Below, piece by piece: positions 1-64,000 of a stretch of DNA of 64,000 nucleotides. The translations under genes were made by a program, and so were the position numbers. Location of the stretch: positions 160,001 through 224,000 of the forward strand of contig JBMNLZ010000001.1 in the NCBI GenBank assembly GCA_050953065.1. Direction: 5' to 3'. Position 1 is the first letter of the stretch; every line of letters begins with the position of its first letter. A model generated the notes under the pieces. The model did not search any database. It was not told the origin of the DNA and saw only the letters and a list, made by a program, of their open reading frames with translations. Source of the DNA: Bacilli bacterium. GTDB lineage: Bacteria > Bacillota_I > Bacilli_A > ML615J-28 > CAG-698.

Positions 1-577
1 ACGTAATCTCTAAAAGAGGAATAATAAAAGTATTATAAAATGACATAGCTAAATTATCAATTAAAGTTTTAGCAATCGCTACTAGTATTGCATATACCAT
101 TAAACCTAAAGCATCATCAAATGCTACAACTGGTAATAAGGCATCAGTTACTGGTCCTTGAGCTTTATATTGTCTTACTACAAGCAATGTTGCAGCTGGA
201 GCTGTTGCTGTAGCAATTGCTCCTAAAACTAAAGCTAATGCAAGAGGAACTTTAAAAATTATTAGGCCTACTATAACAAAAAAAGCTGCTGCTAAAGCTT
301 GTATTACAGTGATAACAACAATTTTTCCACCGATAGCTTTAATATTTGATAGTTTGAACTCGCCTCCAATTGAAAAAGCTACAAATCCAAGTGCAATTGG
401 AATTAAAATTTTTAAACTTTCTATATTCTCTAATGTAACAAAATTTAAACAATACGGTCCAATAAGTACACCAGCTATTAAATAGCCAGTTACATTAGGC
501 AAATTAAAAATCTTTACTATTCTTGTAAGAAGCAAGCCAGACACTAAAATTAATGTTAAAACAAGTATAATATTCAT
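1..577 (-). CDS. Cation:proton antiporter (Na+/H+ exchanger family), 3' end outside window
   Basis: Not in ORF track. Manual translation from ATG at 577: MNIILVLTLILVSGLLLTRIVKIFNLPNVTGYLIAGVLIGP...GAIATATAPAAT...VVAFDDALG; LPxVTGYLIAG, TAPAAT and DD motifs of CPA antiporters. Confidence 0.88.
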   Translation of the reverse strand, partial: MNIILVLTLILVSGLLLTRIVKIFNLPNVTGYLIAGVLIGPYCLNFVTLENIESLKILIPIALGFVAFSIGGEFKLSNIKAIGGKIVVITVIQALAAAFFVIVGLIIFKVPLALALVLGAIATATAPAATLLVVRQYKAQGPVTDALLPVVAFDDALGLMVYAILVAIAKTLIDNLAMSFYNTFIIPLLEIT

Positions 578-913
578 TTATATATCAATTCCTTCTACAA
601 AAGAAATTGGAAATGCGTACATAAAACCTTTTGATTTAATTCCATCTAAAGTTTCATTAACTAATTTTTTTAAAACATTAATTTTTTCTTCATTTTTTAA
701 AATTATAAACAAAGCAGGGTGTTGCGGAGGATTACTGTCAACTATTTTACTTAAACTACCAAATATAGGGGCTGGTTCATCTTGAGAACTAAGCAACGAA
801 CTCCTTAATCCTTGAGTTGGCAACATACTACCTCTATACCCATTTTCATAAACTGTTTTCATTAATTTGTGCATGTTTTCATTACTATAAAGTATCGTTA
901 CAAATATATACAT
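578..913 (-). CDS. P-II-like small regulatory protein coupled to the antiporter
   Basis: Start revised to ATG 913 (AGGAAGGTGA SD); ~111 aa with PIFGSL loop and C-terminal GFMYAFPISFVEG; stop abuts antiporter ATG. Confidence 0.65.
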   Translation of the reverse strand: MYIFVTILYSNENMHKLMKTVYENGYRGSMLPTQGLRSSLLSSQDEPAPIFGSLSKIVDSNPPQHPALFIILKNEEKINVLKKLVNETLDGIKSKGFMYAFPISFVEGIDI

Positions 914-1050
914 ATCAATCACCTTCCTAACGATAATTATACTACTAAAACGACCTTTTTTCAATGCTAAGATTTCTTTATTAGGTAGTTATTTTCTTGA
1001 TTTAATTATAAAAATATTGTAAAATAATTAAGATAGATGGAGAAGAACTA

Positions 1051-2877
1051 ATGATTAATAAAAATGAACTTTTAAAACAACAACAATTCATACGAAATTT
1101 TTGTATTATTGCACACATAGATCATGGTAAATCTACGTTAGCAGATAGAATCATTGAAATGACTCAAACTGTAAGTTCAAGAGAAATGAAAGATCAATTA
1201 CTTGATTCAATGGATATAGAAAGAGAAAGAGGCATAACGATTAAATTAAACGCTATTGAGCTTTATTATAAATCAAAAAAAGGCGAAACATATACTTTCC
1301 ATTTAATCGATACTCCAGGACATGTTGACTTTGCTTACGAAGTATCACGTTCACTTGCAGCTTGTGAAGGTGCTATCTTAGTAATTGATGCTGCACAAGG
1401 TATCGAAGCACAAACTTTAGCAAATGCATATTTAGCAATTGATAACAATCTTGAAATAATTCCTCTAATTAATAAAATAGATTTACCAAGTGCTGATATA
1501 GAATACGTTAAAGAAGAAATTGAAACAATTATAGGGTTAGACTCTTCTAGGGCTATTTTAGCTAGTGCTAAACAAGGCATAGGAATAGAAGATTTATTAG
1601 AAGAAATTATCGTTAGAATACCAGCTCCTAAAGGGGATCCAAGCGCTCCACTACAAGCCTTAATATTTGATTCATATTATGACCAATATAGAGGTGTAAT
1701 TCCATTAATAAGAATAGTTAATGGAACTGTACAAAAAGGTGATATTATTTATATGATGTCAACTAATACATCTTTTGAAGTTATAGAAGTAGGTATTTAT
1801 AATCCTACTGAAGTTAAAAAACCTTTTCTTACTACTGGAGATGTAGGTTATATTGTTGCAAATATTAGAGATATTCAATATGTTAGAGTTGGAGATACGA
1901 TAACAGATGTTAATAATAAAGCAGCCAAACCTTTACCTGGATATAGAGTACTTAATCCAATGGTTTATTGTGGTATGTTTCCGGTGGATAATGCAAAATA
2001 TCAAGACTTACATGATGCTTTAGATAAATTAAAACTGAATGATGCTTCTTTAGTTTATGAATTAGAAACTTCTCAAGCATTAGGTTTTGGGTTTAGAGTT
2101 GGTTTTTTAGGAATGTTACATATGGATATAATTCAAGAAAGAATCGAAAGAGAATTTGGATTAGACTTAATAGCTACCGCTCCAAGCGTAATTTATAAAG
2201 TTTGTTTAGAAAATGGCTCTATAATAAACATAGATAACCCTTCAAAATTACCAGATTCCAATAAAATCAAATATATTGAAGAACCTTATGTTAAAGCTAG
2301 CATAATGACTCCTAATGAATATGTTGGAAGTGTTATGGAACTTTGCCAAAACAAACGTGGAATATATATAGATTTGAAATATCTTGATGCAAATCGAGTT
2401 GAAGTAATGTATGAAGTTCCATTATCTGAAATCATTTTTGATTTTTTTGACAAATTAAAATCCTACACTAAAGGTTATGCTTCCCTTGATTACCAACTTT
2501 CTAAATATAGACAATCAAACCTTGTAAGAATGGATATTTTACTAAATGGTGAAAAAATAGATGCTTTAAGTGTTATCATCCATAAAGATTTTGCTTATAA
2601 AAGAGCAACAGTAATCACTAGTAAATTAAAAAAATTAATACCTAGACAACTTTTTGAAATACCTGTACAAGCCGCTATTGGAAATAAAATAATAGCTAGA
2701 TGTAATATTAAAGCGGTGCGTAAAGATGTACTTGCTAAATGTTATGGTGGGGATATAAGTCGAAAAAAGAAATTGCTTTCTAAACAAAAGGAAGGGAAAA
2801 AAAGAATGAAATCAGTTGGAAGCGTCGAAATTCCACAATCTGCTTTTCTTTCAGTACTATCAATTGATGATGACTGA
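1051..2877 (+). CDS. lepA: Elongation factor 4
   Basis: [29 protein letters not shown]-terminal [14 protein letters not shown]. Confidence 0.98.
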
Positions 2878-4003
2878 ACATCCGAATGTAAAAGGGCTTT
2901 ATATTCACATACCTTTTTGTAATAAGATATGTAATTATTGTGATTTTTTTAAAATAGTAGCTAGTGAAAAATTTATTAATGAATATTGCAAATATTTAAT
3001 TAAAGAACTTGAATCAAAAAAAGAATTTTTTAAAAAATTAAAAACTATTTATATTGGTGGTGGGACACCCAGTTCTTTAAGTAAAGAAAATCTAAGTAGA
3101 ATTTTCGAAAAATTACAAGAAATAATTGATTTTAATAACATTATTGAATTTACTATAGAAGCAAACCCTCTTGACATCACCTTATCTTTTTTAGACCTAC
3201 TAATAGTAAATAAAGTTACCAGATTAAGCATTGGCGTTCAAAGTTTTGACAATTACAAATTATCTGTACTAGGAAGAAAACATACCTTTAATGATTTATT
3301 TAAAATGTTTAATTTATTAAGAAAGAAAAAACTTAAAATTAGTTGTGATTTAATTTATGGTTTAAAAAAAGATAATTTTAAAAACTTTAAAAAAGACATA
3401 GTTTATCTGCTAAAAAATAGAGTAAAGCATATTTCCTTATACGCACTATCTTTGGAGGAAAAAACAATTTTTATGAAAGAATTTGAAAAAAAGAATTTTG
3501 AAATTCTTTCAGATGATGATTTATTTAAAATATATCAAAAATCTAGCAATTTTTTAAAGAAAAAGGGATTTATTCACTATGAAATCAGTAATTTTGGAAA
3601 GAAAGAACATTTTTCTGAACATAATTTACTCTATTGGAATAATGAAAATTACCTTGGAATTGGTTGTGCTGCAAGTTCTCATCTTGATTTAGTTAGATAT
3701 ACAAATCCTAAAAAATTTAAAGATTACTATGAAATAATAGAGTTTAATTCTTCAAAATACTACGAATATGAAAACTTAACAGTAGAAGAATCAATGAAAG
3801 AAGAAGTAATCTTAAATTTAAGAAAAAGAACTGGTATAGATACAGTAGCTTTTTATAATAAATATAAAAAAAATATATTTATGATATTTCCTAATATAAA
3901 TAAAATCATTCAGGAAAAATTATTAACATATAAAAATAATCACATTTTTATCCCTGAATCAAAATTTTATATCTCAAATTATATTATAAATATGATTATT
4001 TAA
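2867..4003 (+). CDS. hemW: Radical SAM heme chaperone HemW (HemN-like)
   Basis: YIHIPFC-xxx-Cx[16 protein letters not shown]; follows lepA; start revised to ATG 2867 overlapping the lepA end. Confidence 0.88.
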
Positions 4004-4011
4004 GGAGAAAT

Positions 4012-4908
4012 ATGTTAGAAAATCTATTTTCAGAATATAAATATTACCTAGAAGGTGAAAGCAATTTAAGTATAAGCTCTATAAAATCTTACTTAAAAGA
4101 CGTATCTCAATATACAACTTATTTATCAAAGTACCGTAATATATCTTTCCCTGAAAAAATTACAGTTGATGACATAAGATCGTTTTTAGGTAGTCTAAAT
4201 CGAAAAGGGCTTTCTAGTTTATCTCAAGCACGGAAAATTTCAAGTATTAAATCATTTCATAAATTCTTGATGCTTGAAAAAATTACTTCTACAAATGTTG
4301 CTAAATTAATCTCTAACCCTAAAATCGAGAAAAAACTCCCTGTAACGTTTTCTATACAAGAAATTGATTTGCTTTTAGAACAATTTAAACCTGATTCTCC
4401 TTTAGGTATAAGAGATAGAGCTGTTGTAGAGTTGCTTTATTCATCAGGATTAAGAATTTCAGAATTAGTAAATTTAAAGTTAGAGGACCTACATTTGGAA
4501 CTTAATTTTATTAAAATTACTGGAAAAGGGAACAAAGAAAGGATTGTTCCTGTGGGCGAAATTGCGATAGATTATTTAAACAAATATTTATCTGAATCAA
4601 GACCTTTTTTAAACAAAAAACATAATAACTGGGTATTTCTTAGTAAAAATGGTAGTCAAATTAACAGACAAACCATTTTTACTACCTTAAAAGAAAAAGC
4701 AAAACAAGCAAATTTAAGCGAATCCATCTCACCACACAAACTTAGACATTCTTTTGCATCACATTTACTAGAACAAGGGACCGATTTAAGATTAATTCAA
4801 GAACTTTTAGGACATGAAGATATTTCAACGACTGAAATATATACTCATGTAAATGATTCAAAATTGAAAGAAACTTATTTAAAATCACATCCAAGGTCTA
4901 AAAAATGA
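4012..4908 (+). CDS. xerD: Chromosomal tyrosine recombinase XerD/RipX
   Basis: LYSSGLRISEL, GKGNKER, HKLRHSFASHLL, LLGHEDISTTEIYTH; ripX-drm synteny as in Bacilli. Confidence 0.88.
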   Translation: MLENLFSEYKYYLEGESNLSISSIKSYLKDVSQYTTYLSKYRNISFPEKITVDDIRSFLGSLNRKGLSSLSQARKISSIKSFHKFLMLEKITSTNVAKLISNPKIEKKLPVTFSIQEIDLLLEQFKPDSPLGIRDRAVVELLYSSGLRISELVNLKLEDLHLELNFIKITGKGNKERIVPVGEIAIDYLNKYLSESRPFLNKKHNNWVFLSKNGSQINRQTIFTTLKEKAKQANLSESISPHKLRHSFASHLLEQGTDLRLIQELLGHEDISTTEIYTHVNDSKLKETYLKSHPRSKK

Positions 4909-4918
4909 AAGGATTTAT

Positions 4919-6100
4919 ATGTATAAAAGAATATTTTTGATAGTTTTAGATTCTTTAGGCGTTGGTGCTTTACCAGATGCTGATTTATATGGTGATTCTA
5001 ATACTAATACTTTGAAAAATTTAAGTTTTTCAAAAAAAGATTTTAATATACCTAATCTTTTTAAATTAGGAATAGGATCAATAACTAAAGTTAATAATAC
5101 TCCTTTAAATAGTGTTCCCGTTGCATCTTTTGGGAAAATGAACGAAGCAAGTTATGGAAAAGATACCTTAACAGGGCACTGGGAATTAATGGGAATTATC
5201 ACAAAAACCCCCTTTAAAGTCTTTGATAAAGAAGGTTTTCCAAAAGAATTAATCAAAACTATTGAAAAAATCTCTGGTTTTAAATTAATTGGTAATTATG
5301 CATCTAGTGGCACTGAAATTATAGAGGTTTTAGGCGAACAACATATAAAAACTAAAAAACCAATTATTTACACATCTGTAGATTCTGTTTTACAAATAGC
5401 TGCACATGAAGAGATTTTCGGTTTGGAAAATTTATATAAATTGTGTGAAATTTCTAGAAAAATAACGCTAGAAAATCCTAAATGGAAAGTCGGTCGAATA
5501 ATAGCTAGACCTTTTTTAGGTGATAAACCTGGACATTTTTATAGAACGCCTAATAGAAGGGATTATTCAGTATCTCCACCAGAAACAACTGTCCTAGATA
5601 TTTTGAAAAATAACGATTATGATGTTATTTCTATAGGTAAAATTAGCGATATTTTTAATAATCGAGGAATAACTAAAAAAATCAAAACTAAATCAAATGA
5701 TGATGGAATAAATAAGCTAATAGAAATTCAAAAAAAAGATTTTACAGGCTTATGTTTTGTTAATTTAGTTGACTTTGATGCAAATTATGGACATAGAAGA
5801 GATGCATATGGATATGCTTTAGCTATGGAAGCTTTTGACAAAAAACTAAGCGAAATTTTTAAAAACTTACTATCGGATGATTTAATTATCTTCACTGCTG
5901 ATCATGGAAATGATCCAACACACGACGGAACTGATCATACTAGGGAATATGTCCCTCTATTAGTATATGGAAAAAAAGTAAGAAATATTAATTTAGGAAC
6001 AAGAGAAAGTTTTGCTGATGTGGGGGCTACCATCTTAGAGAACTTTAAACTTTCTGATTCTAAAAAAGGAAAAAGTTTCCTTAATGACATAAAAAAATAA
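4919..6100 (+). CDS. deoB: Phosphopentomutase
   Basis: LIVLDSLGVG, GKDTLTGHWE, NLVDFDANYGHRRD, TADHGNDP. Confidence 0.96.
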   Translation: MYKRIFLIVLDSLGVGALPDADLYGDSNTNTLKNLSFSKKDFNIPNLFKLGIGSITKVNNTPLNSVPVASFGKMNEASYGKDTLTGHWELMGIITKTPFKVFDKEGFPKELIKTIEKISGFKLIGNYASSGTEIIEVLGEQHIKTKKPIIYTSVDSVLQIAAHEEIFGLENLYKLCEISRKITLENPKWKVGRIIARPFLGDKPGHFYRTPNRRDYSVSPPETTVLDILKNNDYDVISIGKISDIFNNRGITKKIKTKSNDDGINKLIEIQKKDFTGLCFVNLVDFDANYGHRRDAYGYALAMEAFDKKLSEIFKNLLSDDLIIFTADHGNDPTHDGTDHTREYVPLLVYGKKVRNINLGTRESFADVGATILENFKLSDSKKGKSFLNDIKK

Positions 6101-6121
6101 AATATATTTAATCAGCAATAA

Positions 6122-6194
6122 TAGAGAGCTCGTACAAAACGATTATCTTTTTAAATGGGCAAATTATAAAGTTAAAGTTTTCTAACAGCCTCTA
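6122..6194. repeat. ~73-bp imperfect palindromic mini-element (MITE/REP-like)
   Basis: Left end TAGAGAGCTCGTACAAAAC vs reverse complement of right end TAGAGGCTGTTAGAAAAC; contains GATTATCTTTTT shared with the inverted repeat at 6711/7625. Confidence 0.45.
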
Positions 6195-6261
6195 ATCAGC
6201 CTTTTTTCAGGCGTTTTTCTCAAAAAAACTAATATTTTTAATAAATAATCGGAGGAATATA

Positions 6262-6678
6262 ATGAAAAGTTTTAGAAAAGAATTGATTATTAACACAGCA
6301 AGTAGAAGAACTTTTATTAATATAACTAGGCAAGTAAATGATGCACTTAAAGAAAGCCAAATTAAAGAAGGTATTTTGCTATGTAACGCAATGCACATAA
6401 CTGCTAGTGTTTTCATAAATGATGATGAATCTGGTCTCCATCAGGATTTTGAAGTTTGGCTAGAAAAATTAGCTCCTGAAAAACCATATTCACAATATAA
6501 ACATAATAGCTATGAAGACAACGGAGATGCACATCTAAAAAGATCTGTTATGGGAAGAGAAGTTGTTGTTGCTATTACTAATGGAGAATTAGATTTTGGT
6601 CCATGGGAACAAATTTTTTATGGTGAGTTTGATGGTAAAAGAAACAAAAGAATTCTTATTAAAATCATAGGGGAATAA
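6262..6678 (+). CDS. YjbQ/UPF0047 family protein
   Basis: [30 protein letters not shown]; GGAGG SD. Confidence 0.92.
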
Positions 6679-6710
6679 TAAAAAACGCCCTAAAACAAGG
6701 CGAAAAGTGT

Positions 6711-6736
6711 TCTGTGAGAAGATTATCTTTTTTAAG
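6711..6736 (+). repeat. 26-bp inverted repeat, left copy
   Basis: TCTGTGAGAAGATTATCTTTTTTAAG; 25/26 identical to the reverse complement of 7625-7650. Confidence 0.9.
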
Positions 6737-6866
6737 ATAGTGAATTATACATAACCTTTTTATAAGAGACTTATATACATAACTTTAAAATAAATTTTAT
6801 CTTTTTTTATTTTAATAATTTAAAATATTAAACGAAGTAATTATTTGATTCATAAAAATAATTCCT

Positions 6867-6892
6867 AACTGCTTTCAAAAGCAGTTTTTTTT
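6867..6892 (+). terminator. Intrinsic terminator
   Basis: AACTGCTT-tcaa-AAGCAGTT stem followed by a T-run. Confidence 0.7.
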
Positions 6893-7341
6893 ATTTTTTT
6901 ATTATATCCATTTTTATATATAGAAGAAGATTTATTTTTTTAAAGAAAATTTACAAGTTTAAAATTCTTTAAAAACTAAACTTATTCAATTTAAAAAGGA
7001 TAGCGTTATCTAAAGTCATTATATAAACATTGATATATAAAAAGATATTCGCTGGAATATAGAAAAAAACAAAGTTATGACAACAATAATGTTAAATTAA
7101 CTTTAAAAACTGTTTTATTAATTATCATATTAACATACTCAAATCCTAATATGGCTATATTTAACGCTCTTCAAGTTGTTCTGCATCATAAAACATCACT
7201 TATAAAAGTACTCATTCGCTTAAAGCGAGATTTTTTTAACAAAAAAACCACAATATTAACTTTTTTAAAAAAGCCCAAAAAGCAAGTTATCAACAGTTAT
7301 CAACGGTTGTTATTTATTAGCGTTTTACGTACATTATTCTT

Positions 7342-7369
7342 ATTTAACATAATATATATTATAGGAAGT
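7342..7369 (-). other. dif: dif site (chromosome dimer resolution)
   Basis: Minus strand ACTTCCTATAA-TATATA-TTATGTTAAAT: left arm near-identical to the Bacillus dif XerC(CodV) arm, right arm equal to the canonical XerD arm TTATGTTAAAT; located in a non-coding gap at the gene-orientation switch. Confidence 0.93.
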
Positions 7370-7624
7370 TGAATAAGAATCAAAACGAACTAAGAATTAA
7401 AGGCAGAATATGTGACTTTAACTAAATCAATACTTATTCTTCTATTGCTTTAGTTATGCTTTATAATGGGTGTTTTTCCCCCTAGAATCGATTTTAATAG
7501 TTTTTATCAATATAATTACGAACTATATATATTACCAAAATAAGCAATTTTTTAAGTTTGTTTTTTTCATGCTTATATAGGATATATAAAGTTTGTTTAA
7601 ACCTTTTTAATTTACTTCCCATTG

Positions 7625-7650
7625 CTTAAAAAAGATAATCCTCTCACAGA
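7625..7650 (-). repeat. 26-bp inverted repeat, right copy
   Basis: Minus strand TCTGTGAGAGGATTATCTTTTTTAAG. Confidence 0.9.
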
Positions 7651-7685
7651 GCGAACAAATTTTATAAGTTTGTTTGAAATATAAA

Positions 7686-7711
7686 AAAATAGGGATTTTT
7701 TCCCCTATTTT
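7686..7711 (-). terminator. Intrinsic terminator of the parE-parC-fic unit
   Basis: AAAATAGGG...CCCTATTTT hairpin overlapping the stop, with a T-run on the minus strand. Confidence 0.65.
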
Positions 7712-8710
7712 AATTTTCTCCATTTTGCGGATCTGCCTTTACCTATCGGCTTGATTACTCCAGCCTCTTTCATTTTAATCAAACTTCTATTTATAGTAGA
7801 TTCGCTAATGTATGGATAGAGTTCTCTCAAATCGTCTTTTGAAAAAATGCTCCCCATATTTAAAATACTGTTTTCTAAATTTTCTGACTTGTTCATCCTA
7901 CGGTCAAACTCATAATTTTTAACCAACTCTTCAGTTTGTTTGTATGCTGCAAGCGACAAATTTAAAATAAAGTTAACAAAAACAATCGGCTGTGCATAAC
8001 CTTCTTTCCAATTAAAACTAGCATCTTTTAAATTGTTCTCATAATCATCAAAATTATCAAGTAGTAACTCAAAAAAACTAACATATTTAAATGCATTAAC
8101 TTCGCTTTTTAAAACCGTCAAATATAGTAATAAATAAGCTATTGTTTCATTTTTATCAGTAAAAGGAGCTAAATTATAAAAATCTATAAAATAATGAGTA
8201 TATAAAATAATAGATTCAACTGTAGATTTTTGAATGTTTTCAGTTAGAAAATCATGATATGAGTTTAACATGGAACGCTTATTTACCATTTCTTGGCTTT
8301 TTAAAGATATTCTTTTGCTAGAGGCCATCATAGCATATTTTATTTCAGATTTATATATATAATTAACCATATTTAGTAAATCATTGCTTTGAATAGCTAC
8401 TGTGTTAGTTTTTTTTTTGACAAATCGTGATTATTTCTTTTAAATTATATAATATAGATTCTTCTTTGTTTCTAGGATGAGAATCTTTAGTAATAATTAG
8501 TCTCATTCTTTGATCACTAATATTTAATTTTAACAATACAGCCAAAAAATATGTGTCTTTTTCAATAGTAGCTTCTACTGCTTTATCATTGTCACTTCTC
8601 AACACGTCTTCATAGTGTTTGTTTTTCCCAATGCATTTATAAACTTGAGCAATATTATAAATTACATCGTTTGGAATTATTAATCGATTTATATTTTCTA
8701 TAGAACTCAT
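7705..8710 (-). pseudogene. Fic-fold protein with degenerate active site and C-terminal winged helix; split by +1 frameshift in an A10 tract
   Basis: ORFs 8405-8710 and 7705-8370 join into one 334-aa frame if one A is removed from 8409-8418; Fic motif region reads LAPFTDKNETIA; C-terminal FSKDDL...ISESTINRSL...GKGRSAKW. Confidence 0.78.
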
Positions 8711-8719
8711 TTTTTCCTC

Positions 8720-11191
8720 CTAAATATCGTTATTATTACGAAGAATAACTAACTTTTCAGGTTTACCTAAATTAGCTTTCAACGGCGTTTTTTTACCGTT
8801 ACTTGGAGTAGAAGATTTCAAAATACTATATTCGATTGGTAAAAAACCTTTTGTGCAAGCAATATAGCAATCTAATTCTTCAGAGATATTCTTTCTTCTA
8901 ATAACACAAGCATCTAAAATGTAGTTTTGTCCACCCTTTGATTGCTCTAGGTACAATTTACCTACATTATTTTTTTTGCCTTTTGATATTTCGTCAACTT
9001 TTAATCGTTTTATAGCGCCTTTTGATGTTAATAAAGTAACAATATCTCTTTTATCAACATACCTACCAGCGACAACCTCATCATGAACTCTGTTCTTCAA
9101 TTCTATTGATTTAACACCAAACGAAGCAGGAGCCATAATAGAAATCTCATCAGCATCGTATTTATTAATGTATCCTTCTTTAGTTATTACAACTACTTCA
9201 GCATCTTTTGCAGGACATATATCTACACTTACTAAAGCATCGCCTTTTCTTATTTTAGTTGCTCTTAAGGCTCTAGAATATCTATCTGCCACTAAATCTG
9301 AGATAGGTGTACGTTTAATCAAACCATTTTTAGTAGCAAAAATTACATATATATCACTATTAAAATCACTAATTGGAACTGAAAAAATAATTTTTTCATC
9401 TAAATCAATTTTTACCAAAGTACTAACATGATATCCTAAATCTTTATGTTTTACTTCAGGAATTTTTTGAACTGGTAAATAAACATAATTTCCTTTATTA
9501 GTAAACAATAAGAATGTATCTAAAGTTGTAGCATCGAATTTTGCGATTATTATGTCTTCTTCTTTTAGTTTTGTAGGCTCCGGAGTATTATATGACCTCA
9601 ATGAAAGCCTTTTAATATATCCATCATTTGTTAATAACAAGACTACATCTTCTTTTGCGATTAATTCGTTTACTTCAACTTTGACTTCTTCTATTTCATG
9701 CTCAATAACTGATTTTCTATCTTGTTTTAAAACATCTAAAGTCTTTAATAATTCTTTTTTAATCAAAGAGAACAAAGCAGTTTCATTTGAAAGAATTTGT
9801 TGTAACTTCTTTATATAGTCCTCTAATTTTCCTTTTTCATCTCTTAAAGCATAAATATCAGTATTAGTAAGTCTATATAATTGTAGCATTACAATAGCTT
9901 CAGCTTGTTCTTCGGTAAAATCATATTTTGCAACTAAGTTGTCTTTTGCGTCTTTTTTATTAGCAGAACTTCTAATAGTTTGAATTACTGCATCTAGAAT
10001 AGAAATCATAGCTATTAAACCATCTACTATATGTAATCTTTTTTGAGAAAACTTTAACTCATAATTAGAACGGTTAGTAAAGATTTGTTTTTCATGCTCA
10101 ATATAAGCATCTAACATATCCAGCAATCCCATACTCATTGGTTTTTTTTGATTAATTGCTACCATATTAAAATTATAATTAATTTGTAAATCAGTAGCTT
10201 TAAAGAAAAAATTGCGAATAAACTCAGGATTAGCATCTTTTTTAATATCTACAACTATTCTTAAACCACTTCTATCTGATTCATCTCTAATATCAATAAT
10301 TCCATCCACGTTTTTAGCAACATAAACATCACTCATTTTCTTAACAAGAATACCTTTGTTAACATCATAAGGAATCTCGGTAATAATTATTTTATTAAGG
10401 TTCTTCTCTTCAACAATTTCCGTTTTTGCTTTTAAAATTATTTTCCCTCTACCAGTTTTATAAGCAGCTTTTATTCCTTCAAGCCCCTGAACTATTCCAC
10501 CAGTCGGAAAATCTGGCCCCTGAACTATTTGCATTATATCTTCTAGAGTACATTTTGGATTATTAATTCGATATATTACAGCATTAATAATCTCAGTAAT
10601 ATTGTGTGGAGGAATATCTGTTGCATAACCAGCTGATATTCCAGTAGCTCCATTTACTAAAAGATTTGGATATTTTGCAGGCAAAACGGTTGGCTCATAT
10701 TCTTCATCATCAAAATTAGGTACAAATCCCACAGTCTTTTTGTTTATATCACTTAATAAATATTCTGCATATTTACTTAGTCTAACTTCTGTATACCTCA
10801 TAGCTGCAGCAGGATCGCCATCAATACTACCATTATTACCATGCATTTCTATAAGTGGTAAACGATATTTAAAATCCTGTGACATCCTTACCATGGCATC
10901 ATATACTGATGTATCACCATGCGGATGATATTTACCAATAACCTCACCAACGATTCTAGCCGATTTCTTAAAAGGTTTGTTTGAAAATATGCCTAATTTA
11001 TACATCGCAAACAAAATTCTTCTTTGAACAGGTTTTAAACCATCTCTAGCATCAGGAATCGCTCTATCTTGAATAATATAGCGAGAATATCGACCAAATC
11101 GCTCACTAACAATATCTTCTAAATTTTCTTGAATAATAGATTCTTCAACATGATCTGAGATTTTTTTAGCTATTTCACTCTTTTTCTTCAT
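8720..11191 (-). CDS. parC: DNA topoisomerase IV subunit A
   Basis: [32 protein letters not shown]; follows parE; no GyrA-box seen. Confidence 0.92.
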
Positions 11192-13127
11192 AAGAATCTA
11201 CCTCCTCAAGCGTAAAATTATCTTCATAATCAAAAGATACATTATTATCTATCCATTCACGACGTGGTTCTACATCATCTCCCATTAAAATTGAAATTCT
11301 TGAATCAGCATCTCCAAAATCTTCAATTTTAACTTGAATTAGTGTTCGTGTTTCAGGGTTCATAGTAGTATCCCAAAGTTGGTCAGAATTCATTTCACCA
11401 AGCCCCTTAAATCTTTGAATCATAACATTCTTTTTGTTTCCAACTTTTTCTTTTAATTCATCATCAGACCAAGCATATTCATAATCATTTTTAGAAGTTG
11501 TTATCTTATAAAGTGGTGGCATTGCAATGTAAACTTTTCCACTTTCAATTAATCCCCTCATGTATCTAAAAAAGAAAGTCAAGAGTAAAACTTGAATATG
11601 AGCACCATCTGTATCAGCATCAGTCATAATGATTACTTTATTATAATTACTTTTTGAAGCATTAAAGTTTCTACCAAAACCAGCACCTATTGAAAAAATC
11701 ATCGACATAATTTCTTCATTTTTAAGCAATTCTTCTGTTTTAGTTTTTTCAGAATTTATTATTTTTCCTCTTAAAGGTAGGATTGCCTGGAATGTACGAT
11801 CCCTTCCTTGTTTGGCAGATCCACCCGCTGAATCTCCTTCAACAATAAATAACTCATTTTTATTAGGATTTTTATCTTGAGTAGGAGAAAGTTTTCCTGC
11901 TAAATTTGCCGACTTTGTTTTAGTTTCTTTAATCATCCTAACTTCATCTCTTGCTTTTCTAGCTGCTTCTCTTGCTTTAGAAGCCTTAATTGCATTTTGA
12001 GTTAGTAAAGTAGCAATCTCTCCATTTTCAGCTAAGTAAAATTTTAATTTTTCACTTATTACCATTTCAACAGCAGTTTTTGCATCAGCTGTACCTAATT
12101 TAGCCTTTGTTTGCCCTTCAAATTGAAGTAATTTTTCTGGTATTCTAATAGATAAAACTGCCGTCATTCCTTCCCTTATATCTATCCCCTCTAAGTTCTC
12201 ATCTCTTTCTTTTAATAAACCTTTCATTCTAGCATAGTCATTAAAAGCTCTAGTTAAAGCAGATCTAAATCCAGTTTCATGTGTTCCACCATCTCTTGTT
12301 CGAATATTATTAACAAACGACAATAATGTTTCAGTATAAGATTTTTTTGTATATTGTAAAACAGCTTCTACTTGAATTTCATCGTATGTGCCTTCTAAAA
12401 CAACTGGTTCATTGATTATTTCTTTATCTTGATTAAGTGATTTAATGTATTCTACAATTCCTTCATTAAATTGAAAAACATCTCTTTGATTAGTTCTTTC
12501 ATCAATTAATTCTACTTTAAGTCCTTTAATAAGATATGCTGCTTCTTTTAACCTTTGTGCACAAAGTTTATAATCTATTATAGTAGTTGAAAAAATATTT
12601 GCATCTGGTTTAAAATGAACTGTTGTACCAGTCTTTTTAGTTTCACCCAGATTTTTAGGTTTTTCAATAATTTTACCACCGTTTGCATATCTTTGATAAT
12701 ATATTTTATTATCACGATGAATAGTTAATTCAACCCATTCGCATAAAGCGTTAACTACACTGGCACCTACTCCGTGAAGTCCACCAGCTACCTTATAAGC
12801 ACCACTGCCATCAAATTTTCCTCCAGCATGTAAAAGGTTATAAACGACCTCTGGTGTAGGTCGCCCTTTTTCATGCATACCAGTAGGTATGCCTCTTCCG
12901 TTATCTTGCACTTCTACTGAATTGCCTTCGTGTATTATTACTCTAACATTATTTGCATATCCAGCTAAAACTTCATCAACACCATTGTCAACAATCTCCC
13001 ATATTAATTGGTGTAATCCTTTTGAATCTGTTGACCCAACATACATACCTGGTCTTTTTCTAACCGCTTCTAAACCTTCTAAAATTTGAATTGATTTTTC
13101 ATCATATTTTTTAATCATTTTCGCCAT
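11175..13127 (-). CDS. parE: DNA topoisomerase IV subunit B
   Basis: [35 protein letters not shown]; divergent from plsY as in Bacilli; start at ATG 13127 (AGGTGG SD). Confidence 0.92.
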
Positions 13128-13317
13128 TTCAACCACCTATATATAATATTATATCATATATTAAATCAAATTTCAATCAATAAAATAGATGTTTAAATTG
13201 CCTCATTAGGTGCATATGAGTATATTAAAGTTTTAAAAAAACAAAAAAATTGTTTAGTTTTTTATGTTTGCTTTTAATCAAATATTATTATATAATATAG
13301 AATACGGAGTTGAGTAT

Positions 13318-13953
13318 ATGGTTACAACAATTAGAATCGGTATCTTAATAGCGGCATATTTAATCGGATCTATTCCTTTTGGTTTTATTATTGGGAAATT
13401 AAAGGGTGTAGATATCCGAGAACAAGGAAGTAAAAACATAGGAGCTACAAATGTAGGTCGCGTTTTAGGATATCGTTATGCAGTGTACACTTATTTATGT
13501 GATTTTGCAAAAGGCGCTTTTATAGTTGCTTTATTTACTTTAAAAATCTTACCTAACGATTACGCACTTTTTAACCCGCTTTTTTATGGCGTAATTACAT
13601 GTGTAGGACACTCTTATTCTGTTTATTTAGATTTTAATGGTGGTAAATCTGTCGCTAGTGCTAGCGGAGTAATTTTTGCTTATAGTTGGTGGATTTTTTT
13701 AATCGCTATTGGTATATTTGCTTTAATTGTCCTTATCAGCAAAATGGTATCTTTAGGTTCCATCGTTGCAGCTTCTTGTATTTTTTTACTTTCAATATTT
13801 TTAACTATTTTTACAGACAACCCACATTACGATATTTACTTCCCAGTTTCAATGTGTTTAATGGTTGCAATTATTTTTATAAGACATAAAAGTAATATCA
13901 AAAAAATAATTGCTAATGAAGAAAACAAAGTTAAATGGTTAGAAAAAAAATAA
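13318..13953 (+). CDS. plsY: Glycerol-3-phosphate acyltransferase PlsY
   Basis: YLIGSIPFG, GSKNIGATNVGR, GGKSVA, RHKSNI; start revised to ATG 13318. Confidence 0.93.
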   Translation: MVTTIRIGILIAAYLIGSIPFGFIIGKLKGVDIREQGSKNIGATNVGRVLGYRYAVYTYLCDFAKGAFIVALFTLKILPNDYALFNPLFYGVITCVGHSYSVYLDFNGGKSVASASGVIFAYSWWIFLIAIGIFALIVLISKMVSLGSIVAASCIFLLSIFLTIFTDNPHYDIYFPVSMCLMVAIIFIRHKSNIKKIIANEENKVKWLEKK

Positions 13954-13972
13954 AACCTCAATATGAGGTTTT
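13952..13972. terminator. Bidirectional terminator plsY/yneF
   Basis: AAAACCTCA-ata-TGAGGTTTT. Confidence 0.7.
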
Positions 13973-14201
13973 ATTTTGTTTTTGCTTGATTCATTTGCGC
14001 CATTATTTGTCGCACTTGTTTTTCAGATGGTGTTCTTCCCATTTGTTGCATCATTACTCTAATCATTTTTTCATTAATAGGAGGATTTTTTTCTAAATAT
14101 TTAGTAATAATTACTCTTGCGATAAAAAACCCTATTACAGCCCCTACTATTAAAACACCTATTATTATTAATATAAATGCCCAAATTGCTAATTTTATCA
14201 T
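13971..14201 (-). CDS. yneF: YneF/UPF0154 membrane protein
   Basis: N-terminal TM, then NPPINEKMIRVMMQQMGRTPSEKQVRQ. Confidence 0.93.
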   Translation of the reverse strand: MIKLAIWAFILIIIGVLIVGAVIGFFIARVIITKYLEKNPPINEKMIRVMMQQMGRTPSEKQVRQIMAQMNQAKTK

Positions 14202-14282
14202 GTAATCATTCCTTTCTTGCTTATTAATTTTACTACATCAAGCATAAAAAATCAATGCTTTTTTGTAATACCACCAAAAAAA

Positions 14283-14326
14283 TGAAAGCGTTTTATTGTT
14301 TTACTGTTTTTGTTTTATGATATAAT
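14283..14326 (+). promoter_or_regulatory. Ferredoxin promoter (extended -10) with upstream cre/LacI-like box
   Basis: TGAAAGCGTTTTAT at 14283-14296; TGATATAAT at 14318-14326; AGGAGG SD downstream. Confidence 0.5.
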
Positions 14327-14350
14327 GTACCCATCAAGGAGGTACTGAAT

Positions 14351-14518
14351 ATGCCAAAATTTATTACTGATGCTTGTATAGCTTGTGGCGCTTGTGCAGC
14401 TGAATGTCCTGTTGATTGTATTTCAGAAGGAGATATTTATGAAATCAACCCTGAAGTATGCATTGATTGTGGTAACTGTACAGAAGTTTGTCCTGTTCAA
14501 GCGATTATAGACAAATAA
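14351..14518 (+). CDS. 2[4Fe-4S] ferredoxin (55 aa)
   Basis: Missed by ORF track. MPKFITDACIACGACAAECPVDCISEGDIYEINPEVCIDCGNCTEVCPVQAIIDK, two CxxCxxCxxxCP motifs; AGGAGG SD. Confidence 0.96.
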   Translation: MPKFITDACIACGACAAECPVDCISEGDIYEINPEVCIDCGNCTEVCPVQAIIDK

Positions 14519-14530
14519 TTAACAAGTAAC

Positions 14531-14558
14531 AAGGAGAGATTTAAAAATCTCTCCTTTT
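14531..14558. terminator. Bidirectional terminator between ferredoxin and the peptide operon
   Basis: AAGGAGAGATT-taa-AATCTCTCCTT. Confidence 0.8.
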
Positions 14559-14561
14559 AAT

Positions 14562-14675
14562 TTAATTAGCTGTATAACATTCTATGACTGAAGAATTCTC
14601 TTCACCAGATGTGCTTAATTTTTCGATTATTTCTAATTTAATTACTTCAACTGTAGGTTTTTCATATTTTTTCAT
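14562..14675 (-). CDS. 37-aa peptide with YxxP RiPP-type leader
   Basis: Missed by ORF track. MKKYEKPTVEVIKLEIIEKLSTSGEENSSVIECYTAN; GGAG SD; paralog of the adjacent peptide. Confidence 0.8.
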   Translation of the reverse strand: MKKYEKPTVEVIKLEIIEKLSTSGEENSSVIECYTAN

Positions 14676-14694
14676 TATTTTTCTCCAATTCTAA

Positions 14695-14829
14695 TTATAT
14701 TAAATTTTCCATTTGGTTGTAACATAGCATTGGTGTTGATGTGCATTCAAAACTAACAGATGTACAAAACGCTTCTGTTTGAAACTTAATTATTTGAATA
14801 GTAGGCTTTTCGTATTTTTTAGTCATCAT
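14695..14829 (-). CDS. 44-aa peptide with YxxP RiPP-type leader and Cys/Ser/Thr-rich core
   Basis: Missed by ORF track. MMTKKYEKPTIQIIKFQTEAFCTSVSFECTSTPMLCYNQMENLI; GAGGTG SD. Confidence 0.8.
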   Translation of the reverse strand: MMTKKYEKPTIQIIKFQTEAFCTSVSFECTSTPMLCYNQMENLI

Positions 14830-14849
14830 ATTAAGCACCTCACACTGTA

Positions 14850-14878
14850 ATTATACAATAATTACTATTAAAAAACAA
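14850..14878 (-). promoter_or_regulatory. Sigma-A promoter of the two-peptide operon
   Basis: TTGTTT-17 bp-TATAAT on the minus strand, ~20 bp upstream of the first ATG. Confidence 0.65.
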
Positions 14879-14904
14879 GTATTTAAAAGGGTTTTAAGAT
14901 TAGT

Positions 14905-15573
14905 TTATGAATTAAAACTTTCAATTTTTTCGTTTAAAATTTGTATTTTTCTATCAATAATTTCAATTTCTTTATTTTTAAAAAGGCTTTCTTTTATTGT
15001 ATTGTATTTTTTTAACTCACTTATACAGTACTCGTACATTGTTAAAGATGTGTCTTTTTTTAATTTCATTCCTAAATATAAATCTATAAAGTCATATTTT
15101 CTTATCTCTTTAGTTTTCCTTAAAAGCATTATTTGATAAAAATACGATCTTTCAAAAATAATCTTCTCAGAAACGGGATATATAGAGTTATCATATAGAA
15201 ATTTCCTTAATTTTTCAAGATTATTGTTTGCTTGAATAATCAAACTTTTATTTTCAATTCTGTGAAAATTTTTTTTAATAATATCTTTTATTAAAAGTCC
15301 TCCCATCCCTGCCAGCACAATTGTATCAACTTTAGGGTTTAATTCATCTAAACCATTAGACAAAGTATAATCAACATTTAAATCTATGTTTTTCAAATTA
15401 CTTTTTGCTTTTTCTAGAGGTTTAATCTTATTATCAATTAATTGAGCATATAAAATTTTCTTAGATGATAAAGCCTCCAAAATTAAGTAGCCATGATCAC
15501 ACCCTATGTCAGCTACTTTACTGTTCAAATCAATATACTTGCAAATCTCTTTAATTCTTTTTGAAACAGCCAT
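14905..15573 (-). CDS. trmK: tRNA (adenine22-N1)-methyltransferase
   Basis: VADIGCDHGYL, IVLAGMGGLLI; rpoD-trmK synteny. Confidence 0.92.
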   Translation of the reverse strand: MAVSKRIKEICKYIDLNSKVADIGCDHGYLILEALSSKKILYAQLIDNKIKPLEKAKSNLKNIDLNVDYTLSNGLDELNPKVDTIVLAGMGGLLIKDIIKKNFHRIENKSLIIQANNNLEKLRKFLYDNSIYPVSEKIIFERSYFYQIMLLRKTKEIRKYDFIDLYLGMKLKKDTSLTMYEYCISELKKYNTIKESLFKNKEIEIIDRKIQILNEKIESFNS

Positions 15574-15656
15574 TTAAACCACCTTTATTTTTAGTTTTAA
15601 CATAGGAAATCAGCCCTATAATCGTTATTTAAACTTCTTTTTGATTATTACACAAA

Positions 15657-15688
15657 AACACATTATCACCAAAATAATGTGTTTTTTT
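15657..15688. terminator. Terminator downstream of rpoD
   Basis: AACACATTAT...ATAATGTGTT stem with flanking A/T runs. Confidence 0.65.
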
Positions 15689-15694
15689 GCGTTT

Positions 15695-16966
15695 TTAAGA
15701 GAGATTTTTAAATTGGCTTAATCGTTTTTGTCTTGTTGGATGTTTAAGCCTTCTGATTGCTTTTGATTCAATTTGTCTTATTCTTTCACGTGTAACTCCG
15801 AATTCTTTTCCAACTTCTTCAAGAGTGTGAGGTTTACCATCTGAAAGGCCATATCTTAATCTTAAAACTTTTTCTTCTCTTGGAGTTAGTGTTTTCAAGA
15901 CGGTATCAATCTCTTCTTTGTATTTTTCACTCAATGTATAATCTAAAGGATTAGGCAATTCCGTATCATGAACAAAATCACCTAAAGTCGAATCATCTTC
16001 TTCTCCTACCGGCGTTTCTAGAGAAACTGGTTCTTGAGCAATCTTTAAAATTTGTTGCACTTTTTCTGAAGAAATTTTCATTTCAGCTCCAATTTCTTCA
16101 GGAGTTGGTTCCCTTCTTAATTCTTGAGTAAGTTTCCTCTGAGTTCTCACTAACTTATTAATTGTTTCAACCATGTGAACTGGAACTCTTATAGTTCTAG
16201 CTTGGTCTGCAATTGCTCTAGTAATAGCTTGACGAATCCACCAAGTAGCATATGTTGAAAATTTAAAGCCTTTTGTATGGTCAAATTTAGATACTGCTTT
16301 CATTAGTCCCATATTCCCTTCTTGAATAAGGTCTTGAAATTGCATTCCTCTACCTAAATATTTTTTAGCTATCGATACAACTAATCTAAGATTTGATTCA
16401 ATTAAAACATCTCTTGCATGCTCGCCAATTTTCACATCTTCATGAATTTGTTCAATTTGTTCTTTTGAAAATTCAAATTCAATTTTATCTTTATTAGCAA
16501 TAATATCTTCCGCTAATATTCCTTGTTGAACTTCACTTGAAAGACGTATTTCTTGGTCAGTAGTCAATAAAGGGATTTGTCCTATTTCTCTTAAATACAT
16601 TTTAATTGGATCGTCAGTTTGATTAGGAGAGACAGAAGAAACAATGTCATCTATGTCTTTGTTTTTTAAATCATTTTCTATTTCATTTGTAAACTCATTA
16701 AACTCTGGATCTGATTCCATATCAGCAAATGGATCTAGGTCATCTTCTAATTCACCATCAACTTCAAAGTCACCATTTTCTTCAAGTTCTTCTTTTACTA
16801 AATCAATACCTTCTAACTCTATTCTTTTTATAAATTCATCAAAGTGTTCGCTGTCTTCATCAAGTAATTCAAGAATTTTATTAAAATTAATATACCCTTT
16901 TTTCTTACCTTCAGCAATTAATTCTTCTAACTTTAAAGTTTTATCTTCCATATCATACATAATCAA
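15695..16966 (-). CDS. rpoD: RNA polymerase primary sigma factor
   Basis: [44 protein letters not shown]; true start uncertain (16960 or 16951). Confidence 0.97.
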
Positions 16967-17128
16967 TTAATCTTTTTTGAAATCTTATTGATTAACTCCC
17001 TTCTTCTTGTTTAATTAGTTACGACTTTAATATTTTTTTTGTTTAAACTATTTTTTAAAATTGACTAGACAGTTTTTGTCTTTTACTCTTAGCTAGCAAT
17101 TTGTCTAACTACATAACCTTATCTTTCA

Positions 17129-18898
17129 TTATCTTCTTTTTTTAATTATTTTTTTTATCTGAACTGTTCTTTCAATTTCAGACAAACTATCATCATTATA
17201 AATTTTTTCTGCTACATTATATTGTATAACATGATCAATCAATTTATCTATTTTATCTCTTGAAATTCTAGTTTCTTTAGATTTTTCTTGGTTTAAGTTA
17301 AAGTTTTCTATTATTTTTTCAAATTCATTCACTAGATTGGGATTTAAATATTTATTTACAAATTTAGTTTTATCCATAAACTTAAATAAATTCCAATAAT
17401 TTTCTATTTCACATAGAATTTCTCTATTTTTAGATATAACTTTTCGATTATCTAATTTTTGCATTATATAAGCACAATCATCTTTATGTGAAAACGCTAT
17501 AACAATTAAGTGCCTTTCAGAATTTGCACATCCTATTTTATATGACTCGAAATTGTGTAATTTCTTTAGAATTCTTTTTTCTGGTTCTTTTCTTTCAATT
17601 TTATAAGAACTATGTTTCCCAAAATCACTTGCAATAGTATTAAAATCTAAATTCAACAACTTGCTAATTTTTTTTACGTAAAATTCTGTTATTGTATTTG
17701 AATTATAGATTTTTAAAATCTCAAACATATTATTTTTAAATTTTTCGATTGAGTTAACATTATTATAATCTATATTATTAGCATAAATTTTAAATAAATA
17801 TTCTATAGCACTACTTTGCTCTTCCATTAAGATTTTCAATAATGCTTGCTTACCATATTTTTTTAAATAATCATCCGGATCTAAGCCATCTGGAATTAAT
17901 ACTGCATTAATTTCAAAATTAGCATCATTAAATACTTTGATTGCTTTTTTTGTTGCATTAATGCCTGCTTCATCGCCATCAAAACAAAGTGTTACAACAT
18001 TAGTTATTTTCTTAAGATTATAAACATGTTCTTTAGTTAAAGCCGTCCCCATAGAAGCAACCGAATGATTAATACCTGCTTTATAAGCAGCAATTACATC
18101 CATAAAACCTTCAAATATAAAAACATTTTTTTTGATCCTTATCTCATTACTGGCTTCGTAAAAATTATATAAAATATTACTTTTTTTAAAAATTGCTGTT
18201 TCAGGCGAATTTATATACTTGCTATCATTTTCTGAAAAGTTTTTATAAATTCTACCACTAAACCCTACAATTTTACCGTTATTATTAGTAAGCGGAAAAA
18301 TTATTCTATTTCGAAACAAGTCATAATATTCATTATTCTTTCTTGTTTTTATTAAACCAAGTTCAATTAAGTCCAATGGTAGTCTGTTTTTTTCGTTTGT
18401 TAGTGCATTAAAAAGCAAATTTTCTTTAGAAGGAGCAAGTCCAATATCAAATCTATCAATTATTTCTTTAGAAATTCCACGTTCATTTAAATAATTGAAA
18501 GCTTCTTTACCTTCAGTTGTATTATTTAAAACAACTCTATAGAAATTTTGAGCTTCTTGCATTATTTCAAAATATTTTTTTTCAACTAAATTTTCTTTGT
18601 GATCAATTATGTTTACTTCAACATTAGCCATTTCAGCCGTTTTTTTAACAGCTTCCATAAAAGAGATCTTTTCAAAATCACTAACAAACTTAATTACGTC
18701 GCCTTTTGCTCCACAACTAAAACATTTATAAAAGCGTTTTGATTGAGACACAGAAAGGGATGGATTATTATCATCATGAAAAGGACATTTACCAAAAAAA
18801 TTATTCCCTTTTTTTTCCAATCTAATATATTGGCCTATAACATCTACGATATTAAGTTTTTCTTTAATTTCGTTAATTATTTTTTCAGGTACAATCAA
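17129..18898 (-). CDS. dnaG: DNA primase
   Basis: CPFHDD...CFSCG zinc finger, KYINSPET, EGFMDV, FDGDEAG TOPRIM. Confidence 0.96.
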   Translation of the reverse strand: MIVPEKIINEIKEKLNIVDVIGQYIRLEKKGNNFFGKCPFHDDNNPSLSVSQSKRFYKCFSCGAKGDVIKFVSDFEKISFMEAVKKTAEMANVEVNIIDHKENLVEKKYFEIMQEAQNFYRVVLNNTTEGKEAFNYLNERGISKEIIDRFDIGLAPSKENLLFNALTNEKNRLPLDLIELGLIKTRKNNEYYDLFRNRIIFPLTNNNGKIVGFSGRIYKNFSENDSKYINSPETAIFKKSNILYNFYEASNEIRIKKNVFIFEGFMDVIAAYKAGINHSVASMGTALTKEHVYNLKKITNVVTLCFDGDEAGINATKKAIKVFNDANFEINAVLIPDGLDPDDYLKKYGKQALLKILMEEQSSAIEYLFKIYANNIDYNNVNSIEKFKNNMFEILKIYNSNTITEFYVKKISKLLNLDFNTIASDFGKHSSYKIERKEPEKRILKKLHNFESYKIGCANSERHLIVIAFSHKDDCAYIMQKLDNRKVISKNREILCEIENYWNLFKFMDKTKFVNKYLNPNLVNEFEKIIENFNLNQEKSKETRISRDKIDKLIDHVIQYNVAEKIYNDDSLSEIERTVQIKKIIKKRR

Positions 18899-18914
18899 TA
18901 TATAATCTCCTAAA

Positions 18915-20285
18915 TTATTTTATTTTTTCGTTTATGTATTTCTCCAAATCAAAAACTTTTATTCTTTCTTGTTCCATAGAATCACGTTCTCTAATTGTAA
19001 CACATTCATCTTCTAAAGTTTGAAAATCAATTGTAATGCAGTAAGGAGTTCCAATAGCATCTTGTCTACGATATCTTTTACCGATTTTTCCACTGGTATC
19101 ATATGTTGCCATAAATGTTTTTGAAATATTTTGATATATTTCAAAAGCTTTATCATTTAGTTTATTAACCAAAGGTAATACAGCTACCTTATAAGGAGCA
19201 AGTGATGGTTTTAATCTAAGCACTTCTCTTATTTCGCCATCTTCTAGTTCTTCTTCATCATAAGCACTAGTTATCACAGCTAAAAACAGTCTTTCTACCC
19301 CTACAGACGGTTCAACTACATATGGTATATATTTAGAATTATCATCAGAATCAAAGTATTCTAAATTTTCTTTAGAGTAATCTTGATGAACCTTCAAATC
19401 ATAATCAGTTCTATCAGCTATTCCCCAAAGTTCGCCCCAACCAAAATAAAATAAAAATTCTATATCAGTAGTTGCTTTAGAATAAAAACTTAATTCATCC
19501 TTTCCATGATCTCTAAAACGAAGGCGCTTATTATCTAAGCCTATTTTTTCTAAAAAATCTACACAAGCATCTTTCCAATATCTAAACCATTCTAAATCGG
19601 TGTCTGGTTTGCAGAAAAATTCTAATTCCATTTGTTCAAATTCGCGAGTTCTGAAGATAAAGTTTCCTGGAGTAATTTCGTTTCTAAAACTTTTTCCAAT
19701 TTGAGCGATTCCAAATGGAATTTTTTTTCTCATTGTTCTTTGAACATTTTTAAAATTGACAAATATTCCTTGAGCAGTCTCAGGTCTTAAGTAAATAGTG
19801 TTTTTTTCATCTTCAATTACTCCCTGATTAGTTTTGAACATCAAATTAAATTTCCTGATATCAGTAAAATCACTATTTTCACAATTAGGACATTTGACTT
19901 TATTTTCTTTTAAATAATTTGATATCTCTTCTTCTTTCCAACCATCAGTTGTAATTTTACAAACTTCTTCGATTAATTTATCTGCCCTATATCTTACACC
20001 GCATTTTTTGCAATCAATCAACGGGTCACTAAAACTACTAACGTGTCCGCTAGCAACCCAAACATTCGGATTCATAAGTATTGCACTATCCATACCAACA
20101 TTATATATAGATTCTTGAACAAAATACTTCCACCATGCTTTTTTAATATTATTTTTTAATTCAGCACCCAAAGGTCCATAATCCCAGGAATTAGCAAGGC
20201 CACCATAAATTTCACTTCCTTGATACACAAACCCTTGATTTTTTAAAAAGGCAACTAATTTATCCATTGTCATATTTTTTTGCAT
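18915..20285 (-). CDS. glyQS: Glycine--tRNA ligase (homodimeric alpha2 type)
   Basis: [46 protein letters not shown]. Confidence 0.95.
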
Positions 20286-20439
20286 TTTATTCTCCTAAAT
20301 CATTTCAAAAATATAGTACTAATAATTATACCATAAATTTATATTGCAGTCAATAAACTAAAATACCTTAAAAATAAAACTTTTCTAAAACTCTAAAACA
20401 ATCTTTTTAAATATTTTTAATTTTAAAAATTTAATTCTT

Positions 20440-20847
20440 TTATCTAAAATGTTTTTTAAACTCCTTTTCTTTTAGATTAACTTGTTGAGCATTTAACTTA
20501 TTCTCAAGTTGAGTCTTCACTTCTTCTGTTAGCTGTGAACCTTTTATTAATTGAAGTATTTTCTCGCTTTCTTGCTTAGTAAACTTATTACTTTCAAGAT
20601 AACATCCTTTACCTTTAACTATTTTTATTTGATAACCTGCAACTTTTAATATTTCAAGATGTCTGCCAATAGTCTTTCTATCACACCAAATATCAAGATT
20701 TAGTTTTCTCCCAATACTGTTCACCATTTTAACTAACTCTATTTGTTTAATTGGCTTAGATTCATCGCTCATTTGTTCAAGTGCTTTTAATACGAGTAAT
20801 AAAACAATTTTTTTATTTCCATGTTTATTATTATTTTTTAATTCCAT
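20440..20847 (-). CDS. Winged-helix DNA-binding protein resembling the N-terminus of WYL regulators, without a WYL domain
   Basis: LLLVLKALEQMSDESKPIKQIEL...DRKTIGRHLEILK...GCYL...FTKQE; start revised to ATG 20847 (GAGG SD). Confidence 0.7.
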   Translation of the reverse strand: MELKNNNKHGNKKIVLLLVLKALEQMSDESKPIKQIELVKMVNSIGRKLNLDIWCDRKTIGRHLEILKVAGYQIKIVKGKGCYLESNKFTKQESEKILQLIKGSQLTEEVKTQLENKLNAQQVNLKEKEFKKHFR

Positions 20848-20959
20848 AGTTATTCCTCTTAATCTTATTTTAACATAATATATGTCCCAAAAAACGCCCA
20901 CATAGAAATTTTATCATTTTTTACTTCTTTTTACTACTCTTTTTATAAACCAATAATGA

Positions 20960-20986
20960 AAAAGTTAAGAATCTTATCTTAACTTT
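20960..20986 (-). terminator. Terminator after dapB
   Basis: AAAGTTAAGA...TCTTAACTTT stem. Confidence 0.6.
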
Positions 20987-20996
20987 AATCAAAAAA

Positions 20997-21719
20997 TTAT
21001 TTTATAGAGAGAACATCTCTCATATGATATAATCCTAATTCTTTTCCTTCCAAAAACTTAGCCGCGGCTAAAGCGCCGTTTATAAAGATCATTTTTGAAT
21101 GAGCTTCATGTTTAATTTCTATTACTTCATCTAATCCAGCATATATAACACTATGCTCTCCAGTAATAGTCCCCCCTCTAATAGAGTGAACTCCAATTTC
21201 TTTTCCTCTTTTAGATTCCCCTTTTCTTCCATATATAGGCTCATATTTTAAGTGAGAATTAATAGTATTAAGTAACATATTAGCTGTCCCACTTGGAGAA
21301 TCTACTTTTTTATTATGATGTTTTTCGATTATTTCTACATCAAAAGACTCTTTTACAATCGGAGTAATAATATCTGCTAACTTATTTAAAATAGCAACAC
21401 CTAAAGAAAAATTATAGGCTTGTAATACAGCGGTCTTAGTACCTAAAAATGCTATTCTTGTTAAATCTTCTTCTGTATAGCCTGTTGTACCAAAGATTAC
21501 TTTAACTTTTTCTTTTCTCACATATTCAAAAATTTCACCAAGCATAATTGGGCTAGAGAAATCAATAATCATATCTGGTTTTTCTGGTAAGTCATCAAAA
21601 GAATGAAAGCACCCTTCTTCAATGGCAACTACACCTATTAAAGTTAAAGATGGTCGCCTTTTAATTTCTTCAACTAATAATTTTCCCATTGTACCATAAC
21701 CAACTACAACTATTTTCAT
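20997..21719 (-). CDS. dapB: 4-hydroxy-tetrahydrodipicolinate reductase
   Basis: GYGTMG, IDFS, GTTG, EKHHNKKVDSPSGTA. Confidence 0.95.
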   Translation of the reverse strand: MKIVVVGYGTMGKLLVEEIKRRPSLTLIGVVAIEEGCFHSFDDLPEKPDMIIDFSSPIMLGEIFEYVRKEKVKVIFGTTGYTEEDLTRIAFLGTKTAVLQAYNFSLGVAILNKLADIITPIVKESFDVEIIEKHHNKKVDSPSGTANMLLNTINSHLKYEPIYGRKGESKRGKEIGVHSIRGGTITGEHSVIYAGLDEVIEIKHEAHSKMIFINGALAAAKFLEGKELGLYHMRDVLSIK

Positions 21720-22597
21720 TTTTTACCTCCTAATATTGATAAAGACTTAATAAGAGTTTCTTTATTTTTTTTGTCCATATAAGTAAGTGGCAATCTATAT
21801 CCACCAACATTAAACCCTAAATAATTCATTGCTTCCTTAATAGGAATAGGATTTGTTTCTATGAATAAAGTGTTTATTAAATCTAGATACTTTAATTGAA
21901 TACTTAAGGCTTCCTTTGTTTTACCATTTAAATAATTCATAACCAATTCATGCATTTCATTAGGTAAAATATTAGCAGCTACACTGATAACACCTACTCC
22001 ACCCATAGATAAAACAGGAACAATCATATCATCATTTCCTGATAATAAACAAAAGTCATCATTAACATACTTAGCAATTTTTGCAATATAGCTGATGTTA
22101 CCGCTCGCTTCTTTAATCCCGACAATGTTTTTATGCTTAGATAACTCGCCAACAACATCAACATCTATATTGCAACCTGTCCTACCAGGAACATTATATA
22201 GAATAACTGGAATATTAACGTTGTCTGCAACTATAAGAAAATGATCTAACATTCCTTGCCTATTAGTTTTATTGTAATATGGTGAAATAACAAGTAATCC
22301 ATCTACACCTAACTTTTCAAATTTTTGACTTTGAACTTTAGCAACTTCTGAATTATTTGATCCACTTCCTGCAATTACCGGAATTCGCTTATTAACATGT
22401 TTAACAACAAATTCAACTATTTTTTCATCTTCTTCATGAGTTAAAGTTGCTGATTCCCCTGTTGTTCCTAATATTACTAATCCATCAGTCTTTTTTTCAA
22501 TGTGATACTCAATCAATCTCTCAAATTCATCAAAATTAATACTACCATCTTCATACATTGGTGTGACTAAAGCCACATAAGAACCTCTAATTTTCAT
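21716..22597 (-). CDS. dapA: 4-hydroxy-tetrahydrodipicolinate synthase
   Basis: GTTGES, PYYNK, YNVPGRTG, GIKEASG; ATG 22597 after GGAGG. Confidence 0.96.
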   Translation of the reverse strand: MKIRGSYVALVTPMYEDGSINFDEFERLIEYHIEKKTDGLVILGTTGESATLTHEEDEKIVEFVVKHVNKRIPVIAGSGSNNSEVAKVQSQKFEKLGVDGLLVISPYYNKTNRQGMLDHFLIVADNVNIPVILYNVPGRTGCNIDVDVVGELSKHKNIVGIKEASGNISYIAKIAKYVNDDFCLLSGNDDMIVPVLSMGGVGVISVAANILPNEMHELVMNYLNGKTKEALSIQLKYLDLINTLFIETNPIPIKEAMNYLGFNVGGYRLPLTYMDKKNKETLIKSLSILGGKK

Positions 22598-22630
22598 TTT
22601 TTCCTCCAAAATAATCTATTAACTAAAAAT

Positions 22631-22651
22631 AAAAGAACGCCAAAGGCGCTC
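22631..22651 (-). terminator. Riboswitch expression-platform terminator
   Basis: GAGCGCC-TTT-GGCGTTC-TTTT between the riboswitch and dapA. Confidence 0.65.
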
Positions 22652-22671
22652 ATTAATGCAATATAATTGAC

Positions 22672-22834
22672 AGTAATAGCGCCACTACCCTATATGGGTA
22701 ATGAGTGTTATAGGTTTTTCCTATAACCCCACATATAGATTTCTCAAGTCTACACGTTCGGCGATGATTACCTTTCACATACTTCATCGAATGACTTCTC
22801 CATATATTACTATGATGCATCGCTACCTCTATTA
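22672..22834 (-). ncRNA. Lysine riboswitch
   Basis: TAATAGAGGTAGCG...AGTA...GAAAGG...CGCCGAA...TGGGG...GGCGCTATTA with P1 pairing, directly upstream of dapA-dapB. Confidence 0.9.
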
Positions 22835-22884
22835 TATTTAGTTTTTTTTATTATAACACGTAAAAATAAGTTTGTAAAGCATAA

Positions 22885-23973
22885 TTAAGCAATAATTATT
22901 TTTTTAAAGGTATTAAAACCTATTTCTAAAACATCCATATCAAAATCAAAATCATTTTTATGAAGATTGGTTTTGTCACCTATCCCTAAAAACATATACA
23001 AAGATTTTATCTTTTTTCCATAGAAAGAGAAGTCTTCAGATTGCATAGCCGGTTTTGTAAGCTCATACAAATCGATTATCTTTTTTGTTTTTGAAAATAA
23101 TTCATAATCGTTTTTAAGAGCTGGATATGCGGCTTGTAAACATATATCTATATGGCATTTAAACTCAGATTCAACAGATTTTTTGATTTCATCAATATTT
23201 TCCATTATTTTTTTAAAATCATTTTCGTCATAAGTCCTTAGGCTTCCCTTAATTAAAGTCATATCACTAATTGCATTTAGAACTTTACCACTTTGAAAAA
23301 CACCAAATTTTAAAATTTTATTCTCTTTAGTTTCACATTTTTCAATCATTTCATATAATCTATTGATCAAAACACAGCCTATATGTAAAGCGTCTATTCC
23401 TAAAAAATGATTAGCTATATGAATACTTTTACCAAAAATTTCTATATCTATTTCATTTGCTTGAGACATCATGTAGTTTGGTCTTGAAAAAATTTTTCCC
23501 TTTTCAAGATTTGGCCATAGATGAAGCCCATAAATTTCTACTACATTTAATTTAGATAATATGCCAGAATTAATAATTCCTTGAGATCCACCAATCGTTT
23601 CTTCAGCAGGTTGAAAAATTAACAAAATATTTTTTTTAATATTTTTAGAGTTATCATTAATATATTTGGCTAATACTAATAGAATTGCCATATGACCATC
23701 ATGGCCACAAGCATGCATACATCCATTAGTAGATGCGAATGGCAAATTTGTTTTTTCAAAAATTTTTAAAGCATCCATATCTGCTCTAAAAGCAATAGTT
23801 TCTCTATAACCTAAATCAAAGTATCCTAAAACAGAGGTTTCATAAACTTCATATATTTGACATTGATATTTTTTCAAAATATTTTTAATGTAATTGCTAG
23901 TTTTAAACTCCTTTAAAGCCAATTCAGGAATTTGATGTAAATCTATTCGATATTTTTTTAACAAATCTAACAT
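22885..23973 (-). CDS. M20D amidohydrolase, likely N-acetyldiaminopimelate deacetylase
   Basis: LHQIPEL, FRADMDAL, MHACGHDGH, FQPAEE, EDFSFY; next to dapAB. Confidence 0.8.
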   Translation of the reverse strand: MLDLLKKYRIDLHQIPELALKEFKTSNYIKNILKKYQCQIYEVYETSVLGYFDLGYRETIAFRADMDALKIFEKTNLPFASTNGCMHACGHDGHMAILLVLAKYINDNSKNIKKNILLIFQPAEETIGGSQGIINSGILSKLNVVEIYGLHLWPNLEKGKIFSRPNYMMSQANEIDIEIFGKSIHIANHFLGIDALHIGCVLINRLYEMIEKCETKENKILKFGVFQSGKVLNAISDMTLIKGSLRTYDENDFKKIMENIDEIKKSVESEFKCHIDICLQAAYPALKNDYELFSKTKKIIDLYELTKPAMQSEDFSFYGKKIKSLYMFLGIGDKTNLHKNDFDFDMDVLEIGFNTFKKIIIA

Positions 23974-23982
23974 TTATTTGCT

Positions 23983-25119
23983 CTATTCTTTATTATCAAA
24001 ATTATATACAAAGCATCTTCTTCTTCTATGTTGACGAACATCAAACAACTTCCATTGAGCTTTCATAGGTTCATTCAATTCTAATTCAGGACCAGTTTCT
24101 GCTCTAATTACGCCATTTTTAAGAGCGGTATTAATAGCTTCATTTAATATTATCGCATTTACTCCTCTATTTTGATATTCAGGTCTTACTCCAATCAAAT
24201 AACAATCCAAAATTTTTTCATGCTTTAAAGCTCTTAAAATCTTTATAAATCCAAAAGGAAATAATCTCCCTTTACAAGATTGAAGAGCACGAGATAAAGA
24301 TGGCAATAATAAACCAAAACCTATCATTTCATTATTTTTATTTCTAACATCATAAAAATAATCTAAATTAACTAAAGGATAAAATTGCTTTGTATACTTT
24401 TTAATTTGATTATCTGTTAAGGGAACTACTCCATATAAATGCGCATATGATTCTTGAATAATATCAAAAAAATCTGGTATTATTTTCTTTAATTGTCTAC
24501 GTTTTGTATGTTTATGAAACTTAAAGCCATATTTTTCTTTAATTCCTTTGGTTAGTTTTTGAAGTCTTTCATTTGGTTCGCTAGGCGGAAATACTTGAAA
24601 CTCTATCCAATCAGCGTCTTTAACAAAGCCCAGTTTAGTCAAATGTTCAAAATAATATGGCGCATTATAAATTGTAACAAACATATCCAACTCTTCAAAC
24701 CCTTCAATTAACATCCCTTGCTTATCAAAATCACAAAATCCAATAGGTCCTATTATTGAATCAAGTCCAAGTTCTTTTGCCCAATTCTCTAATGCTTTAA
24801 ATAAAGCTTTGCTAACTTCAAAGTTATCGATAGTATCAAATCTAGAAAATCTTAACTGTTTTTTCTTAGTTTTTTCAATATGAGCTTTATTATATATACC
24901 AGCTATTCTTCCGACCACTTCTCCATTTATAAAAGCTAAATATAATTTAGTTTCACAATATTCATAAGCTGGGTTTTTCTTTGGAATAAACATACTTATT
25001 TCATCGCTGATTAAATCCGGAACAAAAAACTCATTTTCTTCATAAAGTTTATTGCAAAAACTAACAAAAGTTTTCAAATCTTTTTTGTTAACTACTTCTT
25101 TTAAAATAACTTCACTCAT
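23983..25119 (-). CDS. GNAT-fold bacterial ceramide synthase-like protein (bCerS/YghO-like)
   Basis: KNPAYEYC, VVGRIAGIYN, GPIGFCDFDKQGMLIEGF, YNAPYY, GRLFPFG, IGVRPEYQNRG, ELELN; genomic context with SPT. Confidence 0.78.
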   Translation of the reverse strand: MSEVILKEVVNKKDLKTFVSFCNKLYEENEFFVPDLISDEISMFIPKKNPAYEYCETKLYLAFINGEVVGRIAGIYNKAHIEKTKKKQLRFSRFDTIDNFEVSKALFKALENWAKELGLDSIIGPIGFCDFDKQGMLIEGFEELDMFVTIYNAPYYFEHLTKLGFVKDADWIEFQVFPPSEPNERLQKLTKGIKEKYGFKFHKHTKRRQLKKIIPDFFDIIQESYAHLYGVVPLTDNQIKKYTKQFYPLVNLDYFYDVRNKNNEMIGFGLLLPSLSRALQSCKGRLFPFGFIKILRALKHEKILDCYLIGVRPEYQNRGVNAIILNEAINTALKNGVIRAETGPELELNEPMKAQWKLFDVRQHRRRRCFVYNFDNKE

Positions 25120-25128
25120 AAAAACCTC

Positions 25129-25917
25129 TTATTTCGCATACATTTTATAAAGAACATATAAAACAAATCTGTTAGGTAAAAATTTCTTTAGAAAAACAAA
25201 TAGCTTATAACTAAAACCTACCGATTTTACTACTGGTGGATTTTTTTTCTTTATAATTTTATATATTACTTTAGATACTACAACAGGGCTCCCCCCATTT
25301 ATCTCATCTTTTTCCATTTTTTTAATAGACCTTTTAAATCTTTCGTAATACACAGAATCTTCTTCTTCTGATTTTGATCTATTTTCAGTAAAACTAGTTT
25401 TTGTATCTCCTGGCATAACACAAGTTACTTTAACTCCAAAAGGCTTAACTTCTAATGCTAGCCCTTCTGAAAAAGATAAAACTGCAGCTTTACTTAAAGA
25501 ATACATAGTTTGAAAAGGAATAGTAAGAACACCAGCAATACTTCCTATATTAATTATTTTTCCCTTTGTTTCTCTTAAATAAGGCAAACATGCTTGTGAC
25601 ATCCTAATCATAGATACTATATTTAAATCAATTGTTTTTTTTATATCTTCACAAGGTGTATTCTCAATAGATCCACTGACACCTATTCCAGCATTATTGA
25701 TTAGCACATCGATTCTTTTCTCATTAGAAACAATCACTGAAATAGCATTTAAAATCTCACTCTCATTAGTAATATCACACTGTAAATACTTTATGTTAGA
25801 TAATTTTCCAGTTCTTCTAGCAAGGCAATAAATATTATAATCTTTTTTTGCTAAATATTCTGCGGTTACTTGCCCTATTCCCGAAGTAGCACCTGTTATA
25901 ACTACTACTTTTTTCAT
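25129..25917 (-). CDS. Short-chain dehydrogenase/reductase, putative 3-ketodihydrosphingosine/oxidised-ceramide reductase
   Basis: TGATSGIG, NNAG, catalytic YSLSK, PGDTKT; sits between SPT and the bCerS-like gene. Confidence 0.72.
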   Translation of the reverse strand: MKKVVVITGATSGIGQVTAEYLAKKDYNIYCLARRTGKLSNIKYLQCDITNESEILNAISVIVSNEKRIDVLINNAGIGVSGSIENTPCEDIKKTIDLNIVSMIRMSQACLPYLRETKGKIINIGSIAGVLTIPFQTMYSLSKAAVLSFSEGLALEVKPFGVKVTCVMPGDTKTSFTENRSKSEEEDSVYYERFKRSIKKMEKDEINGGSPVVVSKVIYKIIKKKNPPVVKSVGFSYKLFVFLKKFLPNRFVLYVLYKMYAK

Positions 25918-25925
25918 ACTTATAC

Positions 25926-27107
25926 CTAAATAACCTCTAAAATTTCAAGTACTTCTTTTATTTTAGAAATTGCAAAATCCATCTGTTCCTTCGTATGAGT
26001 AGCTGTATAACTTGTTCTTAATAAACTCATTCCAACAGGTGTTGCAGGTGAAATTACTGGATTTACATAAACACCACGTTCCATTAATAATTTACAAGCT
26101 TGAAAAGTTTTAACATCATCATATGTATAAATAGGTATTATTGGTGTTTCGCTTTCAATAATGTTTATTCCAGCTTTTTTAAGGCCTTGCCTCATATAAT
26201 TACTAATTGATCTTAAATTTTCAATTCTTTCAGGTTCAGATTCAAGAATCTTCAATGCTTCTAATGCACTCGCAGCGCAGCCAGGAGTTATTGATGCACT
26301 AAAAATAAACGGTCTAGATGTATGTTTAACATATTCTATCACTTGTTTTTTAGCAGCCATATAACCACCTAAGCTAGCTAATGATTTTGAAAAAGTTCCC
26401 ATATAAATATCTACATCATCTTCAAGACCGAAATGTTCAGCTGTTCCTCGACCATGTTTACCTAAAACACCCAAACCATGAGCATCATCGACCATTACTC
26501 TAGCACCATATTCTTTAGCTAATCTCACAATTTCAGGCAAATTGCATATATCGCCCCCCATGCTGAAAACGCCATCAGTAACTATTAAAATTCCTTTATT
26601 TTGATCGATTGATTTTAAAATTTTTTCTAAATCTTCCATATCATTATGTTCATAACGTAATAATTTAGCATAGCTCAATCTACAAGCATCATATATGCTT
26701 GCATGATTTTCTTTATCACCAACTATAATATCATCACGACCACAAATTGCACTGATTATTCCCAAATTACTTTGAAAACCAGTACTAAAAGTTATAACTG
26801 CTTCTTTATTAAGAAATTTAGCTAAAGCCTTTTCTAATTTTACATGTAAATCTAGAGTTCCATTTAAAAATCTTGAACCAGAACATCCACTTCCATATTT
26901 TTCAATTGCTTCTATAGCAGCTTTCTTAACTCTTTTATCAGAAGTAAGTCCTAGATAGTTATTGGAACCAATCATAACTGTCTTCTTACCTTCAATAAAA
27001 ACCTCAGTATCTTGACCAGTTTCTAATTCATGAAAATAAGGATAAATTCCAGCAGCTTTAGTAGTTTCTACTTTTTCTAATTTTTCTGTTTTTTTAAATA
27101 AATCCAT
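25926..27107 (-). CDS. spt: Serine palmitoyltransferase (alpha-oxoamine synthase family)
   Basis: AGIYPYF, GSNNYLGL, GCSGSRFLNGT, NHASI, DDAHG, PLP-lysine motif GTFSKSLASLGG typical of bacterial SPTs. Confidence 0.78.
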   Translation of the reverse strand: MDLFKKTEKLEKVETTKAAGIYPYFHELETGQDTEVFIEGKKTVMIGSNNYLGLTSDKRVKKAAIEAIEKYGSGCSGSRFLNGTLDLHVKLEKALAKFLNKEAVITFSTGFQSNLGIISAICGRDDIIVGDKENHASIYDACRLSYAKLLRYEHNDMEDLEKILKSIDQNKGILIVTDGVFSMGGDICNLPEIVRLAKEYGARVMVDDAHGLGVLGKHGRGTAEHFGLEDDVDIYMGTFSKSLASLGGYMAAKKQVIEYVKHTSRPFIFSASITPGCAASALEALKILESEPERIENLRSISNYMRQGLKKAGINIIESETPIIPIYTYDDVKTFQACKLLMERGVYVNPVISPATPVGMSLLRTSYTATHTKEQMDFAISKIKEVLEILEVI

Positions 27108-27133
27108 TTTTTTCTCCTCGCATATTTTAGATT

Positions 27134-27865
27134 TTAAAAACCTATTATATTTCTTAATATGTAATATATAATTACTAGTAATAAAGATGGTAGCATATCA
27201 GCAATTCTAATTTTTTTATAACTCTCAATGTGTTCAAATAAAAAATTAATACCTATACACATGACAATGGTGTACCCTACCAAACAAAAAGCATTTAAAA
27301 AGTCCGTTTGAGTTAAAAAATCTTTTGCAAAAAAAGCAATTAATGTTAATACTCCCTGATAAATAAATACTGATATAGCCGCAAAAAGCACACCAAATCC
27401 TAAAGTTGCAGCCATTAACATCGCTGCTACACCATCAATTGCTGATTTTAAAAATAAGACATTATAATCACCCACTGAAGCTTGTACACTGCCAAAAATA
27501 GCCATAGCGCCAACGCACATTACTAAACTTGCTGTCACAAAGCCTTCTGAAAACGAGCCCTTATTTAGTTTAAGTTCTATGTAGTCGCCAAATCTTTTAA
27601 TATTTCCATCAATATTAAGAAAAGTTCCAAATAAAGTTCCTAAACTTAAACTTATTAGCAATAATAATTCAAATTGAGTTTTCAAAAGTCCATCTTCAAT
27701 AAAAAGCATTGACTTTAAAACACCTGCTAGTCCAATTATTAATACTACTATTCCTATAGTTTTAAGTAAACTATCACATATTTCTTTTTTTAGTTTTGAT
27801 TTTAATATTAAACCAATTAAACCACCTAGCAGAATAGCAAGTGCATTTACTACAGTAGCAATCAT
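27134..27865 (-). CDS. DUF554 family membrane protein
   Basis: TVVNALAILLGG, EGFVTASLVMCVGAMAIFGS, KSAIDG, QG motif. Confidence 0.88.
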   Translation of the reverse strand: MIATVVNALAILLGGLIGLILKSKLKKEICDSLLKTIGIVVLIIGLAGVLKSMLFIEDGLLKTQFELLLLISLSLGTLFGTFLNIDGNIKRFGDYIELKLNKGSFSEGFVTASLVMCVGAMAIFGSVQASVGDYNVLFLKSAIDGVAAMLMAATLGFGVLFAAISVFIYQGVLTLIAFFAKDFLTQTDFLNAFCLVGYTIVMCIGINFLFEHIESYKKIRIADMLPSLLLVIIYYILRNIIGF

Positions 27866-27952
27866 TTTATTACCTCATAACTTATTGTATTATACCACAT
27901 CTAAAAAATAAATAAAAGCAAAAACAATTCAATTACATTTAAAAAATAGTGC

Positions 27953-28255
27953 CTAAGCACTATTTTTTAATTGATCTATATATTCTTGTGCCTTCTTTTT
28001 TTGGTCACTAGATAAAGGTTTGCATTTGGATAAATCTCCATTATTAATAATTATATCTTCAGCCAAACCTTTACATCCTGCAAATCCACAACTTCCACAA
28101 TTATATCCTGGAAGCAAATTAACCAGTTCTTCTACTCTATTATCATCTTCAACATAAAAATACTTATTAAAGATAGCAATTAAAACTCCAAAAAAACTAC
28201 CTATGCCAGCTAAAATTAACGCTGGTAATATATAAACACTAAATATACTAATCAT
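27953..28255 (-). CDS. rnfB: Rnf subunit B, short form (TM + one FeS domain only)
   Basis: TM helix, then LPGYNCGSCGFAGC...C; no ferredoxin repeats. Confidence 0.85.
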   Translation of the reverse strand: MISIFSVYILPALILAGIGSFFGVLIAIFNKYFYVEDDNRVEELVNLLPGYNCGSCGFAGCKGLAEDIIINNGDLSKCKPLSSDQKKKAQEYIDQLKNSA

Positions 28256-28830
28256 TATATTATCCCCGCAAATCTAACAAATATCATAGCCATAATACCG
28301 GCAGTAATTAAAGAAATAGGTACGCCTTTAAAACCTTCGGGAACTGGTGCAGCAGTAATTCTTTGTCTTACTGCTGAGAAAAGGAATAAAATTAATAGAA
28401 AACCAACTGATGTAGAAAAAGAATATACAAAAGCTTTCAATAACGTATATTCTTCAGAAGCAACAATTGTAGCTACCCCTAAAACAACACAGTTCGTAGT
28501 TATTAATGGTAAGTATATACCTAAAGAATTATAAAGAGATGGCGAAATTTTTTTAATAAAAATTTCCATAATTTGAACTAATCCAGCTATTACTAATATA
28601 AATACTATTGTCTTCATATAAACCATTTCGAAAGGAACTAGTATGAATGTATATAAAAGCCAAGCGACAACAGCTGAAATAGTAACCACAACAACAACCG
28701 CCAAACCCATTCCAACAGCAGATTTTTTACTGTTTGAAACCCCTAAAAATGGACATATTCCTAAAAAACTATATAGAATAACATTCTCAATTAATATAGC
28801 AGTTACTGCTAAAACAATTAATTCTTTCAT
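28255..28830 (-). CDS. rnfA: Rnf subunit A
   Basis: FLGICPFLGVS, LGIYLPLITTNCVVLG. Confidence 0.95.
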   Translation of the reverse strand: MKELIVLAVTAILIENVILYSFLGICPFLGVSNSKKSAVGMGLAVVVVVTISAVVAWLLYTFILVPFEMVYMKTIVFILVIAGLVQIMEIFIKKISPSLYNSLGIYLPLITTNCVVLGVATIVASEEYTLLKAFVYSFSTSVGFLLILFLFSAVRQRITAAPVPEGFKGVPISLITAGIMAMIFVRFAGII

Positions 28831-29465
28831 ATTTGCTCACCCATTTTTTTCTTTCTATTGATTCTAATAGTAGTGATTGTCCCAAGTAATAAACCAAAAA
28901 CAATAAATGCCCCGCTTGGTTTTAAAAACAAATCAGAGAAAATCGGTAATACACCTTCTTTAATAAAAATCTTATTAATATCAATTACAAGATTTCCCCA
29001 AATAGTAATTGTTCCATTTCCAATAATCTCTCTTATCATTGATAAAATCATCAAGGCTAAAGTATAACCTAATCCCATTCCTAATCCATCCAAAAATGAA
29101 TTAAAAACAGAATTTTTTGAAGCATAACCTTCAGCTCTACCTAAAATGATACAGTTAACAACTATTAGTGGAATAAAAATTCCTAAACTTGCATGTAATT
29201 CAAACAAATATGCACACATTAGTACATCTACAATTGTTACTAATGTTGCAACTATAACTATATACATAGGAATTCTAATTTCATTAGGAATAATTTTTTT
29301 AAGTGCAGAGATTATAACATTAGAAAAAACAAGTACAAACGTTAACGCCAACCCCATACCAAGAGCATTTTCAATGCTAGTAGACAACGCTAAAACTGAA
29401 CACATGCCAAGTAAGCCAACAAAAACAGGATTCTCTACCCAAAGACCTTTAGTAAATTCTTTCAT
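28827..29465 (-). CDS. rnfE: Rnf subunit E
   Basis: ENPVFVGLLGMC, IPLIVVNCIILGRAE. Confidence 0.95.
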   Translation of the reverse strand: MKEFTKGLWVENPVFVGLLGMCSVLALSTSIENALGMGLALTFVLVFSNVIISALKKIIPNEIRIPMYIVIVATLVTIVDVLMCAYLFELHASLGIFIPLIVVNCIILGRAEGYASKNSVFNSFLDGLGMGLGYTLALMILSMIREIIGNGTITIWGNLVIDINKIFIKEGVLPIFSDLFLKPSGAFIVFGLLLGTITTIRINRKKKMGEQI

Positions 29466-30010
29466 TCAGCACCTCCTAGTATTTCTTTATATTGCACATA
29501 ATGAGTTGCAACAATATTGACTGCTTTTTTTATCGCTGTTGAGCTTATTGTAGCACCAGTTAAATTTACAAAAGCAAAACTATCAATTGATGCATCCACC
29601 AAATTATAATCACTATTAGAAACTTTCTCTAATTGTTCTTTAGCTTCTACTATTCTAAATTGACTAATCTTATCTGTTTCATAATCGATTGTCATTAAAA
29701 TTGATATTAATCCGTTTTGATAACCTTTTGTACTAATATAATATACAATAGCTTTTGTTGAAGCTCCATCAGAATATCGATAAACATGCTTAAATTGTGA
29801 TTTTTCAGGAACATCATCTAAAATATTTTCGCATTCTAAATCTTTAAATTGAGGTAATTCTTCATCTAAAACATTCATCATTTTATTAAACAAATTTTGC
29901 TCAATAGGTTTGGCTGTTAATTCATTAAAAAATGCCAATAAAAGTCCTGATATTAAACCTAACACTAACAAAGACAAAGAATAATGAAGCCATTGAGGTA
30001 TTTTTTTCAT
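29462..30010 (-). CDS. rnfG: Rnf subunit G
   Basis: N-terminal anchor, KGY, FMN-attachment TGATISS. Confidence 0.88.
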   Translation of the reverse strand: MKKIPQWLHYSLSLLVLGLISGLLLAFFNELTAKPIEQNLFNKMMNVLDEELPQFKDLECENILDDVPEKSQFKHVYRYSDGASTKAIVYYISTKGYQNGLISILMTIDYETDKISQFRIVEAKEQLEKVSNSDYNLVDASIDSFAFVNLTGATISSTAIKKAVNIVATHYVQYKEILGGAE

Positions 30011-30012
30011 TA

Positions 30013-31242
30013 TTATTGCCCTCCTAAAGTATAATTAATAAACGTAGTAAAAATCTCTTGTTCTTTAAAACCGCTGTTCATCTTCATAACTACGTAAAGA
30101 GAAATTCCAATAAAGAATAATACTATAATAGAGTAAGCAATTAATCTTTTTTTAACTAGAGGCTGAACTCTAATATTAGCACATATTTCATCTAATAAAA
30201 TTACTAAAAGATTCATTAATAAAATTGAAGTTGCAACGCCTTCAGGATAATTGCTTAAGAATCTAAACAATATTGTTAATATACCTAAAGAAATAGAAAA
30301 TAATACTTTACCATTTGGAGTTTTTGGACCGGTAACTGGTTCAGTCGCCATAAATACAGCTCCAAACATTAATCCGCCAGTAATAATATTAAAAATTGGA
30401 TATCTTATATCAAAACCATAACCTGTTGCCATACCAATAAAATAACTTAAAACAAAAACTGTTCCTACATAAATTACAGGAATTTTCCAATCAATTACTT
30501 TTCTTAAAGATAAATATACTCCCCCTAAAATACATAATAACGTAGAAGTTTCACCTAACACACCAGGTTTAAAACCCAAAAACATCTTAAACAAAGAGCC
30601 ATACGGAGAAATAATATCATCCATTGAAGCATATAAATTAGCTTTAAAATGAGTTAAAGGTGTAGCACCAGCAATAAGTTCGCTACTAAGTCGGGAACTA
30701 GTTAATATATTCAATTCTAAAGCATTTGGAAATCCACCCGCTTTAAGAATAACTCCATAATAAGCAGATAAAACAAAAACATAACCAACTAATGCAGGGT
30801 TAAATATATTATGTCCAAACCCACCAAACAATATTTTTACAACAATAGTTGCTATAAAACAACCTATAATTAAAATCCAAATTGGTGCGGCTAATGGCAT
30901 TAGTAAACCAAGCAAAATACCTGGAATTGCTGCTACATGCAATTGACTTAAAACATTTTTAATATTTTCTTTTTTTATATAAGCATAATATACAAACTCA
31001 ATTCCTGCACAAACAACAGCACCAGTGATTACTAAAACCAAAGGGTATATCATTTGCCAAAAATTAACTGGAACAACTACTTCATCTGAAAAATACGGCA
31101 TAAGTCCATTTTTATACCATGCAAATATGATTATTGGAATAAGCGCTATTATAAAATCCCACATCATAGTTGAAGTGTTTTCAAAATGATCTGCTTTTCT
31201 AATAAAAGGTTCTTTTCCTAATATAAATTTTCTTGAATTCAT
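30013..31242 (-). CDS. rnfD: Rnf subunit D
   Basis: FGGFGHNIFNPA, GATPL, GET, FMATEPVT. Confidence 0.94.
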   Translation of the reverse strand: MNSRKFILGKEPFIRKADHFENTSTMMWDFIIALIPIIIFAWYKNGLMPYFSDEVVVPVNFWQMIYPLVLVITGAVVCAGIEFVYYAYIKKENIKNVLSQLHVAAIPGILLGLLMPLAAPIWILIIGCFIATIVVKILFGGFGHNIFNPALVGYVFVLSAYYGVILKAGGFPNALELNILTSSRLSSELIAGATPLTHFKANLYASMDDIISPYGSLFKMFLGFKPGVLGETSTLLCILGGVYLSLRKVIDWKIPVIYVGTVFVLSYFIGMATGYGFDIRYPIFNIITGGLMFGAVFMATEPVTGPKTPNGKVLFSISLGILTILFRFLSNYPEGVATSILLMNLLVILLDEICANIRVQPLVKKRLIAYSIIVLFFIGISLYVVMKMNSGFKEQEIFTTFINYTLGGQ

Positions 31243-31248
31243 TATATT

Positions 31249-32541
31249 TTACCTCTTTGCCAAATATTCTTTTGCTTTTACAACATTAACAGTTAAATCA
31301 ACTCTTGAGGGACAAATGTATGAACACAAACCACATGCAACACATTTATTAACAGCTAGTTTTTCTAATTGTTCTTTATTTTTCATTTTAAAAGCCGTAT
31401 TGATAAAAACTGGTGTTAAGTTAACCGGACAAACAGTCGCACACTTTCCGCACCCCATACATTCAGGATTGTTCTCTCTATCAGAAACTTCAAAAATTAC
31501 AATACTAGTCAATGCTCTATTAACAACCATTTCATCAGAAACTAAACTCTTTCCAGTAAATGGTCCACCAGCTACAAAATATAATTTTTCATAATCAATA
31601 TAACCACCATTTTTACGAACTATATCTGAGATTAACGTTCCAACTTTTACATGTACATTTCTTGGATTAACTATACCGTTTCCTGTTAATGATAATGTTC
31701 TACTTATTAACGGCATATTATTTTCAACCGCATCCTTCACAGCTAAAACAGTAGAAACATTGTTTACGATGACACCAACTTCGCTTGGTAAAAAATTGTA
31801 ATTCTTTTTTATTATTTTTTTAACTAAATATTTTTCCCAACCAGCCGGATATATATCTTTTACTAAAAATAATTTGATATTCCCCATTGGGTCAAGTTTT
31901 TTATTAATAATATCAATTAGTTCTTTTTTATTTTTCTTAATAGCTATATAAGCAGTCTTTGCAAGCGCAGCTTTTAATAGATATTGACAACCGATAATTA
32001 TCTTATCAAAATTATCTCTAACTTGAACATAATCATCAGTTAAATAAGGTTCACACTCAACAGCATTTATTATTAATGTGTCAATTTTATTTTTTGAACT
32101 GTACTTAGCATAAGTAGGGAACCCACTGCCACCTAATCCAACAATTCCGCAGGCCCTAATTCTTTCAATAATTTCTTCTGATGATAACCTGCTAGCATCA
32201 ATTGGCTTTATAGTACCAATCTTTTCTTCTAAAAAGTTATTTTTAATTTGGATACAAGGTATCATTTTTCCTGAAGAATGCCATTTTTTTATGTCTACTG
32301 AAATCACTTCTCCACTAACAGAAGCATGACTAGAAATTGGAAATCTTCCTTCTTTTCTTGCAATCTCTTGTCCTAATTTAACCTTATCACCTGGTTTAAC
32401 TAAAGGTACAAACGTACCACCTTGTTCAAAAAGTGGAATATAAACATATTCTGGATCTAAAAATTCTAAAACATTATTTTGCAAAGATATTTCTTTATTG
32501 TTTTTGTGTTCTTTAATATGTATTCCTTTAAAATTGTTCAT
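31249..32541 (-). CDS. rnfC: Rnf subunit C
   Basis: GIVGLGGSGFPT, NAVECEPYLT, two CxxCxxCxxxCP. Confidence 0.95.
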   Translation of the reverse strand: MNNFKGIHIKEHKNNKEISLQNNVLEFLDPEYVYIPLFEQGGTFVPLVKPGDKVKLGQEIARKEGRFPISSHASVSGEVISVDIKKWHSSGKMIPCIQIKNNFLEEKIGTIKPIDASRLSSEEIIERIRACGIVGLGGSGFPTYAKYSSKNKIDTLIINAVECEPYLTDDYVQVRDNFDKIIIGCQYLLKAALAKTAYIAIKKNKKELIDIINKKLDPMGNIKLFLVKDIYPAGWEKYLVKKIIKKNYNFLPSEVGVIVNNVSTVLAVKDAVENNMPLISRTLSLTGNGIVNPRNVHVKVGTLISDIVRKNGGYIDYEKLYFVAGGPFTGKSLVSDEMVVNRALTSIVIFEVSDRENNPECMGCGKCATVCPVNLTPVFINTAFKMKNKEQLEKLAVNKCVACGLCSYICPSRVDLTVNVVKAKEYLAKR

Positions 32542-32544
32542 TTT

Positions 32545-33282
32545 TTAACTCCTTGAAGAATTATTATTTATTTTTTTAAAAACATTAGCTGTTTTTATAT
32601 TATAACCTAAATATTTTGCGTAGTAAGAATTTATAAAATTATCACATTCATCTAAATTATTTATTTCAATCTCATCAGTTATATTGTGCAATTTCGTTAA
32701 ATATAACTTTTTAAACTCAATAAAAATATTATTTTTTAAAAATTTTTCAAAACTACAACATCTATTACATTTCATCCCACCGCTTTCAAAATCAAAACCA
32801 ATTAAATTAGTTTTATCTCCACAATTTACACATGAAGTAAACTCAGGTGCTACACCTAATAAATATAACATCTTGATTTTGAAAATCAATTTATATAAAT
32901 CTGGACGATCAGAACTTTTTATTTTATCTAATATATCACTTAAGAAATTATAAAAAATTTTATAGTCCGTTATATGCTCAGCAAAAATATTTACTATTTC
33001 AAAAATTTCTAAAGTTGATTCTATTTTATACGGTTCTGTTTTTATAGTTGAATAGTTATCTATTAATTTTGTAGACTTTAAAATTCCAAAAGAATTATTG
33101 CGGGTTTGTAAATCAAATTCAATTTTAGTTATTTCGTGCAATAAGTAAAAGTTTTTGCTTTTAACTTTTAAACAACCCCGCCCTAAAGACGCAACAACTC
33201 CTTCTTCTGTAAGAAGTTGTACAATCTTTGAATCTTCTTTATATTTTTGAGTTTTAATTATTATAGCTTCAGTTAATCCCAT
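32545..33282 (-). CDS. recO: DNA repair protein RecO
   Basis: Follows era; CVNCG...CNRC zinc motif. Confidence 0.9.
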   Translation of the reverse strand: MGLTEAIIIKTQKYKEDSKIVQLLTEEGVVASLGRGCLKVKSKNFYLLHEITKIEFDLQTRNNSFGILKSTKLIDNYSTIKTEPYKIESTLEIFEIVNIFAEHITDYKIFYNFLSDILDKIKSSDRPDLYKLIFKIKMLYLLGVAPEFTSCVNCGDKTNLIGFDFESGGMKCNRCCSFEKFLKNNIFIEFKKLYLTKLHNITDEIEINNLDECDNFINSYYAKYLGYNIKTANVFKKINNNSSRS

Positions 33283-34184
33283 TATTCCTTCTCAATCAAA
33301 TATCCCATTTTTTTAAGATTTTGTTTTTTGTTTCGCCAATTTTCTTCAACCTTTACCCAAATATCTAAATAAACTTTTCTTCCCATAATTAAAACAATAT
33401 CTTTTCTTGCTAAAGTTCCAATTTTTTTTATCATATTTCCTTGATGACCTATGATAATTTTCTTTTGGCTAGCTTTTTCAACATATATGATAACATTTAT
33501 TTCAACCAAATCATTGGTTTCAGACTCTTTAATATTTTCAACTATGATTGCAATTGAATGCGGAATCTCTTGATTAGTAAGAAATAAAGCTTTTTCTCTA
33601 ATTATTTCAGCAATAATAAATTCTATAGTCCTATCAGTTGTTATACCATCAGGATAAAACTGAGGACCTTCTTCTAAGTTTTCAAATATAGAATCCACTA
33701 AAATATCTATATTTTTACTTTTCAAGGCACTAATATAATACGCATCTTTAATATTAAGCCTTTTTTGATATTCTAAAATATTTTTAAATAACTTCTCATT
33801 ATCTTTAATAAGATCTATTTTATTAATAACTAATATAATCGCAACTTTATTTTTTTCTAATTCTTTGATAATTTTTTCATCATTTTCAGAAAAATCTTTA
33901 GTCGCATCAACCATATACAAAATTAAATCTACGTCTTTTAGAGTACTAAAAGCATACTTATTCATTAAACTTCCTAACTCATTTTTAGATGGATGAATAC
34001 CAGGAGTATCAATAAAAATTATCTGCCCACGCTTTTCAGATAAGATGCCACGAATGGCGTTTCTAGTCGTTTGAGGTTTTGGGCTTACTATTGAAACCTT
34101 GCTTTTTAAAACATTATTAATAAACGTAGATTTCCCGACATTAGGGGCACCTATTATTGCAGCAAAACCTGATTTATAAGTCAT
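33282..34184 (-). CDS. era: GTPase Era
   Basis: GAPNVGKST, PQTTR, DTPG, NKID, KH domain. Confidence 0.97.
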   Translation of the reverse strand: MTYKSGFAAIIGAPNVGKSTFINNVLKSKVSIVSPKPQTTRNAIRGILSEKRGQIIFIDTPGIHPSKNELGSLMNKYAFSTLKDVDLILYMVDATKDFSENDEKIIKELEKNKVAIILVINKIDLIKDNEKLFKNILEYQKRLNIKDAYYISALKSKNIDILVDSIFENLEEGPQFYPDGITTDRTIEFIIAEIIREKALFLTNQEIPHSIAIIVENIKESETNDLVEINVIIYVEKASQKKIIIGHQGNMIKKIGTLARKDIVLIMGRKVYLDIWVKVEENWRNKKQNLKKMGYLIEKE

Positions 34185-34606
34185 GTTAAATCCTTACTAT
34201 TAAACTCTAATGGTAAAAGTTCCTTAACCTTTACAATACGATAATTTTTATTTGCATCACACATTATAATTTCAGCATCCTCATTCATCAGTTCAACCAT
34301 TACTTGCCTACATGCACCACAAGGCGAAATAATCTTTGATGAAGATGAAAGAACTAGCATCTTTTCAATCTCTTCTTTCTTTACTCCTTTAGAATATGCA
34401 TTATAAAGAGCTGATCTTTCAGCACAATTTGTTAATCCATAAGAAGCATTTTCAATATTGACACCTTCAAAAAAAAGATTGCCTTTAGTTTTTATAATAG
34501 ATGCTACTTTTAATTTTGAATATGGTGAATATGATTTTTCTAATGCTTTTAAAGCCCGATTAAACATAGTCTCAAAATCAAAATTATCTTTTAAAACCTC
34601 CATCAT
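34181..34606 (-). CDS. cdd: Cytidine deaminase
   Basis: NIENASYGLTNCAER, PCGACRQ. Confidence 0.95.
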   Translation of the reverse strand: MMEVLKDNFDFETMFNRALKALEKSYSPYSKLKVASIIKTKGNLFFEGVNIENASYGLTNCAERSALYNAYSKGVKKEEIEKMLVLSSSSKIISPCGACRQVMVELMNEDAEIIMCDANKNYRIVKVKELLPLEFNSKDLT

Positions 34607-35012
34607 TTAATATCCTTTCCTGAATTGCTAACATTTCTTTTTCTTGTTCACTTGTTTCATGATCAAAACCTAGCAAGTGTAATATTCCATGTACTAATAA
34701 AAAAGCATATTCTCTTTCATTACTGTGGTTATATTTTTGAGCTTGTTCATATATTTTTTCTAAGCAAATAAAAATATCTCCCAAATATTTATCTTCTTCT
34801 GCTTCAAAAGACAATACATCTGTAGCATAGTCCTTCATTCTATATTTGTAATTCATCTCTTTCATTTTTTTTGTATCAATAATAACAACAGTTACATTGC
34901 TTTTTTTTTTAATATTTTTAGCAAAGGCTAAACTGATTTTATTTGATAGTTCTTCAAACTTTATATCTTCCACTATTAATTCTATAGGAACTATTGTTTT
35001 AATTTTAATCAT
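34584..35012 (-). CDS. ybeY: Endoribonuclease YbeY
   Basis: TDVLSF, HGILHLLGFDH; start revised to 35012. Confidence 0.95.
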   Translation of the reverse strand: MIKIKTIVPIELIVEDIKFEELSNKISLAFAKNIKKKSNVTVVIIDTKKMKEMNYKYRMKDYATDVLSFEAEEDKYLGDIFICLEKIYEQAQKYNHSNEREYAFLLVHGILHLLGFDHETSEQEKEMLAIQERILNDGGFKR

Positions 35013-35982
35013 TTGAGTTTTCCTTTGATTCCAGTCGTTCGTATCTTTCAATTATTTTGCTAACTAAATCATGTCGCATCACATCATTTTTATTAAATTC
35101 AATAACATCTATCCCTTTAATATTTTTTAAGATATTAATAGCTTCAATCAAACCAGAATTGCTTTTTCTAGGTAAATCTATTTGAGTAATATCTCCAGTT
35201 ATAATCATTTTTGAATTTTGACCTAGTCTAGTAAGAAACATCTTCATTTGAAGAGTAGTTGCATTTTGTGCTTCATCAAGAATTACAACAGAATCTTCTA
35301 AAGTTCTTCCTCGCATATAAGCCAGTGGAGTTACCTCAATTGTACCTTTAGCAATCATTTTGTTTGTTTCCTCTTTGCCAAAAACTTCATAAAGAGCATC
35401 ATATAAAGGCACTAAAAAAGGATCTATTTTTTCTTTCATATCACCAGGTAAAAAACCTAATTTTTCACCAGCCTCAACAATAGGTCTCACTAAAAATATT
35501 TTTCTTACTTTTTTCATTTTAAATATTTTAGCAGCAAACATAATTGCTAAAAAAGTTTTACCACTACCTGCAGATCCTATAGAAAAAACAATATCATTTT
35601 TATCTAATGATTTTAAATATTTATATTGATTTATAGATCTTGGAATAATGCTTTTTCCAGAATCGGTATTAATAAATACTTCTCGTTCTTCAAAAAAAGA
35701 AATTATTTCATTTTTAGTACCATTATCTAAACTATTAACAATTATTTTTATATCTTTAAGACTTAAATATATTTGCTTACAAGCTAAACTTTCTAAAATA
35801 CTAAAAATTTCTACTAGTTTAGTCTCATCTTCTTTTTCCGGAATAAAAATGTCTTGATGTCTAGCCACAATTTCAACATTTGTAATTGATGATAGAAAAT
35901 TAATATTTCTATTTTCTGGTCCAAGCGCAAAAAGTTCATTATTGCAATTTTTAAAGGTATATATTTTTTTAAATTGCTCCAT
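35005..35982 (-). CDS. PhoH-like ATPase
   Basis: GSAGSGKT, RPIVEAGEKLGFLPGD, YMRGRT, DEAQN; start revised to 35982. Confidence 0.94.
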   Translation of the reverse strand: MEQFKKIYTFKNCNNELFALGPENRNINFLSSITNVEIVARHQDIFIPEKEDETKLVEIFSILESLACKQIYLSLKDIKIIVNSLDNGTKNEIISFFEEREVFINTDSGKSIIPRSINQYKYLKSLDKNDIVFSIGSAGSGKTFLAIMFAAKIFKMKKVRKIFLVRPIVEAGEKLGFLPGDMKEKIDPFLVPLYDALYEVFGKEETNKMIAKGTIEVTPLAYMRGRTLEDSVVILDEAQNATTLQMKMFLTRLGQNSKMIITGDITQIDLPRKSNSGLIEAINILKNIKGIDVIEFNKNDVMRHDLVSKIIERYERLESKENSND

Positions 35983-36083
35983 ATTTTCTCCTTTTTCATG
36001 GATTATTATACCATAAAAAAACAGTTTTGTTAACTGCTTCTTACAAAACAAAAAGCCATATTATGAATATGGCTCCTTAAAAA

Positions 36084-36266
36084 CTAATTAGAGCGATGGC
36101 TATTCTTTTTAGCAGCTCTTTTTTTCATTTTTCTAATGTCACTTGGTTTTAAAAAATGTTCTCTTTTGCGTATTTCGGCAAGGGTACCTGAACGAGAAAC
36201 GTCTCTCTTAAAACGTTTTAAAGCATCTTCGATTGATTCATTTTCACGAACTATAATTTTTGGCAT
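36084..36266 (-). CDS. rpsU: 30S ribosomal protein S21
   Basis: [16 protein letters not shown]...KREHFLKPS. Confidence 0.96.
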
Positions 36267-36362
36267 TTTCCAGGACCTCCCTTCCGCATAAAAGAGTTAA
36301 TACATTACATATTATACCTTAAACAATCGTTTTTGTAAAGAGTTTTATAAACTTTTTATTTA

Positions 36363-36947
36363 TCATTTCTTTTTATATAAAGTAAATTTTGAAAATTTAT
36401 TTAATGCCTGTGTCCTATGACTAATTTTGTTTTTAATATCAGAAGTTAATTCACCAAAAGTTTTATCATATCCTTTAGGAATAAATACACTATCATATCC
36501 AAAACCATTTTTTCCTCTTTCCTCATATGCAATATTTCCTCTAAGTTTGCCTGAAAAATAGTGAACTTTACCATTATTATCAATATAACAAAAGCTACAA
36601 TAATAGTATGCTTGCCTATTCTTAAAACCTTTCATTTCAGTCAACAGTTTCTTATTATTATTGGCATCATCACCTTCTACTCCACCATATCTAGAAGAGT
36701 AGACTCCTGGAGCACCTTTCAAAGATTTAACAACCAATCCTGAATCATCTGCTAAAGTAGACATCCCATATAAATCAAAATAATATTTAGCTTTTTTGTA
36801 TGCATTTTGGCGAAAACTTATTCCATCTTCAATAACTAAATTTTTATCAGCAACATCAGTTAGCGATATAAAGTTGTAGTTTTGATTAGATGCTTCTTTA
36901 ATTTCTTTCAATTTATATTTATTATGCGTAGCGATTAAAATTTTCAT
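36363..36947 (-). CDS. rdgB: Non-canonical purine NTP pyrophosphatase
   Basis: ATHNKYK, ADDSGL, GFGYD, KNKISHR. Confidence 0.95.
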   Translation of the reverse strand: MKILIATHNKYKLKEIKEASNQNYNFISLTDVADKNLVIEDGISFRQNAYKKAKYYFDLYGMSTLADDSGLVVKSLKGAPGVYSSRYGGVEGDDANNNKKLLTEMKGFKNRQAYYYCSFCYIDNNGKVHYFSGKLRGNIAYEERGKNGFGYDSVFIPKGYDKTFGELTSDIKNKISHRTQALNKFSKFTLYKKK

Positions 36948-37067
36948 GCAATACTCCTATTATTATACTAAAATATTATAGATTATATTTAAAATAAAGT
37001 CAATTAAAGAAAAAGATTTTGAATTTTTTATCTTTTTGTGTATAATTATATTAAATTGTGAGGTATT

Positions 37068-37808
37068 ATGGAAAAAATAAACTTTAAATCAATTGTTACA
37101 TTTTCTTTATATATTTTTCTATCAACAATCGGAGTTTTTATAGTATTAAACATTATTAATAGTTATTTATCTGAAAGTTTTTTTGATTGTACGGGAAATT
37201 ATTCTAATAATGGATATTTACTAGTTCAAAATCTAATTAATTTCATTATATATTTAATACTTTTTGTACTTCTGTTAATTATATATAGAAAAGAATTAAT
37301 TTTAGATTACAAAAAAATGAAATATGATTCTTCCTTTACTCTAAAAGAAATTGTTAAAGCTTTTATATATTTACTTATCTTTAGTTTTTTAGGTAATTAT
37401 ATAACATTTATTTTCACTGAAACTGAGTCTATAAATCAAGTCTCTATTACTGAAATGACACTTTCAAAATATGCTTTTTTTTCCATTATCTCAACTATCG
37501 TTCTAGCAGTTGTTGTGGAAGAAATAGTTTATAGAAAGGCATTAATATCTTTTTTAAAAAACTTTAACATTCTAAATGATAAGGTAATAATATTAATTTC
37601 AGGCTTCTTTTTCGGAATCATCCACATTATATTTACCGGAGATTTTCTTCACTTCTTTTCTTATTTTTTCCCTGGAATGGTTTTTGCATATTATTATTTA
37701 AAAAAGAACCAAAATATTTGGTTCTCAATTTCACTTCATTTTATGAATAATTTGCTAAGTATCATCGCTATATTTATACTTTCAATATTAGACTACAGTA
37801 ATTTGTAA
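37068..37808 (+). CDS. CPBP (CAAX/Abi) intramembrane protease
   Basis: EEIVYR, FGIIH, HFMNN motifs; multi-TM. Confidence 0.88.
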   Translation: MEKINFKSIVTFSLYIFLSTIGVFIVLNIINSYLSESFFDCTGNYSNNGYLLVQNLINFIIYLILFVLLLIIYRKELILDYKKMKYDSSFTLKEIVKAFIYLLIFSFLGNYITFIFTETESINQVSITEMTLSKYAFFSIISTIVLAVVVEEIVYRKALISFLKNFNILNDKVIILISGFFFGIIHIIFTGDFLHFFSYFFPGMVFAYYYLKKNQNIWFSISLHFMNNLLSIIAIFILSILDYSNL

Positions 37809-39052
37809 ATTTTATTGTCTGCATACGCTAAAGCAATTTCTTTTAAATCTCTTCCTTTATCATCAATAAAATTTTTTGATATTTTATTATCAAGCAAACT
37901 TTTTACCACTAAATAATCATTTCTAATAATTGCAGTGTATAAAAAATTTCTACTATAGTATATTTCATTAACGTCAATTTTATGTTCTAAAATATTAAGT
38001 ATTATTCTTGAATTATTTGAAATAAACGCTATCAATAATGCTGAATGACCATGTTTATCTAAATTAGTAAGCGAGGCTTTTTTCTTTAATAGTAAATCAA
38101 CTATCTTATAGTCATTATTAAGAATGGCATAATATAAACATTTATTACCAAAAGCATCAACACCGTTTACATCAAAATCACTTATTTTTTCTATAAACTC
38201 AAAGTCTTTATCACGAACAGCTTTATGAATTTTATTTTCTTCATAAAATTTATAGTTCAGATTTTCTACATACTCTTCTAAAAAATATTTGTTTTCAAAA
38301 TCTAAATCCTTAATTTCTGAAGGATTAACACCATCAATATCTTTTGAAAAAATATAATTATTATTAGCTAATAAATATTCGACAGTTTCTTTTTTACAAA
38401 ATTTAGCTGCATAATGTAAAGGTGTCTCTTCGTAAATGTTTTTAGTATCAGTAAAAGGAAATTTTTCTACTAAAAATGGAATTAATGAATCATGCCCCTC
38501 CATACATGCATAATGTAAAACATTGTTTTTTCTATAATCAATATCTATAAACGAAGCACCAGCTTCAGTTACTAAATTTATAATATTAATTTTTCCTGAT
38601 CTTACAGCATAATGTATGGGTCTAGCTCCAATCTCATCTGGAATATGAATCTTTGCTCCATTTTTTAATAATAATGTTATAATCTCAAAATAACCTCTAT
38701 AACATGCAATATGTAATGAGGTTCTTTTTTTTATATCTACAGCATCTACTGCTGTTTTTTTAAAAAGAAGTAACTCTACCATATTTATTCTATTAAATTG
38801 TACAGCTATGTGTAAAGGTGTTTCTTGATATTTATTGACAGCGTTAAGATCAACACCATAATTTACAAGCATTTTAAAAATTTCAAAATTACTTTTTCTT
38901 GCGGCTCTATGTAATAAATTTTCATTCCTTGTATTAGTTATATTTATATCATTACCTAAATCAAAGTAATTTTTAATGTATATAGAATCACTATTGTCTA
39001 CTGCATTAAAAATATTAGTTGATTTTTCTAAATTTTTATCCATTTTATTCAC
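37793..39052 (-). CDS. Ankyrin repeat protein (~10 repeats)
   Basis: Repeated TPLH/LLH/PIH...GAD-like units. Confidence 0.92.
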   Translation of the reverse strand: MNKMDKNLEKSTNIFNAVDNSDSIYIKNYFDLGNDINITNTRNENLLHRAARKSNFEIFKMLVNYGVDLNAVNKYQETPLHIAVQFNRINMVELLLFKKTAVDAVDIKKRTSLHIACYRGYFEIITLLLKNGAKIHIPDEIGARPIHYAVRSGKINIINLVTEAGASFIDIDYRKNNVLHYACMEGHDSLIPFLVEKFPFTDTKNIYEETPLHYAAKFCKKETVEYLLANNNYIFSKDIDGVNPSEIKDLDFENKYFLEEYVENLNYKFYEENKIHKAVRDKDFEFIEKISDFDVNGVDAFGNKCLYYAILNNDYKIVDLLLKKKASLTNLDKHGHSALLIAFISNNSRIILNILEHKIDVNEIYYSRNFLYTAIIRNDYLVVKSLLDNKISKNFIDDKGRDLKEIALAYADNKIYKLL

Positions 39053-39300
39053 CTGCTACTGTTAAATCTAATTCGTCTTTGACTTGCTATTTGCATTTTT
39101 TCCCCATTAATAGGATTAAAACATTCAAACGGTTTAGTCTCTATCACTTTAAATGTCCCAAAATTTGAAATAACAACCTTTTCGCCTTTCTCTAAAACCT
39201 CTGCTATTGTAGCAAAAGTTTCATTAATTATTTCTGCTGTCTCTTTTTGAGTTTTGTTAAGATTAAAACTTACTTTTTTTATTAAATCAGTTTTATTCAT
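39049..39300 (-). CDS. HU-family DNA-binding protein, divergent
   Basis: MNKTDLI...GEKVVISNFGTF...NPINGE. Confidence 0.85.
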   Translation of the reverse strand: MNKTDLIKKVSFNLNKTQKETAEIINETFATIAEVLEKGEKVVISNFGTFKVIETKPFECFNPINGEKMQIASQRRIRFNSSR

Positions 39301-40175
39301 TTTTCTCCCCTACTATCAATATCATTGTTTTTTCTTTTTGATTTTGCATATGCTATCATCAATCTGGCTTTTTTATCATTATCTGATGCTTGATAACCTG
39401 TAATCGAGTACTTCCATTCTTTATAATAGTTTACTATTTCTTCTATTTCATCTCGTTTATCTTCCAAATTATCAAGGGAAAAAGTTTCGCTAGCGTTTGT
39501 CATATATATAGAAAGAAAATTTTCCAAGTTTTCTTTTTTATAAAATTCAAAAACTTCTTTTTCTTTCGCCTTATAATATTCTAAATAAATATTCTCAAGT
39601 CTAGTTAATAAAACTTCTTCTTTTGACTCTTCATCGCTCTTTTTGTTTTCATAAATATCGTTTTTATATTTCAAAATATTTTCAGTTAAATACTCAACAA
39701 ATTCTTTGCAATTTTGTTTTTGAAAATTTTTACTAATTTCATTTTGTTTTTCAGAGCAAAAAATAACCGCAGGAACTAAAAAAGCAGCTTTAGCATCAAA
39801 AAATATTGTTTCTTTATATTCACTCAAAATTGGTTGATATAATGAATCATAATCTTTTTGAACATTTTTTAAATTATTTTTAGCTTTTTTATAAAAAATT
39901 AGAGCTATAACAATCGGAATTAAAGAAATTAAAGTTAGAACTAAATAGAAAGTCTTATTATCAGCTTTTGATAATAGCGTAACTACAATTATCAAAATAA
40001 AAGCAATTAAGGCATACCCAGTCCAATAAAATCTATCTTTTACCTTATATTTTGCATTTTTAAAAGGAAAACTAAATTCTGCGTTAAGCATTTCTAATTT
40101 TTCAATATATACTTCCCTTTTTTTCTCGCTTAAATATAGTAACTCTTCTAGTCTTGTATTACATTTAATTTCCAT
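39297..40175 (-). CDS. Hypothetical protein, 2 TM + charged coiled-coil domain
   Basis: 292-aa ORF with AGGAG SD and two hydrophobic segments. Confidence 0.7.
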   Translation of the reverse strand: MEIKCNTRLEELLYLSEKKREVYIEKLEMLNAEFSFPFKNAKYKVKDRFYWTGYALIAFILIIVVTLLSKADNKTFYLVLTLISLIPIVIALIFYKKAKNNLKNVQKDYDSLYQPILSEYKETIFFDAKAAFLVPAVIFCSEKQNEISKNFQKQNCKEFVEYLTENILKYKNDIYENKKSDEESKEEVLLTRLENIYLEYYKAKEKEVFEFYKKENLENFLSIYMTNASETFSLDNLEDKRDEIEEIVNYYKEWKYSITGYQASDNDKKARLMIAYAKSKRKNNDIDSRGEK

Positions 40176-40287
40176 TTTTACTCCTAATAGTTTATAAATG
40201 ATAAAAAATATTCTTTTTTTATATTATCTATTTTATTAATTCTGATTGTTATTTTTAATATGGTCACTTACATTTTTTTATAATGCC

Positions 40288-42612
40288 TTACTTAAAATAA
40301 ATTATAGTTACTCCTTGACCACCCTCACCATCTCTACCATATCTATATTCTTTAATATGTTTATTAGTAGAGAGTTTATCTAAAACTAATTTTCTCATCG
40401 TGCCAGTTCCAAACCCATGAATTATAGAAACTTGTCCTAATGCTGCTAATAACGCATCATCTAAAAATTTATCTATTAAAATTGATGCCTCTTCATATCT
40501 TTTACCACGCAAATCAAGATTGGTACTAATTTTTTTCGGTATAGCAACTTCAATTTTTTTGTTTGTAACTGTATTTTCATAATTTCCAGCAATTTTTTTT
40601 ATTTCATTTTTTTCTAATAACATAGTAGCATTACCAATGCTTACTAAAAACTTATCTTTTTTCTTTTCAATTATTTTTCCAGATGAATTATAGTTTTTTA
40701 CAAAAACCATATCATTAATTTCAAATTCTTCTACTGATTCAGTTAAATCACTTTCAATATTTTCTTCTTCTACAATATTAATCTTTCCTTGTAAATTAGC
40801 TATTTCGTGAAGTTTGACCTCTTTTGTTTTTAACTTCTTTAATTCTTTTAAAATATCTTTAGCTTCACTAATCTTTTCTTCTATCAGTTTTTGTGAATCA
40901 ACATTGGCTTTCTTAAGAATTTTTTCTCTTTCTATAATTGTATTATCATATAATTCATCAGTCTTTTCTTTTTTTATTTTCGTTTCTAATTCAAGTTTTT
41001 CAATATTTTTTAACTTTTCATCCATTTCATGTGCTTGCTTTATTAGTTTATCTAATATTGAATTCAATTGGTCATTTTTTTGAAAAGCATATTCTTTAGC
41101 TTTCTCAATAACTTCCGTTTTTAACCCTAAATTTTTAGAAATTTCAATAGCATTACTTTGACCTGGAATTCCTAATAACAATTTATACGTGGGTTTTAAA
41201 GTAAACGAATCAAACTCAACGCTAGCATTTATTAAATTAGAATTATTAAAAGCATATACTTTCAAATCTGAATAATGACTTGTAGCAATAAGCATACATT
41301 CTTTGTTTAATACATACTCAATTATTGAAATTGCTAAACTAGCACCTTCTAAAGGATCAGTACCAGCTCCAAGTTCATCAAATAGTACCAATGAGTTTTT
41401 GGTCACTTTTTCAATTATTTCAATTATATTTTTTAAATGTGATGAAAATGTAGACAGGTTTTGAGCAATGCTTTGTTCATCCCCTATATCAGAATAGACA
41501 TTATCAAAAATATTTAAATTGCTTCTTTCATCACAAGGAAGCATTAAACCAAACTTTACCATCAATGAAAGAAGTCCAACAGTTTTTAATAGAACTGTTT
41601 TACCTCCAGTATTTGGGCCAGTGATAATAATTCCCTTATACTCATTACCTATAGTAATAGTATTTTTTACTATGTTTGGGACATTTAATAATGGATGATA
41701 GCAATTGATTAACGAAACTTTTCCTGAATTATTTATATTTGGTTTATTCCCATTTATCTTGATAGAATATTTAGCTTTAGCACATATTAAATCTAAACTC
41801 AAAAAAATATTAAAAGAAAAGTTTAAATCTTCATAATTATCGGCAATATTAGAAGATATTCTTTGTAAGATTTTGACAATCTCTCGTTTTTCTTCTTCTA
41901 GCAATTGATTAAGTCTATTTGATATCTCGCATACTGAACTAGGTTCAATATATACAGTTTCTCCCGATCCAGATTGATCATGAATTATTCCTGGAACAGA
42001 GTTTTTATAATCATTTTTTACAGATAAAACATATCTATTGTTTCTAATAGAAATTATATTTTGTGTTAGTTTTGATGCTAATTTTGAAATTAATTCTTTT
42101 AACTTCTTTTGAATGTTAGCTTCACTTAGTCTTATATTTCTTCTTATATCGTTTAAAACTGGACTAGCATCATCCTTAATATTGCCATTATCATCAATTA
42201 TCTTTTTAATGCTCATATTTAGGTCTTTTGGATATATTAATAGATCTACATATTTTTTATAATGGTCAATTTTTCCAACAATATTGATTGTTTTTTCTAC
42301 AAAAATTTGATTTTCTTTAATGCAATCTAAAAATCTTCCAATTTCGTAAACATCTTTTTCTGATAACAAACCATTTTTAGAAGCATAATTAATATTTTTC
42401 TCTACATCATCGCTAAAAAATATTGGAGGTTCACCAACTCTTTTAATAATAATTGATGCTTCTTCAACTTCATCTAGCATTATAGAGACCAAATCAAAAT
42501 CATTTGTTAAGACAGTTTCATCAATTAATACTTTATTCTTATTTAGTCGTAAAAATTCTTTTACTTGTTCGATGATTTTGTCAAACTCCAAGACTTTATA
42601 AAATTTATCCAT
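40288..42612 (-). CDS. mutS2: Endonuclease MutS2
   Basis: ITGPNTGGKT, DEQSIAQNLSTFS, DELGAGTDP, C-terminal Smr IHGFGTG. Confidence 0.95.
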   Translation of the reverse strand: MDKFYKVLEFDKIIEQVKEFLRLNKNKVLIDETVLTNDFDLVSIMLDEVEEASIIIKRVGEPPIFFSDDVEKNINYASKNGLLSEKDVYEIGRFLDCIKENQIFVEKTINIVGKIDHYKKYVDLLIYPKDLNMSIKKIIDDNGNIKDDASPVLNDIRRNIRLSEANIQKKLKELISKLASKLTQNIISIRNNRYVLSVKNDYKNSVPGIIHDQSGSGETVYIEPSSVCEISNRLNQLLEEEKREIVKILQRISSNIADNYEDLNFSFNIFLSLDLICAKAKYSIKINGNKPNINNSGKVSLINCYHPLLNVPNIVKNTITIGNEYKGIIITGPNTGGKTVLLKTVGLLSLMVKFGLMLPCDERSNLNIFDNVYSDIGDEQSIAQNLSTFSSHLKNIIEIIEKVTKNSLVLFDELGAGTDPLEGASLAISIIEYVLNKECMLIATSHYSDLKVYAFNNSNLINASVEFDSFTLKPTYKLLLGIPGQSNAIEISKNLGLKTEVIEKAKEYAFQKNDQLNSILDKLIKQAHEMDEKLKNIEKLELETKIKKEKTDELYDNTIIEREKILKKANVDSQKLIEEKISEAKDILKELKKLKTKEVKLHEIANLQGKINIVEEENIESDLTESVEEFEINDMVFVKNYNSSGKIIEKKKDKFLVSIGNATMLLEKNEIKKIAGNYENTVTNKKIEVAIPKKISTNLDLRGKRYEEASILIDKFLDDALLAALGQVSIIHGFGTGTMRKLVLDKLSTNKHIKEYRYGRDGEGGQGVTIIYFK

Positions 42613-42676
42613 ATATCTTTATACTTCTTTCTTTTTATTAAAAAATATGGTATAATTACACTAAGGGGTTGATAGC

Positions 42677-43561
42677 GTGGTAAAAACTTTAAAACTTAAT
42701 AACCAACAGTTTGATAAAGTCATAGAATTTTATAGACCATATCAAATTAACAATGCAAACGAATATACAAGTTTTAGAGCAAAAGTCGGCAACACTGTTA
42801 TTACTTGTTATAAAACTTTTACTGTAGCTATCCAAGGCTTAAAGGCCAGTGAAATTTACACAGATATTTCTAGATTGCTCAATTTAAAAGTGGAAAAGGA
42901 AAGTGAAAAATCCATAAGCACTAACCTCAACCTCTCTATCATAGGAACTGATGAAGTAGGCACCGGAGATGTTTTTGGTGGAATTGTAGTTGTTGCTTGC
43001 TTTGTACCAAAAGAACAAATCTTAAATCTTAAACGATTGGGTGTTAAAGATAGTAAAATGCTAACTGATCCAGCAATTATCAAACTCGCTCCTACATTAA
43101 TGAAAAGCTTACTATATACATACATTTATTTTGATAATTCTAAATATAATAGTCTTTATGATCCTAAAAACATGAATATGAATAAGATCAAAGCCATTTT
43201 ACATAATAAATGCATTTTGAAAATCTTAGAAAAGAAACCAAATTTTGATAAAATCATCATTGATGGTTTTACAAATAAAGAAAATTATTTTAGATATTTA
43301 CATGACACTGAAGTTTTTCCTGATATTACACTAGAACAAAAAGGCGAAAGCAAACACATTGCTATTGCTGCTGCTAGTATTATCGCTAGATACATCTTCC
43401 TAGCATATCTTAATAAAATATCAAAAATATCAGGTTATACACTTTTAAAAGGCGCTTCTACTCAAGCAAGTGATTTAGCAAAAACCATCATTCAACAAAG
43501 AGGTGAAGCTTTCTTAAGTAAAATTGCAAAACTAAACTTCAAGTCAGTAAAGAAAAATTAA
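42677..43561 (+). CDS. rnhC: Ribonuclease HIII
   Basis: N-terminal TBP-like domain, IGTDEVGTGDVFG, DSK, IAAASIIAR. Confidence 0.92.
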   Translation: MVKTLKLNNQQFDKVIEFYRPYQINNANEYTSFRAKVGNTVITCYKTFTVAIQGLKASEIYTDISRLLNLKVEKESEKSISTNLNLSIIGTDEVGTGDVFGGIVVVACFVPKEQILNLKRLGVKDSKMLTDPAIIKLAPTLMKSLLYTYIYFDNSKYNSLYDPKNMNMNKIKAILHNKCILKILEKKPNFDKIIIDGFTNKENYFRYLHDTEVFPDITLEQKGESKHIAIAAASIIARYIFLAYLNKISKISGYTLLKGASTQASDLAKTIIQQRGEAFLSKIAKLNFKSVKKN

Positions 43562-43587
43562 TGCTTTTTAAAAAGAAAAGCATTTTT
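43560..43587. terminator. Bidirectional terminator rnhC/rluD
   Basis: AATGCTTTT...AAAAGCATT. Confidence 0.6.
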
Positions 43588-44488
43588 ATTTTAACTCCCT
43601 AATAAAATCAGTAAAATATTCTGGTAGTTCTGAATCAAAATTCAGAACTTTTCTTTTTATAGGATGGAAAAAGCTTAGACTTTTCGCATGTAAAAATTGT
43701 CCATCTTTTACAATTGTTTTTCTTAGACCATAAACCTTATCTCCTACAATAGGAAAACCTATATATTTCATATGAACTCGAATTTGATGTGTCCGGCCTG
43801 TTTCCAGCGACAATTCTAGTAAAGTAAATTTTTCAAATCTCTTTAAAACCTTAAAGTTAGTAACTGCAGTTTTGCCTTTTTCTACTACTGCCATCATTTT
43901 TCTATTTTTCTCACTTCTTCCAATAGGAGCATCAACTTTCCCCAAATTATGTGGAATGACACCATGCACTAAGGCTATATATTGACGAACAACTTCTTTA
44001 TTAGCAAATTGTTTGCTTAAATTTCTATGAGTAACATCATTTTTACAAACAACAAGTAATCCCGATGTTTCCTTATCAATTCTGTGAACTATTCCAGGTC
44101 TTAAAACACCATTAATGCCCGATAAATCTTTGCAGTGATATAAAAGGGCATTAACTAAAGTCCCCTCATAATTACCATGGCCAGGATGTACAACCATTCC
44201 TCTTGGTTTATTCACTACTAAAAGATTATCATCCTCATATACTACTTCAATATCTATTTTTTGAGCAACAGCTTTAGTTTCAACATTTTTAGGAATTTCT
44301 ACCGTTATTTTATCATTATTTTTTAATAAAACATTAGGTTTACAAGGTCCATCATTCAATAATACAAAATTAGAATTAATCAAACTTTGAATTTGTGTTC
44401 TAGACATCTTATCATTTTTTTCTGTTAAATACTTATCAATTCTTTTTTTTGAATCTTCTTCTGCTACTATATAAATCATCTTTTCCAT
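43586..44488 (-). CDS. RluA/RluD family pseudouridine synthase
   Basis: S4 domain, VNKPRGMVVHP, HRIDKETSG, TGRTHQIRVH. Confidence 0.94.
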   Translation of the reverse strand: MEKMIYIVAEEDSKKRIDKYLTEKNDKMSRTQIQSLINSNFVLLNDGPCKPNVLLKNNDKITVEIPKNVETKAVAQKIDIEVVYEDDNLLVVNKPRGMVVHPGHGNYEGTLVNALLYHCKDLSGINGVLRPGIVHRIDKETSGLLVVCKNDVTHRNLSKQFANKEVVRQYIALVHGVIPHNLGKVDAPIGRSEKNRKMMAVVEKGKTAVTNFKVLKRFEKFTLLELSLETGRTHQIRVHMKYIGFPIVGDKVYGLRKTIVKDGQFLHAKSLSFFHPIKRKVLNFDSELPEYFTDFIRELK

Positions 44489-44949
44489 ATTTCGTTCTTT
44501 CCAATTAACATATCAGTAAGCATAAGTATGACTCCAATAGTTAAATAGCTATCTGCAAAGTTAAAAGTCCAAAATCTCCAATTACCAAAAATAAAAGAAA
44601 TCATATCTATAACTTCACCTCTAAAAATTCTATCTATTAAGTTGCCTAAAGCTCCAGCGATAATCAAAATTAATGCTATACTAAAAATGATTCTTTTTTT
44701 AAAATCTATTTGTTTAAAAGGAAATACTAAAAGAGCTATTATAGTAATAATAGCGACAATTGCTAAAATCCATGTATGTCCTGCAAACATTCCAAAAGCA
44801 CTTCCTGTATTAGCAGAATGTGTTAATTCAAGAAAATTAGGAATAACTACAATACAGTCACCTAATGCTAAATTGTTTACAATCATTTGTTTACTAAATT
44901 GATCAGCTAAGGTTAATATAATTATAAAAAACATTCCTAAAATATACAT
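44476..44949 (-). CDS. lspA: Lipoprotein signal peptidase II
   Basis: DQFSK, NTGSAFG, GNLIDR, FNFADS. Confidence 0.94.
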   Translation of the reverse strand: MYILGMFFIIILTLADQFSKQMIVNNLALGDCIVVIPNFLELTHSANTGSAFGMFAGHTWILAIVAIITIIALLVFPFKQIDFKKRIIFSIALILIIAGALGNLIDRIFRGEVIDMISFIFGNWRFWTFNFADSYLTIGVILMLTDMLIGKNEIWKR

Positions 44950-44958
44950 ATTTTCTCC

Positions 44959-45375
44959 TTAAATAACTCTTGAAAATAAAATTAAAATTATCAAAGTAAA
45001 AGCAGCAAAACCTATATTTAAAAATTGATAAAAGAAAATAGCATTTTCATCAATTAGTTGTAAATTTTCCCTATCTTTACCATAAGCTTTTGCAATTTTA
45101 ACACTTAAATAGTTAGAAAGTCCATTACAAAACATTAATAATGTCCAAGAAATGGCAATTAACAAAGTAAATATTTTATAGTTATAAAAATAAGTTCTAA
45201 TTAGTCTATAAATTAAAAATACTAATGGTAAAACCAAAATAATTGTCAAGATAATTCCGCCCATAAAGATTTTAACATTATTCCAAAACTTAAATTTCAA
45301 TTCATAAAATTTCTTAGTTTCTTCTTTCCCTTTAGACCATAGATTCTTTTCTTTTTTTTCAGTATAATTATTCAT
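44959..45375 (-). CDS. Hypothetical 3-TM membrane protein
   Basis: 138-aa ORF overlapping the upstream gene; hydrophobic segments. Confidence 0.7.
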   Translation of the reverse strand: MNNYTEKKEKNLWSKGKEETKKFYELKFKFWNNVKIFMGGIILTIILVLPLVFLIYRLIRTYFYNYKIFTLLIAISWTLLMFCNGLSNYLSVKIAKAYGKDRENLQLIDENAIFFYQFLNIGFAAFTLIILILFSRVI

Positions 45376-46465
45376 TAGTTGTCTCCTTTAACCAATTAAT
45401 AGCATCTAATAAGTAGGTCACTTCAATTAGTTCAAAAGTAGGTTTTTTAATTTTACTATATACTTCTTTAGCTTCTTCATAATTTGATGATGGTATAAAA
45501 AATGCTTCCACTTTATTTTTTTGAGCTGTTAATAATTTCTGCTTAATACCTCCAACTCCACCAACCATATACTCATATTCCATAAATTCTTCATTATATA
45601 CAATTTCAATAGTTCCAGTACCAGCCACTCTAAATCCTTTAGTTAAATCAAATTCAGTTAATGCATCATAAATATATAGAGTTTGCATTAATCCTCCTGA
45701 AGGACCAGTTGATGATAAATTTTCTGCTAATGTATAACTAGGAGTTGAATCAATTACTTCATAATAAGCTTCACCGTATATACCAATTCCATAATTACCA
45801 GACTCTAATAATTGAGCAGGTGATAAAACATCTAAAGAAATATCATCTCTAATTATTTTTAAATTAATATTATCATCACTTGTTAAAGTTCCGTTATTTA
45901 TTTCACTGATTATTGTTAGTGTTTGTTCAAAACTCACTAATTCATTTTCATTTAATTCAATTATTAAATCACCAACTTTTAATCTGTTGTCAAATGTTTT
46001 ATTTATTGAAGTTACTCTAACTCCTTTATATTCATAATTTATATCTATTTCTAAATTTTCTTTATTAGCAGTCTTATAAGCAGCTATCAATGATTTAAAG
46101 ATACTATTTTTTTTATAATAAACCCCAGCAAGATAATCTTCTGCCATTGTTAAATCTACATTAGGATTATATTCTTTTAAATCAACACTATAATTATGTT
46201 GATGTAACCAATATTCAACTAATGAAATTTTTCTATTTTGTAATACACTAGTTGTATAAAAATTCCCTTTTTCACAATCAGATTCTATTTCTATGACATT
46301 TGCTACTGAAGAAATATATCCAGGATAAGTAGCTAGCACATTAACAGTTTTTGTTGTAATAACAATTAAAAAAACATACAAAAAAAGTAATATTGCCACT
46401 AATATTTTATAGTAAAACTTAGATTTTAAAATTTTTTTAAATACATCTTTACAAAATTCAAACAT
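45368..46465 (-). CDS. YlbL/SdrC-like PDZ + Lon-type (S16) protease
   Basis: TM, LKVGDLI PDZ, GPSGGL catalytic Ser, AGTGTI, GGIKQK catalytic Lys. Confidence 0.88.
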   Translation of the reverse strand: MFEFCKDVFKKILKSKFYYKILVAILLFLYVFLIVITTKTVNVLATYPGYISSVANVIEIESDCEKGNFYTTSVLQNRKISLVEYWLHQHNYSVDLKEYNPNVDLTMAEDYLAGVYYKKNSIFKSLIAAYKTANKENLEIDINYEYKGVRVTSINKTFDNRLKVGDLIIELNENELVSFEQTLTIISEINNGTLTSDDNINLKIIRDDISLDVLSPAQLLESGNYGIGIYGEAYYEVIDSTPSYTLAENLSSTGPSGGLMQTLYIYDALTEFDLTKGFRVAGTGTIEIVYNEEFMEYEYMVGGVGGIKQKLLTAQKNKVEAFFIPSSNYEEAKEVYSKIKKPTFELIEVTYLLDAINWLKETTNE

Positions 46466-46466
46466 C

Positions 46467-46940
46467 TTATTTGCCCTTTATTTCTATTAAAAAATCATTC
46501 ATTTTTCTTACTTTTATATTGGCAGCTTTTAACATCCTTTGTCCAGCTATTGAAGAATCAGTTTTTATATATTTATCATCAATGTAAACAATTTCTTTAA
46601 TTCCAGATTGAATTATTAATTTAACACACTCGTTACATGGGAATAAAGAAACATATAAAGTACAGTTTTCTAATGATGTTGTTGAATTTAAAATCGCATT
46701 AGTTTCAGCATGAACAACGTAAGGATATTTTACATTTAAAAAATCACCTTCATTTCCCCATGGAAATTCGTTATCATCACATCCATATGGGAAACCATTG
46801 TAGCCTATACCAACTATTTTATTTTTATTATTAACAATACATGCTCCCACTTGTGTGTTTGGATCTTTACTTCGTTTAGCTGAAAGTAAAGCAACTCCCA
46901 TAAAATATGTATCCCAATCAATATAATTACTTCTTTTCAT
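46467..46940 (-). CDS. dCMP deaminase
   Basis: RSKDPNTQVGA, HAETNA, PCNEC; start revised to 46940. Confidence 0.93.
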   Translation of the reverse strand: MKRSNYIDWDTYFMGVALLSAKRSKDPNTQVGACIVNNKNKIVGIGYNGFPYGCDDNEFPWGNEGDFLNVKYPYVVHAETNAILNSTTSLENCTLYVSLFPCNECVKLIIQSGIKEIVYIDDKYIKTDSSIAGQRMLKAANIKVRKMNDFLIEIKGK

Positions 46941-47127
46941 TTTTTTCACTCTCTTCATTAACATCACTATTTCTTCTAAATAAACAACTATGAGATGTGC
47001 AACCATCACATTTATTTTGTTTTTCTCCATCTACTTTTATCTTTTTATTAATTAAAAAAGATATTAAAAATACCATCGCTAAGCCTAAAACAATACTAAT
47101 TTGCACTAAAAAGCTAGCTATAATCAT
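46927..47127 (-). CDS. Small membrane protein with CxxCxxxxC
   Basis: TM + CDGCTSHSC; overlaps both neighbours by 14 bp. Confidence 0.7.
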   Translation of the reverse strand: MIIASFLVQISIVLGLAMVFLISFLINKKIKVDGEKQNKCDGCTSHSCLFRRNSDVNEESEKNEKK

Positions 47128-47788
47128 TATACACTTCCTTTTTAATAATATAATCAGCTAAAAGCAACCCTGCATAAGCAGTCACACCAACATACGAACC
47201 AAACTGATTTCCTTTTACCTCTTCCCTTGAACAAACAACATAAAAATCTTTTTTTATTTGAGCTTTTCTTAATTTTTCTCTAATAATTTTTGCTATTGGA
47301 TCATAACTTGTTTTAAAGATTTTTGTAATTTCAACCTTTGAAGGCTCAATTTTCTTTGCCATTCCCATCGAACTAATAAACTTTATATTATTATCTAGTA
47401 AATAAGTTATTAAAAAAAATTTATTTTCAACATCATCGATTGCATCAACTACATAATCAATATCTAAATTTTCTAAAAAGTTATTCTTTTGATTAAATTT
47501 TTCTTTGAATATCTTTACATTACAATCTGGGTTAATCTCTAAAATCATCTTTTTTAATACTTCTACTTTTGGTTGATTTATAGTTTTAGAGTTAGCACTA
47601 ACTTGTCTATTAATATTAGATGTTTCAACTACATCAAAATCACATAAATAAAGGTTTTTTACCCCACATCTAACTAAAGAAACTGCACACATTCCACCTA
47701 CACCACCAACTCCAATAATTGCAACCTTTATATTATTAAGTTTTTCAAAATTTTTTTCACCAATTAAACTAATAAATCTATTAAACAT
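47114..47788 (-). CDS. tcdA: tRNA threonylcarbamoyladenosine dehydratase (ThiF family)
   Basis: GVGGVG, SNINRQ, DAID, DPIAK; follows aspS. Confidence 0.88.
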   Translation of the reverse strand: MFNRFISLIGEKNFEKLNNIKVAIIGVGGVGGMCAVSLVRCGVKNLYLCDFDVVETSNINRQVSANSKTINQPKVEVLKKMILEINPDCNVKIFKEKFNQKNNFLENLDIDYVVDAIDDVENKFFLITYLLDNNIKFISSMGMAKKIEPSKVEITKIFKTSYDPIAKIIREKLRKAQIKKDFYVVCSREEVKGNQFGSYVGVTAYAGLLLADYIIKKEVYNDYS

Positions 47789-49530
47789 TATTTTTTTATT
47801 TCCAATTTCAATTCTTTTAATTGCTTTTCTGAAACAACTGATGGTGCTTCACTCATTGGACACATAGCGTTAGCACTTTTTGGAAAAGCAATAACATCTC
47901 TTATTGAAGTTAAGTTAGCCAAAATCATAACTAATCTATCTAATCCTAAAGCAATACCTCCATGAGGCGGAGTTCCGTATTTCAACGCTTCAACAAAATA
48001 TCCGAATTTCAATTTTATTTCTTCTTCAGTTAAACCGATTGCCTTAAACATTTTTGACTGTAAATCTTGATTATGAATTCTAATAGAACCACTTCCAAGT
48101 TCAAATCCATTTAATACAATATCATATTCTCGTGCTCTAACTTTTCCTTGATCAGTCAACAAATATTTAACATCTTCTTCTCTAGGAGCAGTAAACGGAT
48201 GATGTGTAGCAACATATCTTCCTTCTTCTTCATCAAACTCAAACAATGGCCAATCTACTAGCCATAGAAAATTAAATTTATTAGCATCAATCAAGTTTAA
48301 TTCTTTTCCTAAATAATTTCTAAGATTTGCTAATGATTGATTAACTACGTTCTCACTATCAGCAACAATTAGAATTAAGTCGCCATCTTCAATTTGCATT
48401 TTTGATTTTAAAACTTCAAAAGCCGGTTCAATATATTTTGAAATTCCCCCACTTGAAATAGAATTTTCATATTTAAACCATGCCAACCCTTTTGCATTAA
48501 ACTTTTTAACATACTCTGTAAGCCCATCTATATCTTTTCTAGAAAAAGCATCTGCCCTTCCTTTTACATTTATTCCTTTTATTATTCCTTTATTAGATAA
48601 AGCATTTTGAAAAACACTAAACTCTAAATCTTTTACTTCTTTAGAAATATTTATTAATTCTAATTCAAACCTTGTATCAGGCTTATCGGTACCGTATCTT
48701 TCAAACGAATCCTTAAAAGATAACCTTGGAAAAGGTGTTGATATATCAATATTTTTAACATCCTTCATGACTTTTTTTAGCATTCCTTCAATTACATCAT
48801 AAATGTTTTCTTCATTTACAAAACTCATTTCAATATCAACTTGCGTAAATTCCATTTGTCTATCTGCTCTTAAATCCTCATCTCTAAAACATTTTACTAT
48901 TTGAAAATACTTTTCAAATCCAGATACCATTAATAATTGCTTATACATTTGAGGTGATTGTGGTAATGCATAAAATTTCCCCGGATGAACTCTAGATGGA
49001 ACTAAATAATCTCTTGCACCTTCCGGAGTAGATTTACCAAAAACTGGCGTTTCAATTTCTACAAAATCTAAAGAATCTAAATATTTTCTAATTGACTTGC
49101 AAACATTGTTTCGCATAATTAAGTTTTTTTGCATCACAGGTCTTCGCAAATCAAGATATCTATACTTCATTCTAACATCTTCTAAAGCATCTGTTTCATC
49201 AGCAATTATAAGAGGAGTTGTTATAGATTCACTCAAAACTTCTACTTTAAAAATTTCAACTTCTATCTCTCCTGTTGGAATATTTAAGTTTTTGCTTTCC
49301 CTTTCAAGAACTTTTCCCTCTATTAATATAACAAATTCATTTCTTAAATTTTCCACTATACTATAATTTTGATTTTCAGGTTTACAAACAAGTTGAGTAA
49401 TTCCATATCGATCTCTTAAATCAATAAATATTAACCCACCTAAATTTCTTTTTTTTGCAACCCAGCCTGCTAAAGATACTACTTTATTTACATCAGAAAT
49501 TCTAAGTTGTCCATTATTATGTGTTCTCAT
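47788..49530 (-). CDS. aspS: Aspartate--tRNA ligase
   Basis: [44 protein letters not shown]. Confidence 0.98.
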
Positions 49531-50801
49531 TTATTATAATTCTCCTTTAAATATATAACTAACTTGGAAATCAGTATTTTTTCTTGTACTCCACCTTGAG
49601 AATCTTTCACCATTACTGCCTTTTCCTTAACCTCATTCTCACCTATAATAATAGTAGCTTTTGGCTTTAGTTTGTCTGCTAAATTAAACTGAGGCTTTAA
49701 TTTAGTATTTTTATAATCCATATCTACAATAAAATCATTATTTCTAAGCATTAAAGCAATTTCAAGGCCTATTTTTTTAGCATTTTCGTCTAAACCTATA
49801 ATAACAAAATCAACAGACCTTTCTAAATTATCCCATAAATTTTGTTTATCCATAATAGATATTACTCGTTCAATACCAAAAGCATATCCTATACCACTTA
49901 TGTTTGGCCCACCCATTTGATTAACTAAATTTGCATATTTGCCACCAGCACAGATAGTTAAACCATTAAATTCATCTTCACTTTCTGAAACGAATTCAAA
50001 TACAGTATCTGTATAATAATCTAATCCCCTAACTAAATTTAAATCAATAATAAATGGAATTTTAAATGAATCTAAAATTTCAATCAAATTATTAAAATAC
50101 ATTTTCGATTCATCGGTTAAGAAACTAGAGATTTTAGGAATGTTACTCATAATTTCAAGTTTTTTATCAATTTTACAATCTAAAATTCTTAAAGGATTAC
50201 TTTCTAATCTTCTATTACAATCTTCACACAACATGTTTTTATATTTAGAAAAATATGTTTTTATTGATTCCGCATATTTTTTTCTTGAAACCTCGTCTCC
50301 AATTGAATTTATATGAAGTTTAATATTTTTAATTTTTAGATTCAAAAATACATTGTATGCACTAATTATTATATCTGCATCTAATAGATAACTAGATTCT
50401 CCAAAAGCTTCTACTCCAAATTGATGAAACTGTCTGAATCTACCCGATTGTGGTCTTTCATATCTAAACATTGGTCCAAAGTAATAATATTTGTTTAAAG
50501 CAAATGAATTAGCATATAATTTATTTTCAAGATAACTCCTAACAATAGAAGCTGTCCCTTCAGGCCTTAATGTTATACTTCTATCAGATTTATCATTAAA
50601 AGTATACATCTCTTTTTTTACAATGTCAGTATCATCACCAACACTTCTTCTAAACAACTCAGTGTTTTCAAAAATAGGAGTAATCATTTCGCTATAATTA
50701 TATTTTTGTAATATCTCAAACATCTTTTTTTCAACGTATCTTAATTTAAGACTTTTTTGATCATAAAAATCTTGAGTTCCTTTAATTCTTTGATATGACA
50801 T
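49527..50801 (-). CDS. hisS: Histidine--tRNA ligase
   Basis: [25 protein letters not shown]; ATG 50801. Confidence 0.97.
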
Positions 50802-50898
50802 TTTATCCACCTTAATTGATTATTTATATCTAATATTTATAGATATTATATCATAATTTCATACTAAAATCTAGATAAAAAAATAGGATAAAAATATC

Positions 50899-51456
50899 CT
50901 ATTGATTTTGTTTTTTTATCCTTAAATTTTTTCTTTTTTCAAACGTTATAACAATTGCAGGAATAAACATTATTTGTAGTAATATTCCAAAAATTGGAGT
51001 TACGAAAAAATCTTTAATTAAATCTTTAATTCCATAAATTCCTATATCAGAAATTGAATAATAAATAATTTTAAATAGTCCACCTACAACCCTTTCAATT
51101 AATATAGTAGTTATCAAAGCAAAATAAATATTTAAAATGTTATTCTTAATGACATTAAAAGAATAAATAATACCACTAGCTAAACCACAAGTACTAAGTT
51201 CAATCATTAATGATAGACCATCTGGATAAAATACAAGCATTTCTCTTAAGCATAAACGTATTGCTAACGGAGTTAACACACCACAAACAAAACCATATTG
51301 CCAGCCGAGAGTAAAACCACAAATCAATACAATAAAATTTAATATAAGTAATCTATCAATCAAATTAGCCATATGATAAACTGGCATTAAAAGAACACCT
51401 AAAGCAATAAAAAACACACAAATTATTATATTTTCAACTTTAATCTTCAAATTCAT
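50899..51456 (-). CDS. ECF transporter S component
   Basis: ~185 aa, about 6 TM, GWQYG.VCGVLTP, GILLQ..FIP. Confidence 0.7.
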   Translation of the reverse strand: MNLKIKVENIIICVFFIALGVLLMPVYHMANLIDRLLILNFIVLICGFTLGWQYGFVCGVLTPLAIRLCLREMLVFYPDGLSLMIELSTCGLASGIIYSFNVIKNNILNIYFALITTILIERVVGGLFKIIYYSISDIGIYGIKDLIKDFFVTPIFGILLQIMFIPAIVITFEKRKNLRIKKQNQ

Positions 51457-52309
51457 AATCTCCTTTAATCAAAATAATTTTATCATCTAAAATCGAAATT
51501 AATTCCCTTTTATACAAGTACCCTATCGCTTTTTTAAAAGCACTTTTACTCATTTTAAAAACTCTATATATAATATCTGGATCTGTTTTTTCAGTAAAAT
51601 TTAAAACATCATTATGAGTAAGCATATATTTATATAAAATTTTTGCATCATCGATTATTTGAATTTCTTTATTTTCAATGGTTGTTCCTAAAATACCTTT
51701 TACATCATTTTTAAGAACTTTAAACTCTAATTTTTCACCTAATCTATATTCTTTTCGTAAATTCTTATAATAAATAAAAACAATATTATAATTTTTTGTA
51801 ACAACATTAATACCATCATTAGAAATTCTATAGACATAACCAAAATATTTTTTATCTTCCTCTAAAGTTTCTCGCTTTAATCTTTCTATATCCTTCTTTA
51901 ATAGAGGTTTTGCAACCAATCTATCTCTAACAATTTTTAATATAACTAAAATTTTATCCTTTTCATTTGGCCATATAGCAACATTAACTGGCAAATCATC
52001 AGATGATATAAGAATATCTTTACTAATTCCAATATTTATAAATACACCAAAATCTTTTTTAGCTACTACAGTCCCAAAGCCAGGCTGCTCAATTGTTATT
52101 GTAGGATTTTCTAGTGTAGCAGCAATTCTATTTTTTTTATCTAAATACACAAAAGCATCTACTTTTTGATTTATTAACAGTTTTTTTTCACAACATTCAT
52201 TATAATGCAAAAAAACTTCATCGTCACCAATTTTAAGCATATATCCTATTTGCGTTTCTCTAACTACAACAGCTTCATTTATTTTCCCTATCATTAATTT
52301 TCCTTTCAT
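51440..52309 (-). CDS. cvfB: CvfB/YitL S1-domain RNA-binding protein
   Basis: S1 repeats, MSKSAFKKAIGYLYK winged helix. Confidence 0.88.
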   Translation of the reverse strand: MKGKLMIGKINEAVVVRETQIGYMLKIGDDEVFLHYNECCEKKLLINQKVDAFVYLDKKNRIAATLENPTITIEQPGFGTVVAKKDFGVFINIGISKDILISSDDLPVNVAIWPNEKDKILVILKIVRDRLVAKPLLKKDIERLKRETLEEDKKYFGYVYRISNDGINVVTKNYNIVFIYYKNLRKEYRLGEKLEFKVLKNDVKGILGTTIENKEIQIIDDAKILYKYMLTHNDVLNFTEKTDPDIIYRVFKMSKSAFKKAIGYLYKRELISILDDKIILIKGDYEFED

Positions 52310-53495
52310 TAGACTTTTTGATGCCTATACCAATAGACTCCTCACCATATCTATTTTTTATATCACTTATTAATTCTTGCACTTTGTTTTGTTCATCTAC
52401 AACTTCATTATTTGAAAACAAATCAAATTGTTTGCTCTCAATACTAGATTCAACTAATTTTGAAACGAAGACTCCCATTAATCTTACTTCAAAATATTCA
52501 GGTAAATTATCTTCTAAAACAAGTTCTAGCATTTCATATATCACATATTCATCATCTGTTGCTACTTCTAATAACCTACTTCTAGAAATTATATGAAAAT
52601 CACTGAATTTAATTTGTAAGCCTACACTCTGTGCTTTTACTCCTTTTTGATTCATCCGATAAACAATAGAGTTTATAAGGTATTTTAAAGCTTTTTTTAA
52701 ATAACTCAACTCAAAAATATTTGTTTCAAAAGTATGGGAATTGCTAATTGATTCGGCATTATCATAATTTTCATATTCTACTTTTGATGAATCATTGCCG
52801 TTAGCCCTTTCTAACAAACTATTAGCATAATTAACCCCCAAAGTTTTTTTAATTAAATTCAAATCTTTAAAATTTGCTAAATCACCAATTGTTTTAATTC
52901 CAATTGATTCTAGTTTTTGAAAAGTTTTTTTTCCTACTCCATGCATTTTATTAATAGGCAACGGCCATAATTTATCAACTAATTCTTTTTTTCTTAAAAC
53001 AGTAATTCCAAATGGTTTATTCATATCACTAGCCATTTTTGCAAGAAACTTATTTGATGCAATTCCAATGCTAATTGACAATTTAAACATATTCATAATC
53101 TTATTTTGAACATGTTTAGCAAAATCAATCGCTTCCGCTCCTTGAAACATATCGCTTACATCCATATATGCTTCATCAATAGATGCAACTTCCGTTTTTT
53201 TATTTAGACTAATTAAATATTTAAAAACCTGATTAGAATAAGCATTATACATCTCCATTTTAGGTTCAACTATTTTTATATTTGGACATAGTTTAATTGC
53301 TTCTGCTGTTAACATAGTAGTTTTTATACCAAACTGTCTAGCCAAATAATTTGGCGATAAAATTATACTTCTTTTAAAGACATCATTTTTAGCAACTACA
53401 ATTGGAACATTTTTATATGAAGCCTCTTCTGCCATTTCACAAGCTGCAAAAAAAGCATCTAAATCCAAATGAAATATAATTTTTGAACTTTTCAT
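52275..53495 (-). CDS. dinB: DNA polymerase IV
   Basis: HLDLDAFFA, SIDEAY, KFLAKMASD..KPFG, GVGKKT. Confidence 0.95.
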   Translation of the reverse strand: MKSSKIIFHLDLDAFFAACEMAEEASYKNVPIVVAKNDVFKRSIILSPNYLARQFGIKTTMLTAEAIKLCPNIKIVEPKMEMYNAYSNQVFKYLISLNKKTEVASIDEAYMDVSDMFQGAEAIDFAKHVQNKIMNMFKLSISIGIASNKFLAKMASDMNKPFGITVLRKKELVDKLWPLPINKMHGVGKKTFQKLESIGIKTIGDLANFKDLNLIKKTLGVNYANSLLERANGNDSSKVEYENYDNAESISNSHTFETNIFELSYLKKALKYLINSIVYRMNQKGVKAQSVGLQIKFSDFHIISRSRLLEVATDDEYVIYEMLELVLEDNLPEYFEVRLMGVFVSKLVESSIESKQFDLFSNNEVVDEQNKVQELISDIKNRYGEESIGIGIKKSNERKINDRENK

Positions 53496-53571
53496 TTTTT
53501 TATTTCCTTTTTTAAAAATTTATGTTATAATATCTATGTTATTATTATATCATAAATATGAGAGGTGCAAA

Positions 53572-53784
53572 ATGAAAAAAAATCAAAAAGCAAAAAAAAC
53601 TAAAAAAGAAAAAAAACCTTTGCTTGAAACTAGAGTAAAACCAGATAATTCTGTTGAAGTTGAACTTAAAAAAAACCCTGCAGAAACTATTTTTGGTAAA
53701 ATATTATTACTTTTAATAATTGCAGGAATGATATTAGTTCCACTAATTCTTGTAATAAAATTGCTTATTGATGCAATGAATTAA
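53572..53784 (+). CDS. Small basic protein with C-terminal TM
   Basis: GAGGTG SD + ATG 53572; own promoter and terminator. Confidence 0.7.
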   Translation: MKKNQKAKKTKKEKKPLLETRVKPDNSVEVELKKNPAETIFGKILLLLIIAGMILVPLILVIKLLIDAMN

Positions 53785-53789
53785 TAATT

Positions 53790-53817
53790 AAAACTTCGCA
53801 TAAAATGCGAAGTTTTT
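53790..53817. terminator. Bidirectional terminator
   Basis: AAAACTTCGCA-taaaa-TGCGAAGTTTT. Confidence 0.8.
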
Positions 53818-54461
53818 TATTTCTTAAATCCCTCTTGTTCATTTGATGCAGTATTATCTAATTCAGGATTTTCAGTTTCAGCTAATTTACTATAAATAAT
53901 AGTAACAGGAGAAACAATTAAACACGATAATGTTACTTCAATTAAAAAATTAGATGCTAATAAAGTAAGCAATAAAGTTAAGAACTTAAAGTTATCTGGA
54001 AAAGGATAGTCTTTAGCAAAGAAAAAGAAGCCATATTTCCACGAAAAGAAAAGTAATGTTATAACTAATAATGAATGTATAAAAGTAGCTAGAAAAGCAG
54101 TTATAATAACTCCTATTTTTCTTCCCTTTGTAATTTTATTAAACAAATTGTATATATCTATTGCAATAAAGCCAACTAAAACACGTGGGAAAACACTAAC
54201 TAAAGGATTAGTAAAAACAATAGTATCCACGGTTTGGTTCCTAAAAGCTAAATACAATGAAGCTAACCCCCATGCCAACCCTAAAAAAGAACCATACCAA
54301 CGCCCTAAAGCAATAGCTCCTATTAAAACTGGAATATGAATAATTGTTATTTCTATACCACTAAGTTTAGGAAATCCTAGTCCCGTAAAAGTTAACACTA
54401 AAATTATTGCTAATAACAATGAACATAGTGCTAAATCAAAAGTTTTAATTCTTTTTTTCAT
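53817..54461 (-). CDS. ECF transporter S component (PanT-like)
   Basis: TIIHIPVLIGAI, FTNPLVSVFPR. Confidence 0.82.
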   Translation of the reverse strand: MKKRIKTFDLALCSLLLAIILVLTFTGLGFPKLSGIEITIIHIPVLIGAIALGRWYGSFLGLAWGLASLYLAFRNQTVDTIVFTNPLVSVFPRVLVGFIAIDIYNLFNKITKGRKIGVIITAFLATFIHSLLVITLLFFSWKYGFFFFAKDYPFPDNFKFLTLLLTLLASNFLIEVTLSCLIVSPVTIIYSKLAETENPELDNTASNEQEGFKK

Positions 54462-54469
54462 TTTTCACC

Positions 54470-55744
54470 TTATTCTATGAATTCAAATTCATATCCAAAA
54501 ATTCGAACAACATCACCATTTTTAACACCGAGTTTTCGAAGTTCAGCATCAACACCCATAGTTCTTAATTTTCTTGCAAAAATTTTTGCATTTGTTTCAT
54601 TAGAAAAATCTGTTCGCTCAAATATTTTTTTAACAACTGCCCCTTCAACATTATATACACCATCAGAATCTTTTTTGATAACAAATTTTTCTTCTTCTTT
54701 TTCATATTTGTATTCAACAAATTCAGTTATAGTTTTATCTTCAAAGGTAGTTATTGATGATGTTTCTAATAAATCAGCAACCTTATATAAAAGTTTATCT
54801 AGATTTTCTCGTGTATATGCACTGATTTCTATTATTGGTCTATCGATAACTTCTTTCATTTTTTCAATAATATCACGATTAGATATAATATCAATTTTAT
54901 TTAAAACTACCAACATAGGTCTTTCAAGTAATTTAGGATTAAATTTTTCTAATTCTTTATTAATAACTGAATAGTTAGTTAAAAGATTATGTTCATCGAC
55001 TTGACTAATATCTATTAAATGAATAATAACTCTAGTTCTTTCTATATGTTTTAAAAATCTATATCCTAAACCTAAACCACTACTAGCTCCTTCAATTAAT
55101 CCAGGTAAGTCAGCCATTACAAAACTTCTACCATCAGGTACTTGAACAACCCCTAAATTAGGAACAAGTGTGGTAAATGGATAATCAGCAATTTTAACTT
55201 TTGCTTTTGACAATGCCGATATAAGTGTACTTTTACCAGCATTTGGAAGTCCCACAAGACCTACATCTGCTAATAATTTAAGTTCTATTTTAATAGTTTT
55301 TTCTTCTCCAGGTTCTCCTTTTTCACAAATTTCAGGAGCAGTAACTCTAGATGTTGCAAATCTGGCATTACCTTTTCCACCTTTTCCACCTGAGGCTACA
55401 AGTAATTCTTGTTTATCTTTAGTAATATCACCAATTATTATTTTTTTTTCATAATCATATATAACACTGCCAATTGGAACTCTAATATAAGTATTTTCGC
55501 CATTTTTCCCGAATTTGTTTTTACTCATACCATTTTGTCCGTTTTCTGATGTTATTTTCTTTTGATACCTAAAATCTAGTAATGTAGTCAATCCTTCATC
55601 TCCAATGAAAATGATACTTCCACCGTTTCCGCCATCACCACCTGAAGGGCCACCGAAAGGGACGTATTTTTCACGTCTAAAAGCAACAATACCATTTCCA
55701 CCCCTACCAGCTTTAACTTTTATTACTACTTCATCAATAAACAT
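54470..55744 (-). CDS. obgE: GTPase ObgE
   Basis: MFIDEV, FRREKYVP.GGP.GGDGG, GLPNAGKS, YPFTT, DLPG; start revised to 55744. Confidence 0.97.
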   Translation of the reverse strand: MFIDEVVIKVKAGRGGNGIVAFRREKYVPFGGPSGGDGGNGGSIIFIGDEGLTTLLDFRYQKKITSENGQNGMSKNKFGKNGENTYIRVPIGSVIYDYEKKIIIGDITKDKQELLVASGGKGGKGNARFATSRVTAPEICEKGEPGEEKTIKIELKLLADVGLVGLPNAGKSTLISALSKAKVKIADYPFTTLVPNLGVVQVPDGRSFVMADLPGLIEGASSGLGLGYRFLKHIERTRVIIHLIDISQVDEHNLLTNYSVINKELEKFNPKLLERPMLVVLNKIDIISNRDIIEKMKEVIDRPIIEISAYTRENLDKLLYKVADLLETSSITTFEDKTITEFVEYKYEKEEEKFVIKKDSDGVYNVEGAVVKKIFERTDFSNETNAKIFARKLRTMGVDAELRKLGVKNGDVVRIFGYEFEFIE

Positions 55745-55761
55745 AAACCCCTCTTTTTCCA

Positions 55762-55788
55762 AAAAAATGCACCTTAGGTGCATTTTTT
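55762..55788 (-). terminator. Terminator after rpmA
   Basis: AAAAATGCACC-taa-GGTGCATTTTT. Confidence 0.75.
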
Positions 55789-56068
55789 ATTTTGCTTCAT
55801 ATACAGAAACTTGTTTTTTGTCTTTTCCTTTGCGTTCATATTTTACATAACCTGTTATTTTAGCAAATAACGTGTCATCTTTCCCACGACCTACATTATT
55901 TCCAGGAAAAATTTTAGTTCCTCTTTGGCGAAAAATAATAGATCCTTCATGAGCAAATTCACCATCTGACAATTTACACCCTAATCTTTTTGCATGCGAA
56001 TCGCGGCCATTTTTAGTAGAACCAGCAGCTTTCTTTGATGCGAAAAATTGTATATTAATTTTAAACAT
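55787..56068 (-). CDS. rpmA: 50S ribosomal protein L27 with Prp-cleaved N-terminal extension
   Basis: [24 protein letters not shown]. Confidence 0.97.
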
Positions 56069-56069
56069 T

Positions 56070-56393
56070 TTAATTCTCCTTTATTTTTGATATTTTAACA
56101 TTTTTAGCATATTGTTTTGATATGCTAGTCAAACACTCTTCCAAGTTTTCTAAAATTAAATTACTCATTTCACTTGGATTAGTTATTTGAATTTTCATTT
56201 TTGCATTTTTTTCATCGCAAAAATATTTAAAATCTTTTGTGACCTTTTCTAAAAGCCCTAAACTTAAATAAAAAGCCGTTGAAACAGCACTACAAACAAT
56301 ATCTTTTCCTAGTTCATCATAGCCTGAATGTCCTTCAATTGATATTTCTTTAAACTCCGTTTCACTTTTTATTAAATTTACTTTAATCATCAT
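56070..56393 (-). CDS. prp: Ribosomal-processing cysteine protease Prp
   Basis: GHSGY...[10 protein letters not shown] between rplU and rpmA. Confidence 0.94.
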
Positions 56394-56692
56394 TAACCTT
56401 CTAAAGATACAATTTGAACTTTTGTATAAGGCTGACGATGCCCTTGTTTTTTATGATAGTTTTTCTTTGACTTGTATTTGTAAACAATGATTTTTTTGCC
56501 CCTTCCTTCTTTTACAACTACACCAAGAACTTTTGCACCTTTAACAAAAGGTTCACCAATTTTACCATTAATCATTAAAACTTTATCAAAAACAACTTCT
56601 TTGCCTGCTTCAATATCTAATTTTTCGACATAAACAAAGTCATCTTTAGAAACTTTATACTGTTTTCCACCAGTTTCAATTACTGCATACAT
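56393..56692 (-). CDS. rplU: 50S ribosomal protein L21
   Basis: [19 protein letters not shown]. Confidence 0.98.
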
Positions 56693-56716
56693 AATAGCTC
56701 CTCCTCATTTATTCAT

Positions 56717-56780
56717 TAAGACACGCCTTTAAGGTGATTAAACTTATACCTTTTTAGAGCGGTGGCTTTTACACAACATA
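56717..56780 (-). ncRNA. L21 leader RNA
   Basis: GCCACCGCT...AGGT...CACCT...GGCGTGTCT upstream of rplU, matching the Firmicutes L21-leader pattern. Confidence 0.65.
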
Positions 56781-56822
56781 GTTATTTTACTACTTTTTAC
56801 ATATAAAGTCAAGGTAAAATAG

Positions 56823-57476
56823 TTATATTTTACCTATAATATTTAATATTTCATTTGCTTTATTAATAAAATATTTAGGTTTTCCTACCTCTTCTGGTTT
56901 TCTAAATCCCCATGTGACAATAGCACAATCTATTCCAGCATTATTTGCTAATTGTAAATCCACATCAGTATCACCTATATATAGGATTTCTTCTTTTTTT
57001 AAATTATTATTTAAAATTATTTGATTTAACATTTTTGGATTAGGTTTATGTGGTTCTTCCTTAATTCCACCTTGAACAAAGTTAAAAATATTAGGGAAAT
57101 TTTTATATATAATCTCCTTAGCTTCAAGATTTGGCTTATTTGATAAAACCCCTAAAAATATATTCATTTTTTTTATTTTTGTTAATACTTCAATCATCCC
57201 AGGATATGGTTTTGTATTAATATATTTACTATTTATATAATGTCTTCTATAAGATGATTTCACTTGTTCATGCAATTCAATTTTATTAAAAGGCATTAGC
57301 GCTCTAGTAATCAGTACATCTACACCATTTCCAACAAAATACTTTATTTCTTCAGATGAATAATTTCCTTTTAAACCATTTTCAATCAAAGCATAATTAA
57401 CACTAATTTTTAAATCTTCTAAAGTATCAAGTAAAGTACCATCCAAGTCAAATATAACCGTTTTATAATTGCTCAC
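56823..57476 (-). CDS. HAD-family phosphatase (Gph-like)
   Basis: FDLDGTLLD, SNK, KPNP, IGDTDVD. Confidence 0.92.
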   Translation of the reverse strand: MSNYKTVIFDLDGTLLDTLEDLKISVNYALIENGLKGNYSSEEIKYFVGNGVDVLITRALMPFNKIELHEQVKSSYRRHYINSKYINTKPYPGMIEVLTKIKKMNIFLGVLSNKPNLEAKEIIYKNFPNIFNFVQGGIKEEPHKPNPKMLNQIILNNNLKKEEILYIGDTDVDLQLANNAGIDCAIVTWGFRKPEEVGKPKYFINKANEILNIIGKI

Positions 57477-58525
57477 TACTTTACTTCATAACTCCAATCC
57501 AAATATTTTTCTTCACCAAATTGAATTGATTTCAAATAATCAAAAAGTTTTTTAGTAACAGAGCCAACTTTAAAATCATTTATAATCATAGTAGTCCCCT
57601 GATAAAACAATTCACCAATTGGCGTAATCACAGCTGCAGTTCCTGTGCCCCATGCTTCTTCCAAAATTCCTTTTTTAGAAGCTTCCATCAATTCTTGAAT
57701 AGATAACTTCCTTTCTTCAACATCATAACCAAATGATTTTAAAATTTTAATACATGAATCTCTAGTAACCCCAGGCAAAATACTTCCATCCAAAGGAGCA
57801 GTAACAACTTTTCCGTCTATCTTAAACATAACATTCATTGTTCCGACTTCTTCAACATATTTTCTTTCAACACCATCTAACCATAAAACTTGAGAAAAAC
57901 CTTTTTTTTGAGCATTTTCAGCAGCAATAATACTAGCTGCATAATTTCCACCACATTTAGCTTCTCCAGTTCCACCTCTAACAGCTCTAACATAGTAATC
58001 TTCTACATAGATTCTACTAGGTTCAAACTTATAATATTCAGATGATGGCGAACAAATAATTACAAATCTATATGATTTACTAGCTTTTACGCCTAAACCA
58101 ACATCTGTTGCATACATAAACGGTCTAATATATAAAGAAGAATTCTTATCTTTCGGAATCCAATCTCTTTCAATTTTTACTAACGTTTCAACACATTGCA
58201 AAAATTCTTCAGCAGGAATAACTGGCATACATAATCTTTCATTAGATCTCATAAATCTCTTAGCATTTTCCATTGGTCTAAATAATAGCACTTTATCTTC
58301 TAAAGTTCGATATGCTTTCATTCCTTCAAAAGTTTCTTGAGCATAATGTAATACATAAATGGAAGGATTATAGGAAAAATTTTCAAAAGCAGTTATAACA
58401 GGTGTTTCCCACTTTCCATCTTTATAATCACGATATAACAAATAATCAGTTTGATACTTGCCAAAACCTAAATTACCTTGTGGTTTTTCTTTTAAAACTT
58501 CTCTTTTTTCAAATTTAATTTCCAT
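57476..58525 (-). CDS. ilvE: Branched-chain amino acid aminotransferase
   Basis: LHYAQETFEGMKAY, AKCGGNY, ILPGVTR, GTAAVI. Confidence 0.95.
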   Translation of the reverse strand: MEIKFEKREVLKEKPQGNLGFGKYQTDYLLYRDYKDGKWETPVITAFENFSYNPSIYVLHYAQETFEGMKAYRTLEDKVLLFRPMENAKRFMRSNERLCMPVIPAEEFLQCVETLVKIERDWIPKDKNSSLYIRPFMYATDVGLGVKASKSYRFVIICSPSSEYYKFEPSRIYVEDYYVRAVRGGTGEAKCGGNYAASIIAAENAQKKGFSQVLWLDGVERKYVEEVGTMNVMFKIDGKVVTAPLDGSILPGVTRDSCIKILKSFGYDVEERKLSIQELMEASKKGILEEAWGTGTAAVITPIGELFYQGTTMIINDFKVGSVTKKLFDYLKSIQFGEEKYLDWSYEVK

Positions 58526-58535
58526 TTTTTATACC

Positions 58536-59612
58536 TCAATTTATATTTTTGATTATTAAATCAGTAATTTCTCTATTATTACATTTTTTAGTTTCATCGC
58601 CTTCGTAAATATCTAACGTTCTATAACCTTCATTTAAGACTTTATCGACCGCTTTTTCAATTACATCCGCCTCTTTTTCAAGCCCAAAAGAATATCTAAG
58701 CATCATTGCTGCAGAAAGTATAGTAGCAATAGGATTAGCTATTCCTTTGCCAGCAATGTCTGGAGCAGAACCATGAATTGGTTCATACATACCACATTTT
58801 GTATCTCCCAAAGAAGATGAAGGTAGCATACCAATTGACCCTGTTAATTGTGAAGCCTCATCTGATAATATATCACCAAACATATTAGATGTTACAATAA
58901 CGTCAAACTGTTGAGGATTTCTTACCAATTGCATTGCTGCATTATCAACTAACATATCAATTACTTCTACTTCTGGATATTCTTTTGCTAAAGAATGAAT
59001 AGTTTCTCTCCATAATCTAGAACTCTCAAGTACATTAGCTTTATCAATACTAGTAACTTTTTTACCCCTTTTCATAGCAATTTCAAAAGCTACTCTACCT
59101 ATTCTTTCTATTTCCATAACACTATAACATTCCGTATCAAAAGCTTCTAGTCCATACTCGCCTTCTCTTCGTCCATTTTCTCCAAAATACATTCCACCAG
59201 TTAATTCCCTAACTATAACTATATCAAACCCATCCTTTACTATTTCTGGTTTTAACGGACAGGCACCTTTTAAAGCAGGATATAATTTAGCTGGTCTAAG
59301 ATTTGAAAACAAGCCTAAAGCTGATCTAATCCCCAACAAAGCTTTTTCTGGTCTTAAGTGTCCTGGTAAATTATCCCATTTAGGGCCACCTACAGCTCCT
59401 AGTATAACGCTATCACTGTCTTTGCAGCCTTTAATTGTTTCTTCTGGTAAAGGTATTCCATATTTATCTATAGCACACCCTCCTGCTAAATATTCTTTAT
59501 ATTTAAACTCGTGTCCATATTTTTTACCTATTACATCCAATACTTCACAAGTGCTATTTACAATTTCCGGACCTATTCCGTCTCCTTTTAATAAAGCAAT
59601 TTTAAACTTCAT
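58536..59612 (-). CDS. leuB: 3-isopropylmalate dehydrogenase
   Basis: [34 protein letters not shown]. Confidence 0.96.
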
Positions 59613-59669
59613 TTAATCACTAAAAACTCTTATTCTATAAGAGTTTTTCTCCTTTCAATTTTTTATATT

Positions 59670-60167
59670 TTATTTATCTAATTTTCCAGACTTAGCTACT
59701 TCTACCAAGCCGTTACCGTTTATAATTTTTTGTACAAATGCTGGAAAAGCTGGAACTTTATATTCTTTATTTTGAGTAATATTTTTAACAATACCTTTAT
59801 CAAAATCAACCGATACATTATCACCGTTTTTAATAGCTTTAGCTGCTTCTGCATTTTCAATAATAGGTAAACCTATATTAATTGAATTTCTATAAAAAAT
59901 TCTTGCAAAACTCTCAGCAATTATCAAAGATATTCCACTTTCTTTAATTGCAATTGGTGCATGTTCCCTACTAGAGCCACAACCAAAATTCGTTCCAGCA
60001 ACCATAATGTCGCCTTTTGAAATTTTCTTTAAAAAATCTTTATCTAAATCTTCCATACAGTGTGAAGCTAATTCTTTTTTATCACTAGTATTTAAATATC
60101 TAGCAGGAATAATAACATCAGTGTCAATATTGTTCCCATATTTTATTACTTTACCTTCAACTTTCAT
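59670..60167 (-). CDS. leuD: 3-isopropylmalate dehydratase small subunit
   Basis: [19 protein letters not shown]. Confidence 0.95.
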
Positions 60168-61435
60168 TATAAAACCTCCTTAGTACTAGAAATTTTTCCA
60201 GTAATGGCACTTGCGGCAGCAACTGCAGGACTAGCAAGATATACTTCAGATTCTACATGCCCCATTCTACCTACAAAATTTCTATTTGTAGTAGCGACTG
60301 CTCTTTCACCTTTAGCTAAAATTCCCATATGTCCACCTAAACAAGGGCCGCATGTTGGAGTAGATATCAAAGCACCTGCATCTAAAAAGATTTTAAATAA
60401 TCCTTTTTTCATAGCTTGCATATATATCTTTGGTGTTGCTGGTATTATAATTGCTCTAACTCCTTTTGCAACTTTTTTTCCCTTAAATATTTTAGCAGCT
60501 ATTTCTAAATCTTCTAATCTACCATTTGTGCAACTTCCAATTACAACTTGATCGATTTTAATATCTTTTATTTCATCAAAAGTTTTAGTATTTTCTGGTA
60601 AATGAGGAAAAGCTACCGTTTGTTTTATTTCAGATAAATCAATTTCATATACTTCATCATAAACTGCATCATCATCTGCAACGAAAATTTTTGGAGTTTT
60701 AGCTTTTGCTTCTTTCAAAAACTTTAAAGTTTTTTCATCTACAATGAATATACCGTTTTTAGCACCTGCTTCTATCGCCATATTACAAATACACAATCTG
60801 TCACTAATAGATAAAGTAGCAACACCTTCACCAGTAAATTCCATTGATCTATATAAAGCACCATCAACACCAATCTTACCAATAATATGTAAAATTACAT
60901 CCTTACCAGTAACCCATTTATTAAGTTTGCCTTTTAAAACAAATTTTATTGCACTGGGAACTTTAAACCACGCCTTACCAGTCGCCATTCCAACCGCCAT
61001 ATCAGTTGAACCAACGCCTGTAGCAAACGCTCCTAATGCCCCATATGTACAAGTATGACTATCAGCACCAATAACAACATCACCACTTGTCACCAAACCT
61101 TTTTCTGGTAGCAAAGCATGTTCAATCCCCATTTCACCACCATCAAAAAAATTAACTATTTTCTTATCATTAGCAAAATTTCTACACATTTTGCATTGTT
61201 CAGCAGCTTTGATATCTTTATTAGGAGCAAAATGGTCCATAACTAAAGCTATTTTCTCTTTTGAAAAAACTTCTTTTTTGCCTATTTTATTAAATTCAGA
61301 AATAGCTACTGGTGAAGTTATATCATTTCCCAACACCATATCTAAATCTACCAATATTAACTCACCAGCTGTTACTTGAGCATTTTCACCAAGTTTTGAA
61401 GCTAATATTTTTTGAGTCATTGTCATTTTTGCCAT
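60167..61435 (-). CDS. leuC: 3-isopropylmalate dehydratase large subunit (short type 2)
   Basis: [26 protein letters not shown]. Confidence 0.95.
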
Positions 61436-61457
61436 AAATATTAATTCCTTTCATACT

Positions 61458-63023
61458 TTATACATTATATTTTTCAAGAAAGTATTCGATTGAATCAACC
61501 AAAGCAATAATACTTGCTTCTATAATATCAGTAGAAACACCAATTGTTGTCCAATTTTCCTTTCCGTTAGTACTTTCAATTAGAACTCTTGTTGTGGCAG
61601 CAGTTGCTTGTTTTTGATCAAGTACTCTTACCTTATAGTCTAATAATTTCATTTTAGATAAATTAGGATAAAATACCACTAATGCCTTTCTTAAGGCTGT
61701 GTCCAAAGCATTGACTGGTCCATTACCAGATGCAGCAGTCATTTCAGAAGTGCCATTTACTTCTACTTTTACTGTAGCATATGATGGGAACTCATTGTCA
61801 GCCATTGGAAACTCACCCATAGTTTTATATAAATTAAGTTTAAAGTAAGGCTTATGTTTTCCTAATATTTTTTTAACCAATATTTCAAATGATGCATCTG
61901 AAGATTCAAATTGATATCCTTTGTGTTCTAAATTTTTTAAAGTATCAATAATTTTTGATAATATTGGAGAGTTTTTATCAATTTCTGGAGCAAATGGTCT
62001 AATTTTTTCAAGGATACTACCCCTACCAGCAACTTCAGAAATTAAAAATCTTCTTTTATTACCTACTAGACTAGGGTCAACATGCTCAAAAGATGTAGAA
62101 TTCTTCAAAACTCCATCAATATGCATCCCAGCTTTATGAGCAAAAGCACTTTTTCCAACATAAGGTTTATTATTTAACAATTTAATGTTAGAAATACCAG
62201 AAATTTTTTTAGCAGTTTCTGTAACAAGTTCTAATTTGCCATCACAAACATATTCAGTTTTTAAATTTAGACTAGGAATTATTGAACTTAAATCAGCATT
62301 TCCACAACGTTCTCCAAACCCAACAAAAGTCCCTTGAATTTGAACTGCACCTTCTTGAACTGCAATAATAGTGTTTGCAACTGCACAGCCAGAATCATTA
62401 TGAGCATGCATCCCTATTCTAATACCACTGAATTGTTTAACAACTAAAGATACTATATCCCTAACCTCATTTGGCAATATACCACCATTAGTATCACAAA
62501 GGCATAAAACATCTGCACCAGCATCAACTGCTTTTTTTAATACCTTCATAGCATATTTTGGATTGCTTTTATATCCATCAAAAAAATGTTCTGCATCAAA
62601 AATTACTTCTTTGCCACAATCCTTTAGATATTTAACTGTATCAAAAATCATTTCTAAATTTTCTTCTAAAGTTGTTTGAATAACTTCTTTAACATGTAAA
62701 TCCCATGTCTTTCCAAAAATAGAAACAACCTCTGTATTAGCGCTAAGCAAAGCTTTTATATTTGCATCATCCTCGATTTTTGACTTTTTCCTTCTAGTAC
62801 TACCAAATGCACAAACTTTAGAATTTTTTAATTCAATTTCTGATAATTTTTCAAAAAATTCTAAATCCTTTGGATTAGATGCGGGATTACCAGCTTCAAT
62901 ATAAGTAATACCAAAGTCATCTAAGACCTTAACAATATTTATTTTATCGTTTACCGAAAATGATATATCTTCGCTTTGTGCACCATCACGTAAAGTTGAG
63001 TCAAAAGTTTCGATTCTTTTCAT
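61458..63023 (-). CDS. cimA: Citramalate synthase
   Basis: DSTLRDGAQ, IFDAEHFFDG, HAHND, AFAHKAGMH, LLDYKVRV. Confidence 0.9.
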   Translation of the reverse strand: MKRIETFDSTLRDGAQSEDISFSVNDKINIVKVLDDFGITYIEAGNPASNPKDLEFFEKLSEIELKNSKVCAFGSTRRKKSKIEDDANIKALLSANTEVVSIFGKTWDLHVKEVIQTTLEENLEMIFDTVKYLKDCGKEVIFDAEHFFDGYKSNPKYAMKVLKKAVDAGADVLCLCDTNGGILPNEVRDIVSLVVKQFSGIRIGMHAHNDSGCAVANTIIAVQEGAVQIQGTFVGFGERCGNADLSSIIPSLNLKTEYVCDGKLELVTETAKKISGISNIKLLNNKPYVGKSAFAHKAGMHIDGVLKNSTSFEHVDPSLVGNKRRFLISEVAGRGSILEKIRPFAPEIDKNSPILSKIIDTLKNLEHKGYQFESSDASFEILVKKILGKHKPYFKLNLYKTMGEFPMADNEFPSYATVKVEVNGTSEMTAASGNGPVNALDTALRKALVVFYPNLSKMKLLDYKVRVLDQKQATAATTRVLIESTNGKENWTTIGVSTDIIEASIIALVDSIEYFLEKYNV

Positions 63024-63024
63024 A

Positions 63025-64000
63025 TTATTTGTTAACTCCCATATTAAAGTATTTATTTATTGCATTAATGTAGGCCTTTATGCTTGATTCAATGATATTA
63101 CTTGAAAGGCCTCTACCTGTAATCATCTTATCTTCAATGCTTACCTTTGCAATTACTTCCCCTTGAGCATCTACTCCATCAGTTACAGCATTTATAATAT
63201 AACTTTCAAGATTGAATACTAAAGGAAAAACAACATTATTGATTGCATTAAATACAGCATCAATTGGCCCATATCCTAAAGAAACATGTTCAACAACTTT
63301 ATCTTGGTATTTCAATTTTACTGAACAAATTGAACTAGCATCACTTCTTGTATGTACTTCAAAATCTAGCAATTCCATTTCTTTGATTTCAAGCTCTTTA
63401 TTAGCAACAATCGCTTCTATATCGCTTTCGTAAATTTCTTTCTTTTTATCACATAAATTTTTGAACTTTTTGAATGCAGTTTCAATTTCTTGTTCTGTTA
63501 AATTATATCCCATAGATTTTAGTCTATCAGTAAAAGCATGTTTCCCAGAATGTTTACCTAAAACCATATTACTTTTAATTACAACACCAACTGACTCTGG
63601 TGTCATAATCTCATAAGTGGATTTTTCTGCTAGCATACCATGTTGATGAATTCCAGATTCATGAGCAAAGGCATTTGCTCCAACAATTGGCTTATTAATT
63701 GGTGGAATCATCCCTAAAATATTATATACTAACTTACTAGTTCTATAAATTTGAGTTGTATCAATATTAGTAACACATTGTAATCTTTTATAACGTGTTT
63801 TTAACACCATTACAATTTCTTCTAAAGCTGCATTCCCAGCTCTTTCTCCTAACCCATTGATTGTACACTCAACTTGTCCAGCTCCTGCTTCGATTCCTGC
63901 TATAGAATTAGCAACACCTAAACCTAGATCATTATGGCAATGAACTGAAATCACCGCTTGATCAATGTTTGGAACATTTTTTTTGATATAAGTTATCATT
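63025..64000 (-). CDS. leuA: 2-isopropylmalate synthase (5' end outside window)
   Basis: HCHNDLG, GLGERAGNAALEE, AFAHESGIHQHG, LGKHSG. Confidence 0.93.
   Translation of the reverse strand, partial: MITYIKKNVPNIDQAVISVHCHNDLGLGVANSIAGIEAGAGQVECTINGLGERAGNAALEEIVMVLKTRYKRLQCVTNIDTTQIYRTSKLVYNILGMIPPINKPIVGANAFAHESGIHQHGMLAEKSTYEIMTPESVGVVIKSNMVLGKHSGKHAFTDRLKSMGYNLTEQEIETAFKKFKNLCDKKKEIYESDIEAIVANKELEIKEMELLDFEVHTRSDASSICSVKLKYQDKVVEHVSLGYGPIDAVFNAINNVVFPLVFNLESYIINAVTDGVDAQGEVIAKVSIEDKMITGRGLSSNIIESSIKAYINAINKYFNMGVNK

What the first reader, a model, noticed from the sequence alone, without database searches (positions are those of the whole stretch)
23983..27107. Complete-looking sphingolipid (dihydroceramide) operon spt-SDR-bCerS in a monoderm, Mollicute-like genome
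Seen: three genes with 8-9 bp gaps. The first is an alpha-oxoamine synthase with SPT-type signatures (GIYPYF, GSRFLNGT, GTFSKSLASLGG, versus GTLGKA in Kbl/BioF). The second is a classical SDR. The third is a 378-aa YghO/bCerS-like GNAT. Established: bacterial ceramide synthesis uses Spt, a GNAT-fold ceramide synthase (bCerS) and a reductase. It is best known in diderms (Bacteroidota, Alphaproteobacteria), and sphingolipids were reported long ago in Acholeplasma axanthum. Inference: this is a compact three-step pathway (serine + acyl-CoA -> 3-ketosphinganine -> (dihydro)ceramide) in a probably wall-less Bacilli lineage. Sphingolipids could rigidify the membrane in place of a wall or sterols. 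Automatic annotation would hide it as BioF/SDR/GNAT.
Basis: partly seen in the sequence, partly recalled or inferred. Interest (0 to 1): 0.9.

Follow-up and report, generated by a model that had tools for sequence, protein, structure and literature searches.

The report
Ceramide-synthesis operon in a wall-less bacterium
Three adjacent genes in a small, wall-less, Acholeplasma-like bacterium from anaerobic digesters most likely make dihydroceramide, a membrane lipid best known from animals and from Bacteroides, and relatives of the first gene turn out to be common across the Firmicutes.

Summary
Three minus-strand ORFs sit exactly at 23983-27107 with 8 and 9 nt gaps. The first is closest to characterised serine palmitoyltransferases: about 53% identity and 450 bits to Sphingobacterium SPT, against 254 bits for E. 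coli Kbl. It also falls in the SPT clade of a small tree. The second is a classical SDR whose best family is the Bacteroides 3-ketosphinganine reductase model. An SDR lies within 300 bp of the Spt gene in 33 of 80 related loci. The third is a tandem GNAT, homologous end to end to E. coli YghO and to the N-acetyltransferases inside the Sphingomonas and E. coli sphingolipid loci. The genome lacks LpxC, Omp85, PBPs and SEDS proteins. Caveats: both curated family cut-offs are missed, the three-gene order occurs only in this genus, the GNAT family also occurs without Spt, and nothing is biochemically tested. The idea that sphingolipids replace the wall finds no support, because Spt is about as frequent in walled as in wall-less relatives. 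Verdict: a new member of a known pathway in an unexpected lineage, interest about 0.6.

The parts
25926..27107 (-). spt: PLP-dependent alpha-oxoamine synthase of the serine palmitoyltransferase type (393 aa). It is the only alpha-oxoamine synthase found in the genome.
   Evidence: The best NCBIfam hit is NF047600 SerpalmtaseCFB at 570.7 bits (cut-off 640), against Kbl 419 and BioF 392. The best PDB hits are Sphingobacterium multivorum SPT 3a2b/8guh at 450 bits, the next being 299. It lies in the SPT clade of the tree. It carries the motifs GSRFLNGT, GTFSKS and PATP. There is a single match in the own genome.
25129..25917 (-). Classical SDR (262 aa), the candidate 3-ketosphinganine reductase of the Bacteroides KdsR type. 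It starts directly with the TGATSGIG nucleotide-binding motif, so there is no signal peptide. It has a hydrophobic C-terminal tail.
   Evidence: Pfam adh_short scores 163.8 bits. The best NCBIfam hit is NF049977 KDhSphingRedKdsR at 258.5 bits (cut-off 400), the next being 212.6. An SDR homologue lies within 300 bp of Spt in 33 of 80 related loci. A KdsR-like SDR of at least 225 bits is present in all 14 Spt-positive relatives.
23983..25119 (-). YghO/bCerS-family tandem GNAT N-acyltransferase (378 aa), the candidate ceramide synthase. It is single-copy in the genome.
   Evidence: It is 28% identical to E. coli YghO over 378 aa, E 1e-42. It is 42.7% identical to a Bacteroides finegoldii GNAT. 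It is 27.9% identical (E 5e-30) to the Sphingomonas parapaucimobilis N-acetyltransferase that lies in the spt/ACP/LptFG locus. These three queries hit only this gene in the own genome. The AlphaFold model has pLDDT 96.1 and a tandem-GNAT fold.
22885..23973 (-). M20 amidohydrolase (362 aa), 9 nt downstream of the GNAT and probably co-transcribed. Whether it belongs to the lipid pathway is doubtful. It may instead be a lysine-pathway deacylase placed ahead of dapA and dapB.
   Evidence: It matches Pfam Peptidase_M20 and TIGR01891 amidohydrolases at 239.7 bits, over the cut-off. No terminator-like site lies between it and the GNAT. One contig from an RNA library spans 23855-24096. It is next to the GNAT only in the same-genus relative.
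27134..27865 (-). DUF554 membrane protein (243 aa), 26 nt upstream of spt. It is a possible first gene of the unit, and its role is unknown.
   Evidence: Pfam PF04474 scores 201.9 bits. It is adjacent to spt only in the same-genus relative and lies about 4 kb away in one further locus, L072.
22669..22878 (-). Downstream boundary of the unit: a promoter-like site (22878-22850) followed by a lysine riboswitch (22839-22669) that heads dapA and dapB.
   Evidence: Rfam RF00168 scores 76.2 bits. The site reads TTTACA-17-TATAAT with a TG, matching 11 of 12 positions.

Best explanation
The three genes encode a cytoplasmic, membrane-associated route to dihydroceramide. Spt condenses L-serine with a long-chain acyl thioester to give 3-ketosphinganine. 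The SDR reduces the 3-keto group with NAD(P)H to give sphinganine. The tandem-GNAT YghO/bCerS-family enzyme N-acylates the amine to give dihydroceramide. This is the order proposed for Bacteroides thetaiotaomicron and for eukaryotes. The genes are probably transcribed together, possibly with DUF554 upstream and the M20 hydrolase downstream. The host is a wall-less, single-membrane, Acholeplasma-like member of the Bacilli living in anaerobic digesters and sludge, so the product would sit in the only membrane the cell has. What is shown: the family placement of each protein, gene order, distribution, and the absence of wall and outer-membrane genes. What is inferred: the substrates, the order of steps 2 and 3, the acyl donor (CoA or ACP), the final head group, and the physiological role.
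For: Spt: it scores 450 bits, with about 53% identity (205 of 387 aligned positions, counted by hand), to the crystallised Sphingobacterium multivorum SPT. E. coli Kbl scores 254, BioF 177 and ALAS 178-182. The best NCBIfam hit is the CFB serine palmitoyltransferase model, 150 bits ahead of Kbl. In a 28-row tree it groups with a Prevotella Spt that passes the NCBIfam cut-off (659.5 bits) and with the alpha-oxoamine synthases of the Sphingomonas and E. coli sphingolipid loci (SH-aLRT 97). That clade is apart from E. coli Kbl and BioF and from the Kbl-like paralogues of relatives. It carries GSRFLNGT, GTFSKS and the PATP acyl-tunnel motif, which PMC10865984 describes for human SPTLC2 (passages read; alignments). 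With E. coli queries no BioB, BioC, BioD or Tdh is found in the genome.

SDR: its best family is the model built on BT_0972-type reductase. SDR homologues lie within 300 bp of Spt in 33 of 80 loci, in three different arrangements. All 14 Spt-positive genomes among 41 relatives have a KdsR-like SDR of at least 225 bits, against 5 of 27 Spt-negative ones.

GNAT: it shows full-length homology to YghO. In E. coli PN43 YghO sits beside a fatty acyl-AMP ligase, an NAD-dependent epimerase-family protein, an ACP, an alpha-oxoamine synthase and LptG/LptF. In Sphingomonas parapaucimobilis the homologue sits beside LptF/LptG, Spt, an ACP and an NAD(P)H-binding protein. A preprint places Caulobacter ccna_01212 next to LptG2 and LptF2 (CCNA_01213/01214) at the edge of the sphingolipid locus, and shows an E. 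coli UTI89 sphingolipid operon (10.64898/2026.04.12.717747, passages read). Two other papers use CCNA_01212 as the Caulobacter CerS reference. The GNAT is 42-43% identical to Bacteroides and Phocaeicola GNATs, and B. fragilis CerS was found by homology to CCNA_01212 (10.1101/2023.05.23.541633).

Operon: gaps are 8-9 nt, and the same order occurs in the same-genus genome.

Cell envelope: no LpxC, Omp85, PBP transpeptidase or SEDS protein, and only one Mur-ligase-like hit, in a genome 93.9% complete.

Fatty-acid supply: a FabF-type synthase and two ACP-like hits are present.

Expression: short contigs from 4 metatranscriptome runs of 3 studies, at 95-100% identity, cover parts of all three genes. 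This is a weak hint only.
Against: Neither curated equivalog cut-off is reached: Spt scores 570.7 against 640, and the SDR 258.5 against 400. The in-vivo role of BT_0972 itself is called unclear in PMC11087976. The GNAT family is much wider than sphingolipid producers. It is present in 54 Spt-negative genomes of the class sample and in Vescimonas and a Chloroflexota record with no Spt nearby. It is found in 21 of 27 Spt-negative relatives. Conversely, 40 of 81 Spt-positive genomes of the class lack it at E <= 1e-40. The three-gene order occurs only in this genus. I could not compare the GNAT directly with CCNA_01212 or BF9343_4218, so the link is by position and through intermediates. No long-chain acyl-CoA synthetase was found: there is one weak AMP-binding hit of 56.5 bits and no fatty acyl-AMP ligase, so the acyl donor is open. 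RNA-library contigs may contain DNA, and none bridges the spt/SDR or SDR/GNAT junctions.
Confidence: 0.7

Rival explanations
1. The products are the same but the order is that of Caulobacter and B. fragilis. The GNAT acylates 3-ketosphinganine first, and the SDR then reduces 3-keto-dihydroceramide, acting as a non-homologous stand-in for CerR.
For: In B. fragilis, loss of cerS accumulates 3-ketosphinganine and loss of cerR accumulates keto-dihydroceramide (10.1101/2023.05.23.541633). Caulobacter shows the same order (PMC11087976). The own genome has no convincing CerR: the best hit is 21% identity, E 2e-6. So the operon's SDR is the only candidate reductase for either order.
Against: The SDR's best family is the 3-ketosphinganine reductase model rather than an NDUFA9-like CerR. 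The Spt-SDR pair is kept together in many genomes that lack the GNAT nearby, and in families that mostly lack the GNAT altogether (f19: Spt in 21 of 22, GNAT in 1 of 22). That suggests the SDR acts on the Spt product itself.
Confidence: 0.2
2. Spt and the SDR make a free long-chain amino alcohol (a sphingoid base), and the GNAT is a general N-acyltransferase or N-acetyltransferase that happens to lie in the same transcription unit. The end product is then not ceramide.
For: The GNAT family occurs widely without Spt (54 genomes). Half of the Spt-positive genomes of the class lack it. In the GNAT tree the family seems to follow the organisms, with Spt-negative members inside the same clade as Spt-positive ones. 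The neighbouring M20 and DUF554 genes show that unrelated genes are packed tightly on this strand.
Against: The GNAT homologues in Sphingomonas, Roseomonas and E. coli lie inside lipid or sphingolipid loci. Bacteroidales homologues are 42-43% identical. The gene was brought next to spt and the SDR with a 9 nt gap, and that order is kept in the second genome of the genus at 84% identity.
Confidence: 0.12
3. The synthase uses cysteate, and the unit makes a capnine-type sulfonolipid rather than a sphingolipid.
For: A solved cysteate-C-fatty acyltransferase is a detectable relative (28eh, 255 bits). From my own recall, not from any call, capnine synthesis also uses an alpha-oxoamine synthase followed by a reductase.
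Against: The SPT match is nearly 200 bits better (450 against 255). The SPT-specific NCBIfam model is the best hit. I did not search the genome for a cysteate synthase.
Confidence: 0.04
4. The synthase is a Kbl or BioF enzyme (glycine or alanine condensation) and the SDR is an unrelated or threonine-dehydrogenase-like partner.
For: Sources label close homologues '8-amino-7-oxononanoate synthase'. The Kbl and BioF models give high absolute scores (419 and 392 bits).
Against: It lies outside the Kbl and BioF branches of the tree, while relatives have a separate Kbl-like paralogue. The motifs are those of SPTs. No BioB, BioC, BioD or Tdh was found with E. coli queries. The SDR is a 262-aa classical SDR (adh_short 163.8 bits against Epimerase 36.7), not the extended epimerase-like type. 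That SDR-type threonine dehydrogenases are of the extended type is my recall.
Confidence: 0.03

Closest known systems
Bacteroides sphingolipid pathway: Spt, 3-ketosphinganine reductase BT_0972, and the CerS homologue BF9343_4218 of B. fragilis
   Same: The same three enzyme types are present. Spt best matches the CFB-group model and is 53.7% identical to a Prevotella Spt. The SDR best matches the BT_0972-based model. The GNAT is 42.7% identical to a Bacteroides finegoldii GNAT of the same length. The enzymes look soluble and cytoplasmic.
   Different: In Bacteroidota the genes are dispersed (PMC11334938; also seen in L035), whereas here they form one unit with 8-9 nt gaps. The host has no outer membrane to receive the lipid. 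Both curated cut-offs are missed. Spt has PATP where Prevotella has PACA. No CerR-type reductase was found.
Caulobacter crescentus sphingolipid locus ccna_01212-01226 (bCerS, LptG2/F2, Spt, ACP, CerR)
   Same: It has a homologous N-acyltransferase family, shown through the Sphingomonas and E. coli loci, an Spt-type synthase, and clustered genes.
   Different: The window has no dedicated ACP, acyl-ACP synthetase, NDUFA9-like periplasmic CerR or LptFG paralogues. A classical SDR replaces CerR. The Alphaproteobacterial Spt is only 39.5% identical.
Sphingobacterium multivorum serine palmitoyltransferase (PDB 3a2b, 8guh)
   Same: It is the best solved relative, with an ungapped alignment over 387 residues at about 53% identity. 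The block MGTFSKSLASLGG around the PLP lysine is identical.
   Different: It comes from a diderm of the Bacteroidota. The substrate range of the window's enzyme is untested.
E. coli YghO and its locus
   Same: Homology is full-length (28%, E 1e-42). In strain PN43 the gene heads a sphingolipid-type locus.
   Different: In K-12 the locus is cut by IS5 directly beside yghO. The E. coli locus is of the Caulobacter type, with ACP, an acyl-AMP ligase, an epimerase-family reductase and LptFG.
Sphingolipids reported from Acholeplasma axanthum (1970s lipid chemistry; recalled, with no paper read here)
   Same: It is a wall-less member of the same broad group reported to make sphingolipid. The window offers a candidate gene set for such chemistry.
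   Different: I could not test whether A. axanthum carries these genes. No record of that name is among the 80 best Spt loci. The 146 lower-ranked relatives were not shown.

Membership tests
Bacterial serine palmitoyltransferase (Spt) | Scores above the curated equivalog cut-off of an NCBIfam Spt model | tested here: not met
   NF047600 scores 570.7 bits against a cut-off of 640. It is still the best hit, by 150 bits. A Prevotella Spt scores 659.5 with the same model.
Bacterial serine palmitoyltransferase (Spt) | Groups with known or locus-defined Spt enzymes and not with Kbl, BioF or ALAS | tested here: met
   The tree has an SPT clade with SH-aLRT 97 (quick method, long branches flagged). 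In the PDB ranking SPT scores 450, against Kbl 254-274, BioF 177-200 and ALAS 178-182.
Bacterial serine palmitoyltransferase (Spt) | PLP-lysine block GTFSKS, the GSR[FM]LNGT block and the PATP/PACA acyl-tunnel motif | tested here: met
   Shown. The meaning of the PATP/PACA motif is taken from PMC10865984.
Bacterial serine palmitoyltransferase (Spt) | Condenses L-serine with a long-chain acyl thioester | not testable with these tools
   This needs an enzyme assay or heterologous expression.
3-ketosphinganine reductase, Bacteroides KdsR type (BT_0972) | Scores above the curated cut-off of NF049977 | tested here: not met
   It scores 258.5 bits against a cut-off of 400. It is the best hit, the next family scoring 212.6. 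None of the 41 relatives reaches the cut-off.
3-ketosphinganine reductase, Bacteroides KdsR type (BT_0972) | Classical SDR with a Gly-rich NAD(P)-binding segment and Tyr-x-x-x-Lys, the features PMC9278070 reports as conserved among BT_0972 homologues (section 16 read) | tested here: met
   TGATSGIG at residues 9-16 and YSLSK are in the translation. Pfam adh_short scores 163.8 bits.
3-ketosphinganine reductase, Bacteroides KdsR type (BT_0972) | Functional linkage to Spt | tested here: met
   An SDR lies within 300 bp of Spt in 33 of 80 loci. It co-occurs with Spt in 14 of 14 Spt-positive relatives.
Bacterial ceramide synthase (bCerS; CCNA_01212, BF9343_4218) | Sequence homology to the characterised bCerS proteins | tested here: inconclusive
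   The two reference sequences could not be obtained. Indirect evidence is full-length homology to the N-acetyltransferase beside LptF/LptG and Spt in Sphingomonas (E 5e-30), to YghO in the E. coli sphingolipid-type locus (E 1e-42), and to Bacteroides GNATs at 42.7%. The locus layout comes from the preprint read.
Bacterial ceramide synthase (bCerS; CCNA_01212, BF9343_4218) | Co-occurrence with Spt | tested here: inconclusive
   In the class sample 41 genomes have both, 40 have Spt only and 54 have the GNAT only. Among relatives, 12 of 14 Spt-positive genomes have a full-length copy, but so do most Spt-negative ones.
Bacterial ceramide synthase (bCerS; CCNA_01212, BF9343_4218) | N-acylation of a sphingoid base with a long-chain acyl donor | not testable with these tools
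   The model shows a tandem-GNAT fold (pLDDT 96.1; best PDB match 7q3a, TM 0.61). No bCerS structure was among the matches listed, and substrate cannot be read from the fold.
Wall-less monoderm (Mollicute-like) Bacilli | No peptidoglycan synthesis genes and no outer-membrane genes | tested here: met
   There are no matches for PF00905, PF01098, PF03331 or PF01103, and one Mur_ligase_M match. The genome is 93.9% complete, so absence is probable, not proven. The closest named Spt loci are labelled Bacilli bacterium and Acholeplasmataceae bacterium.

The most novel reading that the evidence does not exclude
Sphingolipid (or at least sphingoid-base) synthesis is a widespread and overlooked trait of the Firmicutes. 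A conserved Spt plus KdsR-type reductase module is present in about a fifth of sampled Bacilli genomes and in many Clostridia (Christensenellales-like) gut MAGs. In one wall-less Acholeplasma-like genus it has been fused with a bCerS-type acyltransferase into a complete ceramide operon. That would give single-membrane bacteria a eukaryote-like membrane lipid. It would supply the missing genes for the old Acholeplasma sphingolipid reports. It would also mean that Bacteroidota are not the only sphingolipid makers in gut and digester communities.
Probability: 0.5. Interest if true: 0.75.

Novelty: new member of a known kind. Interest (0 to 1): 0.62.

Why it matters
Bacterial sphingolipids are treated in the papers I read as a trait of Bacteroidota, some Proteobacteria and a few Actinobacteria (PMC12134224; PMC11087976; PMC10865984). 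If this operon works as read, it has four consequences.

- A cell with a single membrane and no wall makes ceramide, so the lipid cannot be serving an outer membrane there.
- The compact operon is a convenient three-gene cassette for testing the disputed order of reduction and N-acylation.
- The 68-79% identical Spt genes in Christensenellales-like and other gut Firmicutes MAGs would add unrecognised producers of host-active lipids.
- Standard annotation hides all of this under BioF, SDR and GNAT labels.

My ten literature searches found no paper linking Spt to Mollicutes, Acholeplasmatales, Christensenellaceae or Firmicutes as producers. Three gaps limit that statement. The key survey (Stankeviciute 2022) is not held. 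Supplements were closed. Figure 3 of the Black Sea study, which lists 40 phyla, cannot be seen. So prior mention cannot be excluded.

Tried and rejected
Steps that led nowhere:

- The Stankeviciute 2022 paper was not held by DOI or by PMC id. Its content is cited only as other papers describe it.
- NCBIfam has no family for the GNAT even at E <= 10. The PDB sequence search gave only chance-level GNAT hits.
- Longer homologues of the GNAT (P0373, P0262, P0263) were checked as possible fusions with Spt. They are a tandem duplication, a PMSR fusion and a DGC fusion, and are uninformative.
- The YghO literature search gave nothing relevant.
- The Bacteroides finegoldii fragment holds no CerR-like gene, so I could not use the BF9343_4218/4240 spacing to identify the CerS. 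The Phocaeicola and Prevotella records are unannotated.
- The Vescimonas and Chloroflexota GNATs have no lipid genes beside them.
- RNA-library contigs cover only 8 to 12 of 30 bins per run. They do not bridge the spt/SDR or SDR/GNAT junctions, and uncovered parts mean nothing.
- The 'wall replacement' idea was tested and found unsupported.
- I considered internal stops reported inside some GNAT matches as signs of decay. I rejected that, because the matches run to the C-terminal end and may simply read through the natural stop.
- The habitat labels (anaerobic digester, sludge, bioreactor) come from coded DNA runs holding 0.30 to 1.00 of the sampled words. Two of those runs may be the source itself.
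- Complex prediction, the second structure job, the third homologous-protein search and the metagenome scan were not used.

Full report
**What is in the sequence.** One search shows three minus-strand ORFs at exactly the coordinates given.
- 25926-27107: 393 aa.
- 25129-25917: 262 aa.
- 23983-25119: 378 aa.

They are separated by 8 and 9 nt. The run continues upstream with a DUF554 membrane protein (27134-27865, 26 nt gap) and the rnfCDGEAB genes (27953-32541). It continues downstream with an M20 amidohydrolase (22885-23973, 9 nt gap). After the M20 stop come a promoter-like site (TTTACA-17-TATAAT, 22878-22850) and a lysine riboswitch (22669-22839, 76.2 bits). These head dapA and dapB, so the unit ends there. 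No terminator-like site lies between spt and the M20 gene. The window is G000:C1:160001-224000 of a 1.55 Mb, three-contig genome with about 28% G+C, rated 93.9% complete.

**The synthase.**
- NCBIfam ranks the CFB-group serine palmitoyltransferase model first, at 570.7 bits (curated cut-off 640, not reached). It is ahead of a BioF/Kbl subfamily model (419.5), Kbl (419.2), the betaproteobacterial Spt model (418.6) and BioF (391.8).
- Among solved structures the two best are Sphingobacterium multivorum SPT (3a2b and 8guh). They score 450 bits with an ungapped 387-residue alignment, in which I counted 205 identities by hand (about 53%). Next come a Thermus-type BioF/Kbl enzyme (299), Sphingomonas SPTs (283-295), Kbl (254-274), a cysteate-C-fatty acyltransferase (255), BioF (177-200) and ALAS (178-182).
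- I built a 28-row tree (IQ-TREE quick mode, SH-aLRT only, long branches flagged) from sequences I could legitimately obtain. These were the window protein, 12 orthologues and 10 paralogues from relatives, a Prevotella sp. oral taxon 299 Spt that passes the NCBIfam cut-off (659.5 bits), the synthases of the Sphingomonas parapaucimobilis and E. coli PN43 sphingolipid-type loci, and E. coli K-12 Kbl and BioF.
- In that tree the window protein and its orthologues join the Prevotella Spt. That group joins the two locus-defined synthases in a clade with SH-aLRT 97. The clade is apart from the relatives' paralogues, Kbl and BioF.
- Identities to the window protein are 53.7% (Prevotella), 39.5% (Sphingomonas), 39.3% (E. 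coli locus), 36.1% (Kbl) and 30.4% (BioF).
The enzyme also has PATP at residues 354-357, as does the Sphingomonas enzyme. Prevotella has PACA, and Kbl, BioF and the paralogues have PVVP or PTVP (one paralogue PTVA). PMC10865984 describes PATP in human SPTLC2 and PACA in P. copri and B. thetaiotaomicron as the ligand-recognition motif (passages read).
- This is the only alpha-oxoamine synthase in the genome. E. coli BioB, BioC, BioD and Tdh find nothing in the genome at E <= 1e-3.

**The reductase.** The 262-aa protein is a classical SDR (adh_short 163.8 bits). It has TGATSGIG at the very N-terminus and YSLSK.
- Its best NCBIfam family is the 3-ketodihydrosphingosine reductase KdsR model, at 258.5 bits. 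The cut-off of 400 is not reached, and the next family scores 212.6. I take that model to be BT_0972-based, which is an inference from its name and its hit over the cut-off in B. thetaiotaomicron. BT_0972 reduces 3-ketosphinganine in vitro and in E. coli (PMC9278070, abstract and section 16 read). PMC11087976 notes that its in-vivo role is unclear.
- The strongest evidence is gene order. In the 80 best genome-contig loci found with the Spt protein (226 relatives confirmed, best 80 kept, 68-92% identity), an SDR homologue lies within 300 bp of Spt in 33. Of these, 22 are upstream on the same strand, 8 are upstream and divergent, and 3 are downstream. Only 59 of the 80 loci have at least 1.1 kb on both sides, and 22 of those show the pair.
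- Among 41 genomes of the own order, all 14 Spt-positive genomes have a KdsR-like SDR of at least 225 bits. So do 5 of the 27 others.

**The acyltransferase.** Pfam sees only a weak GNAT match (29.7 bits). NCBIfam and PDB sequence searches see nothing. The family is nevertheless large: 4913 clusters at 50% identity have E <= 1e-3, and 564 have E <= 1e-30.
- The protein aligns end to end with E. coli K-12 YghO (28% over 378 aa, E 1e-42).
- A tblastn against PLSDB found 44 records. Several are evidently chromosomal pieces filed as plasmids. Matches include Bacteroides finegoldii (42.7%), Phocaeicola massiliensis (42.5%), Prevotella sp. oral taxon 299 (39.1%), Vescimonas fastidiosa (43.3%), a Chloroflexota record (42.4%), Sphingomonas parapaucimobilis (27.9%, E 5e-30) and Roseomonas species (24-25%).
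- In the Sphingomonas record the homologue lies in this gene order: NAD(P)H-binding protein, ACP, class I/II aminotransferase (Spt), ATP-binding protein, LptF, LptG, fatty-acid desaturase, N-acetyltransferase.
- In E. coli PN43, yghO is followed by a fatty acyl-AMP ligase, an NAD-dependent epimerase-family protein, an ACP, a class I/II aminotransferase, LptG and LptF. In K-12 an IS5 element abuts yghO and these genes are missing.
- A 2026 preprint (10.64898/2026.04.12.717747, passages read) states that the Caulobacter sphingolipid operons span ccna_01212 to ccna_01226. It identifies CCNA_01213 and CCNA_01214 as LptG2 and LptF2, and it shows an E. coli UTI89 sphingolipid operon. Two other papers use CCNA_01212 as the Caulobacter CerS reference and BF9343_4218 as the B. 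fragilis CerS. Deleting the latter makes 3-ketosphinganine accumulate.
- So the window's GNAT belongs to the family whose members occupy the bCerS position in proteobacterial sphingolipid loci. I could not obtain CCNA_01212 or BF9343_4218 themselves, so this link is positional and indirect.
- Used as queries, the Sphingomonas, E. coli and Bacteroides proteins each hit only this one gene in the own genome.
- An AlphaFold2 model from a 77-row alignment is confident (pLDDT 96.1, pTM 0.92). It is a tandem-GNAT fold. The best PDB matches are MAB_4324, a clostridial glucosamine N-acetyltransferase, the clavulanate tandem GNAT and MshD, at TM about 0.55-0.61.

**How specific is the GNAT to sphingolipids? 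Not very.**
- Among the 41 relatives it is found in 34. That includes 12 full-length copies in the 14 Spt-positive genomes, with one partial copy (G012) and one not found (G015). It also includes 21 of the 27 Spt-negative genomes.
- A 29-row tree shows one clade (SH-aLRT 99) that holds the window protein and the 10 Spt-positive relatives' copies included in the tree, plus six Spt-negative ones. A second clade is entirely Spt-negative.
- In an even sample of the class, Spt (E <= 1e-140) occurs in 81 of 400 genomes and the GNAT (E <= 1e-40) in 95 of 399. Both occur in 41, Spt only in 40 and the GNAT only in 54.
- Some families are nearly all Spt-positive yet nearly lack the GNAT: f19 has 21 of 22 against 1 of 22, and f6 has 10 of 12 against 1 of 12. 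Family f13 has both (21 and 26 of 30).
- Kin are not independent, so I draw no statistics from this.
- The three-gene order itself is found only in the window and in the second genome of its genus, where Spt is 92%, the SDR 77% and the GNAT 84% identical (the same arrangement appears in L069). Elsewhere the GNAT is not within 6-7 kb of Spt, except for one locus at 5.6 kb. Dispersed genes are also the rule in Bacteroidota (PMC11334938).
- The fusion into one operon in this genus is therefore the main local argument that the GNAT acts on the Spt/SDR product here.

**The host.** The genome has no match to LpxC, Omp85, the PBP transpeptidase domain or FtsW/RodA/SpoVE. It has a single Mur_ligase_M match in a 428-aa frame. 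The controls matched in the expected reference genomes.
- The closest named Spt loci are labelled Bacilli bacterium (92%, 79%) and Acholeplasmataceae bacterium (79%). GNAT homologues are labelled Bacilli bacterium or Acholeplasmataceae bacterium.
- The genes read cleanly under table 11. 'Wall-less, monoderm, Acholeplasma-like' is thus supported, within the limits of a 94% complete assembly.
- The order is a mosaic for the wall. PBPs are found in 27 of 41 genomes: 16 of 16 in family f2 and 11 of 24 in the own family. This matches the published picture of repeated peptidoglycan loss in these orders (PMC10868615, passages read).
- Within the own family, Spt-positive genomes are 8 PBP-negative and 6 PBP-positive. 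Spt-negative genomes are 6 and 5. Five Spt-bearing Clostridia MAG genomes all have PBPs. Sphingolipid genes are therefore not tied to loss of the wall.
- Coded DNA runs that hold the stretch are labelled anaerobic digester, bioreactor, sludge and biogas-fermenter metagenomes.
- Short contigs from four metatranscriptomic runs of three studies cover parts of the GNAT, SDR and spt genes at 95-100% identity. One contig spans the GNAT/M20 junction (23855-24096). This is a weak hint of expression, because DNA can be present in such libraries.

**Mechanism and open steps.** I commit to Spt, then SDR, then GNAT, giving dihydroceramide at the cytoplasmic face of the single membrane (confidence 0.7 for the product).
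- The order of reduction and N-acylation is open. The Caulobacter and B. fragilis order, acylation first, remains possible with this SDR as the reductase (confidence 0.2). The frequent Spt-SDR pairs in genomes without a GNAT point the other way.
- The acyl donor is also open. A FabF-type synthase and ACP-like hits are present. I found no fatty acyl-AMP ligase and only one weak AMP-binding hit. Acyl-ACP is therefore as likely as acyl-CoA.
- No head-group enzyme was looked for.

**Comparison with the literature, and novelty.** Each enzyme is a homologue of a known one, so this is a new member of a known pathway, not a new kind. Three things are new relative to the papers I could read.
- The lineage is a wall-less Firmicute.
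- A Bacteroides-type reductase is combined with a bCerS-family acyltransferase and Spt in one operon.
- A highly conserved Spt clade is found broadly across Bacilli and Clostridia MAGs.

[quoted passage not shown] Searches combining Spt or sphingolipid terms with Mollicutes, Tenericutes, Acholeplasma, RF39, Christensenell-, Firmicutes or Gram-positive returned no paper reporting such genes. I saw listings only for most of these. The Black Sea study reports Spt-like proteins in 40 phyla, but its text names no Firmicutes, and its figure and supplements could not be seen. Prior mention cannot be excluded.

Noticed in passing
L069-L148 (genome-contig loci); G handles: Spt orthologues at 68-79% identity occur in many MAGs labelled Clostridia, Christensenella, Christensenellales, Catabacter, Borkfalkiaceae, Thermoclostridium and Lachnospiraceae. 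They also occur in 81 of 400 sampled genomes of the own class. Such high identity across classes suggests either strong constraint or lateral transfer.
   Followed up: partly
class sample, (families f19, f6, f16, f4): Whole families carry Spt but almost never the YghO/bCerS-type GNAT (f19: 21 of 22 against 1 of 22). They may stop at the sphingoid base or use an unrelated N-acyltransferase.
   Followed up: no
G004, G009, G018, G023, G025, G038, G039 and 54 genomes; L065, L066: YghO/bCerS-family GNATs are present in genomes without Spt, including Vescimonas fastidiosa and a Chloroflexota record, with no lipid genes beside them. Their substrate there is unknown. Salvage of external sphingoid bases is one guess.
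   Followed up: partly
relatives G001-G040: PBP transpeptidase genes are patchy within one order and even within one family: 11 of 24 in the own family and 16 of 16 in the sister family. The wall seems to have been lost repeatedly and recently here.
   Followed up: partly
window 22885-23973 and 20997-22839: An M20 amidohydrolase is packed 9 nt behind the GNAT but ahead of the promoter and lysine riboswitch that control dapA and dapB. If it is the lysine-pathway deacylase, it escapes the riboswitch. If not, it may act on an N-acyl lipid. It is conserved at this place only in the same genus.
   Followed up: partly
window 27953-32541: A complete rnfCDGEAB-type gene set lies directly upstream on the same strand, followed by a DUF554 membrane protein 26 nt before spt.
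   Followed up: no
L033 (E. coli K-12) against L039 (E. coli PN43): In K-12 an IS5 element abuts yghO. The fatty acyl-AMP ligase, epimerase-family reductase, ACP, Spt-like synthase and LptG/LptF genes seen in PN43 are missing. So K-12 keeps only the bCerS-like remnant of a sphingolipid-type locus.
   Followed up: partly
L035, L038, L042 (PLSDB records): Several PLSDB 'plasmids' look like chromosome pieces. The B. finegoldii record carries parE, coaD and the fumarate reductase genes. The Sphingomonas record carries rplU, rpmA, obgE and proB.
   Followed up: no
G002, G003, G019, G020, G024: Relatives carry a second, Kbl-like alpha-oxoamine synthase (41-46% identical) that the window's genome lacks. 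In five of them the KdsR-like SDR lies 7-16 kb from that paralogue rather than next to Spt.
   Followed up: no
own genome, (L068): No long-chain acyl-CoA synthetase or fatty acyl-AMP ligase was found, only one weak AMP-binding hit in a 439-aa frame. This raises the question of which acyl thioester feeds Spt and the GNAT.
   Followed up: partly
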